From assembly GCA_027451945.1 (NCBI GenBank), contig DAIDHT010000033.1, forward strand, positions 4,245 through 68,244: a DNA stretch of 64,000 bases, written 5' to 3'. Position numbers and translations under genes: made by a program. Source of the stretch: Spirochaetales bacterium (GTDB lineage Bacteria > Spirochaetota > Spirochaetia > JABEVK01). The notes beneath the pieces were generated by a model. The model ran no database searches. It was not told the DNA's origin and saw only the letters and a program-made list of their open reading frames with translations. Below are positions 1 to 64,000 of this stretch, piece by piece (positions within the stretch are counted from its first letter, which is position 1; each line of letters begins with the position of its first letter).

Positions 1-1544
1 TTTTGTTCGCTGATAATCGAAGAGTTCATAAACACGGTACAACGACTCCCCAAGAGGGAGGGGTTTTCTGCGCTAAATGCCAAATCAGAAACTTTTTCAA
101 TTGCAATCTTTAAACTACGGGCATACGTTTCAAGAAAACTGCCACACCCCGCCGAGCAGGCTTCGTTCAAAACGATGCCTGTGACAACGCTTTTATTTAA
201 AAAGATGGCCTTCATATCTTGGCCGCCAATATCCAAAATAAAGGTGGCATCAGGCTTCAAGGAGCGAGCAGCCTCGGCATGGGCGACCGTTTCTACCGTA
301 TGAAAGTCGGCGTGCAGAGCCTTGGCAAAGAGGCTTTCGGCATAGCCTGTTGTACCACAGGCCAGAATCTCAAGATCACTTCCAGCGTCCAGGTATTTCT
401 GGCGCATCTCGAGCAGGGCAGACTGAAGCACCTTTAACGGGTCACCAGTATTATTTTTATAGAACTTATCGATGACCTGGCCCGCCTCATCCATGAGAAT
501 GAACTTCGTTGTCGTGGAACCGCCATCGACCCCCAAGAACGCACGAACCATGCCTGGTGTTGGCGGGACGGGTTTCCAGGAGGAGGCGGGGTAACGGGCC
601 TCGAACTGTTGCCGTTCGCGGGGCGACTCAAAAAAGTGGGGGGCATTGCGTCGACTTTCGGCATCAAGCTTTTCGCGTGCGGCTTGAAAACCTCCCAGCA
701 CCGACAAACCCTGATAGGCGACGGGGCGGTCACCATAGAGGGTTTCGCCTGCTAAAGCGGCACCATAAGCAACAATCACTTCGGGCCGTTCGGGCATAAC
801 GATTTGGTGATCCATCAGATTGAGGCGGCTTTGAAACACCTTCACCAAGATGGGATTGAAGGTCATCGGCCCACCTTCAAAGATTACAGGTGGCCTAATA
901 TCCATGCCCTGAGCCAGCCCGCCGATGGTTTGCTTTGCGATAGCGTGAAAGCTCGACAAAGCAATGTCGGCTTTGGCGACCCCCTGGTTTAACAGGGGTT
1001 GAATGTCGGTTTTGGCAAAAACACCACAGCGTCCCGAAATATCGTAAACGGTTTTTCCCTGGGCCGCTAAACTGTTAAAATCTTCAATACGAATTTCTAA
1101 AAGCTCGGCGATTTGATCAATAAACGCGCCTGTTCCACCGGCACAACTGCCATTCATGCGCATGTCGGACGCTACGAGTTTGCCTGTACGCTCATCGGTG
1201 CGAAAAAATACCACCTTGGCATCTTGCCCGCCAAGCTCAACCGCGACACTGGTTTGAGGATGTAACTCTTTGATGGCGATGGTGTTGGCGACAACCTCCT
1301 GAACAAAAAAGGCCCCCGTCAAACGCGAATAGGGTTCGCCAGCGCTACCGCAAAAGGTTAGGCGCAGGGTGTGTTCAGGAAAGCGTTGATGCACCTCCCG
1401 CAAAAGAGTTTCGACCATGCCGCCTTGATCAGCATTATGTCGCCGGTAGTCGGCAAACAGCAACTCTTTGGACTGGGGGTCGAGCACAGCGATCTTGACG
1501 GTGGTAGAACCAACGTCAAGACCAGCTAAAAGTTCCTTGGGCAT
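1..1544 (-). CDS. BadF/BadG/BcrA/BcrD-type ATPase (CoA-substrate-specific enzyme activase family), N-terminal ~514 aa. The gene continues past the window start.
   Basis: Absent from the ORF track only because no stop occurs before the window edge. Manual minus-strand translation from the ATG at 1544-1542 gives MPKELLAGLDVGSTTVKIAVLD... and a second repeat RAFLGVDGGSTTTKFILMDEAGQV..., i.e. two acetate/sugar-kinase-fold ATPase domains as in HgdC/BcrAD activators. GAGG lies 6 nt upstream of the ATG. The frame is open to position 1. Confidence 0.75.
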   Translation of the reverse strand, partial: MPKELLAGLDVGSTTVKIAVLDPQSKELLFADYRRHNADQGGMVETLLREVHQRFPEHTLRLTFCGSAGEPYSRLTGAFFVQEVVANTIAIKELHPQTSVAVELGGQDAKVVFFRTDERTGKLVASDMRMNGSCAGGTGAFIDQIAELLEIRIEDFNSLAAQGKTVYDISGRCGVFAKTDIQPLLNQGVAKADIALSSFHAIAKQTIGGLAQGMDIRPPVIFEGGPMTFNPILVKVFQSRLNLMDHQIVMPERPEVIVAYGAALAGETLYGDRPVAYQGLSVLGGFQAAREKLDAESRRNAPHFFESPRERQQFEARYPASSWKPVPPTPGMVRAFLGVDGGSTTTKFILMDEAGQVIDKFYKNNTGDPLKVLQSALLEMRQKYLDAGSDLEILACGTTGYAESLFAKALHADFHTVETVAHAEAARSLKPDATFILDIGGQDMKAIFLNKSVVTGIVLNEACSAGCGSFLETYARSLKIAIEKVSDLAFSAENPSLLGSRCTVFMNSSIISEQ

Positions 1545-1637
1545 ACGCATCCTCACGAAGTCATTGTAGCAAAATTGACCTACTGATGTAAGAGTACGTA
1601 GTGCCCGTGGGCCTCTTGTTAATAAGTGACCCTCTCG

Positions 1638-2165
1638 TTAATAATGCGCGGCGGCGTACTCAACCCAACCGCCGGCTTCGACGAGGGCTTTTTCAAAACC
1701 GCCCAGGCCAATGTCGTAGGTCTTTTGGGTCTTGCCCGCCGAGAAGGTGATCGTCTGAGCCGACCAATCCGTCGCCATCATGCAGGCTTGGCCTGCGAAG
1801 GCGCTAAACAGCTCGTCGATTTGCGACGCGGTTAAGGTAACTGCCATCAAACCACCGTTGAACATATTTCCTCGAAAAATACGAGCGAAGCCCGAAGCTA
1901 CCACCGCATGAATGCCGTTCACTTCTAAAGCCCAGGGCGCATGCTCGCGGCTGGATCCACAACCAAAGTTGTCCCGGCTCACCACCACGGTTTTTCCTGG
2001 CACATCCCGTTGCGGTTGAAACCCCTCAAGCTTGAGGTCTTCTAAGCAATAGGGTTTCAAGGCCATTTTGGTAACTTCCGTTAGGTACTTGGCGGGAATA
2101 ATTTCGTCGGTGTTAATATCGTTTCGGTCCAAAAACAGGACCTTGCCGTTAAAGTTTTTCATCAT
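1638..2165 (-). CDS. leuD: 3-isopropylmalate dehydratase small subunit-like (aconitase-family small subunit, short archaeal type)
   Basis: 175-aa ORF with FLDRNDINTDEIIPAKYL and GCGSSREHAPWAL motifs typical of LeuD/homoaconitase small subunits. It lies directly downstream of the large subunit on the same strand. Confidence 0.8.
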   Translation of the reverse strand: MMKNFNGKVLFLDRNDINTDEIIPAKYLTEVTKMALKPYCLEDLKLEGFQPQRDVPGKTVVVSRDNFGCGSSREHAPWALEVNGIHAVVASGFARIFRGNMFNGGLMAVTLTASQIDELFSAFAGQACMMATDWSAQTITFSAGKTQKTYDIGLGGFEKALVEAGGWVEYAAAHY

Positions 2166-2190
2166 TTCCTCTTTATAAGCCCCTAGGGCC

Positions 2191-3456
2191 TCAGGCGATT
2201 TCGCCAGCTATCGCCGTTAACGCGGCACTGGCGGGACTCATCAGGTGTACCATTCCGCCCTTCCCCATCCGGCCAAAAAAGTTTCGGTTGGTGGTCGAAG
2301 CGCATACTTCACCTTCGGCTAAAACGCCGTTCGACATTCCCAGACAAGCACCACAGGTAGGGTTGGTGACGCAAAAGCCCGCGTCCATAAAAACCTCTAT
2401 CAGCCCCTCTTTGAGAGCTTGCTGGTACACCGCCGGGGTTGCCGGACTAACAATTCCTCGCACGTGATCAGCAACACGTTTGCCTTTAAGAATTCCGGCG
2501 GCCTGACGCAGGTCCTCAATACGGCCATTGGTACAACTGCCGATGTAAACTTGGTCCACCTTGGTACCCTTGAGTTCCTTAAGCGTTTTGACCTGATCGG
2601 GTTTGTAGCCAAAGGTCGCGACGGGCTCTAAGCGAGAAACATCGAGGCTGAGCACACTATCATAGACGGCGTCAGGGTCCGAAACCCAACTGCGGTAGTG
2701 GGCTAAAGCCTCTTGTTTCGAAGCGAAGTCTTTTTGAATGAACGGCCAAAGGTATTCAACCGTTGTCATATCGGGGGCGCAAATTCCCGAGGTCCCCCCG
2801 GCTTCAATGGCCATATTCGCCAAAGTCATACGGCCTTCCATCGACAAAGCTTCGACAACGGGGCCGGTAAACTCCAAAACGTGGTCCGTCGCCCCATTGA
2901 CCCCCAGGCGGCTAATAACCTGAAGAATCACATCCTTGGCAAAAACCCCGGCTGGTAGTTTACCTGTCAACTCGACCTTGATGGTCTTGGGTTCGCGAAA
3001 CGCGCAGACGCCTTTCAAAAGGCCGACTTCGAGGTCGGTGGTTCCCACTCCTGCGGCAAAGGCCCCAAAAGCGCCGTGAGTACAGGTATGGCTATCGCCC
3101 ATAATAATGGTGTAGCCGGGGCGGACAAAACCCTTTTCAGGGAACAAGGCATGACAAACCCCGTTGCGGCCAATGTCAAAAAAATCCTTGATATTGTGCC
3201 GCTGAGCCCAATCCCGAAGCATCTTACCCTGAAGGGCTGTTTTAGAATCCTTGGCGGGTGTGACATGGTCGATGACCGCCTTGATTTTGGCAGGGTCAAA
3301 AACCCTATCCATCCCTTTTTCCATCAGGTCCGCGATGGCAATGGGGGTGGTGATTTCGTGGCAAAATACGGCGTCAAGTTTTAAAACCCACGCTTCGCCA
3401 AAAGGCCTATCGACAAGATGGGCCTCAAAGATCTTTTGAGCGATGGTTTTTCCCAT
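2191..3456 (-). CDS. leuC: 3-isopropylmalate dehydratase large subunit-like (aconitase-family, archaeal-type LeuC)
   Basis: Aconitase-family motifs IIMGDSHTCTHGAFGAFAAGVGTTD, GSCTNGRIEDL and NPTCGACLG. The start was moved to the internal ATG (MGKTIAQKIF) at 3456 because a perfect GGAGGAG SD lies 5 nt upstream. The track ORF begins 42 nt earlier without an SD. Confidence 0.85.
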   Translation of the reverse strand: MGKTIAQKIFEAHLVDRPFGEAWVLKLDAVFCHEITTPIAIADLMEKGMDRVFDPAKIKAVIDHVTPAKDSKTALQGKMLRDWAQRHNIKDFFDIGRNGVCHALFPEKGFVRPGYTIIMGDSHTCTHGAFGAFAAGVGTTDLEVGLLKGVCAFREPKTIKVELTGKLPAGVFAKDVILQVISRLGVNGATDHVLEFTGPVVEALSMEGRMTLANMAIEAGGTSGICAPDMTTVEYLWPFIQKDFASKQEALAHYRSWVSDPDAVYDSVLSLDVSRLEPVATFGYKPDQVKTLKELKGTKVDQVYIGSCTNGRIEDLRQAAGILKGKRVADHVRGIVSPATPAVYQQALKEGLIEVFMDAGFCVTNPTCGACLGMSNGVLAEGEVCASTTNRNFFGRMGKGGMVHLMSPASAALTAIAGEIA

Positions 3457-3573
3457 ACCGCTCCTCCTCGTCAGGGGAATGACCCCAAATACACCCACCG
3501 CCTGAAAAGGTTCCGTTTCTCAAGAAATTCTTTGTTGCTACGGAAACTCTTCACGAATTGGGCGCTACTATTC

Positions 3574-3885
3574 TTAATGAAGGAGCCAGGAGGTGTCCAG
3601 AGGCGGAAGGGTCACCGATTTTTTTGGTTTACAAAATGGCTGACGCGAATGTTCCCACAAACTTTGTACAAAAGGCCATTCTGGTGCTTTTTGTCGCTGT
3701 CGACAAAACTCTTCCCACTCCGCGCCCGAGGCACAGGCCTCAAAGGCTTCGTCCCATAGCTCAACCGGCAGAGACTGACGAATCGAGGGCTCTAGCAACT
3801 TGCGGCTGACCCGAACCAAATCGTGGTAGATCATCTTTTCCTCGCTTTCTCGGGGAGTTTCTAAGGGAGTATTCTTCTCTTCCAT
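3574..3885 (-). CDS. hypothetical small acidic protein (103 aa), uncertain
   Basis: Intergenic ORF upstream of leuC on the same strand, with a plausible codon pattern. It has no SD and no recognisable domain. Confidence 0.3.
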   Translation of the reverse strand: MEEKNTPLETPRESEEKMIYHDLVRVSRKLLEPSIRQSLPVELWDEAFEACASGAEWEEFCRQRQKAPEWPFVQSLWEHSRQPFCKPKKSVTLPPLDTSWLLH

Positions 3886-4022
3886 GCAGGATCTGTGAGG
3901 ATTTCGTCAAACTTTTATTAAGAATTGTCTAACACCTGGGCAGGTTCGACCTTGCTTGGCATAATCGCTGTATCAAGGTCGCCGCAAAGTCAGTGCCTGC
4001 GGCCCCAGACCAGGAGTTCAGC

Positions 4023-5462
4023 ATGCCGGATGAAGTTTTTCGCCTTAGGAGCAATCGTTCTCTTGCCCATTTTCTTGAAGTCTTTTTTTTAAGGTACCCC
4101 GGAGTTTTAGGCCCCGCTCAGGCCGAAACCTGGGAGTTCTGGGATACCTATGACGGCCGGTGGGGAAAAGACGGCAAAGCCTGGGTGCGCAACGAAACCT
4201 CCGAGCCACTGCTTGTTCAACCCCCTTCGTGGCGCCCCTTACCCGGTTCTTGGTCAGATTTTGGCCTTCAAAGCCCCGTCTTATGGGCCAAAGCTCACTT
4301 AACGGTTCAAGAAGTACGGTTTTCAACAGGTTCAACGCGATCTTTGCAGGGTTGGCTAACCCACAGCCGCCACGGAACCTTTTTAGCTTTGGGTGAAACG
4401 GATGACCCGTTAGCTCCAGCCATCATCGAGACCTTAGCACACGAATTAGAACGCGTCACCGACCGGGGAACGGCTCTTGTTGCCCCCTTGCGTCATAGCT
4501 TTGTCTGGCCGAGCGGGCGGCAACCAGCCGCAGGCGAAAGCGCACTCACTTACTTTGTAGCCCGCCTTCGCCAAGAGTTTACGCTGGCTCGCCAATACGA
4601 AAAGGGCATGGCGAACGACGTTGACACCGAGTGTTTGCATCAGTACCGTACACGACTCAGGCGCGCTCGGTCGATTGTTCGCCTGGGACAAAAGCTCTTC
4701 GGCCCGTCGCTCAAAGGTTTGTCGCAACACCTTCAACAGCTCATGCGCCCGAGCAACGAGTTACGGGATCTTGATGTTCTTTTGATCAGTTGGGAAAGCT
4801 TTACTCGCTTACTCCCGCCCGAATTTGCTAATGACTGGACGCTATGGAAAGCGGCGCTCGAAAAGCAACGGCAAATAGAGACTCGTTCGTGGAAAAGGTG
4901 GCTTAAATCCGAAAGCTACCAAACCGTTGTCCAAGAATTCACGCTGGCCCTCGACAGCTTGTCGGTACCTGGTCCCGCCATCGAGGTGGCAGCCTTGCCA
5001 CTCTTAGCGCGGCTTGCCAAGCTACGGAAAATTCCTCGCGCACTGGGCCCTTCCCCAACCGCAGAACAACTTCACCAGTCTCGGATCCAGCTCAAAAAAG
5101 GCCGTTATAGCTTAGAGATGCTGAGCTATTGGTGCCCACCCAGGGTTTATGCCGGGCTCGTTAAAGAAATCCGGTCATTGCAAGACCGACTTGGGGCTTT
5201 CCAAGACCTTTCTGTGATTTTACATCGCGTCAGCCGCGAGCTAGAGGCCAAAAAGTCTGCGTTAGCCCCCCTGCCCCGTGGCGTTCTTTGGGGTACCTTG
5301 TGGGCCGAAGCCCGCCAAATGCAATGGCAGGTTCATAAAGCCCTGCTGAGGCTGGCCTCCCCCCGACTTCGTAAAGTTTTTACCGTTTTAAAGAGCCTAG
5401 AGTCCGCTCAGCAAAAGCCCGAAAAGCAAAGCCCTGACCCGGAGACACCCCATGAGTTATGA
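4023..5462 (+). CDS. CHAD domain-containing protein
   Basis: C-terminal half carries the conserved His/Arg helical signature (ECLHQYRTRLRRARSIVRLGQKLFG... LHQSRIQLKKGRYSLEML) of CHAD domains. The start was set at the ATG at 4023 (MPDEVFRL) behind an AGGAG SD. The track ORF begins at an upstream GTG. Confidence 0.7.
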   Translation: MPDEVFRLRSNRSLAHFLEVFFLRYPGVLGPAQAETWEFWDTYDGRWGKDGKAWVRNETSEPLLVQPPSWRPLPGSWSDFGLQSPVLWAKAHLTVQEVRFSTGSTRSLQGWLTHSRHGTFLALGETDDPLAPAIIETLAHELERVTDRGTALVAPLRHSFVWPSGRQPAAGESALTYFVARLRQEFTLARQYEKGMANDVDTECLHQYRTRLRRARSIVRLGQKLFGPSLKGLSQHLQQLMRPSNELRDLDVLLISWESFTRLLPPEFANDWTLWKAALEKQRQIETRSWKRWLKSESYQTVVQEFTLALDSLSVPGPAIEVAALPLLARLAKLRKIPRALGPSPTAEQLHQSRIQLKKGRYSLEMLSYWCPPRVYAGLVKEIRSLQDRLGAFQDLSVILHRVSRELEAKKSALAPLPRGVLWGTLWAEARQMQWQVHKALLRLASPRLRKVFTVLKSLESAQQKPEKQSPDPETPHEL

Positions 5463-6348
5463 GCGATCCTTTTTGTGGAACGGTGGCTTGCCCGCTGACA
5501 AGTTTTGCTGGTCCGAAGAGTTAGCCTTTTTGCCAAATACGGGCCTCTGGGCTTTGCACCTGCTCAAGAAAAACTCTCCCGAGGGCTCCCTTGAGTTGCG
5601 ACTTCAGCAGAACCAGACTTTGCCACGCACCACGATTCCGCTGGACCAAGCGGCGTCAACCGAGTTGTGGGAACAAGCCCCCGACCGTCTGGTGCGGCGC
5701 TGTGCTCCCCTAGAAAAACTTCTCCCTTCGGGAAAAAAGCTAGCGGGGGAACTTTTTTTATACGACGGACCCTTGGCTGGTTTGAGAACTGCCGTGGTGA
5801 GTTTCGCTTCACGTGAAAAAGCACGACAATTTCGACCACCGCGTCAGTTTGGCTATGAAGTAACGTTCGATCCTCGGTTTAAAGAACAGGCTCTAGGACA
5901 GCCGCAACCGACCATTCCCCTATCAGCAGAGGCCTCGGTAACTTGGGCGTATGGAGCCCTTCCGTTTCGCCAAAAAGGGGCACAAACTGAGCTCATTATC
6001 ATTTCTACCCGTGGTTCCGAAACAACTCGCGGTTCAGCACGCTGGATTTTTCCCAAGGGGCAACCCGAAAAAGGCCTGACGCCAGCGCAAGTGGCGGTTA
6101 TGGAAGGGCATGAAGAGGCCGGACTTCACGGAAGCTTGGTGGGCCACCCGCTACTTTTACCGTTTCAACGCGACGCGGGAACCGATAATTTGGTGCTTTT
6201 TCCCCTGCGAGTCAAAAAATGGGACACGACCTGGCGCGAAGCCGGGCAACGTGAGCGCGCAAGCCTTCCTTTAAACGAGGTTGACCCCCAGGTTCACGGC
6301 GATTTAATTGCTCGGGGCGCCCAAGCGCTTTTTGATCTGTACACCTAG
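5452..6348 (+). CDS. Nudix-like hydrolase domain protein (degenerate Nudix box), coupled to the CHAD gene
   Basis: PKGQPEKGLTPAQVAVMEGHEEAGL aligns with the Nudix box GX5EX7REUXEEXGU, with the Arg replaced by Met and one Glu by Leu. The ATG overlaps the CHAD gene stop. GGAGA SD. Confidence 0.55.
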   Translation: MSYERSFLWNGGLPADKFCWSEELAFLPNTGLWALHLLKKNSPEGSLELRLQQNQTLPRTTIPLDQAASTELWEQAPDRLVRRCAPLEKLLPSGKKLAGELFLYDGPLAGLRTAVVSFASREKARQFRPPRQFGYEVTFDPRFKEQALGQPQPTIPLSAEASVTWAYGALPFRQKGAQTELIIISTRGSETTRGSARWIFPKGQPEKGLTPAQVAVMEGHEEAGLHGSLVGHPLLLPFQRDAGTDNLVLFPLRVKKWDTTWREAGQRERASLPLNEVDPQVHGDLIARGAQALFDLYT

Positions 6349-6389
6349 AGTTGCGCCAGGAATCACCTTATGTTAAGTTAGACGCCGCC

Positions 6390-8162
6390 ATGCGAAAACC
6401 ACTCATTGCCTTCACCCTTTTTGTTCTCGGCGGAGTTTTGTGCGGAGTTGCGCCCCTAACAGCCCAAGAGGCATCTCAAGAATCGGCGCAAAACCTTGAA
6501 CGCCCCGTCGCCGCCGATTCTCCTGTTTATGGGTGGTTGGCCGATTTATTCGCCTCGCAGGGGCAAACCTTACCGACGCGGTTTGCGCCTTCAACCATAC
6601 GTCAAATTTTGTGGGAGCTGAGCCTTTTAGATTCAACACGCTTTGACCGAGGCGAGGCCCAGTTAGCCGCCGCGATCCGCACGACCATCGAGGGTCGCCC
6701 TCAAACGTATCACGAGGGTGCCTTTTCAGCTCGCATCATGCAAGATTTCAACCCCCAGGGCTTTGCCTCGCTGGGGACCTTGCTCCCCTGGTATGACGGT
6801 TACAACACCAGGCCCAATTTGTACGACATAAAACTCGAAGCCAGCGTAGGTAATTGGGTCTGGGCAGGCTTTGATCTCGATTTGAAAAAAGACTACTTCA
6901 CTGACCTTGATCAGCTTCAACCCGTTTCGAACATCCCCCTGTCCGGCTCGGAGCTGGAGTGGATGTGGCCGGATACCGCAGGTATGGTGTTCGGCGGCGA
7001 CCATTGGGATGTGCGCTTTCTTCGAGGCAAGGTAGGCACCCAAGCGGGCTTTTCCAACGCCGCCCTTTCGACCGCTTTGGGCACGGTCGATCAGTTGGGC
7101 TTTTCGACCTGGTGGAAGGGCTTTACCTACAATTTTTTGGTGATCCCCTTTTCAGACTACGCCATCACGCCGGGACAGACCTACTACGGGGGCTACTACA
7201 AAACTACCCCGTTCGATCAGCAAGCCAGTGCCAATAACAACGCTGGGGCCACCTATATGCCGGCCTCGACCACCTACTTTATCGACCACCGCCTCGACTT
7301 TCGCCTCTTTAGCCGCCTCAACCTCACCGTCAGCGAAATTCTGCTGGTGGATATGAGTAGTTTTGACCCACAGTATTTTAACCCGTTCTTTCCCGGTCAT
7401 AACTGGCTTTTACAATCCAACGCCAACTCCGATATCGCGCTCGACCTTAACTGGGCGGCGGCTCCCGGTTGGAACCTCTACGGACAAATCTACGGCGACT
7501 ACATTCGTACTGCCTTTAAAAGCTCCGAGTTTGGCGACGCCAACCCCTTGGCGATGGCCTACCTTGCCGGTTTGCGACGGGTCTGGACAGTCGGCGGCAC
7601 CGTATGGTCCTTTCAAGCCGAGGGAACGTATGCCGATCCGTTTTTGTATTTAAACCCCGATGTCAACGCCGTGTACTACCAGCGTTACCAGACCACCTAC
7701 CAGGGCTCGGGAGGCGAGGGCATTTTTCTCATCGGGCGTCCTTTTGGTTTAGCGGCTGGTCCCGACAGTATTACTGGGGTTCTAGCACTCAAAGCTGAAC
7801 ACCCCCGCCGTTGGAAGCTTTCGTTAACCGCGCCCTTTACCGCCCAAGGGGACAATTCAATTTATACCCCCGCGCCGACCCTAAAAGTCGACCCGTGGAC
7901 GGGCAATCCTAACCCGCTCTACGGAACCACCGGGTATTTAAGCTGGACATCCCCCACGGGGACGGCGATTTTGACCCAGCAGGTGATTCTAACCGCCGAA
8001 GCGGGCCCTGACCTGTTGCAGGGGACGCTGTTAGCCCCCGGCGGCTCAGAGTCCAGCTTGAGTTTGAGCCTTGATTGGGCAACAATTTGGAATCAAAATC
8101 ATGTCGTCAGCGCGCCGGTTAGCGACCTGCAAACGGTGCTGACCTGGAAAAACCGCTGGTAA
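6390..8162 (+). CDS. secreted beta-rich protein, possible outer-membrane protein (hypothetical)
   Basis: 590-aa ORF. The start was moved to the ATG at 6390 (MRKPLIAFTLFVLGGVLCGVAPLTAQEA, a signal peptide). It is rich in Gly/Tyr/Trp/Asn in alternating patterns and ends in an aromatic residue. Confidence 0.55.
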   Translation: MRKPLIAFTLFVLGGVLCGVAPLTAQEASQESAQNLERPVAADSPVYGWLADLFASQGQTLPTRFAPSTIRQILWELSLLDSTRFDRGEAQLAAAIRTTIEGRPQTYHEGAFSARIMQDFNPQGFASLGTLLPWYDGYNTRPNLYDIKLEASVGNWVWAGFDLDLKKDYFTDLDQLQPVSNIPLSGSELEWMWPDTAGMVFGGDHWDVRFLRGKVGTQAGFSNAALSTALGTVDQLGFSTWWKGFTYNFLVIPFSDYAITPGQTYYGGYYKTTPFDQQASANNNAGATYMPASTTYFIDHRLDFRLFSRLNLTVSEILLVDMSSFDPQYFNPFFPGHNWLLQSNANSDIALDLNWAAAPGWNLYGQIYGDYIRTAFKSSEFGDANPLAMAYLAGLRRVWTVGGTVWSFQAEGTYADPFLYLNPDVNAVYYQRYQTTYQGSGGEGIFLIGRPFGLAAGPDSITGVLALKAEHPRRWKLSLTAPFTAQGDNSIYTPAPTLKVDPWTGNPNPLYGTTGYLSWTSPTGTAILTQQVILTAEAGPDLLQGTLLAPGGSESSLSLSLDWATIWNQNHVVSAPVSDLQTVLTWKNRW

Positions 8163-8181
8163 AGCACCCTGGAGAAATTCT

Positions 8182-9402
8182 ATGAAAATTGCGTTTACGT
8201 CTGATGTTTATTGGCCTCGCATTAACGGTGTGACCGTTTCGACCAATATCTTTCTCGATGAGCTGACCAAACTCGGGCATACGTTGCGCCTGTGGACGCC
8301 GACCTACCCCGAACCCGAAGACACCAAGGGCATGCACCATGCTGATCCTCGCGTTTCGCGGCTCAAATCGTGGGGGTTATTCTTTTCGAAAGAAGACCGC
8401 CTGGTCAGCCCCTTCCAACGGGGCAGGTTCTTTCACGAATTAACCGAGTTTGAACCCGAGATTGTCCATGTTCAGACCGAATTCACCACGTCACTCATGG
8501 CCCATGCCTGGGCGAGAAAACACCACGTCCCGGTGATTCAAACGTGCCATACCTATTTTGAGCAGTACATCCATTACTACCTGCCCTTACTGCCCGAAAA
8601 AGCCGGTAAAGCCTGGGCTCGTAAACTGACCTATCAGCTTTTCAACAAAGCTGACGCGATCATTTCACCCACAGTCCCCATGAAGGGCGTTCTTGAAAGC
8701 TATGGGATCACCTGCCCCATCGAAGTCATTCCCACGGGGATTCAAGAAAACGATTTTAAAGGAACCAACAAGGAAGAGGAGTCTGTTCATTCCCGATGGC
8801 TTTTGCAGTTTCCCCAGCTTCGGGGACGAAAGTTGATGCTCTATGTGGGCCGAGTTGGGCAAGAAAAAAACATGGACTTTCTTTTGGACGTGGTCGAGCA
8901 CGTTCAAACCAAAGTTCCCAAGGCGACGCTCGTTGTGGCAGGAAACGGCCCCTACCTTGACGAATTTAAGACCAAAGCCAAAGAACGCGGTCTTGACGAC
9001 CTGGTGCTCTGCCTGGGTTATGTCGATCGAAAAGAGCTTAAACACCTGTATTCGTTGGCGGATGTTTTTACGTTTGCCTCAAAAACCGAAACGCAAGGTT
9101 TAGTCACCATCGAAGCCATGATGTGCCACACCCCGGCCGTAGCGATCGGGCTCATGGGAACGAAAGAGGTCATGAACGGAGACAATGGCGGCTTTATGGT
9201 TGACGATGATCTTGAACAGTTTTCAGCGGCGGTAATCCGTTTGTTGACTGACCCCGCTGTCTACCGCGCTAAGTCCCAAGAAGCCTACCAGTACGCGCAA
9301 AACTGGACAGCCGCAAAGATGGCCCTCAAGATTGAAAAGCTCTACGGCGAAACTGTCGCACGGTACCAGCAAAACCAGGCTCAAGGGGCAAAAGCACGGT
9401 AA
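8182..9402 (+). CDS. glycosyltransferase family 4 (GT-B fold, group 1)
   Basis: N-terminal MKIAFTSDVYWPRINGV and C-terminal E-X7-E region (FASKTETQGLVTIEAMMCHTPAV) typical of GT4 enzymes. GGAGAAA SD. Confidence 0.85.
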   Translation: MKIAFTSDVYWPRINGVTVSTNIFLDELTKLGHTLRLWTPTYPEPEDTKGMHHADPRVSRLKSWGLFFSKEDRLVSPFQRGRFFHELTEFEPEIVHVQTEFTTSLMAHAWARKHHVPVIQTCHTYFEQYIHYYLPLLPEKAGKAWARKLTYQLFNKADAIISPTVPMKGVLESYGITCPIEVIPTGIQENDFKGTNKEEESVHSRWLLQFPQLRGRKLMLYVGRVGQEKNMDFLLDVVEHVQTKVPKATLVVAGNGPYLDEFKTKAKERGLDDLVLCLGYVDRKELKHLYSLADVFTFASKTETQGLVTIEAMMCHTPAVAIGLMGTKEVMNGDNGGFMVDDDLEQFSAAVIRLLTDPAVYRAKSQEAYQYAQNWTAAKMALKIEKLYGETVARYQQNQAQGAKAR

Positions 9403-10367
9403 GACGCCAACACCGCCAGGCTTTCTTCGTGGCGGTGGGTGGTCATTAGCCGGGCACGCAGGTCCAGCGCGCCCTCCCAACCCGAGGTATATACCTTAAA
9501 AAACTTCTTGAGCTTTTCGTAATCTTTGGTTTGTCCCCACGCTTCAAAGTGGTCACGAATGTGTCGTTCCAAAAGGTTCAACTTTTCATCGCGGCTCCAG
9601 GTCTCGTACTGACGGTAGCCCTCGCGGCGAAAGATACCAATGTCTGAAAAAACGCCGCGTCCGATCATCAGGCCATCGACGCCGGTTTCTTGCAGGCGCT
9701 GATCCAACTGCGGCCAGGTCAAGTCGCCGTTACCGATGATGCGGGTTGCCCTGCCCAAGGCGTTCCGCAACTGCACCACCTTGGCGATTTCTTGCCAGTC
9801 AGCCCAGCCTTCGGACATTTGTTTGGCAATCCTGCCATGGACTGTGAGGGCGTCCAACTCTTGTTCGAGCAACAGGCCACACCACTCTTGCGTTTCGACC
9901 TTGCTCCAGCCAAGTCGGGTTTTGACACTGATCCCGATCTGCGGTGACACCGAGCGGGCCCCCTCTTTGACCGCCTGAATCAACTCAATGGCCACACTCG
10001 GCATCCGAATAAGAGCGCTGCAAGCCCCTTTGCGCGAGATCTTTTTCACAGGGCAGCCCATATTGATATCGACCCCCGCAAAGCCTCTTTCGGCGACCAG
10101 ATGCGCCGCCTTGTACATTTGTTCGGGGTTGCCTCCCCAAATTTGCGCTACCAAAGGACGACGACCAAGTTCCCCTTCGTAGGTTTCTAACCGGACAAGG
10201 GCTTTTTCGGGATGCGAGGAGCAAAGGTACTCGGCACTGGTAAATTCCGTGTATAGCACCTCGGGTTCGCCGTGGTCGGCCACAAGACGGCGAAACACCT
10301 TGTCGGTGACATCTTCCATGGGGGCTAACACCCTGAAGCCTGAGGGTAGAGTACTCCAAAACGACAT
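9381..10367 (-). CDS. dus: tRNA-dihydrouridine synthase
   Basis: LAPMEDVTD, GADGVDINMGCP-like (GFAGVDINMGCPVKK) and TVHGR motifs of Dus family FMN enzymes. It overlaps the GT4 gene convergently by 22 bp. Confidence 0.85.
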   Translation of the reverse strand: MSFWSTLPSGFRVLAPMEDVTDKVFRRLVADHGEPEVLYTEFTSAEYLCSSHPEKALVRLETYEGELGRRPLVAQIWGGNPEQMYKAAHLVAERGFAGVDINMGCPVKKISRKGACSALIRMPSVAIELIQAVKEGARSVSPQIGISVKTRLGWSKVETQEWCGLLLEQELDALTVHGRIAKQMSEGWADWQEIAKVVQLRNALGRATRIIGNGDLTWPQLDQRLQETGVDGLMIGRGVFSDIGIFRREGYRQYETWSRDEKLNLLERHIRDHFEAWGQTKDYEKLKKFFKVYTSGWEGALDLRARLMTTHRHEESLAVLASYRAFAP

Positions 10368-10445
10368 AGGCGAAGAATACGAAAAAGACTTCTCGGCTGT
10401 CCAGCATTCCTAGGCTAAACTCGGTTCCTGGGCTAAACTGACCCC

Positions 10446-11771
10446 ATGACTCAGCACACTTGGTTTCATAACATCGAGAATGAAGGCGAAGCCCAGATGA
10501 TCCGCAGTGAGCGTCAACGATCCGGGCTCATTTTGGCAGTGCTCACACTCTTTTTGTCGACCAACACCCTACTTCACCTGGCGTTCCCTCATTTCATCAA
10601 CGATCTGTTTTCTCATCGTTTTCCTACCGTACCCTCTTTTTTAGGCTCAGGAATCTTTACCGTTTACGAAATTGCGTTCTACCGTTTTTTGACGCACTGT
10701 TTGAAACAAGGCTACGCTCCTCCGCCCTTTGTCCGCTTTGGTAATGCCCTTTTAGAAACCTCGATTCCTACCATTGCCCTTGCGGTAGCGGCGCGTTCCT
10801 TTGACCCCGCGTCGGCAATGGCTAGCCCTTTTTACGCGCTCTACTTCTTGTTCATTATTCTCTCGGCCCTGAGGATGAACACCATCCTGACAATTTTTAC
10901 CTCGGCCGTCGCCACCATCGAATATTTGGTAGCAGGAGTCTTGCTTCTGCCGCCCCACACCCCCGATTTTGCCTTGATGCTGATGCGCGATGGGCTGTTG
11001 TTGTTGGCAGGGATTCTTTCGGCGTTTGTCAGCGCCCGGGTTCGCGCCAGTGTCTTCGCCGCATGGCGAAGTCTTGAAGACAAGAACCGTGTGATGAATC
11101 TCTTTGGTCAACATGTTTCGCCCGCCGTTGTTCAAAAACTGCTCGACCAACCGCAAGAGTTGCTCAGCGAAAACCTTCCGGTGACCATCCTTTTTCTGGA
11201 TATTCGTAACTTTACTGGCTATGCCGAAAAACGATCGCCCGAAGACGTCGTGAATTATTTGAATCATCTGTTTGATTTCATGATTGACGTCATCAACAGA
11301 AACCACGGCATCGTCAACAAGTTCTTGGGCGACGGCTTTTTAGCGGTCTTTGGCGCCCCCCTTCACGAGGGCAACTCGGCGCAAAATGCTCTCAGAGCGG
11401 CCCTCGAGTTGCGCGAGGAGGTAGCCGAACGCGTAAGGCTTGGCCAAACACCCCCGACTCGAATAGGGATTGGAATTCATTCAGGGCCCGCTGTTACCGG
11501 CACGGTGGGGTCGCTTCAACGCCGCGAGTACACGGTGATCGGAAACGTCGTGAACACTGCCAGCCGTCTTGAAAGTTTAAACAAAGACCTCGGCACCAGC
11601 CTCTTGGTTTCGGATGAGGTGTGGCGTGAAGGCCACTGGGAATCCTTGACTGGGATTGACCGAGGCGAAATCAAAATTCGCGGCAAAGATACCCTCTTAC
11701 GGGTTTGGGAAATCCCAGAACCAGCCCTTCTGGCCGAACTTGACGAAAGTCGAGGCAACCCGGTATATTAA
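10446..11771 (+). CDS. membrane-anchored class III adenylate/guanylate cyclase
   Basis: N-terminal hydrophobic segments followed by a cyclase homology domain (TILFLDIRNFTGYAE, FLGDGFLAVFGAP, IGIGIHSGPAVTGTVG). Confidence 0.85.
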   Translation: MTQHTWFHNIENEGEAQMIRSERQRSGLILAVLTLFLSTNTLLHLAFPHFINDLFSHRFPTVPSFLGSGIFTVYEIAFYRFLTHCLKQGYAPPPFVRFGNALLETSIPTIALAVAARSFDPASAMASPFYALYFLFIILSALRMNTILTIFTSAVATIEYLVAGVLLLPPHTPDFALMLMRDGLLLLAGILSAFVSARVRASVFAAWRSLEDKNRVMNLFGQHVSPAVVQKLLDQPQELLSENLPVTILFLDIRNFTGYAEKRSPEDVVNYLNHLFDFMIDVINRNHGIVNKFLGDGFLAVFGAPLHEGNSAQNALRAALELREEVAERVRLGQTPPTRIGIGIHSGPAVTGTVGSLQRREYTVIGNVVNTASRLESLNKDLGTSLLVSDEVWREGHWESLTGIDRGEIKIRGKDTLLRVWEIPEPALLAELDESRGNPVY

Positions 11772-11777
11772 CGGCAC

Positions 11778-11850
11778 GGACGATTAACTCAGCGGTTAGA
11801 GTGCTACCTTCACACGGTAGAAGTCGGTGGTTCGAATCCACTATCGTCCA
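11778..11850 (+). tRNA. tRNA-Val (anticodon CAC)
   Basis: Manual cloverleaf fold: acceptor stem GGACGAT/ATCGTCC, D stem ACTC/GAGT, anticodon stem CTACC/GGTAG with loop TTCACAC (anticodon CAC), T arm GGTGG-TTCGAAT-CCACT and discriminator A. It starts 6 nt after the cyclase stop codon. Confidence 0.85.
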
Positions 11851-12306
11851 TCTTTCTTGAAACCTCAGGGGCAGAAGACCTGTACTCACTCAAAAAGGCC
11901 CGCTCGTCATCAGCCTCTACTCGCTGGGCGCTGAACTGGTAGCTACCGCTCCCATGCCCCCCGACAGCGGTTTGAGTTTTGACGAAATCGACTTGTAATA
12001 CCATGCTATTGTTGCCCTATCCCGGTCAATTGGAGGTTTCCCTGTAACCGTTCACCGTTGGCGGACGTTATCAACCAGCGTGCGACTCACCGATTTTTCT
12101 CAACTTTCGCCTGACACCTATGTTTTCCAGGTATACTCCGTCCAAAAAAATCCCCTGGGGAGGGTCTTCGGAATGAGCCTCGATTCTTCCAGTTCATTCC
12201 GTTTCGATCAGTCGCGTCTCAGGGCTGTTCGATTACCCCCTTCGATCATTTTGGAGGCTCTTTAACAGTTTGAGGGCTCTGACTCGGTCCGAGCTTCTGC
12301 GTTTTT

Positions 12307-12654
12307 TCACGAACCATAGTAACAAGCTCGGGCCCTAGATCGAGAAAGAATCTTGAAGAGACTTGTGCGTTCCAAGCCGATCGCTTTGTAGGTCACCTTT
12401 TGGGGGTCCCCTACAACGTCAATAGCTTCGAAAGGCCAAAAGGTTTTGATTTCCTCCTCGTCTCCCTGGACGACACCAATCAGGTGGACGTCCTCACGGT
12501 CAAGTTCGGCCTTCAAGGCGGGGAGCAAAAGTTTTGCTTCTTGAAAAAATCGGCACCCAAAGTGCCTAAGCCACACGATGAGCAAATGCTGATGGCCCGC
12601 CAAATGAAACCATTCGTCAAAGACCTCTGTTAGTTTATCGCCTACCCTCAGCAT
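12307..12654 (-). CDS. thioredoxin-fold protein, AhpC/TSA_2 (PRXL2-like) family, short form
   Basis: LIVWLRHFGCRFFQEAKLL resembles the RxFGCxxCR region of peroxiredoxin-like 2 proteins, here as CxxF. The start was set at the ATG at 12654 (MLRVGDKL) because GGGAGG lies 5 nt upstream. The track ORF starts at an upstream GTG. Confidence 0.5.
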   Translation of the reverse strand: MLRVGDKLTEVFDEWFHLAGHQHLLIVWLRHFGCRFFQEAKLLLPALKAELDREDVHLIGVVQGDEEEIKTFWPFEAIDVVGDPQKVTYKAIGLERTSLFKILSRSRARACYYGS

Positions 12655-12959
12655 CACTACCTCCCTGTGTTGGTCACGAGAAAAATCCACCGAGTCCAGA
12701 ATTTATCCGTTAATTGTCCATAGATACCGAAGGGCATTTCATGGAGGCGTTGAAAGTGGGCAGGTTGTAGACCGTCACGGGTTCCCCTTCTCTGGTTATT
12801 CCGCCCAACACCAGCATGACTTTAGAATAATTCCCATTCTAGGCTAAGGGGTGTCAACCGATACGTCAAGTCTCGCTGGGGAGTATTGTCGCAGCCCGAG
12901 TGACCGGTTTCACCCTTGATAAACGCCAGGGAGGGATTTCCAGGAGGTTCAATCCATCA

Positions 12960-12985
12960 CAACCTGTTAAAAAACTAACAGGTTG
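12960..12985. promoter_or_regulatory. 26-bp palindrome CAACCTGT-N10-ACAGGTTG (operator-like site 1)
   Basis: Perfect 8-bp inverted arms read directly from the sequence (caacctgt taaaaaacta acaggttg). Confidence 0.5.
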
Positions 12986-13263
12986 ACTTCGCCGGGCGAA
13001 AAAAATCACAAGTAACACGTGAAACCCCTGGTAACTCGTTTGTTTTTAATTCCTGTCACAATAACGCCAACTTTGAGGTTAAATTCGACACGCTTTGAGT
13101 CACATTGCTGGCATGAAACAGTCACCATCGAAGCCAAATCTCGATTGCTAGAGAATATTTTCTAATCACCATCACGACCGAAGCCTGTCCTGGAGGCAAA
13201 ACTTCGGTGTCTAGGTGAAAAACCTTTCGAGTTTCGCACGTGTGCTCGTTTCCGACAAAATCC

Positions 13264-13289
13264 CAACCTGTGAAATATTTAACAGGTTG
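13264..13289. promoter_or_regulatory. 26-bp palindrome CAACCTGT-N10-ACAGGTTG (operator-like site 2)
   Basis: The identical 8-bp arms recur 304 bp downstream with a different AT-rich N10 spacer (caacctgt gaaatattta acaggttg). It lies about 160 bp upstream of the msrAB start. Confidence 0.5.
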
Positions 13290-13402
13290 AGCCATTTTAA
13301 CACACTGAAAGGACGTCGACACACTCCTTTCGGCTTCAAGGGGGCAACTTAACGTGGTACTTCAGAAGGCGAGACGATTTCCGATTTTTTTACTAAGATT
13401 TA

Positions 13403-13431
13403 TTGACGCCTGAACTCCAGCGGGCTATTTT
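13403..13431 (+). promoter_or_regulatory. candidate sigma70-type promoter for msrAB
   Basis: TTGACG, a 17-nt spacer and TATTTT, followed by GGAGGTG SD and a GTG start at 13450. Confidence 0.35.
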
Positions 13432-13449
13432 TATTACGGAGGTGCGACG

Positions 13450-14649
13450 GTGCGTTATAAGACCTTGACCGTCCTTTTGTTGTTTATGACAGCTTGTACC
13501 CGATCTTCCGCTTCATCCCCAGCTCCTGCCACGTTCCCTGACCCCCCTCCTTCGACGGCTTCACCGGCTTCGCTCGAAACCGCCGTTTTTGCCGGGGGTT
13601 GTTTTTGGGGTGTAGAGGCCGTTTTTGAATCCTTAAAGGGTGTTACCTCGGCAGTTTCGGGGTATGCGGGGGGAACATCCCCTAACCCCACCTACGAGGA
13701 AGTTTGCACAGGAACCACCGGTTACGCCGAGTCGGTTCAAGTGACGTTTGACCCCAAGATTATTTCGTATGGGACGCTACTGAAAATCTTTTTTTCTGTT
13801 GCGCATGACCCTACTGAACTGAATCGCCAGGGCCCTGACGTGGGCACCAATTATCGTTCGGCGATCTTCACCGAATCTGAAGCCCAAGCTCAACAGGCCA
13901 AACAGTACATACAGATTCTTACCGAAAAGAAAGCCTTTCCTAGGCCCATTGTTACGCAAGTTGTTCCGCTGACAAAGTTTTATTCGGCCGAAGCGTATCA
14001 TCAACATTATTTGGAAGAGCACCCCGATTCACCCTATATCGTCCAGTGCGACCTGCCTAAGTTGAGTCGTTTAGTGAGGATGTATCCGGAACTTGTTAAA
14101 CCGGGTTCGCCTGCCGCTACCGATACCCCAACCAAAGTCTGGCATGGTCTAATTGTTCTTCAGCCCGACCAGACCCCCGTTGTTCCCGTGCAACATTCTG
14201 ATACCGACTGGAAGCATTTACTAGGGAACCAAGCCTGGGGAATTTTACGACGTGCTGATACCGAGGCCCCTTTTACGGGCGCTTATTGGAACGAACACCG
14301 CCCTGGCACCTATTACAGCGCCGCCACGGGGGAACCGCTGTTTCGCTCACAGGATAAATTTGATTCCGGCTGCGGGTGGCCCAGCTTTTCAAAACCCATT
14401 ACAAGCCGAGGCATTATCCTCCGCCAGGACAATAGTCATGGGATGAGCCGAATTGAGGTTTTAGATTCGTCTTCGGGTAGTCACCTGGGCCATGTCTTTA
14501 ACGATGGCCCGGACGCTTCAAAGTCTTTTCCCGAAGGAACTGGCCTGAGGTACTGCATTAACTCGGCGGCGATGATCTTTGTTCCCGACGGGGCACCCCT
14601 GCCACCTTTAGTGGCGGCCTGGAAAGCCGCACACCCCACACAGCCGTGA
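13450..14649 (+). CDS. msrAB: fused peptide methionine sulfoxide reductase MsrA-MsrB lipoprotein
   Basis: Signal peptide with lipobox-like MTAC. MsrA active site GGCFWG and MsrB motifs GCGWPSF and RYCINSAA. GTG start behind GGAGGTG. Confidence 0.9.
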   Translation: MRYKTLTVLLLFMTACTRSSASSPAPATFPDPPPSTASPASLETAVFAGGCFWGVEAVFESLKGVTSAVSGYAGGTSPNPTYEEVCTGTTGYAESVQVTFDPKIISYGTLLKIFFSVAHDPTELNRQGPDVGTNYRSAIFTESEAQAQQAKQYIQILTEKKAFPRPIVTQVVPLTKFYSAEAYHQHYLEEHPDSPYIVQCDLPKLSRLVRMYPELVKPGSPAATDTPTKVWHGLIVLQPDQTPVVPVQHSDTDWKHLLGNQAWGILRRADTEAPFTGAYWNEHRPGTYYSAATGEPLFRSQDKFDSGCGWPSFSKPITSRGIILRQDNSHGMSRIEVLDSSSGSHLGHVFNDGPDASKSFPEGTGLRYCINSAAMIFVPDGAPLPPLVAAWKAAHPTQP

Positions 14650-14702
14650 CTAACTTGACCCCAAGCGATTTTCCATGAATAGTTCAGCGGGGGAGATTGT
14701 TC

Positions 14703-15233
14703 ATGATTCTGACGGGAATAGAGATTCAGAAACGCTTGGGTACGGATATTATCATAGAGCCGTTTCAGCCGGCTCAGCTCAATCCGAATAGCTATAACCT
14801 ACGGTTGTCGGACGAGCTTATGGTTTACACCACCGATGTGCTTGATATGGCCAAGCCCAACCCCCACCGCTTGGTAAAAATCCCCGCAGAAGGGTTGCGC
14901 TTGGAGCCTGGCAAACTCTACTTGGGAAGGACTTTGGAGTATACTGCCACCAAAGGGCTGGTTCCCATGCTCGAAGGACGCTCATCGGTAGGGCGACTGG
15001 GCTTATTTATTCATATTACTGCAGGGTTTGGCGACGTCGGCTTTCAGGGCTTTTGGACCCTCGAGATTTTATGTGTCCAGCCGGTTATCGTTTACCCCGG
15101 GGTCGAGATTTGTCAGATTTACTACCACACGGTCGAAGGGGATTACGTGGCGTATGCCAGCGGTAAGTACCAAAATAACCACGGTATTCAACCCAGCTTG
15201 CTTTACAAAGACTTTGAAGGAAAATCCTCATGA
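14703..15233 (+). CDS. dcd: dCTP deaminase
   Basis: EGRSSVGRLGLFIHITAGFGDVGFQGFWTLE matches the Dcd/dUTPase-fold signature. The start was set at the ATG at 14703 behind GGGGGAG. Confidence 0.85.
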   Translation: MILTGIEIQKRLGTDIIIEPFQPAQLNPNSYNLRLSDELMVYTTDVLDMAKPNPHRLVKIPAEGLRLEPGKLYLGRTLEYTATKGLVPMLEGRSSVGRLGLFIHITAGFGDVGFQGFWTLEILCVQPVIVYPGVEICQIYYHTVEGDYVAYASGKYQNNHGIQPSLLYKDFEGKSS

Positions 15234-15718
15234 GCCTAACCCCCGCATCTCAAGAACGAACCATTATCGCCCACGGGTTTTCGCCCGACGAGATTGCTCA
15301 GCTCGAAGGACTTTTACGCCATGACGATCACCAACCGCTCGTGTTTGCCGCCACACGGGACCGTCATTTAAAGCTAGCGTTGCAGGACTTGGTACGCTTG
15401 GTTCATCGTGAAGCGGATCCACGCGACCTTGCCGCGTCGGAAAGTTCCGACCAACCAGCACGGATCCCTGACCGTGAAAATCAACGGGTTTTATATTTGC
15501 ATGGTTTTGATAAAAAAGAGTTGTTCGGTTTGGTTGATCTGATCAAAAAAAATGTTGCTAACCCTAAAGGAATCGCCTTTGCCACTAGTACCACCAACAA
15601 CCTATCCATGCCGTTGGCCCGCTTAGTCTGGGAAGTCTGGCGCGACCATGATTATATGGAGGCTCGGCGTCAAGCCCAGCGTGAGGGCCGCCCCCTTCCG
15701 CCCCCACCCGAGGATTAA
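15230..15718 (+). CDS. hypothetical protein (162 aa) with an internal duplicated hGF...L module and a Pro-rich C-terminus
   Basis: ATGA overlap with the dcd stop. No recognisable catalytic motif. Confidence 0.5.
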   Translation: MSLTPASQERTIIAHGFSPDEIAQLEGLLRHDDHQPLVFAATRDRHLKLALQDLVRLVHREADPRDLAASESSDQPARIPDRENQRVLYLHGFDKKELFGLVDLIKKNVANPKGIAFATSTTNNLSMPLARLVWEVWRDHDYMEARRQAQREGRPLPPPPED

Positions 15719-16317
15719 CTTTTAGGAGGCCCACCGGGCGCAGGGGCTCCCCCCTGACCGGCAGCCATCTTTAAAAAGCCAAAGATCGTTCCGCACACGC
15801 CACCGACGACGTGGGCAACACTCGATACGTCATGACTTCCGGGTGCCGCCCCTCGGGTAATTTCGGCCAGCATAAACAGAATAAAGACCAACAAGAACGA
15901 AACCGGAATTTCGCCTTGTTTGGTCCGGGCAAAACTCACCAGCATGATCATCATAAAGACAATAGCCGACGAGCCGACGAGCGGCGGCTGGCGCAACAGC
16001 ACGTTAAAAATTCCCGCTACCAGCGTGGTAGCGGCCATCATAAACAACATGGCTTTGGGCGCATATTTTTCTTCGAGAATGGGCCCCAACAAAATCAAAA
16101 ACAGCAGGTTATTCCAAAGGTGCGTCCAATTTTCATGACCAAAAACATAAAAGATCAACGCAAACCAGTTTTGCGGCTGACTAGCTTGAAAGTCAGCACC
16201 GGGGGCACGCAAATAGGTTGCGACAAAGCCGGGCGCCACGTATTGGTCAATAAGTAGCACCACGGTGCAGATGAGGGCAAAACTGAAGGTAACTGGGGCG
16301 TTATAGCGCAGATGCAT
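15715..16317 (-). CDS. rhomboid family intramembrane serine protease
   Basis: HENWTHLWNNLLFL (H..N motif), GSSAIVF (GxSG-like, Ser nucleophile) and AHVVGGVCGTIFG (catalytic His) spread over six hydrophobic segments. Confidence 0.8.
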   Translation of the reverse strand: MHLRYNAPVTFSFALICTVVLLIDQYVAPGFVATYLRAPGADFQASQPQNWFALIFYVFGHENWTHLWNNLLFLILLGPILEEKYAPKAMLFMMAATTLVAGIFNVLLRQPPLVGSSAIVFMMIMLVSFARTKQGEIPVSFLLVFILFMLAEITRGAAPGSHDVSSVAHVVGGVCGTIFGFLKMAAGQGGAPAPGGPPKS

Positions 16318-16420
16318 GGGCTCTCCCGTTCTTTTTTCGGCATGAAATCGCTTTGACCTAACCGGTTTTATCGTTCTTTACGGCCTTGCGTGCCAAGAGG
16401 ATTCCCTGAATAATAGAGCC

Positions 16421-17863
16421 ATGGATGCCGAGCGTTTACGCCAAAGCTTGACGGACAACCCTTCATTGCGCCTCTTGCGTAACCCGCATGCGCTCTTTCT
16501 TTTGCTTTTTTTTCGAAAGATGTTCTATGACGACCCCATTCCTATGGTCGAAAGCGATCTCTTAGAGGGGCGGCTGGCCACCTTTTTTGAAGAATGCGGT
16601 CTCGAGGCTGACGAAATTCCGTTAGCCCAGGGCGATCGTCACCGCCGGGCAAAAGTACTCTTAGACCATTGGTGCCGCGACGAAATTCGTTACCTGAGAC
16701 GGTTTGCCGACGAAAATGGCCAGGTCTGGGTTGAAGCGACACCCTGGACGCAACGGGTGTTCCAGTGGATCGAAACCCTCGACGACACTTTAGTGGGAAC
16801 CGAAAGCCGCTTTGATGAAATCCTCCAGCGGTTAGATGACCTAGTTTTGAAGCTTGACCCTGACCCGAAGTCTCGTATTCGGCGTCTCGAAAAAAAGAAA
16901 GCCGCACTGGACTTAGAAATTCAAAAGCTTAAGATCGGCCTTGAGCCCCCGCAGTGGACCGATGTTCAGCTCGAAGAACGAATTAGCGCGCTCAACCGCC
17001 TCTCCCGTGCCCTGCTAGGCGATTTTAAGCAGGTTGAACAAAACTTTCAGACTTTGGTCCGCCGGATCTATGAACAACAGGCCCAAGAAGGTTTTAGTCG
17101 CGGGGACATTCTGGGCTATACCTTGGACGCCGCCGAAGAACTTCGCCAAAGTCCTCAGGGACGTAGCTTTTATGCCTTTTGGGAGCACCTGATTCGTGAA
17201 GGCGAACAGGAGTCGCTTCCTGAGCGCCTGGGCGAACTGTTTGCGTTGCTCGATGCGCAAAATCGCAGCCCTCATGATGAGGTCCTCCGTCACCTGAAAA
17301 CGCATCTGCATTTAGCAGGGCGCAAAGTCATTGCTGGCAACCGGTTGCTCGCCGAAAAGTTAAATAAACTCCTCTCGGAACAAGACTTTCATCACCGTGA
17401 ACGGCTTCGCACGCTTTTAGCCTCGCTAAAAGAAGAGTTTGTCCGTCACAATGCCTCGCCCCCCGCTGACTTTGTTTGGGAGGTTGAGGGCGATGCCGAG
17501 TTAAGTATGATTGCCGACCGCCCGTGGAGCGAACCACCCGAAGGGCGTTTTAAAGACCATCGTCCCCAGCGGGAAACCCAGGCCCTACCCGCCGAAAGCC
17601 GCGCTGTCCTTACGGGTCAGTTTAGTATCGACTTGCTTAAGCTTCGCCGTCGCGTGGCCGAGAGTACCCGCCAAGGCCAAGCCACCTTAGAGGAAATCCT
17701 TTCGCGCTGGCCACCCGAGCAAGGCCTGTCGGAAGTTCTTGCCTACTTAGAAATCGCTTCGTTTTCGCCTTCAGGGCATGTCAATCCTGACGAGACTACC
17801 CTTTTGCCGGTTGATGAGCGCCTCCGGCTTCGATCCCCCCGCGTGGAGTTTGGCCATGTCTGA
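16421..17863 (+). CDS. JetA/MksF-like (DUF3375-type) kleisin-like subunit of an MksBEF/Wadjet-type SMC complex
   Basis: 480-aa helical protein, translationally coupled (ATGTCTGA overlap) to a ~200-aa acidic partner. Size, charge pattern and context match MksF/JetA. The assignment is by architecture, not by a run profile search. Confidence 0.55.
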   Translation: MDAERLRQSLTDNPSLRLLRNPHALFLLLFFRKMFYDDPIPMVESDLLEGRLATFFEECGLEADEIPLAQGDRHRRAKVLLDHWCRDEIRYLRRFADENGQVWVEATPWTQRVFQWIETLDDTLVGTESRFDEILQRLDDLVLKLDPDPKSRIRRLEKKKAALDLEIQKLKIGLEPPQWTDVQLEERISALNRLSRALLGDFKQVEQNFQTLVRRIYEQQAQEGFSRGDILGYTLDAAEELRQSPQGRSFYAFWEHLIREGEQESLPERLGELFALLDAQNRSPHDEVLRHLKTHLHLAGRKVIAGNRLLAEKLNKLLSEQDFHHRERLRTLLASLKEEFVRHNASPPADFVWEVEGDAELSMIADRPWSEPPEGRFKDHRPQRETQALPAESRAVLTGQFSIDLLKLRRRVAESTRQGQATLEEILSRWPPEQGLSEVLAYLEIASFSPSGHVNPDETTLLPVDERLRLRSPRVEFGHV

Positions 17864-18452
17864 TGATCTTGAGTTTACGGTGCTCTCGTATGCACCGGTT
17901 ATTCTAAAACTGCTTCAAGGCCCTCTTTACGACGATGATGCCAAGCTCTGGGCACTCTTGCTGGACAACACAGGGGCCGTCCAAGAGTGGTTTGGCCATA
18001 TCGGGTTGCGACTGATGCTGGTAACCGAAGAGGGACTGGCGTATTTGACTCAGCCTGAGGACGAAGAAGATACCCTGCCTCGGTTGGTGAAACGGGCACC
18101 CTTGGGGTACGATGCCACCGTTTTAGCGGTGATTTTGCGTGACGCCCTCGAGGAGTTTGACCTTACCAATACCGATAGCCGTGACCTCTTTATAACCGCT
18201 CGCGACCTTCAAGCCCGCCTGGCTCCCTATACGGGGGGGCGTTTTGACGAGGCCCGTACTTGGAAGCAGTTTGAACGCTCGCTGGGGCATATGGTTAAGC
18301 TCGGGTTCTTGCGTGAGACGGCTTCGCCCGACCCCGGCGACCAGGGCCGCAAGGTTTATCAAGTTATGCGCATCCTCAAGGTCAAGCTGGGTGGGGCCCA
18401 GCTTGATGACCTCAAGGCTCGGTTAGCGGCTTATCGACCGGGTGGGGCCTGA
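17856..18452 (+). CDS. JetB/MksE-like (DUF4194-type) subunit
   Basis: 199-aa acidic protein (MSDDLEFTVLSYAPVILKLLQGPLYDDD...) starting inside the stop codon of the upstream gene. This is the typical MksE/JetB size and position. Confidence 0.5.
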   Translation: MSDDLEFTVLSYAPVILKLLQGPLYDDDAKLWALLLDNTGAVQEWFGHIGLRLMLVTEEGLAYLTQPEDEEDTLPRLVKRAPLGYDATVLAVILRDALEEFDLTNTDSRDLFITARDLQARLAPYTGGRFDEARTWKQFERSLGHMVKLGFLRETASPDPGDQGRKVYQVMRILKVKLGGAQLDDLKARLAAYRPGGA

Positions 18453-18823
18453 CGAACGTACAAGATACGGGTTCCCAACAGTTCGCCGTCCACGCTAAAG
18501 CTGAGCAAATAGGTTCCGGCGCGGGGAAAGGTCACGTTCATAAGCGCTGGGGTTAACTCAACGACAACCTCGGCTTCGGGGGATTCAAAGTCGCCGTTGA
18601 AGGGAACTACGACTTGTTGAGACTCTTCGTGTACAAGCGTCAAAGCAAAGGTATGCTTACCCGTGAGGTTTGTGACCGCTGCATAGATAAACCATGGCGG
18701 GAACAAGGCGGGAAAGCTTTGCGAATGAAAGACATTGAACGTGCCAATGATTCCCCGCTTTCCGTTGTTTTCAATAATGACACGATCGGCAAATAACAGG
18801 CCGACAAGAACCGGTTCACTCAA
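18431..18823 (-). CDS. hypothetical protein (130 aa)
   Basis: ORF convergent with jetB, overlapping it by 22 bp. No recognisable motif. Confidence 0.45.
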   Translation of the reverse strand: MSEPVLVGLLFADRVIIENNGKRGIIGTFNVFHSQSFPALFPPWFIYAAVTNLTGKHTFALTLVHEESQQVVVPFNGDFESPEAEVVVELTPALMNVTFPRAGTYLLSFSVDGELLGTRILYVRQAPPGR

Positions 18824-18873
18824 TTTTTTCCCCTTTGGCCCTTGGGCCGTCGCTGGTCAAAGTTCTGTTTTGG

Positions 18874-19377
18874 TTAATGAAAATACTCGTCCTTGGTCAG
18901 CCAAATTTCTTCCATGCGATACAAGTGCCAGTCATCGTGAATCACCAAGTGTCGAGCAATGATACTCAAGGAATACAGCCGATACTCGCCATGTAGGGCT
19001 TGCTTTTTCCAGTCCGACTTGCGGGCCTTGGCGAAAAGCTTCAATTGCTTATCCCGCAGGCGCCGATAAGTCGTAAGGGCGGCCCCGATCGAAGGGAAAA
19101 GCTCAGCCAAGGCCGGCTCATTATCAGGAAAATACGGCTGGATCACCGGTCGCTCTTCGGCAAGAATCAGTTTGATCCGCCCTAGAAGTAACTTTTGGAC
19201 ATCGGCTAAATGGTACAGGTGTTCCCTGAGTGTCCAGACTTCGGGCCCTCGCCGCACATCCCAGAGGTCTTGAGGAATCTGTTTGGTAAAATCTTCGATC
19301 ACCTGGGACTGCAGAGCCAGGATCTTTTTGGTCGCGCGTGGAATTTTCACACAGCCCTCCTTGAACACACAAGTCAT
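18874..19377 (-). CDS. DinB/YfiT-like (DinB_2) family protein
   Basis: Four-helix-bundle His pattern (HLYHLADVQ ... HLVIHDDWHLYRM) typical of DinB_2 metal-dependent proteins. Confidence 0.65.
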   Translation of the reverse strand: MTCVFKEGCVKIPRATKKILALQSQVIEDFTKQIPQDLWDVRRGPEVWTLREHLYHLADVQKLLLGRIKLILAEERPVIQPYFPDNEPALAELFPSIGAALTTYRRLRDKQLKLFAKARKSDWKKQALHGEYRLYSLSIIARHLVIHDDWHLYRMEEIWLTKDEYFH

Positions 19378-19437
19378 CCTTCTATGTTCCTTTTTATCTT
19401 GTTCCCCCTTGCTAAACTTTTCAAGTCACCGTACTAT

Positions 19438-19456
19438 TACTTTGCGACACAAAGTA
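19438..19456. promoter_or_regulatory. inverted repeat TACTTTG-CGACA-CAAAGTA with an additional direct TTTACTTT copy, upstream of the wHTH regulator
   Basis: Read directly. It lies 28 bp upstream of the regulator ATG, just before its AAGGAGAG SD. Confidence 0.4.
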
Positions 19457-19483
19457 GCTTTACTTTCTAAAAGGAGAGCTCAG

Positions 19484-19828
19484 ATGCCCGAGAATCCCGC
19501 GCATGCTACCGAGGTGAGAGATCTCTACACCAAGTTTGATGCGGTATTTTTTGAAAAAACTCGGCTGTCGATTATTACCCTGCTTTACCGTGACAAGGAA
19601 ATTTCTTTCAATCAGCTTAAAGAAGCCCTAGGGGCCAGCGACGGCGGTCTCTATGCACACTTAGAAAAGCTTCGTCAGGCCGGGTACGTAGACGGGCAAA
19701 AAGCTATCATTGAGAATTCGATCAGTTCGCAATACTTTCTTACGCTGTTGGGGAAAACCAGGTTTCGCGAGTATGTCGAGTTTTTAGCCTCCGTAGTGAA
19801 TGCTCACACGGAAAAGGAGAGTTCATGA
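19484..19828 (+). CDS. winged-helix transcriptional regulator (ArsR/PadR-like), 114 aa
   Basis: LSIITLLYRDKEISFNQLKEALGASDGGLYAHLEKLRQAGYV is a wHTH pattern. Start at the ATG at 19484 behind AAGGAGAG. The stop overlaps the next gene (ATGA). Confidence 0.65.
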   Translation: MPENPAHATEVRDLYTKFDAVFFEKTRLSIITLLYRDKEISFNQLKEALGASDGGLYAHLEKLRQAGYVDGQKAIIENSISSQYFLTLLGKTRFREYVEFLASVVNAHTEKESS

Positions 19829-20613
19829 ATTCGTTCATTCGTGAGTTTCGCCGCCGGCCACGGTTGGCAGTACTTTTGACCCTCTTGTGTCTGGGGGCCC
19901 CTTTTGCCTGGGCACAGAGTGTGCCCGACGGCAACACCCTTTTGGCCCGGATTGACGAAATCCGTTTTCCCGAAGATTTCACCATGAAGGTAACGCTCAC
20001 AACGGTCACCCAAGGCGAAGACCCCAAAGTGATGAGCATGGAAGTTACTCATAAAAAAGGCTTGGGAAGTTTTTTACAGATCCTGTCGCCCCCTCGGTCC
20101 CGTGGCACACGGATGTTGACGGAATCGGGGAGCCTGTGGCTCTATAACCCCCACTCAGGCTCAAGTCGTCCCCTGCGCCTGGCCCCTCGGGATTCCTTTC
20201 AGGGCTCGGCCTTTTCTAACTCGGATGTCTCCCGCACCTCCTTTTTAGACGACTACCGTGGGGTTTTTGAAAAAGCTGAAGTGATTGATCACCCCGAGTT
20301 TGGTAAAGTCAAAGTCTGGCAGTTGCGGGCCGTCGCGAAAAGACCTGAAGCCGCTTACGGCTGGATTGAAATGTGGGTTCGTCAAGGTGACCTTTTACCG
20401 CTCAAGTTCGATTACTATGCCAAATCGGGACTCCTGTACCGAAAAATGGTCCTCAGTCATTATAAAGAGATGGCGGGCCGCCTACGAGCCACCGAAATGC
20501 AGATGGTGTCCCTAGACCAAACCGGCACGACCTCGACCTTGGTGATCAACAGTATGAAGACTCGTCATGACATCCCCGACGAGCTGTTCAACTTGAACGC
20601 CTTAACGAGGTGA
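19825..20613 (+). CDS. LolA-like outer-membrane lipoprotein-sorting fold protein (periplasmic)
   Basis: Signal peptide (AVLLTLLCLGAPFAWAQ). Its size and adjacency to a MacB/LolCDE-type transporter fit COG2834-like proteins. Confidence 0.6.
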   Translation: MNSFIREFRRRPRLAVLLTLLCLGAPFAWAQSVPDGNTLLARIDEIRFPEDFTMKVTLTTVTQGEDPKVMSMEVTHKKGLGSFLQILSPPRSRGTRMLTESGSLWLYNPHSGSSRPLRLAPRDSFQGSAFSNSDVSRTSFLDDYRGVFEKAEVIDHPEFGKVKVWQLRAVAKRPEAAYGWIEMWVRQGDLLPLKFDYYAKSGLLYRKMVLSHYKEMAGRLRATEMQMVSLDQTGTTSTLVINSMKTRHDIPDELFNLNALTR

Positions 20614-20616
20614 CTC

Positions 20617-21828
20617 ATGAAGAAACGGGCCCTGTTTTGGGGTGTTCTTTTTCTGGGGCTGGCGAGTCTTTCGCTTTCTGCTCAAGACGAGCCCAGGTTT
20701 AACTATGTCGCCGATGCTGGGCAGATTCTTCTCGGCTCGGCCCCCGATTGGAACGCAGGTGCCACCGCGCAGTGGCTGTTGGACCTCAACGGCCGCCTCA
20801 GCTTTTCGCAAGGGGCTACAGCCTTCATCCTGGACGGTTCGGCCTATTTGCCGCTGGGGAACTCGCTTCAGACGGGGCAGGCACTCTTTGATGTCGCCGA
20901 AGCCTACGTCAGGCTCACCCCCTTTCCGGGGCTGGATTTAACGTTCGGTAAAAAGCGCCTCAACCTCGGGGTTGGGCAAACCTTTACCGTGGGTGACTCG
21001 ATCAACCCCGCGATCAACTTTTTTGACCAAAAAAGCGGCTTTCGAGGAGCCACCTGGGCGTGGTCACCAAACGCTTGGTTCGGGTGGACTGGCGGAATTT
21101 CGCTGGAACGCGAGCTAGGCAACACTTTGGGGGGCACGGGAACAAGCCCGACCTTTTCTGCCAACAACCTGGCCGGGGCAACTCAACTTAGCGTTCAGAC
21201 GGGCCGCTTTCAAGGAACCGCCAGCCTGTGTTTCAGTCCCAGCCAAACCTTCAACCCCGCCCTAGGGGTTTCGTACGACGTAAGTGGAGTCATTCTGACG
21301 GCAGAAGGAGCGGTTGAGTTTCTGCCCCAAGGGCTCGTGCCAGCATCGGGCCCTGTCAGTACCTGGACCGCCCCCACGGCTTGGACCCAACCAGCCCCCT
21401 CCGGCTCCGTGGGCGCGCGCTATACGTGGTCGGTGGGTGATGTTGACCTCACCGTTCAAGGAGAAACCTTGTACTGGGGGCAAGGCTGGACCTCCAGCCA
21501 AGTGGCCCAAGCGAATGCCCTTCCTGGAACCACCGTATCGGCCCTTCGCCCCGCCCTTCGTGACCGGTACAACGCTATCTTCCACCTGGATGCGAATTCA
21601 AGCAACACCTTTGATTTGGCGGGCTTTTGTCTGGTCGACCTTCAGGACGCCAGTACTCTCTACCAGGCAAGCCTCACCCTCTATCCTTGGGACAGTCTAG
21701 ACCTGGTGGGGATCTTTCAGGCGGCAACAGGGGCTGTTACCGATGCCTGGAACAGTGTGCCGCTCCCGCCTCCCAGTATGCAAACCGCGCGTTATGTCGT
21801 GACCTTTCAAACTCGTTATCATTTTTAA
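20617..21828 (+). CDS. outer-membrane beta-barrel protein (hypothetical)
   Basis: Signal peptide, alternating hydrophobic beta-strand pattern rich in Gly/Ser/Thr, and a C-terminal ...TRYHF ending in Phe. Confidence 0.55.
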   Translation: MKKRALFWGVLFLGLASLSLSAQDEPRFNYVADAGQILLGSAPDWNAGATAQWLLDLNGRLSFSQGATAFILDGSAYLPLGNSLQTGQALFDVAEAYVRLTPFPGLDLTFGKKRLNLGVGQTFTVGDSINPAINFFDQKSGFRGATWAWSPNAWFGWTGGISLERELGNTLGGTGTSPTFSANNLAGATQLSVQTGRFQGTASLCFSPSQTFNPALGVSYDVSGVILTAEGAVEFLPQGLVPASGPVSTWTAPTAWTQPAPSGSVGARYTWSVGDVDLTVQGETLYWGQGWTSSQVAQANALPGTTVSALRPALRDRYNAIFHLDANSSNTFDLAGFCLVDLQDASTLYQASLTLYPWDSLDLVGIFQAATGAVTDAWNSVPLPPPSMQTARYVVTFQTRYHF

Positions 21829-21852
21829 GTGCGCAAATTTAAGGAGTCATCC

Positions 21853-22536
21853 ATGGCCGAACCCGTCCTAACGATCCGCGAAGTTACCAAGAACTATCAG
21901 CTGGGAAAAACCATTATTCCCGCCCTTAAGGGCGTCAGCTTTACCATTGACACCGGTGAATTTTTGTCGATTGTAGGCCCCTCCGGCTGTGGCAAAACAA
22001 CACTCCTCAATATTCTTGGCTGTATCGACAAGCCAAGCAGTGGCAGTGTGAGCTTTCAGGGCCGTGACCTCGCCACCCTCAATGATGATCAAGAAGCAGA
22101 CATTAGGCTCAACGAAATCGGCTTTATCTTTCAATCGTTTAATTTAATCGCCGTTCTCAATATCCGCGAGAACATCGAGTTCCCCCTTTTGATGCGCAAG
22201 GTAAGCGCCAAAGAACGACAAAAGATTGTCGATCACTTGGTCGATGTGGTGGGACTGGGAGATTTCGTCAAACACAAACCCGATGAGCTTTCTGGCGGAC
22301 AAAGACAACGGGTGGCAATCGCCCGGGCCCTCGTCAACCGCCCCCGGCTTGTCATTGCGGACGAACCGACGGCCAACCTTGATTCCGTCACGTCAACCAT
22401 GATCATGGAGGTGATGAAACGCCTCAATGAAGAAGAAAAAGTCAGCTTCATCTTTTCGACCCACAACGCTTTGATTGAAAAGTATGCGACACGGATCATT
22501 CGTCTCAAAGATGGACTGATCGCCGGGGAGAACTAA
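21853..22536 (+). CDS. ABC transporter ATP-binding protein, MacB/LolD-type
   Basis: Walker A GPSGCGKTT, signature LSGGQRQRVAIARAL and Walker B LVIADEPT. The start was moved to the ATG at 21853 behind AAGGAG. Confidence 0.85.
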   Translation: MAEPVLTIREVTKNYQLGKTIIPALKGVSFTIDTGEFLSIVGPSGCGKTTLLNILGCIDKPSSGSVSFQGRDLATLNDDQEADIRLNEIGFIFQSFNLIAVLNIRENIEFPLLMRKVSAKERQKIVDHLVDVVGLGDFVKHKPDELSGGQRQRVAIARALVNRPRLVIADEPTANLDSVTSTMIMEVMKRLNEEEKVSFIFSTHNALIEKYATRIIRLKDGLIAGEN

Positions 22537-22538
22537 CC

Positions 22539-23768
22539 ATGTTCTTTAAACTGGCCTGGCTCAATATTTTTAAGCACAGCAAGCGGTCGTTGGTGGTTTT
22601 TTTTGCGGTGCTCATTGCCGTGGGAGTCCTCTCGCTCATCAGCGGCGTCCTTAGCGGGTTGACTTCAACCTTTTTGGACAGCATTTTGCCCACGGCTGGC
22701 CATCTTCAAATCAAGGCAGCTGGTTCCGATAACGCCGTGAACCCCCAGGACCTCAAGTACCTGTTACCCCACGCTGACAAGCTTTTAGCCAAGATTCAGG
22801 ATCCTCGGGTGCTGATTAAAGAAAAAATCTTGAGCTTTCCCGCTTTGGTGGTTCAGCCGGTACCGGTTGACAGCAAAGCCGAAGCAAAAAATCTCGGTAT
22901 GATGGGGCAAGGAGTCTCGCCCTCCACCGCCTTTTATTCGAACATCCGCGAAGGAATCACCCAAGGTAGCTTTCTGCCGCAAGGCCAGGGCATTCTCTTA
23001 TCCGAAAGTGCGGCAAAGCTGTTGGGAGTCAAGTATGGCGGGTCGGTGATGGTACTCACCACCGACCGTGACAACAATCCCTGGTACCAAGAGCTCAAAA
23101 TCACGGGGTTGTACCGTTCAGGGAGCGATTTAACCGACGACAGCTTGTTCTTTGTGTCCACGGCGACCGCAGAGTCGCTTTTGGACGCTCAAGGGATGAC
23201 TCGCGAAATCCGGTTGGTTTTAAAAAATCCTGCCGATAGCTATGCGGTCCGCCAAAGTTTGCGCCAAGAGTTTCCGCCACAACGGTACGAAATCGACGTC
23301 TGGCAAGAAACGTTTGGGTCACTCCTCACCATCCTCAAGCTTTTAGATGTCGTCTCGGCTATTATCCGCATCTTTTTTATCATCGTAGCCACGTCCGTGA
23401 TTGCCAATTCGATCCTGATGTCCATCTTCGAGCGGATGCGCGAACATGGCACCTTACGGGCGATCGGTCTAAAACGACGGCAGTTGTTGGCGATGTTGCT
23501 CACCGAGGGTGCCCTGTTAGGCGCTCTGGGAGCCCTCTGTGGCTTGGTTTTGGGGGTCAGCGCCGTTGCTCTTTTGTCCAAGGTGGGTGTCGATGTGGGG
23601 TCAGCCACCGAATACTTGGGTTTTGCCAGCCGCATCTACCCGGCCTTAAACCCGACCGATATCGTGGCCAACGGAGCGGCGGGAATTGTCATTGCCCTGG
23701 CGTCAACCTTTTATGCTGCCCGGGTAGCGGCCAAAAAGAGCGTCCTTGAGGCGCTAACGTACATATAA
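22539..23768 (+). CDS. ABC transporter permease, FtsX/MacB/LolC-like
   Basis: 409 aa. It has an N-terminal TM, a large periplasmic domain and C-terminal FtsX-type TM helices (RAIGLKRRQLLAMLLTEGALLG). Confidence 0.8.
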   Translation: MFFKLAWLNIFKHSKRSLVVFFAVLIAVGVLSLISGVLSGLTSTFLDSILPTAGHLQIKAAGSDNAVNPQDLKYLLPHADKLLAKIQDPRVLIKEKILSFPALVVQPVPVDSKAEAKNLGMMGQGVSPSTAFYSNIREGITQGSFLPQGQGILLSESAAKLLGVKYGGSVMVLTTDRDNNPWYQELKITGLYRSGSDLTDDSLFFVSTATAESLLDAQGMTREIRLVLKNPADSYAVRQSLRQEFPPQRYEIDVWQETFGSLLTILKLLDVVSAIIRIFFIIVATSVIANSILMSIFERMREHGTLRAIGLKRRQLLAMLLTEGALLGALGALCGLVLGVSAVALLSKVGVDVGSATEYLGFASRIYPALNPTDIVANGAAGIVIALASTFYAARVAAKKSVLEALTYI

Positions 23769-23779
23769 AAGGAGCTGGC

Positions 23780-25024
23780 ATGGAAATCTTCACGGTCGCC
23801 CTACGCAATGTTTTCCGTAACCCCCGGCGAACGTTTTTAAACGTCATTGCCATTGCCTTGGGAGTGATGGTCCTCATCAGTATGCAAGCCTGGATCATCG
23901 GCATGGAACAAACCGTCTATCAAACACAACGCGATATCGATACGGCAGATGTTCAAATTCTCAATCGAGGCTACCAGGCCGAAAGTGTTCGGCTTCCGCT
24001 GGATTTGGGCATCACCGACACCAAGGCCGTCGAAACTTTTGCTCGGAGCCTCCCTGGGCTGGAGGCCGTAGGAGCTCGCATCGACTACGCGGCAGGAATC
24101 AGCAACGGAGTCACCTCAGTCCCGGTTCAGGTTCGTGGTGTTGACCCCCAGGCGGAACCGAAACTCACCACCATTGCCCGCAACCTCACGGCTGGTACGT
24201 GGATGAAAAATTCCAACGATATCGTGGTCGGCAGTGGGCTTGCCGCTACCTTAGGTTTAAAGGTAGGACAGCAGGTTTTTTTGACGGCCCTGGACCGCTA
24301 TGGCGTTCGCAACCTCGTTGCTGGGACCATTTCGGGCATCTTTTCGTTGGGGTTTGCCCTCTTTGATCATCACATTATCTTCACCACCCTCGACAAGGCT
24401 CGGGAAGCCCTCTCGTTACCCCCCGATTTTGCGACCCGCGTGGTTCTTCGCTTTCACGGGAATGACACGGCAGCCGATACTGCCGAAACCATTCAGGCAC
24501 TTCGCCAAGATTCTGGCTTAGCTGGTCAGCCCCTCAAGGTCTACGAGTGGAAAGAGTTTGCACAAACGGTCGTCAGTTCCATTGACAGCCGTATCCGTAT
24601 TTTGACCCTCATGTTGGGGATTTTGGTTCTGCTAGTGACGGTAGGAATACTTAATTCCCTGTCGATGTCAGTTCAGGAACGCTTTCGCGAAATCGGTACC
24701 CTTCGAGCTTTAGGGATGAAGCGAAAAAACCTCCGCCGGCTTTTTTTGACTGAAGGACTGTTGCTGGGTGCGCTCGGTGGCCTTGCTGGGGTGCTAGCGG
24801 CCTTGGCCCTGGGAATCGCCTTTGCTGGGGGTATAGATGTACGAAAGCTCCTGCCCGAAAATATTCCCATTCCGTTTACCAGCCTCTTGAAGCCTGTCTA
24901 CGAACCCTTGCCGTTTGTGCTGGCGATCGCGGGCTCTGCTTTTATTGCCGTTGTGGGGGCGTGGCTCCCCGCGCGAAGGGCCGGGAAGCTCCAGATTGTC
25001 GACGCTCTGGGCAGTCACCTGTAA
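23780..25024 (+). CDS. ABC transporter permease, FtsX/MacB/LolE-like (second copy)
   Basis: 414 aa, with the same architecture as the previous gene (RALGMKRKNLRRLFLTEGLLLG). AAAGGAG SD. Confidence 0.8.
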   Translation: MEIFTVALRNVFRNPRRTFLNVIAIALGVMVLISMQAWIIGMEQTVYQTQRDIDTADVQILNRGYQAESVRLPLDLGITDTKAVETFARSLPGLEAVGARIDYAAGISNGVTSVPVQVRGVDPQAEPKLTTIARNLTAGTWMKNSNDIVVGSGLAATLGLKVGQQVFLTALDRYGVRNLVAGTISGIFSLGFALFDHHIIFTTLDKAREALSLPPDFATRVVLRFHGNDTAADTAETIQALRQDSGLAGQPLKVYEWKEFAQTVVSSIDSRIRILTLMLGILVLLVTVGILNSLSMSVQERFREIGTLRALGMKRKNLRRLFLTEGLLLGALGGLAGVLAALALGIAFAGGIDVRKLLPENIPIPFTSLLKPVYEPLPFVLAIAGSAFIAVVGAWLPARRAGKLQIVDALGSHL

Positions 25025-25032
25025 ACCGTTTC

Positions 25033-25074
25033 GCCCCCTCGTTGACAGGGGGCTTGCCTCCCCCTAGAGTGGGG
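25033..25074 (+). promoter_or_regulatory. G/C-run region able to form mutually exclusive hairpins between the permease gene and jetC
   Basis: GCCCCCT(25033-39)/AGGGGGC(25047-53), alternatively AGGGGG(25047-52)/CCCCCT(25060-65), and CCCC(25061-64)/GGGG(25071-74). No U-tract follows. Confidence 0.25.
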
Positions 25075-25076
25075 CT

Positions 25077-28000
25077 ATGTCTACTCTCTTTGAAACAGAT
25101 GTTCAAAGCGCTGGCTGGCATCTCAATACTCTCGAGATTTACAACTGGGGCACCTTTCACGACAAGATTTACCGCTTGGTCCCTCGCGGTAAAAACTCCC
25201 TGCTCACGGGGGCCAACGGGTCAGGCAAGACCACCGTGGTCGATGCTTTGGTTACCTTGCTGGTACCGCCGGGAAAACGTCACTACAACCAGTCGTCGGG
25301 GGCGGACAAAAAACGAGAACGCGACGAAACCTCGTATGTTCTGGGCGCGTATGGTACCCTTCGCGACGAAGACAGCACCTCGGGCGAAACGCAATACCTG
25401 CGGGGTAAAGATGATTTTTCGCTCCTTTTGGCCAGCTTTGCCAACGAGAGTTTTCAACAAGAAGCCACGTTAGCCCAACTGCGCTGGTGGTCGGCGGGCT
25501 CCTTGAAACGGCTCTACTTGGTGGCTAACGCCGGGCTTTCCTCCGAAGATTTGCTCCCGTTTGACGGGGGCCCCGCCTGGAAAAAAGCCCTTACAGCTCG
25601 ACATCCCGTGAAATTCTTCGACACCTTTGCCCTCTATGGGCAGACGTTTTCTAGCTTGTTTGGCCTAAAAAGCGACAAAGCCCTCAGTTTGTTTTCGCAT
25701 GTGGTCGGGGTTAAGGTGTTGGGCGACCTGAACGAGTTTATCCGCGACAACATGTTGGATGCGGCGGATATGGAAGAAGACTTCGCCAAACTCAAAAAGA
25801 ACTATGAAGACCTTTTGGGAGCGCATCAGCAGATTGAAAAGGCTAGGGAACAACTGCGTTTATTGGAACCGGCCATGCTGGCCGGCGAGCGCTGGGAAGC
25901 TCTCAGTCAGCAAAAAGCCGAGCAGGATCAAGCTTGGGAGGCTGTTGCCCCCGTTTTTGCGGCCCAAGAAAAACGACTTCTCGCCGAGGCCAAAAACCGT
26001 GAGCAAGTTCGTTTGGCCGCCGTCGAAGCTCAAAAGGACAGTTTGGACCTTCAGCTCGAAGATTTGCGCCGCCAAGAACGCGATTGGGAATTCGCCCTCC
26101 GCGACAAAAGTCAAAGTGGACTTTTGGACACTTTAGAGCGCGACGTAGCCCATCGCCGCGATATCCTGGCCGGAAAAGAGCGGTTAAGACTGGAGTATGA
26201 CGGTTTGGCCAAGGCCTTGGGGTTTGGTCCCGTCCAGGGAGAAACGGGCTTTTGGGAACACCGCGAAGAAGCTGTCCGACAAAAGTCAGCGCTCGAAGAA
26301 CAAGCGGCTCCTGCAAGCTTTGCCTGGGCCGAAGGGCGAAACCGTCTTCTTGCCGCCAGTGAGGAAGCCGAGGCGCTGACTCAAGAGCTAGAAAGTCTTC
26401 GCCATCATTCGGATGCGATTCCTCGCGACCGCAGGCAGTGGCGCGACCGAATGGCGGCCGACCTCGATATGGACCCTGAAAAACTTCCGTTTGCGGCCGC
26501 GTTGGTTCGGGTTCTTGAGCCTCAGTGGAGGCCCGCGGTAGAGCGGCTTTTGGGTGAATTTCTTTTGGCGGTTCTGGTTGACCCCGAACACGAAACTGCC
26601 GTTCGCGCCTGGGTCGGTGACCACCCCGGAAAAATCTTGGTCTTGCGCGACTCGACCGAAGAACAATTTTTTGTCTCGGAAGACAGGGACCAACTCACTG
26701 ACCTTTTAGAGTTTCGTCGCTTGGCACCTTGGGGGGAACGTTTGTCCGCGTGGTTGCGTCGAACCTACGATTTTCAGGCTTGCGAAAGCGATCAACTTTC
26801 GCGCACCCAGCGTGGCTTTACCCAAGACGGCTGGATTCGTGATGGGCGGCTGTGGAGCCGCCCCTCCCCTGGTTGGGACGATCCAGGGCACTTCGTCCTT
26901 GGTTGGGAGAATGAGGTCCAGCGCAAGGCCCTATTTCAGCGCCGAGAAACCGCGCAAACTGAACTGGCCCGCCTTGAGGCCCAACAAAATGCTTTAGAAG
27001 AAAAACGGCGCCAGACTGATAACCGACGGATACTTTTGGAAAAGCTTCTCGATTTTACTGCTTGGAACCAACTGGATACCGAGACCGAAACTGCCGAGCT
27101 TGCCAAGTTAGCGGACCGCAAGAAGGCACTAACCGGCGAAAGCGGCACCGACCAACTACACCAACGCTTAGCGGAGCTCAAAGTTGCCCTCAAAGACAAA
27201 ACTCGTGAAAAAGATGAAACGACCGCTCAGTCAGGACGACTCCGCAAGACCCTTGAAGAGTATGAAATGGAAGAGTCTGCGGCCCAGCGCATTCTGCTTG
27301 ACTTTGCTGGTTTTGATTTAGAAGAGGGCCAACGGCGCCTCGAACCGTGGCTCAAGCAGGTGAACATCTTGCTCGACCTCGGGTCTTTAGTTAAAGTCCG
27401 TGATGAAGTCAGTCGTACCCTGGCTGGCGAACGAAAACGAACCACCGACGACCTTAAACTCGTGGAACGGGAGCTAGAAACAGCCATGCATCGGTACATC
27501 AACCCGGGTGCTGAACTGGCCGCGCGCTTTCCCGAGTGGACAGGCGAAACCGCCTCGCTCATGGCCAAGGCTGACAACTTGAACGAGTTTCGTCAGCGTT
27601 ACGACCGAATTCGGCGTGAAGACCTCCCCGGGTACCAGAAACGGTTTAAGGATTGGCTCAACCAAAGATTGCTTGAAGACATCGCCGACTTTAGAACCTC
27701 GTTAGAAAATCACCTGCGTGCCATTCAAGAAACCGTGCGGGAACTTAACTCGTCTTTAAAAACTATCACCTACAACAGCCTTCCTGCTACCTTTATTCAA
27801 CTTCAGGCCGAAGACAGCCGTGATCTACAAATCCGCGACTTTCGGCGCATGCTCAAAGAGGCTCTAGTAGGTGACAGCGACCTCGAGCAGGCCTTTCATC
27901 GGATTCGCGCCATCATCCAAGCCCTAGCCGACGATGAGCTTTGGCGAAAAAAAGTCACCGATGTGCGCCATTGGCTTCAATTCGCCGCCGTGGAACGCTA

Positions 28001-28403
28001 TGCCGAAGACGGATCTCAACGCCAGTATTACCAGGATAGCCAGAGCTTATCGGGTGGCGAAAAGGCCAAGTTGGCCTACACCATTCTGGCAAGCGCGATC
28101 GCCCATCAATTTGGTATTAGGGGAACAGCGGGGTCGCGTTCCTTGCGTTTTGCCGTGGTGGACGAAGCCTTTAGCAAGGTTGACCCTGAAAACTCAAAAT
28201 TCGCGATGAAACTCTTTGAACAGATGAACCTTCAGTTGATGGTCGTGACCCCTCTGGATAAAATTAATGTGGTAGAAGACTACATTCGCACGATCCACTA
28301 CGTTGAAAACAAAAACCGCAAAACTTCGGCGGTTTATGATCTTTCACTCGAAAAAAGCGAGGATTTTCATGACTTTAGTCCCCTCTCCACCAACGGCCGA
28401 TAA
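25077..28403 (+). CDS. JetC/MksB-like SMC-family ATPase (1108 aa)
   Basis: N-terminal LEIYNWGTFHDKIY...LLTGANGSGKTTVVDALVTLLVPP and the YNQSSGADKKRERDETSYVLGAYG block characteristic of MksB/JetC. A long coiled-coil middle region. C-terminal LSGGEKAKLAYTILASAIA signature and VVDEAFSKVD Walker B. Confidence 0.8.
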   Translation: MSTLFETDVQSAGWHLNTLEIYNWGTFHDKIYRLVPRGKNSLLTGANGSGKTTVVDALVTLLVPPGKRHYNQSSGADKKRERDETSYVLGAYGTLRDEDSTSGETQYLRGKDDFSLLLASFANESFQQEATLAQLRWWSAGSLKRLYLVANAGLSSEDLLPFDGGPAWKKALTARHPVKFFDTFALYGQTFSSLFGLKSDKALSLFSHVVGVKVLGDLNEFIRDNMLDAADMEEDFAKLKKNYEDLLGAHQQIEKAREQLRLLEPAMLAGERWEALSQQKAEQDQAWEAVAPVFAAQEKRLLAEAKNREQVRLAAVEAQKDSLDLQLEDLRRQERDWEFALRDKSQSGLLDTLERDVAHRRDILAGKERLRLEYDGLAKALGFGPVQGETGFWEHREEAVRQKSALEEQAAPASFAWAEGRNRLLAASEEAEALTQELESLRHHSDAIPRDRRQWRDRMAADLDMDPEKLPFAAALVRVLEPQWRPAVERLLGEFLLAVLVDPEHETAVRAWVGDHPGKILVLRDSTEEQFFVSEDRDQLTDLLEFRRLAPWGERLSAWLRRTYDFQACESDQLSRTQRGFTQDGWIRDGRLWSRPSPGWDDPGHFVLGWENEVQRKALFQRRETAQTELARLEAQQNALEEKRRQTDNRRILLEKLLDFTAWNQLDTETETAELAKLADRKKALTGESGTDQLHQRLAELKVALKDKTREKDETTAQSGRLRKTLEEYEMEESAAQRILLDFAGFDLEEGQRRLEPWLKQVNILLDLGSLVKVRDEVSRTLAGERKRTTDDLKLVERELETAMHRYINPGAELAARFPEWTGETASLMAKADNLNEFRQRYDRIRREDLPGYQKRFKDWLNQRLLEDIADFRTSLENHLRAIQETVRELNSSLKTITYNSLPATFIQLQAEDSRDLQIRDFRRMLKEALVGDSDLEQAFHRIRAIIQALADDELWRKKVTDVRHWLQFAAVERYAEDGSQRQYYQDSQSLSGGEKAKLAYTILASAIAHQFGIRGTAGSRSLRFAVVDEAFSKVDPENSKFAMKLFEQMNLQLMVVTPLDKINVVEDYIRTIHYVENKNRKTSAVYDLSLEKSEDFHDFSPLSTNGR

Positions 28404-28419
28404 AACCCTGGGGCGAGCC

Positions 28420-29328
28420 ATGTTGCTCAGCCTCACCATCGGTTTTTTGATGCTGATAACCAAGATGACGGCATATGTCATCACCAACTCGGCCGCGATC
28501 ATGTCGGACGCCGCCGAGTCTGTGGTACACGTCGTCGCGGTCACCTTTGCCTTTTACAGCCTCAAACTTTCGTCAAAACGGTCAGACAAGTCCCATCAGT
28601 TTGGCTACGATCGTATCAGCTTTTTCAGCGCCGGGTTTGAGGGGGCAATGATTGTTCTGGCGGCCTTATTCATCATTTACGAAGCGGTCCTCAAATTTAT
28701 TGAAGGCCCACGATTAAGTGACGTCGATGTCGGTACGATCATCAGTGGGGTTGTTCTTGTCGTCAACGGGATTCTGGGCCTGAGTCTGGTTCAAATTGGC
28801 AAACGAAAAAACAATTTGATTCTTGAAGCCAACGGCCGCCACGTTCTGACCGATTCTGTCACCTCGGGTGGGGTTTTAATCGGCTTGCTCTTGGTTTTGT
28901 TTTTTCCTAAAAATTGGATCCACGTAGGGACTTGGACGTTTGATCCTGCCTATTTTGACCCAATTTTCGCCATCTTAGCCGCCTTAAATATCTTGTCCGA
29001 AGGCGGAAAGCTCATGAAACGCTCTTTTTCGGGCCTGATGGACCGCGTCACACCCGAAGAAGAACGAAAACTCGAAGAGGTTTTAGCAGCCGCCTGCCAA
29101 GCTGAAAAAGCAGAGTATCACGAGGCGCGCTTTCGCAACTCGGGCAACCGATACTGGATCCAAGTCCACCTGTTGTTTGACGACAGCGCCCGCCTTCGTG
29201 ATGCCCACCGGTCAGCGACACGGATCGAGCAAACGCTCGCCGCGTCGTTTCCCGGCTGTATGGTGACCACTCATCTTGAAACTCGTAAGGATCACGATGC
29301 CATTCACCCCCCTGCCCCCGAGGTGTAG
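28420..29328 (+). CDS. cation diffusion facilitator (CDF) family metal efflux transporter
   Basis: HQFGYDRISFFSAGFEGAMIVLAALFIIYEA and HVLTDSVTSGGVLIGL motifs. The start was set at the first ATG after the jetC stop. Upstream ATGs would overlap jetC. Confidence 0.75.
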   Translation: MLLSLTIGFLMLITKMTAYVITNSAAIMSDAAESVVHVVAVTFAFYSLKLSSKRSDKSHQFGYDRISFFSAGFEGAMIVLAALFIIYEAVLKFIEGPRLSDVDVGTIISGVVLVVNGILGLSLVQIGKRKNNLILEANGRHVLTDSVTSGGVLIGLLLVLFFPKNWIHVGTWTFDPAYFDPIFAILAALNILSEGGKLMKRSFSGLMDRVTPEEERKLEEVLAAACQAEKAEYHEARFRNSGNRYWIQVHLLFDDSARLRDAHRSATRIEQTLAASFPGCMVTTHLETRKDHDAIHPPAPEV

Positions 29329-29358
29329 GCCTCAGCGTGAAGCCTCAAGGTATAAGCT

Positions 29359-31821
29359 CTAGCCCATTACGACTTCGACGCTATGTTTTCCGGGCAAGGC
29401 GGGAATGATATTTCCCGCTATCGGTTTGCCGTCAACCGTAACAGCGGCCACACCTTTAGAAACACCTTTTGGGTTTTTGACGTGAATCTCGAAGGTTCCC
29501 TCCCGGAAGGTACGGGTAGCTCGGAACTCTTTCCACTCACGCGGCACGCAAGGGTCAATTTGAAGCCCTTCAAAGTGCGGTTTGATACCAAAGATGCCCT
29601 GACTCACGACGACAAACGTCCAAGCGGCCGTCCCCGTCAGCCAAGAGTTTTTGGCTTCACCAAAACAAGGTGCGTCCTTGCCGGCAGTCATCTGAGCATA
29701 GACGTAGGGCTCGGACCGGTAGATATCAATTTGTTCTTCTTTTTTTGAAGGGCAAATCGAGTGATAGTACTCTAGGGCCCGATCACCTTCGCCTAACAGG
29801 CACCACCCCAAATGTATCCAGGTATTATTGTGACTAAAAATTCCTGCGTTCTCTTTTACCCCCGGCGGGTACGAGGTGACCTCTCCATATTCCTTGCGGT
29901 AGGTGCTATACGGAGGCTGTTGCAAGACGATACCGTTAGAGGTATACAACCGCTGATGTACGCTTTCTAACGCCTGTCGTGCCCGACCGTTCTCGGCACC
30001 AGCACCGCCCAAAACCGCCCAACCTTGGCTTTCAATAAAGATTTGTCCTTCGTCATTGGTATGAGAACCGATGACCTTTCCCGCAGCATCGTAGGCTCTG
30101 GTGTACCAGGCTCCATCCCAAGCAACCTGTTCTATCGTGTCGAGCATCGTTTGCCTGAGGGCTTTGATCCGTTGGGCATCGGCATTACGGCCCAGAAATT
30201 CATAAAGTTGTGCTAAATCGCGTGCTGCATACAAGAACAACCCCGCGATCATCACCGATTCTGCCGACGAGCCGTTGACATCGCCAGCGGTTTGAAAGCT
30301 TTCATTGGGTTCTGTCGAAAAACAGTTCAGATTGAGGCAATCGTTCCAGTCGGCGTGGCCAATCAACGGCAGGCCATGCGGGCCCCTTTTAGCCATGGTG
30401 TAGGCAATGGACGTTTCTAGGTGATGCAACAAATTTTCTTTTTTTGCGTTGGTATAATCTTTGTCGGCGTACCCGCAGGGGGCTTCCAGAAGGGAAACGT
30501 CTCCACTTTCTTTGATGTAGCTCACCGTCGACAGAACAAGCCATAGGTGGTCGTCGTAAAAATCTCCACCAATTTCAGAGTTTCCTTTTTTTGTTAGCGG
30601 CTGATATTGATGAAAACACGTTCCATCAGAGAGTTGAGTTGCCGCAATGTCCAAAATTCGTTCACGAGCCCGCGAGGGAATCATGTGAACAAACCCTAAC
30701 AAGTCCTGGTTAGAATCGCGGAACCCCATGCCTCGGCCTATGCCAGTTTCATACATGGACGCTGAGCGACTCATATTGAAGGTAGCCATACATTGATACT
30801 GATTCCAAATGTTGGCCATGCGGGTGGCATGAGAATCGGGGCTGTCTACTTGAAAATGCGAAAGGTTTTCGTCCCAGTAGGCTTTCAACCGTGCGAGGGC
30901 CTCATCCACCGCCTCGATTCGGCGGTATTTGGCGACTATTTGTCGTCCTAGCTCTTTGTTCATCACCATAGGGGCACTGAACTTAGGCCCGGTAAAACCC
31001 GCTAACTCATGATCAACGTACGCCAAAATGAAAGCAAACGAGGTTTCTTCGCCCGGCTTTAGGCTGAGCGTCACCTCGTGACTGCCAATGGGGTTCCAGC
31101 CAAAAGCCAGGGAGTTAAGCGCTTTTCCCGTCATTGGAACCTGAGCTTCGTGAAGACCTTCATGAACACCTACAAACACATCGCGACTGGTGTCAAAGCC
31201 TGTCACCGGTCCGGTGCAAGCAAACAACGTGTAGTGATTACGGCGTTCGCGATATTCGGTTTTGTGATAAATAACGCCGTCTTCTACTTCAACCTCGCCT
31301 ATCGAATAGGTTCTTTGGTAGTTCGTCATGTCGTTAAGCGCTTCGTAGAAGGCGAACTCTTGAAAAGAGTAGAGTTTGACCTGTTTCGGTGCGTTCGAAA
31401 GGTTCTTTACCGTCACCTTCCATAGCTCAAGATTATCCCCTGGGGGCACCAGCATGGTCTGCGACACCGATAACTGATTTTTAACACCAGTAATGGTGGT
31501 ATAGCCAAGGCCATGGCGGCATTCGTACGAATCCAAGGCCGTCTTGACAGGCTTCCACCCTGGGTTCCACACCAAATCCCCCTCACGGACGTAGAGGTAC
31601 CGACCACCCAAATCATAGGGAATATTATTGTACCGGTAGCGGGTCAGGCGCCGCAGTTTGGCGTCTTTCCAAAAGGTGTAACCGCCGCCGGTATTGGTAC
31701 ACAGACCAAAGAATTCATCCTGGCCAAGATAATTTAGCCAGGGCAGAGGGGTATCGGGACGGACAATGACGTATTCGCGGCTCGCGTCGTCAAAATGCCC
31801 GTAAGGGTTGGGATGCGGCAT
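29359..31821 (-). CDS. glycoside hydrolase family 94 phosphorylase (cellobiose/cellodextrin/chitobiose phosphorylase-like)
   Basis: 820 aa. It has an N-terminal beta-sandwich and an (alpha/alpha)6 catalytic region with RGMGFRDSNQDLLG and HADWNDCLN motifs typical of GH94. Confidence 0.85.
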   Translation of the reverse strand: MPHPNPYGHFDDASREYVIVRPDTPLPWLNYLGQDEFFGLCTNTGGGYTFWKDAKLRRLTRYRYNNIPYDLGGRYLYVREGDLVWNPGWKPVKTALDSYECRHGLGYTTITGVKNQLSVSQTMLVPPGDNLELWKVTVKNLSNAPKQVKLYSFQEFAFYEALNDMTNYQRTYSIGEVEVEDGVIYHKTEYRERRNHYTLFACTGPVTGFDTSRDVFVGVHEGLHEAQVPMTGKALNSLAFGWNPIGSHEVTLSLKPGEETSFAFILAYVDHELAGFTGPKFSAPMVMNKELGRQIVAKYRRIEAVDEALARLKAYWDENLSHFQVDSPDSHATRMANIWNQYQCMATFNMSRSASMYETGIGRGMGFRDSNQDLLGFVHMIPSRARERILDIAATQLSDGTCFHQYQPLTKKGNSEIGGDFYDDHLWLVLSTVSYIKESGDVSLLEAPCGYADKDYTNAKKENLLHHLETSIAYTMAKRGPHGLPLIGHADWNDCLNLNCFSTEPNESFQTAGDVNGSSAESVMIAGLFLYAARDLAQLYEFLGRNADAQRIKALRQTMLDTIEQVAWDGAWYTRAYDAAGKVIGSHTNDEGQIFIESQGWAVLGGAGAENGRARQALESVHQRLYTSNGIVLQQPPYSTYRKEYGEVTSYPPGVKENAGIFSHNNTWIHLGWCLLGEGDRALEYYHSICPSKKEEQIDIYRSEPYVYAQMTAGKDAPCFGEAKNSWLTGTAAWTFVVVSQGIFGIKPHFEGLQIDPCVPREWKEFRATRTFREGTFEIHVKNPKGVSKGVAAVTVDGKPIAGNIIPALPGKHSVEVVMG

Positions 31822-31922
31822 GGGGACTCCTTGTTGCCCAACTCTGAGATCTGGGCAAAAACCTACGAAAAACTATAGAATCACCCGCATTTTCTGTCAA
31901 TTTAACTATAGGCAATCGGTTG

Positions 31923-33056
31923 CTATTTTTTGGTAAACTGAAAAAATTTTACCCTAAGGGGCCCGTTCGAAAGTTCTCGAACGACAAAAGGCTCCCGGTC
32001 CATATCCTGGGGCAGACTCTCAAGCGGGGTTAAAACACCTACCGACCAGTCTGGAAAAGCGCGGTCCCAGCCGGCCATAGCCCGCGAGAGCTCTCGGGCA
32101 GCGGCAACAGTCTCTAAGCGTTCGCCGTACGGGGGGTTCGTCACCACGAAGCCCGGTTCCTCAAGCCCCCAAAATCTCGCCGAAACCTTTTCCATGGGTT
32201 GCACGTCAAGACGCAAGTGTTCTTCCAACCCTAGCGCTTGGACATTTTTTCGAGCGGACCGCAACACGACAGGGTCCTTATCGCTACCAAAAAGGCGCAC
32301 CCGATGAGATAGGTCTGCTTTCTGACGAGCTTCGTCGCGAAGAAGATCCCAGTCGAGAGCCGAAAAGGGTCGAAGGTGTTCAAAAGTAAAAGAACGCTTA
32401 AGCCCAGGGGGAAGGTCATAAGCATACAGAAGAGCTTCGGTAAGAATGGTACCAGAACCGCAAAACGGATCGACCAACGGGTACTTACGCCGCCACCCCG
32501 AAAATAATACCAAGGCCGCCGCGAGGTTTTCTTTGAGCGGGGCTTCGCCCGTAGCCTGTCGATAGCCTCGGTTGTGCAAAGCCGGACCCGTAGAATCAAG
32601 AAAAACCTCAAGTTGATCTTTGGCTAAGGTTACCCGCAACGCGACAAGGGGGCCGTTCTGAGGGAGGCGTGTCAAACGAAAGCGGCGGCAGAGGGTTTCA
32701 AAGACCGCCTTTTGCACCATGCTTTGAACGGCAGGGACACTCGTTAACTGGGACTGATACAAGCGTACCTTTTCGATATGAATTGTCACCGCTGGCGTTA
32801 ACCAGTCTTCCCAAGCCGCCGAGCGTACTGCTTCAAACAGCTGGTCAAAATCTCTCGCCTGAGCTTTTACCAATCGAATCAAAACTCGTTCAGCTGTCCG
32901 TGAACCAAGGTTAGCGTGGTATACCGCCTCCCAGGGCCCCTGAAAATCCACTCGTCCCGGGCTAGAACTCATGACGTGGTAGCCAAGACCTTTCAATTCA
33001 TCCTTAACTAACTTTTCAACACCAAAAGGGCATAGGGCACTTAGCTCCAAGTTCAT
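31923..33056 (-). CDS. THUMP-domain class I SAM-dependent RNA methyltransferase (RlmL/RlmK-like)
   Basis: DPFCGSGTIL (SAM motif I) and VTNPPYGERL (motif IV) following a THUMP-like N-terminus. Confidence 0.75.
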   Translation of the reverse strand: MNLELSALCPFGVEKLVKDELKGLGYHVMSSSPGRVDFQGPWEAVYHANLGSRTAERVLIRLVKAQARDFDQLFEAVRSAAWEDWLTPAVTIHIEKVRLYQSQLTSVPAVQSMVQKAVFETLCRRFRLTRLPQNGPLVALRVTLAKDQLEVFLDSTGPALHNRGYRQATGEAPLKENLAAALVLFSGWRRKYPLVDPFCGSGTILTEALLYAYDLPPGLKRSFTFEHLRPFSALDWDLLRDEARQKADLSHRVRLFGSDKDPVVLRSARKNVQALGLEEHLRLDVQPMEKVSARFWGLEEPGFVVTNPPYGERLETVAAARELSRAMAGWDRAFPDWSVGVLTPLESLPQDMDREPFVVRELSNGPLRVKFFQFTKK

Positions 33057-33128
33057 GCTTTCTTCCTCTTTTCTTTTGTCCCCGTTAAAATACCAGAAAT
33101 CGGCTTCTCGCGGAACGCCAGTTCTTTT

Positions 33129-34010
33129 TTGAACGCTAACCTTTTAAGTTTCTTCAGGAGTGCTATGATCGATTGGATGCGCCTTGCCGAAGCTGACACC
33201 CGTCCGGAGCCCTTTGACCCCCTCGATGGCCCGATCTGGAACGAGCCATACATGGCGTCTCACATTCTTTACGCTCATCTTGACTCTCGCGACGACGACG
33301 CCAGTCGGCCTTTGTCCCAAATTGAACGCGAGTGCTCCTGGATTGATCAGCGGGCCCGAGCTCACCTGGGTGCCAAAACAACCTTGAGGGCCCTCGACCT
33401 TGGCAGTGGTCCGGGCCTTTACGCCCATGAGCTTGCCCGCCGGGGGTGGTCGGTGTGGGGCGTCGATTTATCAGCGACGGCGGTGGCCTATGCAACCGAG
33501 CAAGCTGAAGACGAAGGCCTTGATGCTCACTTTCTTACCGCAGACCTTCATACCTGGGAGTTTTCAAGGGGTTTTGACCTTATCATAATGACCTATGGAA
33601 CGTTGGGGACCTTTTCGCCTTCTCAGAGCCAGAGGTGGCTTCGACAGTGCCGCGAGGCCCTGAACCCCGGCGGCCTTTTGATTTTTGATACCTTTGACCA
33701 CCGCTGGTGGAAGGCTGAACGACGCCAACCTCAAACCTGGAAAGTCCACCGTGGACCTGGGTTCTGGTCGAACGAGGACCACCTTGTCTTGAATCGCCAG
33801 TATGTTTATCCTAAGCTGAGGACTTTCGCCCGCGTTTGGACGGTGTTGGAGTCTTCCCGTCTGCGTCGTTTTGCCTTTTGGTACCGTTGGCACGAGATTC
33901 CCCATTTGCAGGAACTCTTAGCCGGCTGGTCGGTGGAGTGGTATGGCGGGCTAGAGGGTCAAACCTGCGCTTCCACAGGCTGGATCGCGGCTGTGGCCCG
34001 TAAGGAGTAA
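33129..34010 (+). CDS. class I SAM-dependent methyltransferase
   Basis: LDLGSGPGLYAHELARRGWSVWGVDLS (motif I/II) and LNPGGLLIFDT (motif III). The start may be an internal Met. Confidence 0.7.
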   Translation: MNANLLSFFRSAMIDWMRLAEADTRPEPFDPLDGPIWNEPYMASHILYAHLDSRDDDASRPLSQIERECSWIDQRARAHLGAKTTLRALDLGSGPGLYAHELARRGWSVWGVDLSATAVAYATEQAEDEGLDAHFLTADLHTWEFSRGFDLIIMTYGTLGTFSPSQSQRWLRQCREALNPGGLLIFDTFDHRWWKAERRQPQTWKVHRGPGFWSNEDHLVLNRQYVYPKLRTFARVWTVLESSRLRRFAFWYRWHEIPHLQELLAGWSVEWYGGLEGQTCASTGWIAAVARKE

Positions 34011-34015
34011 GCCTT

Positions 34016-35164
34016 TTGGCACTGAATCATCTCTTTGAAATCACTCGCTTTTCATCCTTTTTAGAAGCACTTGTTGAAAACCCAGAATACCGCTCGGCCC
34101 TTCAAAGGCCCGTAGCCCTCCTCGTCGAAGCTGATCAACGACCACTCAACCTTAAAGAATGGATCACGTTTTGGGATGAGCCCACCAAGCTCGTCACTGA
34201 AGCGGAATATGAGCTTTGGCGCCTTCTGTTAGATTTTTCGCCCGACGAAATGCAAGTTATCCTCCGGTGGCTCTTAGATCGCACCATTCGGGAGTACGGC
34301 AGCGGTGACAACCCTCTGGGCAGTCAGGACGCCTTAGAGCTGTTGTTAATTGTCCTTCACGAACTGGCCCGCGATACACCCCCGCTAGTTTTGACGTCAC
34401 TCGTGGAACAGTACCTCCCCCTGACGAAAGAACCAGCCATGGCCTGTGATTTATACCAGTGGCTGTTTAGCTTTTCGTTTGACCCCGAAAACCCGGGCAT
34501 GCCGTCGTACCTGCTGGCGGTTCAAGGTCTCGAAAAGGCGCGTCAGAGTGGCGATCGGGAACGCATCGGCTACAGTGCCTACAACCTCGTAACCTACCAT
34601 TCCTTTCACGATGCCCACGAAGCCCTTTCGGTCTTAGAAGACAACCTCGAGTATCTGGCCGATGACCGCTACTATGATGCTTTGGGCAATATTGCCCTCA
34701 AGCTTTTAGAAGAACGCCCCTCGGACCGAGCGATCACCTTTTTGGAAACAGTGTGGTACTTCACCTGTCGTACCGCCGCCGAGGGGGGCTTGGCTGAGTT
34801 GCGGTCTATTGGCTTCAACTTGGCTTATTACGGACTCAACTTGGCCTGGGTTGCTTATGACGTTCAAGATTTTGCGCGGGCGCTCAAAATTCTCGACAAA
34901 CTCAGGCTCATCTTGCTCGCTGAACGCGAAGAGTTTGGCCAGGCAGCGCAAGACTTAGGAAAGCACCCTGTAGACTGGGGGTTCCAATACTATGCCCATC
35001 TTGCCGAAACCTTTTTATGGTCACAAGCCTGCCTCGAAGAGAGCGGCCGCCTTCCCGAAGCCCAAAAGCTTTCTCAGGAGTTCGCGGATTGGAGGCTGAC
35101 TTGCCCTTACGACATCGAATCGGTCGTGCAAGAATTCTTTCGCGACCGCGATGACCCCGAGTAA
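34016..35164 (+). CDS. hypothetical helical protein (382 aa)
   Basis: ORF 6 nt after the methyltransferase gene. No recognisable motif. Confidence 0.5.
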   Translation: MALNHLFEITRFSSFLEALVENPEYRSALQRPVALLVEADQRPLNLKEWITFWDEPTKLVTEAEYELWRLLLDFSPDEMQVILRWLLDRTIREYGSGDNPLGSQDALELLLIVLHELARDTPPLVLTSLVEQYLPLTKEPAMACDLYQWLFSFSFDPENPGMPSYLLAVQGLEKARQSGDRERIGYSAYNLVTYHSFHDAHEALSVLEDNLEYLADDRYYDALGNIALKLLEERPSDRAITFLETVWYFTCRTAAEGGLAELRSIGFNLAYYGLNLAWVAYDVQDFARALKILDKLRLILLAEREEFGQAAQDLGKHPVDWGFQYYAHLAETFLWSQACLEESGRLPEAQKLSQEFADWRLTCPYDIESVVQEFFRDRDDPE

Positions 35165-35191
35165 ACCGGGGCTCGCCTACAAAACTCCGTC

Positions 35192-35992
35192 CTATGCAAA
35201 ACCCATGAGGCGATACACCAACATACCTACCATTTCTTTGACAAAGGTCTGAACGGTATCTAAATCATGTGGCGTGGGAACAAGGTTGAAAGGGAACCCT
35301 TGCGAGTCTTCACGAGTATCTACGGGCCAAGGTACCAGGTGGTGCCCACCATCCTCGAACCCCGCTTTTTTGAAGACAGCCAAGGCTCGAGGCATGTGGA
35401 AGGCTGAAGTAATAAGAACAAAACTATGAAAGCCGTGAGCGTCGCAAATTTGGCGCGAGAACTCAGCGTTCTCGCGGGTGTTTCGTGAACGGTCTTCGAC
35501 AAAAATGTTCTCGGGGTTGACCCCCATACTTTCGGCCCACGTAGCCAGACCGGGGGCCTCGGCGGCATGCGGATGTGTCAGATCGCCGCTTCCCGAAGAA
35601 ATAACCAGGTTTTTAACCCTGCCCTCTCGATACAGCTGCACCGCCTCGGTGATCCGCTCAGCGGCTTCATTAAACTCGAGATGCGTGGGTGTAGAAATCA
35701 CGGGGTCACTAAGCCCACCCAAAACAATAGCGGCATCAGAGACCGTCGGCAAAGCCGACAGCGGTTGACGGGGGTATTCCCAGACTTTGACCAGCAAATT
35801 TGCAAACCACGGGCTGGCAAGAAGCCAAAGGGCCAACGCAGTGAAGCGCACCGTTCGACGAAAAGCCCTGCCCTTTTCCCGATCATACCGAGGGGTTGCA
35901 ACGAACGAACCCACGAAAAGAATCAACAGCGCTAAAGGCAGAGGATACAAGAGCAAAGGAATAACTTTCGAAAGCACAAAAAACACATCCAC
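35192..35992 (-). CDS. YdcF/DUF218 (ElyC/SanA-like) family protein
   Basis: N-terminal TM helices followed by AIVLGG ... VISSGSG ... LITSAFHMPRA, the DUF218 pattern. Confidence 0.7.
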   Translation of the reverse strand: MDVFFVLSKVIPLLLYPLPLALLILFVGSFVATPRYDREKGRAFRRTVRFTALALWLLASPWFANLLVKVWEYPRQPLSALPTVSDAAIVLGGLSDPVISTPTHLEFNEAAERITEAVQLYREGRVKNLVISSGSGDLTHPHAAEAPGLATWAESMGVNPENIFVEDRSRNTRENAEFSRQICDAHGFHSFVLITSAFHMPRALAVFKKAGFEDGGHHLVPWPVDTREDSQGFPFNLVPTPHDLDTVQTFVKEMVGMLVYRLMGFA

Positions 35993-35994
35993 GT

Positions 35995-37653
35995 TTAAGT
36001 CCCCCCTATTGGGTTTCCATTAAGATCGAAACTCTGCACCAAAGCCAAGGTTCCCCCCGCCGAGGGCCGATACCGGTAGATATAGACACCGGAGGTATCC
36101 ACGGTGGGCCGTTCATCAATCCCTTCGTGGGCTTCTTCGCTTAAATCACCAAATTTGTCATATTTCCACAAATAGATGGCTACGCCTCGGTTGTCGTCTT
36201 TTAGTTGACCGAGAGTTCCCAGGTTCCTCTGTTTAATCCGTAAACCATGCTCATCGTACGTCCACTCATACGAGGCTACGCCTTGGGGGTCAAGTTTTAA
36301 CTGACCGTCCAGCCCCAGATTGTCCTGACGGAGCAAATGTCCCTGACTGTCGTACGTCCAACGGTAGCCAGCCAAGCCGTTATTGGCTTCCATGAGTTGC
36401 CCTGGAGCTGATTCAAAGCGTTCTTGGGTCAACTGACCCCGTACGTTATACTGACGCCTAACAATCATCACCCCTTGACTGTTAGGAACCGGCTGAAGTT
36501 GGGCGTTATAGGTTTTGAAGGTGATGGGGTTTCCCTCTTGGTCGTACGTCCAGCGCCGGACAGCGATTCCGTCAACATCGTCTTTGAGCTCATAGCGTTC
36601 CGAAACTGACTTTTGAACCGACGGGAGCGCGGCGTAGTACGGGTTAATTTCAAGCCCGTAAATGTCTTGTTCTTTTTGATTAGACTGATCAAACCACTGA
36701 GTCTTGACCATGGCGGCCCCCCGGTCATCCAAGGTCAATTGCCCTTGAGTGTCGTAGCGCCAGACTCTGGTCCAATGCAGGGCATCATTGTACTGCCAGA
36801 CGTAACGGGCCACCCCGTTTTGGTCCGTAATGGGGCGGCCTTGCGCATCCCAAAAGTCCTGTTCTTGAAGACGACCCTGTGAATCCCAAACCTTGGTCCA
36901 GCGGGCAATGCCATTCCAGCCCCCCACCGGCTGACCCTGCAGGTTCAACCTCGTCTCACTGACCGGGTTACCTGCTTCGTCATACGTCCACGCAAACGAA
37001 GCAACTCCTGTAGGTTCCGCCATGGGTTTGCCGTTGATATCTAAAAGTTTCGCCGTCAAACGGTTACCCTGGTTATCGTAGGTAAAGTCTATTTCGCCCA
37101 CTCCAGCTTTATTAACAGTACGTTCCCCACTCTTATCGAGGCGTATTGAACGCACCCGGCGACCTTGGCTATCGGGCACCCACAAATAGGCGCTGATGCC
37201 CGAGCTGTCATCCTTGAGGTTCCCGGCTCGGTCATACTGAAACATTGCCACAAAGGCTCCCGAGGTGTTCTTTTTCAGACGACGAACGGCGATTCCGTCG
37301 CTATCCTCTATGACCAGACCCTGAGGGTTTTCGTTGGTACGAATTTCCCAATCACCGTCCTCGGTCACGATGATACGTGCCACTCCGGTGTTGGGAGCAG
37401 GAGCGTTGACGCCACGGCGGAAGTAATCGACCTCTTTGACTTGCCCTTGAACTGTGGTCACAGCCCAGCAATCGCTAGCCTTCCAGTCAGAGCCCGAAAG
37501 AGGGTACCGCCCCACAAAGCGATAACCGCCATCCAACGTGAGGCGCGTAAAGCGATACGTTTTTTGGAGGGGTGCCTCTTGGGCGAACAAAGGGGTTGCC
37601 AACACCAGAAACAGACTGATCAGCCACCCTCCGAAACGAACACGGCCATTCAT
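35995..37653 (-). CDS. secreted YD-repeat (RHS-like repeat) protein, 552 aa, with no C-terminal toxin domain
   Basis: Many YD-type repeats (WTYDEAGNPV, YDNQGNRLTAKLLDINGKP, YRYRPSAGGTLALVQSFDLNGNPIGGT). The start was set at the Met preceding the signal peptide (MNGRVRFGGWLISLFLVLATPLFAQEA). Confidence 0.7.
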   Translation of the reverse strand: MNGRVRFGGWLISLFLVLATPLFAQEAPLQKTYRFTRLTLDGGYRFVGRYPLSGSDWKASDCWAVTTVQGQVKEVDYFRRGVNAPAPNTGVARIIVTEDGDWEIRTNENPQGLVIEDSDGIAVRRLKKNTSGAFVAMFQYDRAGNLKDDSSGISAYLWVPDSQGRRVRSIRLDKSGERTVNKAGVGEIDFTYDNQGNRLTAKLLDINGKPMAEPTGVASFAWTYDEAGNPVSETRLNLQGQPVGGWNGIARWTKVWDSQGRLQEQDFWDAQGRPITDQNGVARYVWQYNDALHWTRVWRYDTQGQLTLDDRGAAMVKTQWFDQSNQKEQDIYGLEINPYYAALPSVQKSVSERYELKDDVDGIAVRRWTYDQEGNPITFKTYNAQLQPVPNSQGVMIVRRQYNVRGQLTQERFESAPGQLMEANNGLAGYRWTYDSQGHLLRQDNLGLDGQLKLDPQGVASYEWTYDEHGLRIKQRNLGTLGQLKDDNRGVAIYLWKYDKFGDLSEEAHEGIDERPTVDTSGVYIYRYRPSAGGTLALVQSFDLNGNPIGGT

Positions 37654-37742
37654 GGGCGCCAGAATAACACGCCCCAAAAAATTCAGCAAGAAACACTGGA
37701 CAATTCTAGGGACCGGGATTAAATTTTGAATTGGGAGGTGCA

Positions 37743-37922
37743 ATGACAATAGAAAAAGCGAGCGGCTCGGACCCGCTCCTAGTACGACCGTCAGCTACGA
37801 CGGACCGCCCCTCCGGCCAAGCGCAAGCAACCCAAAAGATTTCATCCGAAGAAGTCAGGGAAACAGACCGGAGAGCCAACCAAGATGAGGCAAGGGGCAC
37901 AAAAATCAATGTCCTGGCATGA
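37743..37922 (+). CDS. small hydrophilic protein (59 aa), hypothetical
   Basis: ATG 5 nt after GGGAGGTG. MTIEKASGSDPLLVRPSATTDRPSGQAQATQKISSEEVRETDRRANQDEARGTKINVLA. A strong intrinsic terminator follows immediately. Confidence 0.45.
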   Translation: MTIEKASGSDPLLVRPSATTDRPSGQAQATQKISSEEVRETDRRANQDEARGTKINVLA

Positions 37923-37932
37923 CGAAGCGAGT

Positions 37933-37962
37933 GGCGCATCTACACAAGATGCGCCTTTTTTC
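37933..37962 (+). terminator. Rho-independent terminator
   Basis: GGCGCATCT-acaca-AGATGCGCC followed by TTTTTTCTTT. Confidence 0.65.
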
Positions 37963-37979
37963 TTTATAATGAGTCTTCC

Positions 37980-39161
37980 ATGAAAGTTTTTTTGCTCGCC
38001 TTTTTAGGCACCCTTTTAGTTAGCTCGTGTGCTACGGTTAGCCATCCTTCCCCCTCTCAAAGCCTACCGTCACCGGTACCTGAAAGTCCGAAACCCCAGG
38101 CCCTTTCTTTGACGTGGGAACCTGGGGCTCCGCCCTACCTGGCCGCAGGGTTTGTCACTCTTTCTGGTCAAAAGTTCTTGGTCATCGCCGATACTGGCTC
38201 ACCCTTCAGCTATATCTATCCTGCCGACGAAGCCCAGCGTTTTCTTAGGCAAGTCGGGCCACCCACACAGCAGGGCTCCAGGTCTTTCACCTTTAGTCAC
38301 CTCACCCTGGGAGGGGCAAGCTTTTCTGGTTTAACCCTTCGCATAGGCCGGTATCGTAGTGCCGGACGGGACTACCCCCGCGCCTTAGTCTTAGGTACCG
38401 ACGCGCTTGCTCAACACTGGTTGAGTTGGAAAGCGGGGACCCATACTCTGACAATTAGCCTCCAAAAGCCCCCTTTTCATGGGGTAGACCTGCCTTGTTC
38501 CCTGGTAGAACGCCAAGGGGCCGGCCCCACTTTAGTGCTTGAGGGGAATTTGGCCGGTCAACCTGCTCGCTTTTTGCTGGATACCGGCAACGGCTCGAGC
38601 TTTGCTCGGCTCCAAGGGGCCGCAGGCTCTGCCCCCATACCGGTCAGGGGCATGGGCCCCGGTGGCGACACCTGGAACCTTTCGTTGTATTCAAGCCCAC
38701 CACTCCAGCTGGGCGCTCTAAGCTGGCCAGAGCTTCCGGTGCTGGATGAGCCAGAGGGCGCCTTCGCAGGCCGTCTGGGGTTTAGCTTTTTTCGGGGTAC
38801 CGACTGGTGTAGCTTTTTGGGGCGGACGGCGACTCAGGCCCCTGAGTTTTTGGTCAAACCGGACCAACAGTGGCTGGCATCTAAAACTGCCTCTTATGGT
38901 TTTGGTTTGGGGCTTTATCTTATTGACGGCGGCTGGACGGTTATTGTTTCGGAAGTTCTTCCCGGACTAACAGGCTTACCCGCTCTTGGCTCACAGGTCA
39001 CAGCAGTCAACGGGGTCAAAGCAACGGGCGAAAACTTTCCTCAGATTTGGCAAGCTCTTCAGCAACCGGAACTTGCTCTGTCTTGGATTGAAGGGAACCA
39101 GCTTCTGACCCGCACCTTTCAGCGAACGGTACTGACTACTCCTGGGGAGGACGCTCTTTAA
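37980..39161 (+). CDS. lipoprotein with two retropepsin-like aspartyl protease motifs and a C-terminal PDZ domain
   Basis: Lipobox LVSSC. Two hydrophobic-DTG motifs (VIADTGSPFSYIY and FLLDTGNGSSFARL) about 140 aa apart. C-terminal GFGLGLYLIDGGWTVIVSEVLPGLTG...VTAVNG is PDZ-like. Confidence 0.55.
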   Translation: MKVFLLAFLGTLLVSSCATVSHPSPSQSLPSPVPESPKPQALSLTWEPGAPPYLAAGFVTLSGQKFLVIADTGSPFSYIYPADEAQRFLRQVGPPTQQGSRSFTFSHLTLGGASFSGLTLRIGRYRSAGRDYPRALVLGTDALAQHWLSWKAGTHTLTISLQKPPFHGVDLPCSLVERQGAGPTLVLEGNLAGQPARFLLDTGNGSSFARLQGAAGSAPIPVRGMGPGGDTWNLSLYSSPPLQLGALSWPELPVLDEPEGAFAGRLGFSFFRGTDWCSFLGRTATQAPEFLVKPDQQWLASKTASYGFGLGLYLIDGGWTVIVSEVLPGLTGLPALGSQVTAVNGVKATGENFPQIWQALQQPELALSWIEGNQLLTRTFQRTVLTTPGEDAL

Positions 39162-40707
39162 CAAAGAATTGCATCAGCTGAACGAAGTTATAGATAAGCT
39201 TATAGGTATCGGTCATCCATTCGTGCAGTTTGCGGTCGGTTGAGGCCTCAAGTGACTTCCAGTTGAGGATAAGTTCATGTTTGGTTTTCGCATGATCGTC
39301 GATGGCCATCTTGAGGTGTTTGCCAATGATCACCAAGTGTGTTGCGGCCTCGGTAATAATAGCTCGGGCCCCACTGTTGATGTCTTTCAGCTGTTGCTTG
39401 AGCGAAATCATCGCGTTTTGGTCTTTATCCGAGCGGGTAAGAAGAACCTTGAGCTTTTGCCCTCGTTCGGCGTCCTCAGCCAAAGACTCGTCAAAAGTGG
39501 TGAGGTTGTCAGAAACTTCCATGAGGCTATGAAAGGACTCGGACATGGGTTGGGCCATGGCGTTTGACATCCATTGCCCTTTGACGAGGAGCAAGTTGAC
39601 AAGTTCCCGGATATCGCGTTTGTAAAAATCTAACAAAAAAGCCTTGAGGTAGTTCAACGGCTCAACAAAGAGGTAGCCGGACACCCGTTTCTTCGAGAAG
39701 CCTATATTGGCTTTTTCGGTGTAGTTCTTCGTTCGACTGATGCCTGTCGTGCCAAAAACCTGTTGAATCAAATTGTTGAGTTTATCGTTGCGCCGTTCTT
39801 CGGCAATCTTGGCCAAAACCGATTCAGCTTGATTTTTGACTTGCGTTAAGTAAGCCTCGACGATTCGTTCCGAAGGGAATTCGGACTTTGGTTGGTAGAA
39901 AGGGTCTTTGCCCATGTATTGAATGATCTGTAAGAGGATGCCAGAACGCCGAATCGCCGCCAGCGAAGCTAAAAACTTTTTCCAGCCAGGGCGACTGAGT
40001 ACTTCCAAATTCTTGTACGATTTAAGCACATCAAACAGGCCATCCCAATCGGCCGAGGCCGAAAGCGGACCACTTACAGTTAAAAAATCTTTGAGGTCTT
40101 CGACCACATATTCGCCGTTAATCGGCTCAAACCGAGGCAGGTAACCAAAGTCTCGTTCCGGAAGCATCGAATCAAACTTTTTGAGCAAAAAATAGAAGTT
40201 GAACGTGATAAAATCAATAAAGGTCAAAAAGAGGTTGTACTGCGTATCGATCTTTTTTTGAGTTTCGATCTCTAAAGCGGCGGTGTAGTCGACCAGGCTT
40301 GTGCGAACGCGGTCAAGAAGTTGTTCATGAGGCAGGGTTTTGGCCAGCTCACGAATTCCAGCTTCCGTCAACTCTTCTTGCAGGGCCTTTTGACTGGCCG
40401 TCAGAACCTGCTCAATAAAGATCATTTTCAAAGCTTGCGAGGTCGCAGCGTTCTGAAGCAAGGTTTGGGCCGAGCCAATGACACCGTAAACCTCATAAAA
40501 AAATTTGGCGAGCCCAACATCAACCTGATCGGGCATTTTGACAAACTTTCCGTGCGATTTTTTGAGCTGAGTCTTTAAATCTTTTAAAAGAGCCTTCTTT
40601 TCCCGTTCAGGATCAGGCTCCATGCCCAGAAGCGAGAGGACGCGATCAAACCACCCAAGGGGTTGATCGGACTTAGGGTTGGACTTTTGCGTCGGGGCTT
40701 TTGCCAT
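39136..40707 (-). CDS. hypothetical protein (~523 aa), Lys/Glu-rich helical
   Basis: Long ORF, probably starting at the ATG at 40707 (MAKAPTQK) behind GAGAGAGA. No recognisable motif. GC is slightly lower than in the neighbours. Confidence 0.5.
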   Translation of the reverse strand: MAKAPTQKSNPKSDQPLGWFDRVLSLLGMEPDPEREKKALLKDLKTQLKKSHGKFVKMPDQVDVGLAKFFYEVYGVIGSAQTLLQNAATSQALKMIFIEQVLTASQKALQEELTEAGIRELAKTLPHEQLLDRVRTSLVDYTAALEIETQKKIDTQYNLFLTFIDFITFNFYFLLKKFDSMLPERDFGYLPRFEPINGEYVVEDLKDFLTVSGPLSASADWDGLFDVLKSYKNLEVLSRPGWKKFLASLAAIRRSGILLQIIQYMGKDPFYQPKSEFPSERIVEAYLTQVKNQAESVLAKIAEERRNDKLNNLIQQVFGTTGISRTKNYTEKANIGFSKKRVSGYLFVEPLNYLKAFLLDFYKRDIRELVNLLLVKGQWMSNAMAQPMSESFHSLMEVSDNLTTFDESLAEDAERGQKLKVLLTRSDKDQNAMISLKQQLKDINSGARAIITEAATHLVIIGKHLKMAIDDHAKTKHELILNWKSLEASTDRKLHEWMTDTYKLIYNFVQLMQFFVKERPPQE

Positions 40708-40785
40708 AGTATCTCTCTCTATCATCAGCTAAGGAGTGGCTGGCTGTCAATTGACAAGGGAGGTGGAAACTGTTAGGAAAAAAAC

Positions 40786-42078
40786 ATGCACCCCCTCGCT
40801 GAAGAACTTAATGCCCTTTTAGCACCCACAGTTGTGGGTCGCACGCTGACCAAGTTCGGCCGGCGCATTTATTTTCCGCGTGGTATTGTCGCGCAATCCG
40901 CCGAGGCGAAAAAATCCGCAACCACTTTTAATGCCACAGTGGGAATCGCCATGACTGATGGCGAACCCATGATTTTACCCACGATTCAAGACAACCTCCC
41001 AAGGTTATCGCCCTCAGAAGCCACCGATTACGCCCCCACGGGTGGTGACGCCCGCCTTCGGACGCTGTGGAAAACCTCTCTGCTCGCCAAAAACCCCCAG
41101 CTGAGTGACGACAAGCTGTCTCTGCCGGCGGTGGTCCCCGGGATTACGGCAGGAATCTCGTTGGCGGCCGATCTTTTTATTGATGAAGACGACTGTGTTG
41201 TTTTTTCTGACCTGTGCTGGGACAACTACCCGCTAATCTTTGACACCCGGGCTCAGGCCCACTGCGTGACGTTTTCGCTGTTCACCCCCGAAAACAAACT
41301 CAATGTCAAAGGAATTGTCGACACCCTGAGGTCAAACGCCCGCCGCAATAAAGCGGTTCTGGTTTTGAACTTTCCGCACAACCCCACGGGCTACACTCCT
41401 ACCGAGACGGAGGCCCAAGACTTAGCAGGCCAGCTTACGGCTCTTGCTGCCGAAGGCCTCAATCTTGTGGTCTTTTTTGATGACGCCTATTTTGGCCTCT
41501 TTTACGAAAAGGATGTTTACAAGCATTCCCTTTTCAACCTCCTCTACAATGCCCATGAAAACTTGTTGGCGGTAAAGCTTGATGGGGCAACCAAAGAAGA
41601 CTACGTTTGGGGCTTTCGCGTTGCGTTTTTGACCCTGGCTGCAAAGGGTTTATCAGCTGAGCACTTTTCGGCCCTCGACCAAAAAATCTTGGGGACCATC
41701 CGTACTGTGATGTCCAATTCCAGCCGTGTCGGTCAGACGCTCCTGTACAAAGAGCTGTCGAGCTTGGTTTATCATGGTATCAAAGACAAGTTCGCCAAAG
41801 TCTTGGAAGAGCGCTACCGGTCGGTACGAGCCCTTGTGACAACCGCTCCAGCAGTTTTACGGCCCCTCCCCTTTAACTCAGGCTATTTTATGACGTTTGA
41901 ACTTCTCAAAGGGGACGCCGAAGTTTTACGAAAAGAGCTTCTGCGCACTGAAGGGATTGGGACTATCGCCCTGCAGGGCCGCTATTTGCGAATAGCCTAC
42001 TCGTCGGTCGACAATCGGGACTTGACCGAGTTGTACACGACGATCTTTGCTGTAGCGGCACGGTTGTTTTCGGCATGA
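40786..42078 (+). CDS. aminotransferase class I/II (PLP-dependent)
   Basis: NFPHNPTGYTPT (the NPxNPTG pattern) and overall fold-type I aminotransferase length. Confidence 0.75.
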   Translation: MHPLAEELNALLAPTVVGRTLTKFGRRIYFPRGIVAQSAEAKKSATTFNATVGIAMTDGEPMILPTIQDNLPRLSPSEATDYAPTGGDARLRTLWKTSLLAKNPQLSDDKLSLPAVVPGITAGISLAADLFIDEDDCVVFSDLCWDNYPLIFDTRAQAHCVTFSLFTPENKLNVKGIVDTLRSNARRNKAVLVLNFPHNPTGYTPTETEAQDLAGQLTALAAEGLNLVVFFDDAYFGLFYEKDVYKHSLFNLLYNAHENLLAVKLDGATKEDYVWGFRVAFLTLAAKGLSAEHFSALDQKILGTIRTVMSNSSRVGQTLLYKELSSLVYHGIKDKFAKVLEERYRSVRALVTTAPAVLRPLPFNSGYFMTFELLKGDAEVLRKELLRTEGIGTIALQGRYLRIAYSSVDNRDLTELYTTIFAVAARLFSA

Positions 42079-43304
42079 AAAAGTCTGGTCTTGGGCTTTT
42101 GTTGTGGGGAGCATTGCTGGTTTTGGCCACCTCTTGCCAAGCCTACACCCATGTTTCTACCTTATGGACCAATATCCCCGACATCGCAGGCTACGTCGCC
42201 AAGTTCAATGCTGAGCAAAAGCAATGGCAAATCCTGCTCGAATACCAAGCCCACCCAGCACGCCAGCTCCTTACCCCAGGCCCGAAAGCCGATCTGGTCA
42301 TAGCCCGGGGGCTGAATAGCAACGAGGTACGTAACAACCTCACGTCCCTAGCCTTTCTCTTTGACAGGGGTGGAATTACCAAAGCCCAGTTTTACCCTCA
42401 ACTTCTCGCCTCTGGCTCGGACGGCGACACACCCTTATTGATTCCGTTAAGTTTTGACCTGCCAATTCTCGTCTTTCGTCGTGGTGCTTTAGACAACCCG
42501 GACGGCTTGCTTCTTTCTTTCTCGGCGCTTCAAGCGTACAGCAAAAAGTTTGATACGTCGGCCCCCCCTGGTTTTAATCGGTTTGCCTTTTCACCGCGCT
42601 GGGACAACTTTGCTCTGACAGCCCTTGAAGCCGAGGGGGTTTCGTTCGGAGAAGACTTTCGGGGACGCCTGTCGTGGGATGAGGGCCGGCTCAACTCCGG
42701 GGTGACTGGTCTGCAAACCTGGATTCAAGGCTTAGACCCGGCTCGCGAAAAAGACTTTACCCGAAAGTACCAAGAGAGCAACCCTTTGCAAATGCTCCAA
42801 GAAGGCCGCGAGCTCTTTACCGCTTCGACACTTAAAAGCTTTATAACCCTTCCTGAATACGAACGACAAGGCTTGGAATTTCGCTACCCGGACGATGGGC
42901 AGGGCATTCCCGCCGAAGATAGCATTGTCTGGGCCGGTATTCCCTCAAGTGCAGTAACACGAGCGGCCGCCCAGGCCTTTTTGACTTGGTATTTTCAAGA
43001 GAAAACTCAAAAAGAGCTTGCCTTAGAGACGCATGCCAAGGATACTCGTGGGTTTGGCTTGGCCTCGGGGTTAGATTCGTTAATCAAGGTAAATGATCAG
43101 GTGCTTCCTCGTTTGTACCCCGCTTTAACCGGTCGCGTACCTCCGCCATCCTTAGTGAGCTTTCCGCCTCCTCGGCCCCTTGAATGGGCCCAGCTAAAGC
43201 GAAAAGTGCTCTCACCGTGGCTTGATCAAAGGCTTCTAGGCGACCAAAAACAAAACCTCAACGATGACGTGGAACGCTGGTATCGCGAGTCAGCTCCTCA
43301 ATAA
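42075..43304 (+). CDS. lipoprotein, putative ABC-type solute-binding protein
   Basis: Lipobox LATSC. Its ~400-aa size and position directly upstream of an MsmK/MalK-type ATPase suggest an SBP role. The assignment is weak. Confidence 0.4.
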   Translation: MKKSGLGLLLWGALLVLATSCQAYTHVSTLWTNIPDIAGYVAKFNAEQKQWQILLEYQAHPARQLLTPGPKADLVIARGLNSNEVRNNLTSLAFLFDRGGITKAQFYPQLLASGSDGDTPLLIPLSFDLPILVFRRGALDNPDGLLLSFSALQAYSKKFDTSAPPGFNRFAFSPRWDNFALTALEAEGVSFGEDFRGRLSWDEGRLNSGVTGLQTWIQGLDPAREKDFTRKYQESNPLQMLQEGRELFTASTLKSFITLPEYERQGLEFRYPDDGQGIPAEDSIVWAGIPSSAVTRAAAQAFLTWYFQEKTQKELALETHAKDTRGFGLASGLDSLIKVNDQVLPRLYPALTGRVPPPSLVSFPPPRPLEWAQLKRKVLSPWLDQRLLGDQKQNLNDDVERWYRESAPQ

Positions 43305-43322
43305 GAGTCAGCTCCTCAATAA
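43287..43322 (+). repeat. perfect 18-bp tandem duplication GAGTCAGCTCCTCAATAA x2 spanning the stop codon of the preceding gene
   Basis: Read directly. The first copy encodes ESAPQ-stop and the second follows immediately. Confidence 0.9.
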
Positions 43323-43397
43323 CTTTTCTCGGGCGTTGACAGTTTACCGGTTTGACCTCACAATGAAACTCTAAACTAACCTCAATGGAGGCCTTGA

Positions 43398-44519
43398 ATG
43401 GCTGAAGTCGTTCTCAAGAACATCACCAAACTTTACGAAGGTGATGTCAAAGCCGTCGATAGTGTGAACATTCACATCAACGACAAAGAATTCTGCGTTT
43501 TCGTCGGACCTTCGGGCTGTGGCAAAACCACGACCCTTCGTATGATTGCCGGCCTGGAAGACATTTCGGGTGGTGAACTCTACATTGACGGCAAGGTCGT
43601 TAACGATCTGGCTCCGAAGGACCGGGACATAGCGATGGTTTTCCAAAACTACGCTTTGTACCCCCATATGTCAGTGTTCGAGAACATGGCCTTTGGTTTG
43701 CGCATCCGCAAGTACCCCCAACAAGAGATTCAGAACCGCGTTAAAGAAGCGGCTCAGATTCTGGATATCGAAGCTCTGCTCGACCGCAAGCCCAAGGCTC
43801 TGTCCGGTGGTCAGCGTCAACGTGTGGCTGTCGGCCGCGCCATCGTCCGCAAGCCCAAGGTATTCCTTTTTGACGAACCCTTGTCCAACCTGGACGCCAA
43901 GCTCCGTGTTCAGATGCGTGCCGAAATTTCGGCTCTGCACACCCGCCTGCAGGCAACAATGATCTACGTTACCCACGACCAAGTCGAGGCTATGACCATG
44001 GGCGACAAGATCGTTGTTCTGAAAGATGGCTTGATTCAGCAAATCGGCACTCCTTTAGGTCTGTACAACCACCCCATCAACCGCTTCGTTGCGGGCTTCA
44101 TTGGCTCTCCTCCGATGAATATTATGACCGTGGATGTCGTCGACAAAAGCGGTAAAGTGACTCTGGAAGAAGGTTCGTTTAGCCTTACCGTCGAAGGTGC
44201 CCAGGCCGAAGGTCTTCGCCCCTATGTTGGCAAGCAGATTCTCTTCGGTATTCGCCCCGAGAACCTGATGTTCCAGCCTCAGGCCGGTGCCAAGAACGAC
44301 ATGAGTACCAACATTGAAGTCGTTGAGCCCCTTGGTGCTGAAATTCACCTCTATGTCGGAACTCAGAACCATCAGATGGTCGCCACCGTTGATCCCAACT
44401 ACCAATTCCATGTTGGGGATGTGGCCCACTTTGTTCCTAACCTTGAAAAAGCTCACTTCTTTGACATGGAAACTGAAAAAGCTATCATGTTCAACGAAGA
44501 AGCCGCACGTACCCTCTAA
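43398..44519 (+). CDS. msmK: sugar ABC transporter ATP-binding protein (MalK/MsmK/UgpC type)
   Basis: Walker A GPSGCGKTT, signature LSGGQRQRVAVGRAI, Walker B VFLFDEPLSNLD and a C-terminal TOBE-like regulatory domain. GGAGG SD. Confidence 0.85.
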   Translation: MAEVVLKNITKLYEGDVKAVDSVNIHINDKEFCVFVGPSGCGKTTTLRMIAGLEDISGGELYIDGKVVNDLAPKDRDIAMVFQNYALYPHMSVFENMAFGLRIRKYPQQEIQNRVKEAAQILDIEALLDRKPKALSGGQRQRVAVGRAIVRKPKVFLFDEPLSNLDAKLRVQMRAEISALHTRLQATMIYVTHDQVEAMTMGDKIVVLKDGLIQQIGTPLGLYNHPINRFVAGFIGSPPMNIMTVDVVDKSGKVTLEEGSFSLTVEGAQAEGLRPYVGKQILFGIRPENLMFQPQAGAKNDMSTNIEVVEPLGAEIHLYVGTQNHQMVATVDPNYQFHVGDVAHFVPNLEKAHFFDMETEKAIMFNEEAARTL

Positions 44520-44570
44520 ACTTCTCACTCCCGAGTTCACCCCTGGTGTCTCGGGAGTGTAGTTAAAACC

Positions 44571-44596
44571 AAAGCCCCCGCGGGGGCTTTTTTATT
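44571..44596 (+). terminator. Rho-independent terminator, potentially bidirectional
   Basis: AAAGCCCCCG-CGGGGGCTTTTTT. It is preceded at 44526-44559 by a second perfect 10-bp hairpin CACTCCCGAG...CTCGGGAGTG. Confidence 0.7.
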
Positions 44597-44653
44597 CTGT
44601 CACCTTCGTGAAAATCTCTTGACCTTGCGCAAATCTCCCCCTAGGGTAATGCT

Positions 44654-45934
44654 GTGAATTCTTTCCCCCTTATCTCAAAGCCCGAGCTTTTGTCGCCAGC
44701 GGGCAATCTTGAAAAGCTAAAGTATGCCTTTGCGTATGGGGCCGACGCCGTGTATGTCGGGGCTCCTAAGTTCTCACTTAGATCTCGGGCCGACGAGCTG
44801 ACCTACCAAGATTTTGCCGAAGGATTATCTTGGGCCCATGAGCGTGGAAAACAAGTCTATCTCGCCGCCAACCTGCTGGCCCACGATGAGGACCTCGTTC
44901 CCTTTCAAGAGTTCATGGCCGAGCTGGCGCCTCTCGGCTTTGACGGCATCATCGTGGCCGACCTCGGCCTTTTGGATTGGGTTCGCACGCACTACCCCGA
45001 CCTTGCGGTTCACGTTAGTACCCAAGCGAATACGACAAACTCTTGGACTGCCCGGTTTTACGAACGACTGGGGGTCAAACGGCTTGTCTTAGCACGCGAG
45101 CTTTCATTAGACGCGATTCGCGGCCTTCGTGATGCCGTAAGCCTAGAACTCGAAGCCTTTGTGCACGGCGCCATGTGCATCAGCTACTCGGGGCGGTGTC
45201 TCTTATCGAACTACTTTTCGACGGAGCACCCCAAAGCAGGTGGCGTTCGCGACGCCAACCGAGGTGATTGCTCGCAGGTTTGCCGTTGGGAATTTGCCCT
45301 TACGGAACAATCGCGTCCTGAAGTGTTGTTGCCGATTGAAGAAGACGCTTACGGAACCGCCATCCTTAGTTCTCGTGACCTGAACATGTCAGCTCATGTT
45401 CAGGAACTTCTAGAAGCAGGGGTGAACTCCTTCAAAATTGAAGGCCGGATGAAAAGCGCCTGGTACACCGCTTCGGCGACCCGCGTCTACCGCCATGCCT
45501 TGGATCGAGCCATGGCCGCGCAGGTCCCCGACGAGGCCGTTCTTGCGGAACTACAGCTACTCAGCCGGCGTGAATATACCACGGGATTTTATTTTCAAAC
45601 GGATCGTAAAACAGACGCTGACGGGCAACTTCGCGGTCAACCTCATCGAAACAGCCTGCAAGACCGACGTTTGTTAGCTTTAGTTGAAGGCCTAGAAGCA
45701 GGCGAAGCCGTCTGTCGTGCCTTGAATACCCTTCGTGAGGGGCAAAATGTCCTTGCGATGAACCCTGGCCGCGCCGATCAAGGGCTGACTGCCGACGAAC
45801 TTTTTGTTGAGGGTGAACGACGTGCCATGGTACGTATTGGTGAGCGGTTTATCCTGCGCCGTTCGGGAGAAGCCGAGAGCGTGCTTGAGGAGTTCGGGAT
45901 TCTTTTGGCTCCCTCTCCAAAAGAAATTCTTTAA
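44654..45934 (+). CDS. peptidase U32 family protein
   Basis: N-terminal ELLSPAGNLEKLKYAFAYGADAVYVG and the E-X-F-X-H-G-A-X-C region (EAFVHGAMCISYSGRCLLS) typical of U32 proteins. GTG start. Confidence 0.8.
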   Translation: MNSFPLISKPELLSPAGNLEKLKYAFAYGADAVYVGAPKFSLRSRADELTYQDFAEGLSWAHERGKQVYLAANLLAHDEDLVPFQEFMAELAPLGFDGIIVADLGLLDWVRTHYPDLAVHVSTQANTTNSWTARFYERLGVKRLVLARELSLDAIRGLRDAVSLELEAFVHGAMCISYSGRCLLSNYFSTEHPKAGGVRDANRGDCSQVCRWEFALTEQSRPEVLLPIEEDAYGTAILSSRDLNMSAHVQELLEAGVNSFKIEGRMKSAWYTASATRVYRHALDRAMAAQVPDEAVLAELQLLSRREYTTGFYFQTDRKTDADGQLRGQPHRNSLQDRRLLALVEGLEAGEAVCRALNTLREGQNVLAMNPGRADQGLTADELFVEGERRAMVRIGERFILRRSGEAESVLEEFGILLAPSPKEIL

Positions 45935-45973
45935 AATGCAATAATTTGCCTGATCCATCGTCGTATTTAGTGA

Positions 45974-46498
45974 ATGCGCAAAAGCACAGACCTAAACCTG
46001 CAGAAACAAAAGCTGACCGTCCTGTACGAGAGCGAAAGAGGCGCCCTTGTTCGCACCGTCACAGGCCGACTCAGCCAGCGTAAGACCGAGGCCGAGGACA
46101 TAGTCCAAGATGCCTTTGTCAAACTGTGGGAAGCCAACCTCGACCCGATAGAGAATTTGGCAGGCTATGTCTTTACCGCCGTGTCCAATCGGGTTCGCGA
46201 CTGGTTTCGCCGAAAAACTTTGCAACAAGAGGATCTTTCACCAGAATGGGCCGAGCTGATCGCCGATACCCAGAGCGACCAGGTATCAGCCCTAGAAAAC
46301 CAGGAGCGCATGCAGGCCCTTTGGTCGGCAATTGACGATCTGCCGAGTTCGCAAAAAGCAGTTCTCATCGCTACCGAAATCGAAGGCTGGACATTTGAAG
46401 AACTTGCTGATCTTTGGGACGAGCCCTTAGGCACTTTGCTCTCACGCAAACATAGGGCTGTGAAAACTTTGCGCAAAAATCTTAAGCGGCTTTTTTAG
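45974..46498 (+). CDS. RNA polymerase ECF-type sigma-70 factor
   Basis: Region 2 (DIVQDAFVKLWEAN) and region 4 HTH (QKAVLIATEIEGWTFEELADLWDEPLGTLLSRKHRAVKTLRKNL). Confidence 0.8.
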   Translation: MRKSTDLNLQKQKLTVLYESERGALVRTVTGRLSQRKTEAEDIVQDAFVKLWEANLDPIENLAGYVFTAVSNRVRDWFRRKTLQQEDLSPEWAELIADTQSDQVSALENQERMQALWSAIDDLPSSQKAVLIATEIEGWTFEELADLWDEPLGTLLSRKHRAVKTLRKNLKRLF

Positions 46499-46511
46499 CC
46501 AGGAGGACCTT

Positions 46512-46880
46512 ATGCATACTTTTTTTCGTCGACGAACCATGACCCCAGGCCGGCACTTTGCTCGGGGCGCCGGGATAGCTTTACTGATTATTGCAGCCTT
46601 GATCGCTTTTTCTGCCCTGACTCAGCTGCTCTGGAACGCCGTGATTCCGCCTGTGATCGGTTGGAAGAGTCTCACCTTTTTTCAGGCGATGGGCCTTCTT
46701 GTTCTGGCCAAAATCCTGATCGGGTTCGGCGGACCACGCCACCGTCAGGCTTTTGGCCCTTGGGGACGCCCCGGTTGGGGACGAGAGGAATGGCGCAACT
46801 ACCACAATTTCTGGAAAGAAGAAGGGGAGCAAGCCTTCAAAGCCTACCTTGAACGCCAGAAGTCCGAACCTCGCGAGTAA
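46512..46880 (+). CDS. small membrane protein (122 aa, two TM segments), hypothetical
   Basis: AGGAGG SD. It sits immediately downstream of the ECF sigma gene, where an anti-sigma factor would be expected, but no anti-sigma domain is recognisable. Confidence 0.45.
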   Translation: MHTFFRRRTMTPGRHFARGAGIALLIIAALIAFSALTQLLWNAVIPPVIGWKSLTFFQAMGLLVLAKILIGFGGPRHRQAFGPWGRPGWGREEWRNYHNFWKEEGEQAFKAYLERQKSEPRE

Positions 46881-46882
46881 AA

Positions 46883-46952
46883 TCTCCTCCTGCCTTTTGT
46901 TTATTAGTTGTTTACAATATATGTTTTTTACAATATAACAAAGACAGGAGGA
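46883..46952 (+). promoter_or_regulatory. long imperfect inverted repeat that sequesters the SD of the downstream transporter, with an AT-rich loop carrying two TTTACAATATA direct repeats
   Basis: UCCUCCUG (46885-92) pairs perfectly with CAGGAGGA (46945-52), the SD of the ACR3-like gene, and the pairing extends to about 15 bp with one mismatch and one bulge. The loop holds TTTACAATATA at 46911-21 and 46927-37. Confidence 0.5.
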
Positions 46953-46957
46953 CTTTG

Positions 46958-47965
46958 ATGTCTATCTTTCGAAGCTTTTTGGCTTTCCTCAACCGTCGCC
47001 TGACGTGGGGAATCTTTACGGTAATGCTTCTAGGGCTAGTAGTCAGCGGACTGGGCGGGGGGATTGCCTTTAACGTGGGCATTTGTGCAACTGCCTCGTT
47101 TTTGATGATCTACCCCATGTTTATCAATCTACGGCTAGAAGACTTAGCGGAATTACCACGGCACAAGGCACCGGTCGGCTTGGCGTTATTTCTCAATTTT
47201 ATCGTATCGCCCGCCCTTGCCTGGGGGCTTTCTGCGGTTTTTTTGGCTAACCAACCCTACCTGGGGCTAGGTTTGATGTTGATTTCCCTTGTCCCCACCA
47301 GCGGTATGACGGCAACCTGGACCGAACTTTCGCACGGCAACCTTAAGGTAGCGCTCTCGATTATCGCGGCCAGTTTGGTCGTCGTAGTCGTTGGGCTACC
47401 CTTGGCCTTGCCATTTTTTGCTGGTAAGGTTTTGACGGTAGGCCCCTTATTTATTTTGGCTCGCGTGGCCCTGGTCATCGTAATTCCCCTTGTTCTGGGC
47501 GATATTACCCGGCGGTTTCTCGTCGCCAAAAAAGGCCCCGAGGCCTTTAAAAAGCTTAAACCAGTATTTTCTGGCCTGAGCTCGTTGGGACTGATGGCTG
47601 TCTTGTTTCTGATTATGGCCCTTAATACCAATAAAGCTCTCCTTCAGAGGCCAGACCTTGTGTTAACTCTTCTGCCGCCTCTGCTGTTGTACTATGGACT
47701 CATGTTCGGCCTCAGTACGCTCTTGGCGTCGCGCCTTGCCTACCCCACCCGTGTTGCGGTTGTTTATGGCACCTCAGTTCGTTATTTGGCCTTAGCCCTG
47801 GGAATTGCCGTACCTCTGCTGGGTTCAGGAAGCAATTCCAGCCTTGTTGTCCTTGCGATCGCCCTAGCCTTCTTTATCCAAGTTCCCTTCTCGTCCCTTT
47901 ATGCAAAAATCATTGTTCGATGGCACCGTCCAGAACCTGTTGAAAAAGTTCTCACAGCAGAATAA
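46958..47965 (+). CDS. ACR3-family (arsenite efflux-like) BART-superfamily transporter
   Basis: N-terminus FLAFLNRRLTWGIFTVML resembles ACR3 (LSFLDRYLTLWIF...). About 10 TM segments. The start was set at the ATG behind AGGAGG. Confidence 0.65.
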   Translation: MSIFRSFLAFLNRRLTWGIFTVMLLGLVVSGLGGGIAFNVGICATASFLMIYPMFINLRLEDLAELPRHKAPVGLALFLNFIVSPALAWGLSAVFLANQPYLGLGLMLISLVPTSGMTATWTELSHGNLKVALSIIAASLVVVVVGLPLALPFFAGKVLTVGPLFILARVALVIVIPLVLGDITRRFLVAKKGPEAFKKLKPVFSGLSSLGLMAVLFLIMALNTNKALLQRPDLVLTLLPPLLLYYGLMFGLSTLLASRLAYPTRVAVVYGTSVRYLALALGIAVPLLGSGSNSSLVVLAIALAFFIQVPFSSLYAKIIVRWHRPEPVEKVLTAE

Positions 47966-48142
47966 CAATTCTGAGTTATCGTCTACTTCACGCCCAGATA
48001 TAATCACAAAACCAAAAACTTTGTGGCGTATTTCGGGCGAGATGTAGACTATAACGTGGCAAGTTTGTGATTAAATCTGAAAAGTTTATTGACGTAAAAC
48101 TCTGGCAAAACCTGGTGGTTCCCAGCTTGGAACTTTTGCTGA

Positions 48143-49258
48143 TTGACACCATTGCACTTTAGTATAAACTTGTTCTTGGTTATGGTAATTCAGCCCCTCG
48201 TTCTTAACCTTCTTATTGTCTTCAACTGCTTGCTCTTTTTGGGTTTTGCCGTCAGCCGCGTACTCGAGCCTCATAAAAAACAAGGTCAGCTGTGGTCGCT
48301 GGCAGCCAACTTTGCGGGGGCGTTTGATTTTGGCCTTTCGGCACTCAACCATCTGCATGTGCTAGGCCCACAGGGACTTGACCCCTCTTTAGGTTTCTTT
48401 CTCGACATGGTTTGTGGCCCACTGTTGTACCTCTATTACCGTGCCTCCACAGACACTCGCTGGGCTTTGCGCTGGTACCACTGGCTTGGTCTTGTCGTTG
48501 TTGGTGTCTTCACGGCGGGGCATGTGTTGTACCGGCTAGGACACCCAGGGCCGCTACCTTTAGAACTGGATTTGCTCCTGGGCTATCTCATTTTTGCTTG
48601 GTTCATCCTCTTTCAGGTACTTTTTTTGGTTAGAACCGTGGTTCAACTGTGGCGAAAAGCCACCCCGGTAACTCGGTTTATGCTGTTTAACCTCTGTTTT
48701 GCTACCGCATGGAGCTTTTATGGACTGGTTGCCATGCTTCTTTTGACCACGCCCTATTACCGAACAATAGTCCTTTTTGGTAGCTTTCTATTTTTAGGAA
48801 TGATTCTTTTTTATCCGCTGAAGGTGGGCAGCACAAAACTCCCTGACCTTTCGCAACAAAAAGAACCTAATCCGGCACCGCTTCTTGGAGTTGATCTTCC
48901 CCGAGTGCTTCAGAAATTAGAAGAAGTCATGCGAGTGAACAAGCTTTTTCGTGACAAAGACCTCACCTTGGCCCGCTTGGCACAAACCATAAGGTTAACA
49001 ACACGGCAATTGTCCGCACTCCTCAATCAGGTCTTGGGGGTGAACTACACGCAATACGTCAACGCCTGGCGATTGGACGAAGCGAAAAACCTCCTGCTCA
49101 CCTCTCCTGAAAAAACCGTCTTAGAAATTGCGTTTTTGTCCGGTTTCGGCTCGAAAACCGCCTTCAATTCGTTTTTTGTCCGTGCCACGGGAATGACACC
49201 TCGTGAGTTTCGCCACGAGGTTCCGTTAGAGCCGGAGCTTACCGAGCTGGCAGAATAG
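48143..49258 (+). CDS. AraC-family transcriptional regulator with N-terminal multi-TM sensor domain
   Basis: C-terminal AraC HTH pair (LARLAQTIRLTTRQLSALLNQVLG ... EIAFLSGFGSKTAFNSFFVRATGMTPREFR) after six hydrophobic segments. Confidence 0.75.
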   Translation: MTPLHFSINLFLVMVIQPLVLNLLIVFNCLLFLGFAVSRVLEPHKKQGQLWSLAANFAGAFDFGLSALNHLHVLGPQGLDPSLGFFLDMVCGPLLYLYYRASTDTRWALRWYHWLGLVVVGVFTAGHVLYRLGHPGPLPLELDLLLGYLIFAWFILFQVLFLVRTVVQLWRKATPVTRFMLFNLCFATAWSFYGLVAMLLLTTPYYRTIVLFGSFLFLGMILFYPLKVGSTKLPDLSQQKEPNPAPLLGVDLPRVLQKLEEVMRVNKLFRDKDLTLARLAQTIRLTTRQLSALLNQVLGVNYTQYVNAWRLDEAKNLLLTSPEKTVLEIAFLSGFGSKTAFNSFFVRATGMTPREFRHEVPLEPELTELAE

Positions 49259-49377
49259 TTCGACTCGGTCTAGCAAGGGAATTACTACCTTTTGCCTTGA
49301 GAATTATCGAAACTTTGTTGGTGCAAAATTCTGGACTTAAACCATTTGTTTTCCTTATCCTTGAGGTGAGGTTACCC

Positions 49378-51675
49378 ATGAAAACCGAAGTTAAATCTGT
49401 TTTTAGCTTTCAAGCCCTCCTTGATTTTTGGCAAGCGCAAAAAGGCGCAGAGGCCTGGCTTAAGCTTTTAGACTTACCCGCGCCGGAAGATCGCGCTGGG
49501 TGGATGAACTATTTACAAACTCATGCTGACGCCCCTTCTGTCCGGTTGTTCTTTTCAGCGGTTATTCCTACTGCCTTCTGGGAGAGTGAAATCTCGGCTT
49601 TAGTGCCACCGTTTGAAATGGATCCTGTTTTGGCCACCCCGCGTTTTCTTTCACTGATGCGGCACAAGCGGCCACAAGACAAGGCCGATTCGGTTGAAAT
49701 GTTTTTTTGTTTTGCTTGGTCCTTTGCTCTCAGTAAACTATATCAGCGCCCTGAGCTTTTGAGCTCCGTTCACCCCATACTTTCACTGATTGACCCCGAA
49801 AGTGGGTTTACCCAGCACTTTCAGTTGAGCATGAAGACAGACTTTTTGTGGGTAAACGCCTTGAAGCCGCTCAAAGTCCTTGACGAACAGCAATGGGCAC
49901 AACTGAAAGCTGACCCCAATAACCGTGAGCTGTTGTCGCAAATGCTTCCCCCGGGGTCCTTTGAGTTTCGCGGGTTTGTGTTCCTGACCGCCCAAGATAT
50001 TACGGCGACCCGTCAAGTGTCACAGCTAAAAGAAGCGTTGCTCTTACCCTCGGCCATTACTTCAAACCTGGGTCTCTCTCAAGTCGAAACTCTCCTATCC
50101 TCGTGGCTAGAACAAAAAAATCTTAAGCTCAATATAGCGGGGATCCACGAAAACAAAGTGACGATCATGCATTCGGTCGAGTTATCACAGGCCGATTGTT
50201 GGCTTCAGGATCAACGAGAGTTTGTAACCCAAGATTTTACCGGTTCGTTGTTTGAAAAAGCCTACGTTGAGAAAAAAATGCTGTGGGTTGAGGACGTGTC
50301 AAAATTACCTTCGCCCTCAGAGTTAGAAGTCCATATGCAAAACAAAGGGGTTCGTTCGCTCCTGGTCGCGCCACTGATTTTTGAAGACCAGGTGTTGGGT
50401 ACCTTTGGACTGACCTCTGCCCAACCCGGAGCCTTGGGCGCCAGTCAAGCCGAAAAACTTCAAGAAGTGTTACCCCTGTTCGCCCTAGCCCTCCACGCGA
50501 GCTTAGAAGATTTAGAAAACCGCATTCAGCGCATCATTCAGGAACGCTACACCGCGATTCACCCTTCTGTTGCCTGGAAATTTCGCCAGGAGGCTCTGAA
50601 GTTGCTTAAAGAACAAGCTAACTGTGGCGTCGCTGAACCTAACTTGACCTTTGACGGCGTCTACCCGCTTTACGCTGCCACCGATATCCGCAATTCTTCG
50701 GTCACTCGGAACAACGCCATAGCGACCGACCTCGAATTGCACCTCAAGTTGGCCTTAAAGGTTTTACAAGAAGCCCGCCAAGTAAAGGATTTTCCCGTTT
50801 TTCAAGAGCTTCAATTTCAAGTCGAACGCTACTTGAAGCATTTAGACAACGGTCTTTCCTCTGGGGACGAAATCGGTATTCTGCACTTTTTGCGTGACGA
50901 TGTTGAAGCAAGCTTTATCGACCTGAAACACTGGAGTTCCGGTGTCGATCAGGCCTTACGCGAGTATCAAGATTCTTTGGACCCCCAGGGTCGATTTGTC
51001 TATCGTAAACGAAAAGATTTTGACGACTCGGTGGCTCGAATCAACTCGGAACTCTCTCGGCTTCTCGAAACCGAACAGGTCTGGGCCCAGGCAATGTTCC
51101 CGCATTATTTTGACAAAACGTCCACCGATGGGGTGGATTTCAACATGTATATTGGCGCAAGCCTTTCGCAACATCATCAGTTTGACCGGCTTTATCTGCG
51201 AAACTTGCGCTTATGGCAATTTATTTTACTGTGTAAAGCGGCACGCCTGAGTCACACTCTCGCCCCACAACTCCCCCTCCCCTTAGAAACCACCCATCTC
51301 ATTGTGGTTCAGGATTTGCCCATTACCATTCGTTTTCGTGAGGATGAAAAAAGCTTCTCGGTCGAAGGCGCCTACAACACCCGCTATGAGATCATGAAAA
51401 AGCGAATTGACAAAGCCGTTATAAAAGGTAGCGGTGAACGGCTGACCCAAATCCATCAAATTGCCCTCGTGTATACCCAACCCTCCGAAGCCCTTGAGTA
51501 CCGGCGGTACATCGTCTTTCTACAGAGTGAAGGGTTGTTAGAAGATGCCGTCGAAGAGTTTGAACTTGATGACCTTCAGGGAATTCATGGTCTGCACGCC
51601 CTTAGGGTTAAAGTTCGCCTCGACGGCGATCACGATACGGCAAAGCTGGTCGAACGACTTCAAGAAAACGCCTAA
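49378..51675 (+). CDS. GAF domain-containing protein (765 aa), function unknown
   Basis: Central GAF-like block (LWVEDVSKLPS...SLLVAPLIFEDQVLGTFGLTSAQPGALG). The start was moved to the ATG at 49378 behind GAGGTGAGG. Confidence 0.55.
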   Translation: MKTEVKSVFSFQALLDFWQAQKGAEAWLKLLDLPAPEDRAGWMNYLQTHADAPSVRLFFSAVIPTAFWESEISALVPPFEMDPVLATPRFLSLMRHKRPQDKADSVEMFFCFAWSFALSKLYQRPELLSSVHPILSLIDPESGFTQHFQLSMKTDFLWVNALKPLKVLDEQQWAQLKADPNNRELLSQMLPPGSFEFRGFVFLTAQDITATRQVSQLKEALLLPSAITSNLGLSQVETLLSSWLEQKNLKLNIAGIHENKVTIMHSVELSQADCWLQDQREFVTQDFTGSLFEKAYVEKKMLWVEDVSKLPSPSELEVHMQNKGVRSLLVAPLIFEDQVLGTFGLTSAQPGALGASQAEKLQEVLPLFALALHASLEDLENRIQRIIQERYTAIHPSVAWKFRQEALKLLKEQANCGVAEPNLTFDGVYPLYAATDIRNSSVTRNNAIATDLELHLKLALKVLQEARQVKDFPVFQELQFQVERYLKHLDNGLSSGDEIGILHFLRDDVEASFIDLKHWSSGVDQALREYQDSLDPQGRFVYRKRKDFDDSVARINSELSRLLETEQVWAQAMFPHYFDKTSTDGVDFNMYIGASLSQHHQFDRLYLRNLRLWQFILLCKAARLSHTLAPQLPLPLETTHLIVVQDLPITIRFREDEKSFSVEGAYNTRYEIMKKRIDKAVIKGSGERLTQIHQIALVYTQPSEALEYRRYIVFLQSEGLLEDAVEEFELDDLQGIHGLHALRVKVRLDGDHDTAKLVERLQENA

Positions 51676-51699
51676 CTCAAGGCAGGAGCTTAAAATCCC

Positions 51700-52248
51700 C
51701 TAGCAGGCTACCAACGTCAGCTGGTTCTCTAAATCCGCTAAAAGCTTTTCGTAAAAAGCCTCTAGCCCTGCTTTTTGAGCCTCTTCGGCCGTCTGATATT
51801 CTTGAAGAATCACCGACTTTTCAAAATCGGGCAAACCCTCTTCGGCCATGGGGTACAACACATTGTCTTCTTTATAGATGTGCCCGGTGAGGTGCTCTCC
51901 CCAGTCTTGGGCGTAAGCAAGCGCGTTATCGCGGTTTTGAGCCTCGATAGCTTGAAGTAAACCCGCTGTCAAAGCCCGACCTTCTTCGTGGTCAAACAGC
52001 ATAACAGGAATTGGGTTGCAGTGCGTCAGCACCCCTGGTTCCTCTAAATGACGAAAAAGAATGTCTTCTTCTTTGGCGTGGTGATAACGATCGGCATAAG
52101 TTTTAATAAAATCGACAATCTGTCGTAGAGCTGAAAAATGTTGGGCATCGTTGACGCCAGGCTCCCACGTGTTAGCCATTCGTCCTATCAAAGCAATGTA
52201 GCGTAAAAACAGCTGATGCTCTTGCATCAGTTTCTTGGTAACGTCCAT
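51700..52248 (-). CDS. hemerythrin-like (HHE cation-binding) domain protein
   Basis: H..E/H...E pairs (HFSALRQIVDFIKTYADRYHHAKEEDILF ... HEEG ... HIYKEDNVLYP) typical of hemerythrin-like di-iron domains. Confidence 0.7.
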   Translation of the reverse strand: MDVTKKLMQEHQLFLRYIALIGRMANTWEPGVNDAQHFSALRQIVDFIKTYADRYHHAKEEDILFRHLEEPGVLTHCNPIPVMLFDHEEGRALTAGLLQAIEAQNRDNALAYAQDWGEHLTGHIYKEDNVLYPMAEEGLPDFEKSVILQEYQTAEEAQKAGLEAFYEKLLADLENQLTLVAC

Positions 52249-52302
52249 AAGCTCCTCCGTTTCGGTACAAGGTCAGCTTAATGGCCTTTCAAAAGGTTTT
52301 CC

Positions 52303-52316
52303 TTGACCAAGATCAA
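52303..52316. promoter_or_regulatory. FNR-type box TTGAC-CAAG-ATCAA upstream of the hemerythrin gene
   Basis: Read directly. It is centred about 61 bp upstream of the hemerythrin start codon and matches TTGAT-N4-ATCAA at 9 of 10 positions. Confidence 0.45.
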
Positions 52317-52375
52317 GAAAACTCAGGAATTTTTGCGATGTTTTGGGGCACAAAGTCGGTGGACGCAAAAAGGCT

Positions 52376-53020
52376 CTACGTCGCCGCCCCTCGAAGCCGT
52401 GCACACGAAACGACCTGAAGCGTGCTCCCCTCGATCTCAAGGAGATTTTCGTCCTCAAGCTGACGAAATACGCGTGAAAGCGTCTCGGGAGTCATCCCCA
52501 GCTCTTGGGCAATTTCTCGTTTCTTTTTAGGAAAGGGAAAACGACAGTGCGAAAACTTGCCAGGACAGCCGTTGTGAGCAGGACACAAACTAAGAATATA
52601 CTGGACAATTCGTTCGCGAGCCCCAAGAATGGTTAACTGCTCGATCCGTTTGTTGAGTCGTAAACATTTTTTGGCTAAAAGTCTCAAAAAGAAAGCACTT
52701 ACTTCACTGTCACTATTTTTTAAAATTTCATCGCGATGAATCTGTACCAACCGACAGTCTTTGGTAACAACCGCCTGGGCAGGGTACGTGCTTTCGGCAA
52801 ACAACAAAGCCTCGGCACACCAATCACCGGCAGGGATTTTCGTCAGTTCTACTTCATGGCCCGACGCAGACAACAACCGCAACGATAGCTCACCGGCTTC
52901 CACATAAAAGCAATAGGAGGCGGGGTCCTCTTGCAGAAACAAAATCGTTCCTGCCTCAAGTTGACGCCGCCGACCTAACCCAGATAAGGCGACTGGTAAA
53001 GCCGAACCCAAGCTGTCCAT
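52376..53020 (-). CDS. Crp/Fnr-family transcriptional regulator (cNMP-binding type, FNR-like DNA specificity)
   Basis: cNMP-binding beta-barrel followed by the HTH REIAQELGMTPETLSRVFRQL. The E--SR recognition residues match FNR-type rather than CRP-type (RE--GR). No N-terminal Cys cluster. Confidence 0.8.
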   Translation of the reverse strand: MDSLGSALPVALSGLGRRRQLEAGTILFLQEDPASYCFYVEAGELSLRLLSASGHEVELTKIPAGDWCAEALLFAESTYPAQAVVTKDCRLVQIHRDEILKNSDSEVSAFFLRLLAKKCLRLNKRIEQLTILGARERIVQYILSLCPAHNGCPGKFSHCRFPFPKKKREIAQELGMTPETLSRVFRQLEDENLLEIEGSTLQVVSCARLRGAAT

Positions 53021-53042
53021 CGGTTTGTTTTTTTCCTTGACC

Positions 53043-54458
53043 TTACATCACCCGATAGACCAAAAAGTTTTCTTGGTCGGGCGAGACAATGCCATCCCAG
53101 CTTGCCTCGGGAGGGTTCCGTTTAAAAAAGATACAGCGTTCCATGTACCGCGCTGCCACAGGGTCATCCGGATAGGCGTCCAGACTGCGGGTTAGTGACA
53201 AAAGTGCTTTGTCCCACTCGCGGGCTTTGTAAAAGGAAATCCCTGACAACAAGAACGGGTACGCATTGTCTTTACTCTCTACGGTGGCCTTATCGTCGAA
53301 GTCGTACACCTCGTAGATCACCTCGGGAGTCTCGCGTCCTTTAACCCGAATCGAGTCGACTTCACGAATCTTGTACTGACCTGGGTCGGCTAAAGCATGA
53401 AAGGTCGACTGACTAATCAAGATTCGGGTATGATAAAGCTTAGTGAGAGTCTCAACACGTTTAGCGACAGATACCGGGTTACCAATACTGGTCGAGTCCA
53501 TGCGCGATACAGACCCTACGGTGCCGATGACGACATTGCCGCTCGAGATACCCATCCCTACTAAAATCTCTTTTTGACCGCCGAAGCGTCGGGTTTCATT
53601 GAAACGAATCAGGTGTCGTTGAATGTCCAGGGCAGCCTGCACCGCATCATCAGCGTGCTTATGATCAAAAATCGCCATAAACCCATCGCCCAGGTACTTA
53701 TCGATGGCTCCATTATGAGCTTGAATGATGTCGTTCATCTCGGCCAAGTAATCATTCAAGAACCCCGTAATCTCGTTTGGCTCCAACCCTTCGGCTAACG
53801 TGGTAAACGACCGGATATCGAGAAAAAGCACACTAGCTTCGCAGGTTTCGGCTTCGCCCAACCGGATTCTTTCGATGCCTTCCCGCGTGATACGTTTGAG
53901 GTACTTTGGGGGGACAAACAGCTCAAAGGCCTTCATCGTGCGGTGTAGCTTTTCGTAGGCTAAAGCGTTTTCGATGCTGATCGCCATTAGTGAGCTGAAC
54001 GCTTCTAACTCATCGACATCATTGGCGGTAAACTCGCCGCCTCCGACCTTATTCAAAACCTGGACCACCCCGATGATGTTGCCATCTTTGTTTCGAATTG
54101 GCATGGTCAGCAAAGCCTGGGTACGAAACCCTGTCTGCTGGTCAATCTCGCGATTAAACCGGGGGTCGGCATAGGCATCGACGATATTCACAGTTTCGCC
54201 GGTCCGAGCCGCATACCCGGCCAAGCCTCGGTCCACAGCAAAACGGATCTCTTGAATTCCTGAACCCGAAAAAACCTTCGAGTATAGTTGCCCCCGTTCT
54301 GCATCAATAAGGAACAAGGTGCTCCGCTGTGCCCCAACGACCGAGCAAGTTTCGGCGATAAGAGTTTGAAGAAGGGAGGTAAGATCAAGCTCAGTCATAA
54401 TGCGCTTGGTCGCCTCAATCAACTTTTGATGACGTTTGGAATGGGAAATCTCTGACAC
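53043..54458 (-). CDS. GAF domain-containing class III adenylate/guanylate cyclase with C-terminal TPR-like region
   Basis: N-terminal GAF (DAYADPRFNREIDQQTGFRTQALLTMPI), cyclase domain (ASVLFLDIRSFTTLAE, YLGDGFMAIFD, GMGISSGNVVIGTVGS) and a C-terminal helical repeat. Confidence 0.85.
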   Translation of the reverse strand: MSEISHSKRHQKLIEATKRIMTELDLTSLLQTLIAETCSVVGAQRSTLFLIDAERGQLYSKVFSGSGIQEIRFAVDRGLAGYAARTGETVNIVDAYADPRFNREIDQQTGFRTQALLTMPIRNKDGNIIGVVQVLNKVGGGEFTANDVDELEAFSSLMAISIENALAYEKLHRTMKAFELFVPPKYLKRITREGIERIRLGEAETCEASVLFLDIRSFTTLAEGLEPNEITGFLNDYLAEMNDIIQAHNGAIDKYLGDGFMAIFDHKHADDAVQAALDIQRHLIRFNETRRFGGQKEILVGMGISSGNVVIGTVGSVSRMDSTSIGNPVSVAKRVETLTKLYHTRILISQSTFHALADPGQYKIREVDSIRVKGRETPEVIYEVYDFDDKATVESKDNAYPFLLSGISFYKAREWDKALLSLTRSLDAYPDDPVAARYMERCIFFKRNPPEASWDGIVSPDQENFLVYRVM

Positions 54459-54488
54459 GAACCGCCCCCCTTCTCTTATCGGCCTTTT

Positions 54489-56927
54489 TTAGCCTTGCAC
54501 AACAATATTAACAAGTTTGTTTGGCACTGTAATAATCTTGACAATTGTCTTGCCTTCAGTCAGCGCCGTGATCCGAGAATCGCGCCGTGCTAGCTCTTCC
54601 ATCTGCGCTGGGGTTAACCCCGCAGGCACGGTCAGGCGGGAACGAATCTTGCCGTTAATTTGAAACACCATTTCGATCTCGTCATCCTGACAAAGGGCCT
54701 CGTCCCACACTGGCCAAGCCTCGTGTGAAACGCTGGGTTTTTCGCCCAACCTTTCCCAGAGTTCTTCTGCTAAGTGCGGAGCGTAGGGCGAAAGCAGGAT
54801 CACAAACGTCCGCCACAGGGAACGGGGGAACGAGGTAAAGGTGTCCGCTTCGTTCAAAAAGACCATCATCGCACTAATCGCGGTATTAAAGCTCAAGCTC
54901 TCGGTGTCTTGGGTAACTTTTTTGATCGTTTTGTGCAAAACCTTGAGTTGCGCCTTGGTGGGAGCTTCGTCGGTAAACGAGGCTTCACCCAGGCGCCAGA
55001 TTCGGTTTAAGAACCGTGAGGCGCCAGCCACCCCGTTGGTGTTCCACGGTTTTGAATCTTGCAGGGGCCCCATGAACATCTCGTACACCCGCAAGGTGTC
55101 CGCACCGTATTCGCGAACAATCTCATCGGGATTGACGACGTTGCCCGTACTTTTTGACATCTTTTGGCCGTTCTCGCCCAGGATCATGCCCTGGTTTACC
55201 AGTCGTTGGAACGGCTCGGGGGTAGCCACCAGCCCCAGGTCAAACAAGACCTTGTGCCAAAAGCGAGCGTACAAAAGGTGTAAGACAGCGTGCTCGGCCC
55301 CGCCGACATAAAGGTCGACGGGCATCCAATAGGCAACTTTGTCGGGGTCAGCAAAGGCGGTTGTATTCTTGGGGTCAAGGTAGCGCAAATAATACCAGCA
55401 GGAACCAGCCCACTGCGGCATGGTGTTCGTCTCGCGCTTGGCGGGTTTTCCACACACCGGGCAAGTCGTGTTGACCCAGCTGTCTATCGCGGCCAGCGGG
55501 CTTTCGCCTGTTCCGGTCGGTGCATAGCTTTTCACTTCAGGCAACCGAAGTGGGAGTTCACGTTCTGACAGAGGCACAATGCCATGTTCAGGGCAGTGAA
55601 CCACAGGGATGGGTTCGCCCCAATACCGCTGGCGACTAAAGATCCAGTCGCGCAGTTTGTAGTTGACCGAAAGACGGCCCCGTCCCTCTTTTTCGAGCTT
55701 GGCCGTTACAGCTTTCTTAACCTTTTCGCTGGGTTGGCTGTCAAACTCGCCTGAGTTCACCATCACGCCGGGACCTGTATAACATTCGGTGAGCGTCTCG
55801 GGCTTGCCGGTGGGTGAAATCACAGGAATGACCTCAAGCCCAAACTGACGGGCAAACGCCCAGTCACGCGTATCATGAGCAGGAACAGCCATGATGGCAC
55901 CAAAGCCGTAACCGGCAAGAACATAATCCGAAATCCAAATAGGAACCCGCTTTCCATTCACAGGGTTGATCGCGTAGGCACCGGTAAAGACACCCGTCTT
56001 CTCTTTGGCCAGGTCCGTCCGCTCAAGGTCGCTCTTGCGACGAGCTTGATCTTGGTAGTCGTGCACGGCGTGTAGCTGTTCGGGTGTTGTTATCTTGTCG
56101 ACCAGCGCATGGTCAGGAGCCAACACCATGTAGGTCACCCCGTAAAGGGTGTCTGGCCGGGTTGTAAAGATCCAAAAGGATAGGGGCTTGCCCGTCTCAT
56201 CACGAAGATTTTCGACTTCGAACAAAACGTCGGCGCCTTCCGAGCGGCCAATCCAGTTCCTTTGCATTGTCTTAATGCTCTCGCTCCAGTCTAAAAGATC
56301 GAGATCTTTTTCGAGGCGATCGGCATAGGCGGTAATCTTGAGCACCCACTGACGCAGGTTACGACGCTCGACCACCGTTCCACAGCGGTCACACTTGCCA
56401 TCGACAACCTCTTCGTTGGCCAAGCCCGTTTGACAACTGGGACACCAGTTAATGGGCATCAAGGCTTCGTAGGCCAGCCCTTTCTTAAACAGTTGAAGAA
56501 AGATCCATTGGGTCCAGCGGTAGTATTCGGGGGTGTGCGTCGAAACCTCGCGGTCCCAGTCGTACGAAAACCCCAAGCTTTGGATTTGCTGGCGGAAGCG
56601 GTCGATGTTCGCTGTTGTGGTTGCCTCGGGGTGGGTTCCTGTTTTAATTGCATAGTTTTCGGCAGGTAACCCAAAGCTGTCAAAACCCATGGGGTGAAGA
56701 ACATTGTACCCCTGATGACGGCGAAAGCGGCACCAGATGTCGGTGGCGGTGTAGCCCTCGGGGTGGCCGACGTGGAGACCTGCCCCCGAAGGGTACGGGA
56801 ACATATCCAGAACGTAGAGTCGTTTGTCCTCGGGTACCGATGGGTCCTCGACCGCACGAAAAGTCTTATTCTGGGCCCAAAAGTTTTGCCACTTGGGTTC
56901 AAGCGTTTCATAGGGATACTTGCTCAT
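54489..56927 (-). CDS. leuS: leucine--tRNA ligase
   Basis: 812 aa with the HIGH motif ([16 protein letters not shown]), KMSKS ([11 protein letters not shown]) and the CP1 editing domain. Unambiguous class I LeuRS. Confidence 0.95.
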
Positions 56928-56961
56928 AGAAAACTATTTTAGCCGAGCGTTTGATTGGGGG

Positions 56962-58443
56962 TCAATGCAACGTATTCTCTTTTGGTCCGGTCTGGGGCTC
57001 TTTTGAAAGGGGTAGAGTTAAGGTAAAAGTCGTTCCTTGAGCCTCTGAACTGGTCACGGCTACCGTGCCACCATGCATTTCGATCAGGGCTTTGACAATC
57101 GAAAGACCCAGCCCATAACCTTTTTCTTTCATGGTGGATTTCGAGCGCCAAAAACGCTCAAAGACCTGCTCGGTTTCTTTGGCAGGAATCACAGAACCCA
57201 CATCGTGAACCGTGAGCGTCACCATTCTGTCGGCGGCCGCTCGTACCAAGATGTCGGTGCGGGGCCGCGCGTACTTGATCGCATTATCGACAAGATTAAA
57301 CACCGCCTGCTGTAGCTTAAACCTATCGGCTTTGATCGTTAACGCAGGGTCGCACTCTAAAACCAAGCTCAGGTGCCGGGAATCCGCTAGTTTTTCTAGC
57401 TGGGCCACCACCTCAGCTAAAACCTCGGCCAGGTTAAACTCTGAAATTTCTAGTTGCAATTCTTGTGCATCGAAGCGGGCCAATTTGAGCAAGTTTTCTA
57501 CAATGGCCGACATCCGTTCGGTTTCTTCGAGGTTCGAGGCAAGAATCTCGCGATATTCGGCCAGAGCCCGCTGTTTTTTTAAGGCGACCTCGAGCTCGCC
57601 CCGCATGACGGCCAAAGGGGTCTTCATCTGGTGCGATAGGTCTTCAAAGACCCGTCTTTGCTGGTCAAAAGCCGCATCGATACGTGCCAAAAGTGTGTTG
57701 AACGCCTTGGCCATTTCTTGAATCTCGGTTTCAGAAAATTGTTCGGGATGAAACGGCTGACGAACATGGACAATGTCCAGGCCACGAACGTTGTCCATAA
57801 AACTTAGCAGCGAATTCAACGCACGACGAATTAAAAGCCACTCAAAAAAAGCGGCGATGAGCAAGAACAACGGCAACAGCAAAATCACAGCGAGCTGAAG
57901 CTGACCCAAGGGTTGCTCGATTTTTTTGGTCTCTAAGGCTGTTTGAAGGATGTAGTGCTGCCAACGCGATTCGACGTACAAAAAGCAACTGCGAAACCGA
58001 ATTTCAAACCCAATGAAGTTAGTGATCGAAGTATTTTCAAACACCAGCTTTTGTTTACGAATTTTTTTGAGGAGCTCTTTTGAAAAATGAAAATCATTGA
58101 GGTCGCGCCGATTGTCGGCGACCAAGCCGCCGTCGGGCCGGTAAATGCGCACGAGCAACCCGTTCATCAAACTGTTGCTGGACCCGGTGGCGATCCAGTC
58201 CCTAGCGACCTGAGCAAAGTTCTCTTCGGCGGCGCGGGTTCGCCGGTAGACATCCCAGTAGATATTGATCGAGTCTTCAAGACCTTCAATCTTTGACGTC
58301 AAAAGCACATCGGCATCGCTATCGAGATTGGTTTGAAAGCGCTGGAGGATGAGGATGGCAAACAGGGTTAAGACAACAAACAAAAACAGCGTCAGTTGAA
58401 AGGTTAAAATGAAGCGAATGCTTTTATTTTGATAAAAACTCAT
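56962..58443 (-). CDS. sensor histidine kinase (two TM, HAMP, HisKA, HATPase_c)
   Basis: H-box LSHQMKTPLAVMRGELEVAL, N-box LVDNAIKYA, and G-boxes DVGSVIP and GYGLGLSIVK. Confidence 0.85.
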   Translation of the reverse strand: MSFYQNKSIRFILTFQLTLFLFVVLTLFAILILQRFQTNLDSDADVLLTSKIEGLEDSINIYWDVYRRTRAAEENFAQVARDWIATGSSNSLMNGLLVRIYRPDGGLVADNRRDLNDFHFSKELLKKIRKQKLVFENTSITNFIGFEIRFRSCFLYVESRWQHYILQTALETKKIEQPLGQLQLAVILLLPLFLLIAAFFEWLLIRRALNSLLSFMDNVRGLDIVHVRQPFHPEQFSETEIQEMAKAFNTLLARIDAAFDQQRRVFEDLSHQMKTPLAVMRGELEVALKKQRALAEYREILASNLEETERMSAIVENLLKLARFDAQELQLEISEFNLAEVLAEVVAQLEKLADSRHLSLVLECDPALTIKADRFKLQQAVFNLVDNAIKYARPRTDILVRAAADRMVTLTVHDVGSVIPAKETEQVFERFWRSKSTMKEKGYGLGLSIVKALIEMHGGTVAVTSSEAQGTTFTLTLPLSKEPQTGPKENTLH

Positions 58444-59120
58444 TCTTCTTTAAGCATATAACCAGAGCCGCGCACCGTATGGATGAGCTGGGGGGTGTAC
58501 CCATAGTCCACTTTTTTACGAAGGCGATTAATGTGAACATCAATCACATTGGTGGTTGTATCAAAATGGATATCCCAGACCCGTTCGCTAATTTCGAGCC
58601 GGGACAAGACTTCTCCCTGGTGCTCCATAAGAAACTGAAGCAGAGCCATCTCTTTTAACGAAAGTTCAATTAGCCGCCCCCCCCGTTCCACTCGCCTCGA
58701 GCGCGTATCCAAGACCAAATCGGCGATATGAAGAACCGTTTGGGATCTTTGGCGGGACTTTCGGAGGTGGGAACGCACACGCGCCAAAAATTCTTCAAAT
58801 TCAAAGGGTTTAGTGACGTAGTCGTCCGCGCCAATGTCCAGACCACGAACCTTGTCCTCCACGCCATCGCGAGCCGTCAGCATCACTACAGGCAAGAACA
58901 ACCCCTTGTCGCGTACGGTGCGGCAAACCTCAAGACCATCCATCTCGGGTAGGGTCAGATCCAGCACCATCAAGTCAAACGGCTCGGCAAGAGCACGCCG
59001 AAGTCCTTGCGCCCCATCCGAGGCAACCTCAACCGTATATCCTTCTTCTCTGAGACCCTTTTGAATAAAATTGGCAATCTTTGCCTCGTCTTCGACAACG
59101 AGGATCCGTCCTTCTGACAT
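58440..59120 (-). CDS. OmpR-family response regulator
   Basis: Receiver domain (ILVVEDE...DLMVLDLTLPEMDG) plus a winged-helix trans_reg_C (VHINRLRKKVD...IHTVRGSGYML). ATGA overlap with the kinase gene. Confidence 0.9.
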   Translation of the reverse strand: MSEGRILVVEDEAKIANFIQKGLREEGYTVEVASDGAQGLRRALAEPFDLMVLDLTLPEMDGLEVCRTVRDKGLFLPVVMLTARDGVEDKVRGLDIGADDYVTKPFEFEEFLARVRSHLRKSRQRSQTVLHIADLVLDTRSRRVERGGRLIELSLKEMALLQFLMEHQGEVLSRLEISERVWDIHFDTTTNVIDVHINRLRKKVDYGYTPQLIHTVRGSGYMLKEE

Positions 59121-59183
59121 TGTCGCACCTCGTGAACGTCGGGAATTGTATCACAGTCCCAAAAAGGACTACAATCACTGACT

Positions 59184-59687
59184 ATGCAGGACTGGCCCAA
59201 CCTCAATGACCTCGATAACAAGCTGAATGACGAAGAAATTCAAGAACTGCGGGAAAGACTTCGTAAAAAGCCTGACGCGCTGACCTATTTTAACCTCGGC
59301 TTGCTAGAAAAACGCGCTGGTCACCTTTTGTTAGCTCTCGAGGCCTTCGAAAGCGGCCTGAAGTTGGCTCCTGAAAACGCTGAGCTCTGGAACGAAATCG
59401 GACTCATTTACGATGAGCAGGGCCGTCTTTCGGCGGCCGAACAGTTTTATCAAAAGGCGATTGAGCTTGCCCCTGAGTTTTCACGTGCCTGGAATAACTG
59501 GGGGGTGACAGCGTTTATTCGCCAAGATTACCCTTTGGCGAAAGAGCGGTTTGAACGCGCGGTTGCCTTAGACCCCACTAGTGAGAACGGCTGGCTCAAC
59601 CTCCGTGATGTTTGCCAAGTACTTGACGATTCTGCCGGAGAGGCTCGGGCCACACTCCGGCTTGAACAGCTAGAACTGCAAGCCTAG
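59184..59687 (+). CDS. TPR repeat protein
   Basis: At least three TPR units (ALTYFNLGLLEKRAGHLLLALEAFESGLKLAPENAELWNEIGLIYDEQGRLSAAEQFYQKAIELAP...). Confidence 0.7.
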   Translation: MQDWPNLNDLDNKLNDEEIQELRERLRKKPDALTYFNLGLLEKRAGHLLLALEAFESGLKLAPENAELWNEIGLIYDEQGRLSAAEQFYQKAIELAPEFSRAWNNWGVTAFIRQDYPLAKERFERAVALDPTSENGWLNLRDVCQVLDDSAGEARATLRLEQLELQA

Positions 59688-60884
59688 GCTCAACGTGTAG
59701 GCGAAACTTTGGCTTTCAAAGGGGGTTCCGATGCCGTTTTGGCCGATATTTCCCCAGTAAGCTTGCCACCGTTCGACATAAGCGGCCACCGTCCCGAGGT
59801 CCCAGAACTTACAGAAGACCCCTAGGCCCTCTGAGTTGACATACCCATCAGTGTAGCCCGACAGCCCGTTCCAATACCCATAATCGTAGAAGGTGATAAA
59901 CCCGGGGATCACTTGACCTTCAAAAAGGCTCTTGGTGGGTAGGCCAAAATAATCCTGAGCAAACCAGGGCAGGTCAAAACCGGGCAGGTTAAACCGTAAT
60001 TCGACGTTGCCAATAAACTTATCGGTACCATCGAAGGTCCCCGGGTTAGGCCCGCGAACTTGCCCACCAACCCCCTGCACCCAGCCTGTAAAGCCTCCCA
60101 GAGCGCGACCGCCGATAAGTTGAAGTTCCTCTGAAGGAATCTGGTGCCCCCACAAATGGTCCCAAGCCAGCGCTAACCCACCCTCCACGCTGAACTGATT
60201 GTTTTTACGGAGAGGATCGCTGTCATAGAGCGGAAAAAACCCTTTTAACGTTCCTGTAAACCGGTTGTAATCCACATCTACCGACTGAATCCCGCGAGGA
60301 GCTGTTGCCCAAGCGGCTTCGGCCATAAAGCCTTGCCGCAAATTGTGGGTGTTGGTTTTTGTGAGCATATTGAGGTCTACACCCCCCAAAAATGCCGTTT
60401 GCACGTAACCGTTTTTATCCGGCTGGGACGAGTTGGCTAAGTAGGAACCCGAGGCGAGCGTGCCCCAGACGGTTCCCCGATACAAACCATAAAGCTCGAT
60501 GAGATCAGGCGTAGCCCAGGGCTGGCCGCCGTAGCCTTTGTCGGCAAAGTGTGCCACTAGACCCTGAGTCGCGCCAGCAAACCATTGCCCCAAAAGCTGA
60601 GTGACGGACGCATCCGTGGAATTGGGTGACAAAACGGCCTGCCCCGTCACGGGGTCATGAAAATACGACCAGAATTGTAAAATCCCGGCTCCCCCCACCC
60701 AAAAGGTGGTTTGTCGCCCGGGAATTAAGCTAACTGGACGCCAGCCGACATCGAGTTCGCCTCCCCAGGTATGCACACTGGGAATAACTTCCCACTTGCT
60801 AGCACCCCACAAGGGGGCACCCAAGACGCCTGCGAAAAAGGCCGCCAGTAAAAGAATTTTCTTCATGCGATTCCTGACATTCAT
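59670..60884 (-). CDS. outer-membrane beta-barrel protein (hypothetical), last gene of the exbB-exbD-tonB-like operon
   Basis: Signal peptide, Gly/Tyr/Trp-rich alternating pattern, and a C-terminal ...LSLGLQF ending in Phe. Confidence 0.55.
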   Translation of the reverse strand: MNVRNRMKKILLLAAFFAGVLGAPLWGASKWEVIPSVHTWGGELDVGWRPVSLIPGRQTTFWVGGAGILQFWSYFHDPVTGQAVLSPNSTDASVTQLLGQWFAGATQGLVAHFADKGYGGQPWATPDLIELYGLYRGTVWGTLASGSYLANSSQPDKNGYVQTAFLGGVDLNMLTKTNTHNLRQGFMAEAAWATAPRGIQSVDVDYNRFTGTLKGFFPLYDSDPLRKNNQFSVEGGLALAWDHLWGHQIPSEELQLIGGRALGGFTGWVQGVGGQVRGPNPGTFDGTDKFIGNVELRFNLPGFDLPWFAQDYFGLPTKSLFEGQVIPGFITFYDYGYWNGLSGYTDGYVNSEGLGVFCKFWDLGTVAAYVERWQAYWGNIGQNGIGTPFESQSFAYTLSLGLQF

Positions 60885-60905
60885 GCGACGGAATATATCA
60901 CGAGT

Positions 60906-61823
60906 TTACTTCTCGTCAAAGTCATAGGTGAACAACCCCTGGGCATCTTTACCCGTCCCATTGGCAAACGCCGACATCCGAAAGCCGTAGAGCACCGCCG
61001 CATCGACCTCCGAGTTTCCGCTGGAACGATCGAGAGTTACCCTGAGCAAAACCGGTGGTTGACCGTTGTGAGGCGCCGACAGGGTAAAGCTGAGGGTAAC
61101 AGGGGTAAGGGTATTCCCTCGTTTGTACTCGGCATCCGTCAAGTTGTAGCCAGCATCCTGGAGGGTCAGCCACAATCGCGGCCTAGCGTCAAAAGGAGGT
61201 TGAGCGGTCAAGCGCCAAAATCCCCCCTCTCGTCGATAAAAGGCCAAAAGCTCGTCTTTGCGTTGTTGAGCTGTTTCAAACCCATCTTGGCTACCCGGTA
61301 TCTTGGCAATTAACGAAGGCGAAAGCCTTGTGGGAAGCGGCATATACAGATAAATCGGCACGTACAGACTGCGGCCGACATGACCAGCCCCCCCCTGAAA
61401 GACGGTTTCCATCGAGTTGCCGGTTTCACTGCCTTTGACGACGCGCACCTGTTGCTGTGGTTGGGACGGGGTTTGAACCTTCTTGGGTTCAGAAGGTGTC
61501 TGAGTTTTGCTTGATGTTACTTTTGAAGTCTGCACCTTGGGCAGGGGCGGTTGTGAAACAGTCTCGGACACTGACGAAACAGCTTGTTCCGGAACAAAGG
61601 CTGGGTCAGGAATCGGATTGACCTTCAAAGGGACGTTTTCACCGTCGGGTGAACCCAACTTGACGGCTATAGCGTCGCCTTGAGTATCACTAAGGCGAAT
61701 AAGGTGGTTGAGTCCTGCAAACCACAACACCAACACCGTGACAAGAACCGCGCCTAAGGAAATTCCCCAGCTGATTTGCGCCCTTTTGTGGTATTGAGCT
61801 TCGCGCCACGTATCCCAAGACAT
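60906..61823 (-). CDS. TonB-like energy transducer (N-terminal anchor, Pro/Lys/Gln-rich linker, C-terminal domain)
   Basis: A single N-terminal TM (ISWGISLGAVLVTVLVLWFAG), a PLPKVQTSKVTSSKTQTPSEPKKVQTPSQPQQ linker and a position directly after exbD. The C-terminal domain is divergent. Confidence 0.5.
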   Translation of the reverse strand: MSWDTWREAQYHKRAQISWGISLGAVLVTVLVLWFAGLNHLIRLSDTQGDAIAVKLGSPDGENVPLKVNPIPDPAFVPEQAVSSVSETVSQPPLPKVQTSKVTSSKTQTPSEPKKVQTPSQPQQQVRVVKGSETGNSMETVFQGGAGHVGRSLYVPIYLYMPLPTRLSPSLIAKIPGSQDGFETAQQRKDELLAFYRREGGFWRLTAQPPFDARPRLWLTLQDAGYNLTDAEYKRGNTLTPVTLSFTLSAPHNGQPPVLLRVTLDRSSGNSEVDAAVLYGFRMSAFANGTGKDAQGLFTYDFDEK

Positions 61824-62239
61824 CAGGAGGGTCTCCTGGCCAGCCTTGTCATCAGGTTGACTCCGTCTATACCTGCTTGTCGCAAATGATCAAGAACGGA
61901 AACCACCAGCTGATACGGAGCATCATAACCGCCTTCAACAACAACGCGAAGGTGGGCTCGATCTTTTCCCGCCAGCTCTTGTTTCAAAAGCCCATCCAGA
62001 CCCGCCAACGCTACTTTTTGCCCATCCACCCAAATTTCCGATTCAGAAACCACCGTCAACCTCACGGTCGTCATGCTCACCGCTTTAGCCGTTGACGACA
62101 CTGGCAACTGAACCGCCAGACCCGGGCCAACCCGAAACACCGTGGCCAAAAGAAAAAAGACCAGAAGCATCAGGATCACATCAATGAGCGGCGTCAGGTT
62201 AAGCGGCGGCAACGTTGGTAAACTGCGACGAAATTTCAT
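61823..62239 (-). CDS. exbD: biopolymer transport protein ExbD/TolR
   Basis: NLTPLIDVILMLLVFFL is the ExbD/TolR TM signature. 138 aa. Confidence 0.85.
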   Translation of the reverse strand: MKFRRSLPTLPPLNLTPLIDVILMLLVFFLLATVFRVGPGLAVQLPVSSTAKAVSMTTVRLTVVSESEIWVDGQKVALAGLDGLLKQELAGKDRAHLRVVVEGGYDAPYQLVVSVLDHLRQAGIDGVNLMTRLARRPS

Positions 62240-62850
62240 GACAACCCCTTGCCGGTAAACAAGATGGAAAGCTCTCCGGTGCGGCTTTCCAAACGCTGAA
62301 TTTCACGATTGGCACGCAAAGCAAGAAAGTAGTAAAGCACCATAGCGGGAACGGCAACAACAATTCCAGCCGCCGTGGTTAAAAGTGCCTCACTGATCCC
62401 CTTGGCCAAAACCGAAGGGTCGGTGACGTTGCCAAATTTTCCTAAAATGCCAAAGGCGTTGATGATGCCCGACACGGTACCCAAAAGTCCTAACAAGGGC
62501 GAGATCTGAGCTATGGTGCTCACCCAACCAATTGCGCGTTCTAACCGGGGGACTTCGCGGGCGGCGGTTTCTTCAATCATGCGGGTTTGAACCTCTTGCG
62601 GCCGGTCACGGTATTCCAGACCTGTGCGAACCAAAGCCGCCAAGGGAGCCTCGACGGTGTCGCAAATTGCCAAAGCTTCGTCGTAATGCCGTTTTTCAAT
62701 CGCCGCACGAACCCGTGCAAAAAGTTTATCTTCATCACCGTGAATCTTTTTAAAAAACCAAAGGCGCTCAATGGTGATCGCAAGAACGGGAACAAACAAC
62801 AGAAGGATCAGCCACAGAACGGGCCCTCCCTTTACCAAGACATCAAACAT
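62236..62850 (-). CDS. exbB: MotA/TolQ/ExbB proton-channel protein
   Basis: GLLGTVSGIINAF...SEALLTTAAGIVVAVPAMVLYYFL is the conserved ExbB/TolQ C-terminal TM region. Confidence 0.85.
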   Translation of the reverse strand: MFDVLVKGGPVLWLILLLFVPVLAITIERLWFFKKIHGDEDKLFARVRAAIEKRHYDEALAICDTVEAPLAALVRTGLEYRDRPQEVQTRMIEETAAREVPRLERAIGWVSTIAQISPLLGLLGTVSGIINAFGILGKFGNVTDPSVLAKGISEALLTTAAGIVVAVPAMVLYYFLALRANREIQRLESRTGELSILFTGKGLS

Positions 62851-62979
62851 GACTCCTCCTGACAGCGCGTTTTTTTATAGGTTTCGTTCTTTATTTTCGG
62901 CATTTTTTGCCTAAAAACAAAGATTCAGAGTAAAAAACACAGACCAAAGTTCAGGATACAAGCTTTTAGTCCCATGCTT

Positions 62980-63750
62980 TTAATCCCACGCGACGGCAAG
63001 AAGAGTAATATTGTCAGTGGACTTGGGTAGGGCTTGGTTGAGTAGTCCTTCAGCAAGCCTTGATGGGCTTCTAACATTTTGCCACAACAGGGTTTCGAAG
63101 GTAGCGGGGTCGAGGCCGTCCTCTAACCCGTCGGTAACTAAAAGCCAAACATCGCCTTGAGCTACCTCGAGCGGAAAAACGTCAAACCGCTGATCGTCCA
63201 TTCCCCCGCCCAAGCAGGATTCTAGAAGATTCTTGCCCTGCCCGTCAGAACGGCCAAAGGCAAAGTTGTGGTCTTGAGTGAGCAATTGCAAGGAATTTTG
63301 TGTGGGCTTGGCTCGCCACAAGCGAGAATCGCCGACGTGAAAGACCCAAGCGGATTGGTTTTCTGCAGGTACCCAAACACCGGTCAGCGTACAGCCCATG
63401 GGCCGGATCTGACCTTGTGCCAGATCGTTAAGCTTCGCGCTAAGCTCCCTCAGAGCTTCAGAAATAAACATTTTGGGATCCTGACCTTCGCTGTAAAGGG
63501 CTGGCCATCGTTTTTGCACGTCCCAGGTCAAAAGTTGCACCGTGAGCGCACTGGCCTCTTCGCCCGCCTCATGACCGCCCATGCCATCCGAAACGGCCCA
63601 AAGAGCTGGCATCAGAGAAACGAACGAAAACTCGCCTTCACGTCGCGCTGAATCCTGGCGCCCCACGAGAATCCCGGGGGCGCAAAAGGCATCCTGGTTG
63701 AGCTCACGAACCGTACCACGGTCGGTGACCCCATACCAGTGATTAGTCAT
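62980..63750 (-). CDS. PP2C-family serine/threonine protein phosphatase
   Basis: AVSDGMGGHEAGEEAS, LLVTDGL and CTLTGVWV motifs. The start was set at the internal ATG (MTNHWYG) so the gene does not overlap the slyD stop. Confidence 0.75.
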   Translation of the reverse strand: MTNHWYGVTDRGTVRELNQDAFCAPGILVGRQDSARREGEFSFVSLMPALWAVSDGMGGHEAGEEASALTVQLLTWDVQKRWPALYSEGQDPKMFISEALRELSAKLNDLAQGQIRPMGCTLTGVWVPAENQSAWVFHVGDSRLWRAKPTQNSLQLLTQDHNFAFGRSDGQGKNLLESCLGGGMDDQRFDVFPLEVAQGDVWLLVTDGLEDGLDPATFETLLWQNVRSPSRLAEGLLNQALPKSTDNITLLAVAWD

Positions 63751-64000
63751 GGTGGTGGTGATGCCCAGAGCCGTCATGAACATGCCCGTGATCAAGTTCT
63801 TCTTCACTGGCATCGCGAATCGAGACGACCTCAACTTCGAAGGTCAGATCCTGACCAGCTAGGGGATGATTGCCGTCAACAGTAACAGTTTCATTGTCAA
63901 TCTTTACAATACGGACATGATAGATCTCGCCTTCATCATCGCTATATTGAAATTCTTTTCCGACAGCCAATTCGTTTTGATCTTCAAAATCAGCCTTAGC
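63743..64000 (-). CDS. slyD: FKBP-type peptidyl-prolyl cis-trans isomerase SlyD, C-terminal part. The N-terminus lies beyond the window end.
   Basis: VDGNHPLAGQDLTFEVEVVSIRDASEEELDHGHVH plus a His-rich tail (GSGHHHHHD) matches the SlyD IF domain, FKBP end and metal-binding tail. Confidence 0.8.
   Translation of the reverse strand, partial: AKADFEDQNELAVGKEFQYSDDEGEIYHVRIVKIDNETVTVDGNHPLAGQDLTFEVEVVSIRDASEEELDHGHVHDGSGHHHHHD

Follow-up and report, generated by a model that had tools for sequence, protein, structure and literature searches.

What is the role of the 77 nt that separate the stop codon of a small membrane-protein gene from the start codon of a transporter gene (ATG at 46958) in an uncultured lineage of the Spirochaetales? 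The spacer lies within a 64-kb stretch of DNA, the whole of which was analysed and which we refer to as the window (64,000 nt, numbered from its first base); exact or near-exact copies of the locus were found solely in metagenome assemblies and MAGs. A first-pass annotation, made from the sequence alone, had noticed an inverted repeat in this spacer and placed it between an ECF-sigma/small membrane ORF pair on one side and a transporter with an AraC-type regulator on the other, and our gene calls agree with this layout. The ECF-type sigma factor gene (45974-46498, + strand) matches Pfam Sigma70_r2/r4_2 and scores 80.6 bits against NCBIfam TIGR02937, for which the cutoff is 42.9. This gene heads the upstream pair, and read-through transcription into the spacer probably originates from it. 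The second gene, a membrane ORF of 122 aa (46512-46880, + strand, with its TAA stop codon at 46878-80), belongs to no family, having no Pfam or NCBIfam match; to call it an anti-sigma factor would be a guess made from its position alone.

The transporter gene (46958-47965, + strand) encodes a 335-aa protein of the SBF/BASS superfamily (Pfam PF01758, 1.5e-27) and would be the gene regulated by the hairpin element described below. This protein had been described as an ACR3-like transporter, and the likeness holds at a distance only: it scores 95 bits against the ACR3 equivalog TIGR00832, below the cutoff of 282.8, so that it is better described as an SBF-family protein. Downstream of SBF in the window lies the AraC-type regulator (48143-49258), which is membrane-anchored and has a long membrane N-terminus.

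The feature that drew attention to the spacer is a potential to mask the Shine-Dalgarno (SD) sequence of the SBF gene. The segment TCCTCCTG (UCCUCCUG; 46885-92) can pair at every base with CAGGAGGA (46945-52), which includes the SD GGAGGA (46947-52); a 5-nt spacer (CTTTG) follows, such that the ATG starts at the sixth base after the SD. This perfect pairing, with an ATG 6 nt further on, reads in the sequence just as it had been reported. Folding with RNAfold returned a stem of 8+4+3 bp (15 bp in total) with one C.A mismatch and one bulged U, in accordance with the pairing of about 15 bp, one mismatch and one bulge that had been proposed. The reported size of the hairpin needs to be qualified: 15 bp around a 35-nt loop is correct for the window, while the evolutionarily conserved part is a helix of 13 bp (46885-97 with 46940-52) that encloses a loop of 42 nt. 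The inner 3 bp, in which pairing runs on to 46901 past the bulge, are specific to the window. The 5' (anti-SD) arm of the conserved helix is UCCUCCUGCCUUU (46885-46897, + strand) and its 3' arm, which holds the SD, is AAAGACAGGAGGA (46940-46952, + strand); both were delimited by RNAfold together with the pairing in other variants of the locus.

The predicted fold is considerably more stable than expected from base composition. The region 46870-46970 has a minimum free energy of -21.1 kcal/mol, as compared to -13.3 +/- 2.5 kcal/mol in 200 dinucleotide shuffles (z -3.07), none of which folded as well, and the folding thus stands up to the shuffled controls that had been called for. The - strand of the same region folds too (z -4.9). 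The pattern TCCTCCTG-N(30-60)-CAGGAGGA is found once in the window and in none of 100 shuffles. ORFs of 100 aa or more in the window have 27 SD-bearing starts; when each of these was folded in its own context, the SD of SBF proved to be the most sequestered, with an unpaired probability of 0.000. In read-through RNA, the probability that this SD is unpaired is 0.02-0.17 across four variants of the locus (0.02 in the window).

These variants came from protein searches with the SBF proteins and the 122-aa ORF, which turned up the locus in four different versions, with identity dropping to ~65% in the next relatives. Taking as reference the SBF protein of the window's own version (also represented by L001 and L002), amino acid identity is 94% in L008 (the same version as L009 and L010; GCA_021782055.1), 91% in L003 (same as L004) and 81% in L132. 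The ECF-type sigma gene is present at the equivalent position in L001, L003, L008 and L132, and the ATG and SD of the SBF gene are kept in all four variants. Between the window and L132, the divergence of 4-fold sites (57/147 identical in SBF, or 39%, and 13/42 in the upstream ORF) is near saturation. Since the amino acid identity of the 122-aa ORF is conserved among the variants (72-90%) while its 4-fold sites diverge (31-68% identical), we consider this ORF to be a real gene.

Base pairs were counted on an ungapped alignment, for which the loop was shortened by 1 nt in the window and by 4 nt in L008, since the differences in loop length led MAFFT to misplace the 5' arm. Across the four variants, 96.2% of the cells in the 13-bp helix are paired, and three pairs are altered on both sides: pair 9 (C.A / U-A / U.G / C-G), pair 10 (C-G / U-A) and pair 11 (U-A / C-G). 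On the gene-identity tree, pair 11 alone requires at least two independent double changes. Opposite the fixed SD, the outer 5' arm shows C-to-U changes that keep G.U pairs, plus a U-to-C change at the terminal pair in L003 that leaves a C.A mismatch. Sliding the 3' partners by 1-3 columns lowered pairing to 54-75%, and the covariation score, which derives from four sequences, was reached by 23 of 500 column shuffles. The anti-SD:SD helix that had been proposed from a single sequence is therefore kept in all four variants by compensatory and G.U-preserving changes, and this pattern of substitution marks it as a selected feature rather than a chance pairing. There are 2 unpaired cells on the + strand and 4 on the - strand; because the C-to-U changes keep G.U pairs, an RNA helix on the + strand is mildly favoured over a - strand helix or a symmetry of the duplex DNA.

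The loop enclosed by the helix (46898-46939, + strand) is unusual in its composition and in its conservation. Its GC content is 14-17%, as compared to 52% for the window. Nowhere else in the 64 kb are 42 nt as rich in AT, and the 15 segments of this length that are lowest in GC all start at 46891-46905. As had been noted, two direct repeats lie 5 nt apart in this AT-rich loop: TTTACAATATA at 46911-46921 and again at 46927-46937 (both + strand), a 16-bp period. The 11-mer occurs exactly twice, and these two copies are the sole matches with up to one mismatch in the 64 kb, where 0.39 are expected. The first six bases of repeat 1, TTTACA (46911-16), resemble a -35 element, and the end of repeat 2 together with the following AC gives a -10-like TATAAC (46934-39). 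The resulting TTTACA-17-TATAAC matches the sigma-70-like consensus TTGACA-17-TATAAT in 10 of 12 positions; sites with at least this level of match are not enriched in the window (13, versus 9.5 +/- 3.5 in shuffles) and carry no significance by themselves. Canonical sigma-70-like sites do, however, precede other genes in the window, such as that for tRNA-Val. The built-in promoter scan skipped TATAAC solely because its final base is C and not the usual conserved T.

All 22 bases of the two repeats are identical in the four variants. The 29-nt core that runs from repeat 1 to the 'AC' is identical at 27-29 of its 29 positions (27/29 between the window and L132), and its changes are confined to the 5-nt spacer between the repeats (TGTTT / TCGTT / TTATT). 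The repeats are hence under strong sequence-specific purifying selection, as would fit a binding site for a protein or for RNA polymerase (RNAP). Since the invariance of the whole 11-mer exceeds what sigma-70 hexamers need, a further factor that reads the repeats is implied. As RNA, the AU-rich loop is predicted to be largely unstructured.

How widely is this element distributed, and with which of its neighbours does it travel? The flanks of L133 (GCA_021781625.1) are ~99.7% identical to those of L132 (20 mismatches over 6,385 nt on one side and a single one over 1,239 nt on the other), and L133 carries 86 unrelated nt in place of a 1,099-nt segment of L132 that extends from 17 nt ahead of the 5' arm to the stop codon of SBF. 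L133 accordingly retains the sigma/membrane-ORF pair without the hairpin, the repeats or SBF. Because these three are absent together in L133, they form one unit of gain and loss, and the element belongs to the SBF cassette and not to the end of the upstream operon. Another relative, L011, is without the entire sigma-to-GAF block between the genes for a U32 peptidase and a hemerythrin. The cassette-like gain and loss prompted us to consider an integron attC site, which inspection by eye did not support: RYYYAAC / GTTRRRY core sites are missing from the arms, and the neighbouring genes include no integrase.

Beyond the four variants, the regions upstream of the SBF homologues at ~65% identity (L006/L007, L137, L138 and L139) are unrelated and contain neither an anti-SD arm nor the repeats. 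These homologues include one from the Rectinemataceae and one from Treponema. A covariance model built on the four variants found no further copy in the 64-kb window or in 86 kb of related and other loci, and matches to the 11-mer with up to two mismatches were at chance level in the loci scanned. Within the window and these 86 kb the element is therefore single-copy and lineage-restricted, and not a dispersed REP or MITE-like repeat, which answers the concern that it could be a common intergenic repeat. A scan of 185,579 genomes for TTTACAATATA-N(0-30)-TTTACAATATA yielded at least 119 matches in unrelated AT-rich taxa, this pattern being too loose; among the matches listed, one had a 5-nt gap (Methanobacterium) and none had an SD context, and the scan has no bearing on the genome from which the window comes. 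With a stricter 24-base pattern, a metagenome scan returned a single match, in an unrelated and very AT-rich contig, which we take as chance. In Rfam 15, the sole overlapping match was mir-231 on the - strand (18.4 bits versus a gathering score of 50, E = 4).

Starting from the helix, its covariation, the constraint on the repeats and the co-inheritance with SBF, all of which come from comparing the sequences of the locus, we propose that the 77-nt spacer is SBF's own two-layer 5' control module, in which a promoter or operator in the loop is combined with masking of read-through messages. This is the explanation that we prefer, although we hold it tentatively. In the first layer, acting in DNA, the AT-rich loop would hold SBF's own promoter and/or operator, TTTACA-17-TATAAC; a transcript from this promoter would start at ~46941-46947 and, being without the 5' arm, would be translatable. 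In the second layer, acting in RNA, transcripts that enter from the ECF-sigma/122-aa-ORF operon would contain the 5' arm UCCUCCUG, which would fold onto the SD and leave these read-through messages poorly translated. We thus infer that the loop promoter fires, that upstream transcription reads through, and that masking lowers translation.

Computed folding is consistent with such a difference between the two kinds of transcript. Over the four variants, opening the region from the SD to the AUG would cost 10.9-15.8 kcal/mol when the RNA comes by read-through, as compared to 4.0-9.3 kcal/mol when it starts in the loop. The penalty of about 7 kcal/mol is seen in every variant; it amounts to ~6-8 kcal/mol for the majority of the starts that were modelled and spans 4.8-9.9 overall. 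Against the model, the SD is still partly paired in the loop-initiated RNAs (unpaired probability 0.10-0.38); the lack of enrichment of such hexamer matches, the further factor that the repeats imply, the column shuffles that reach the covariation score and the folding of the - strand count against it as well. A terminator scan found no terminator-like site between the 122-aa ORF and SBF. The spacer harbours a real, selected regulatory element; the anti-SD:SD reading of it is right, and its most likely logic, a promoter inside an SD-masking hairpin, is a known one that appears here in a new setting.

The closest known design is that of phage T4, where I-TevI/II/III, segB, mobE, soc and e carry a hairpin that sequesters the ribosome binding site solely on transcripts from upstream promoters, while a late promoter inside the hairpin gives rise to translatable RNA; in I-TevI, an operator overlaps that promoter (PMC2988022). 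The spirochaete element would share with these phage genes a stable hairpin that sequesters a consensus SD ~5-8 nt before the AUG and forms on upstream-promoter transcripts only. It also shares a promoter-like element between the arms, the promoter here being deduced from its hexamers, and, as the I-TevI operator overlaps its promoter, so the invariant repeats overlap the promoter-like hexamers. It differs in being part of a transporter cassette on a bacterial chromosome rather than of a phage, in having sigma-70-like hexamers in place of the T4 late promoter TATAAATA, and in its large loop (42 nt) with two 11-bp direct repeats.

A second precedent comes from insertion sequences. The 'protection from outside activation' of IS10 and IS50 is a fold-back inhibition of transposase translation, reportedly worked out by Davis, Simons and Kleckner in 1985 and by Krebs and Reznikoff in 1986. 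There, as proposed here, read-through RNA from outside carries a sequence complementary to the ribosome binding site, downstream of which the element has a promoter of its own, and the regulated gene (here SBF) is part of a module that is gained and lost. Unlike in IS10 and IS50, the module here is a transporter gene; it includes neither a transposase nor terminal inverted repeats, and it is not present in multiple copies in the window and the other loci searched.

If the promoter-in-hairpin model is right, the chromosome of an uncultured spirochaete would offer a clean case of a design that has been described chiefly in phage T4 and insertion sequences. By keeping a promoter inside its hairpin, an accessory cassette would silence read-through from its neighbours, such that its expression depends on its own control only, which is of relevance to how horizontally exchanged genes are insulated from the context of their insertion. 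The element would then be a compact (~70 nt) natural insulator part. The finding opens no long-standing question and contradicts nothing in current understanding.

Among the alternatives to the promoter-in-hairpin model, the one that fares best is translational coupling by RNA unfolding, whereby SBF would be made from the operon transcript only and a ribosome finishing the 122-aa ORF would free the SD; we regard it as unlikely, yet deserving of serious weight. The RNA-unfolding mechanism is established for other gene pairs (PMC12548453), and the absence of a terminator between the two genes accords with it. So does the geometry of most variants: in the window and L008, 4 nt separate the upstream stop codon from the 8-bp SD-pairing segment, a gap that shrinks to 3 nt in L003, where the first pair is a C.A mismatch. 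When a simulated ribosome blocked the RNA to +12/+15 from the stop, the SD became more accessible in the window and L008, its unpaired probability going from 0.02 to 0.12-0.25, equal to the level in arm-less RNAs. In L003 the same simulation gave mixed values, the probability changing from 0.16 to 0.25, 0.31 (+12) and 0.13 (+15).

The most divergent variant argues against coupling as the conserved function. In L132 the arm lies 30 nt after the stop codon, behind an extra small hairpin, and the simulated ribosome has no effect (SD unpaired 0.019); nevertheless, L132 keeps the helix and the repeats fully. Coupling also leaves the invariant repeats and the AT-richness of the loop unexplained, 77 nt between stop and start is a long gap for coupling to work efficiently, and the element is gained and lost with SBF as a unit, independently of the upstream ORF. 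The coupling systems f1 VII-IX, MS2 coat-lysis and rpmI-rplT resemble the present locus in that their SD is closed by a sequence that the ribosome of the upstream ORF would cover. The present case differs from them in the geometry lost in L132 with its 30-nt gap, in an intergenic distance of 77-102 nt, and in an AT-rich loop for which coupling has no role. Coupling is compatible with the promoter-in-hairpin model, and could possibly be an extra layer in three of the variants, not the conserved function.

It is also conceivable, although quite improbable, that the element is a riboregulator opened in trans, in which a protein or small RNA binds the two UUUACAAUAUA repeats in the RNA loop, destabilises the stem and turns on SBF translation upon a signal. 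A loop conserved in sequence next to a stem that covaries is what one would expect if recognition of the loop depended on its sequence and that of the stem on its shape, and an SD that is closed at every temperature requires an opener if there is no internal promoter. Against this, the loop is predicted to be unstructured and looks like promoter DNA, being AT-rich with -35/-10 hexamers at 17 nt, and a 13-bp stem in a context of ~-19 to -27 kcal/mol would be hard to open from the loop. The element matches no Rfam family, no candidate RNA-binding protein is encoded nearby, and no second copy of the motif in the 64 kb or in the loci of relatives points to a regulon. Leaders of the rpoS type that are opened by sRNAs, and the ROSE and FourU thermometers, likewise have an anti-SD:SD helix. 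The present stem differs from these in being too stable to melt and in lacking an Rfam match, and it departs from the rpoS type in that its conserved part is the loop and not the 5' arm, which an activating sRNA would target. That the UUUACAAUAUA repeats are read in RNA rather than in DNA, making the locus a novel, lineage-restricted and trans-activated translational switch, is in our judgement decidedly doubtful; such a reading, if true, would connect a transporter with an ECF-sigma stress operon.

The first-pass annotation had interpreted the hairpin as a translational off-switch, and had suggested a thermometer or a ligand as possible ways of opening it. The SD-masking helix at the heart of that interpretation is borne out by our analysis, whereas the opening modes are not: a ligand aptamer finds no support, the loop being AU-rich and predicted to be largely unstructured with no match in Rfam, and the thermometer is rejected for the reasons given below. 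It had not remarked on the sigma-70-like hexamers spelled by the repeats, on a geometry of the upstream stop codon that would suit translational coupling, or on the element being part of the SBF cassette.

The same annotation had raised the possibility of a DNA operator. In its pure form, this alternative holds that the inverted and direct repeats bind a transcription factor (for example the neighbouring AraC-type protein) and that the RNA hairpin is a by-product; we give it little credence. The direct repeats are indeed invariant in the four variants, and an AraC-family regulator is encoded just downstream of SBF in the window and also, split in two, in L008. AraC-family proteins often bind direct-repeat sites. 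The arms, however, change in sequence while keeping their pairing, and pass through G.U intermediates that are not complementary in duplex DNA, whereas a half-site would keep its sequence; moreover, the 3' arm is the SD itself. The 16-bp period would place the repeats on opposite faces of the DNA helix, and in L132 no AraC gene was called 3' of SBF, on a contig that ends ~1.3 kb past it.

Could the element instead serve the 3' end of the upstream operon, by terminating, processing or stabilising the sigma/122-aa mRNA, its overlap with the SD being incidental? Its location directly after the stop codon in three of the four variants, and the absence of any other terminator, would fit such a role, which we nonetheless consider very improbable. 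No U-tract follows the stem (the tail is CUUUGAUG) and the conserved loop is 42 nt long; with a loop of 35-42 nt and no call in the terminator scan, the earlier conclusion that this is not an intrinsic terminator holds. In L134, a related sigma pair is closed by a classical terminator (GC-stem and U8), indicating that the lineage uses ordinary terminators. The element is, in addition, inherited with SBF and not with the upstream pair, which L133 keeps without it.

An RNA thermometer, although suggested by an SD paired within a hairpin, is scarcely credible. In silico, the SD remains ~80-98% paired (unpaired ~0.02-0.2) between 15 and 75 C in every variant, because its run of 8-13 contiguous pairs, which opposite the SD are mainly G-C, is far too stable; a search of Rfam at E up to 5 returned neither ROSE nor FourU.

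Two further candidates within the loop of the promoter-in-hairpin model were tried and rejected. An ECF-sigma promoter would be expected to resemble the conserved motif upstream of the sigma gene, GCAATAA-N14-CGTC, which has no counterpart in the loop, where no CGTC lies at the right distance. A leader peptide, ATG TTT TTT ACA ATA TAA (46921-38), can be read in the window and L008 versions only and is lost in L003 and L132.

Comparison of related Spirochaetales assemblies reveals that the segment carrying the SBF transporter gene is present in some genomes and absent from others. In two strains that are about 99.7% identical, L132 carries a 1,099-nt cassette consisting of the anti-SD:SD hairpin element and the SBF gene (6386-7484), whereas L133 has 86 unrelated nt at the same place (6386-6471), and the sequence TTAG is found at both junctions in the two alleles alike. 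A further relative, L011 (11259-13238), is devoid of the entire block of sigma, 122-aa membrane ORF, SBF, AraC and GAF genes, corresponding to about 45974-51675 of the window; the missing block sits between the U32 peptidase gene and the next conserved genes. Downstream of the U32 peptidase gene there is a hot spot for accessory genes. The L132 version also has an extra small hairpin (AAACAUG-N11-CAUGUUU, 6373-6397) that follows the stop codon and precedes the anti-SD arm; its 5' half lies in DNA common to L133 and its 3' half lies in cassette-specific DNA.

Upstream of the ECF sigma gene we found the sequence GCAATAA-N14-CGTC (window 45938-45962), which is kept in all four versions of the locus even though the spacer around it has diverged and varies in length. 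This sequence looks like an ECF-type promoter, probably an autoregulated one. Only about 11 nt separate it from the sigma ATG (45974), so that an mRNA initiated at this putative promoter would be nearly leaderless. No counterpart of GCAATAA-N14-CGTC was found in the loop of the hairpin preceding SBF. The association of the two gene families recurs in a Rectinemataceae contig (L138, 2275-4014), where a 66%-identical SBF homologue is divergent from another, adjoining ECF sigma gene; the spacer between them contains TTGACA followed by an AT-rich stretch with the inverted repeat AATATAG...CTATATT. This repeated neighbourhood in spirochaetes may be functional.

Immediately 3' of the SBF stop codon, the forward strand contains an imperfect hairpin about 89 nt long (window 47971-48059), and the 186-nt spacer holding it has a minimum free energy of -49.4 (z -3.36). 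It is almost unchanged in the L008 version, which differs at about 5 of about 105 nt, a conservation exceeding that of the neighbouring coding DNA, and is not recognisable in L003. For SBF it could act as a terminator or a stabiliser; alternatively, it could belong to the region controlling the AraC-type gene. Beyond it lies a TTGACA-16-TAAACT site (48143-70). The AraC-type regulator gene itself (48143-49258, forward strand) encodes an HTH_18 domain at residues 279-358, preceded by about 250 N-terminal residues that had no family match and that, by eye, look membrane-embedded. Its L008 counterpart (6150-6952) is broken into ORFs of 188 and 75 aa, possibly a pseudogene or an assembly error.

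A 305-aa ORF without a family match has the second most sequestered SD of the window (61823-61850, reverse strand; unpaired probability 0.01). A 6-bp local hairpin, CAGGAG-ACC-CUCCUG, forms directly at its start codon, and the region overall is no more stable than its shuffles (z -1.2). Finally, a TTGACG-18-TATATT site ends about 9 nt before the tRNA-Val (CAC) gene (11778-11850, forward strand; region 11740-11850), which suggests that canonical sigma-70 hexamers are in use by this uncultured spirochaete.
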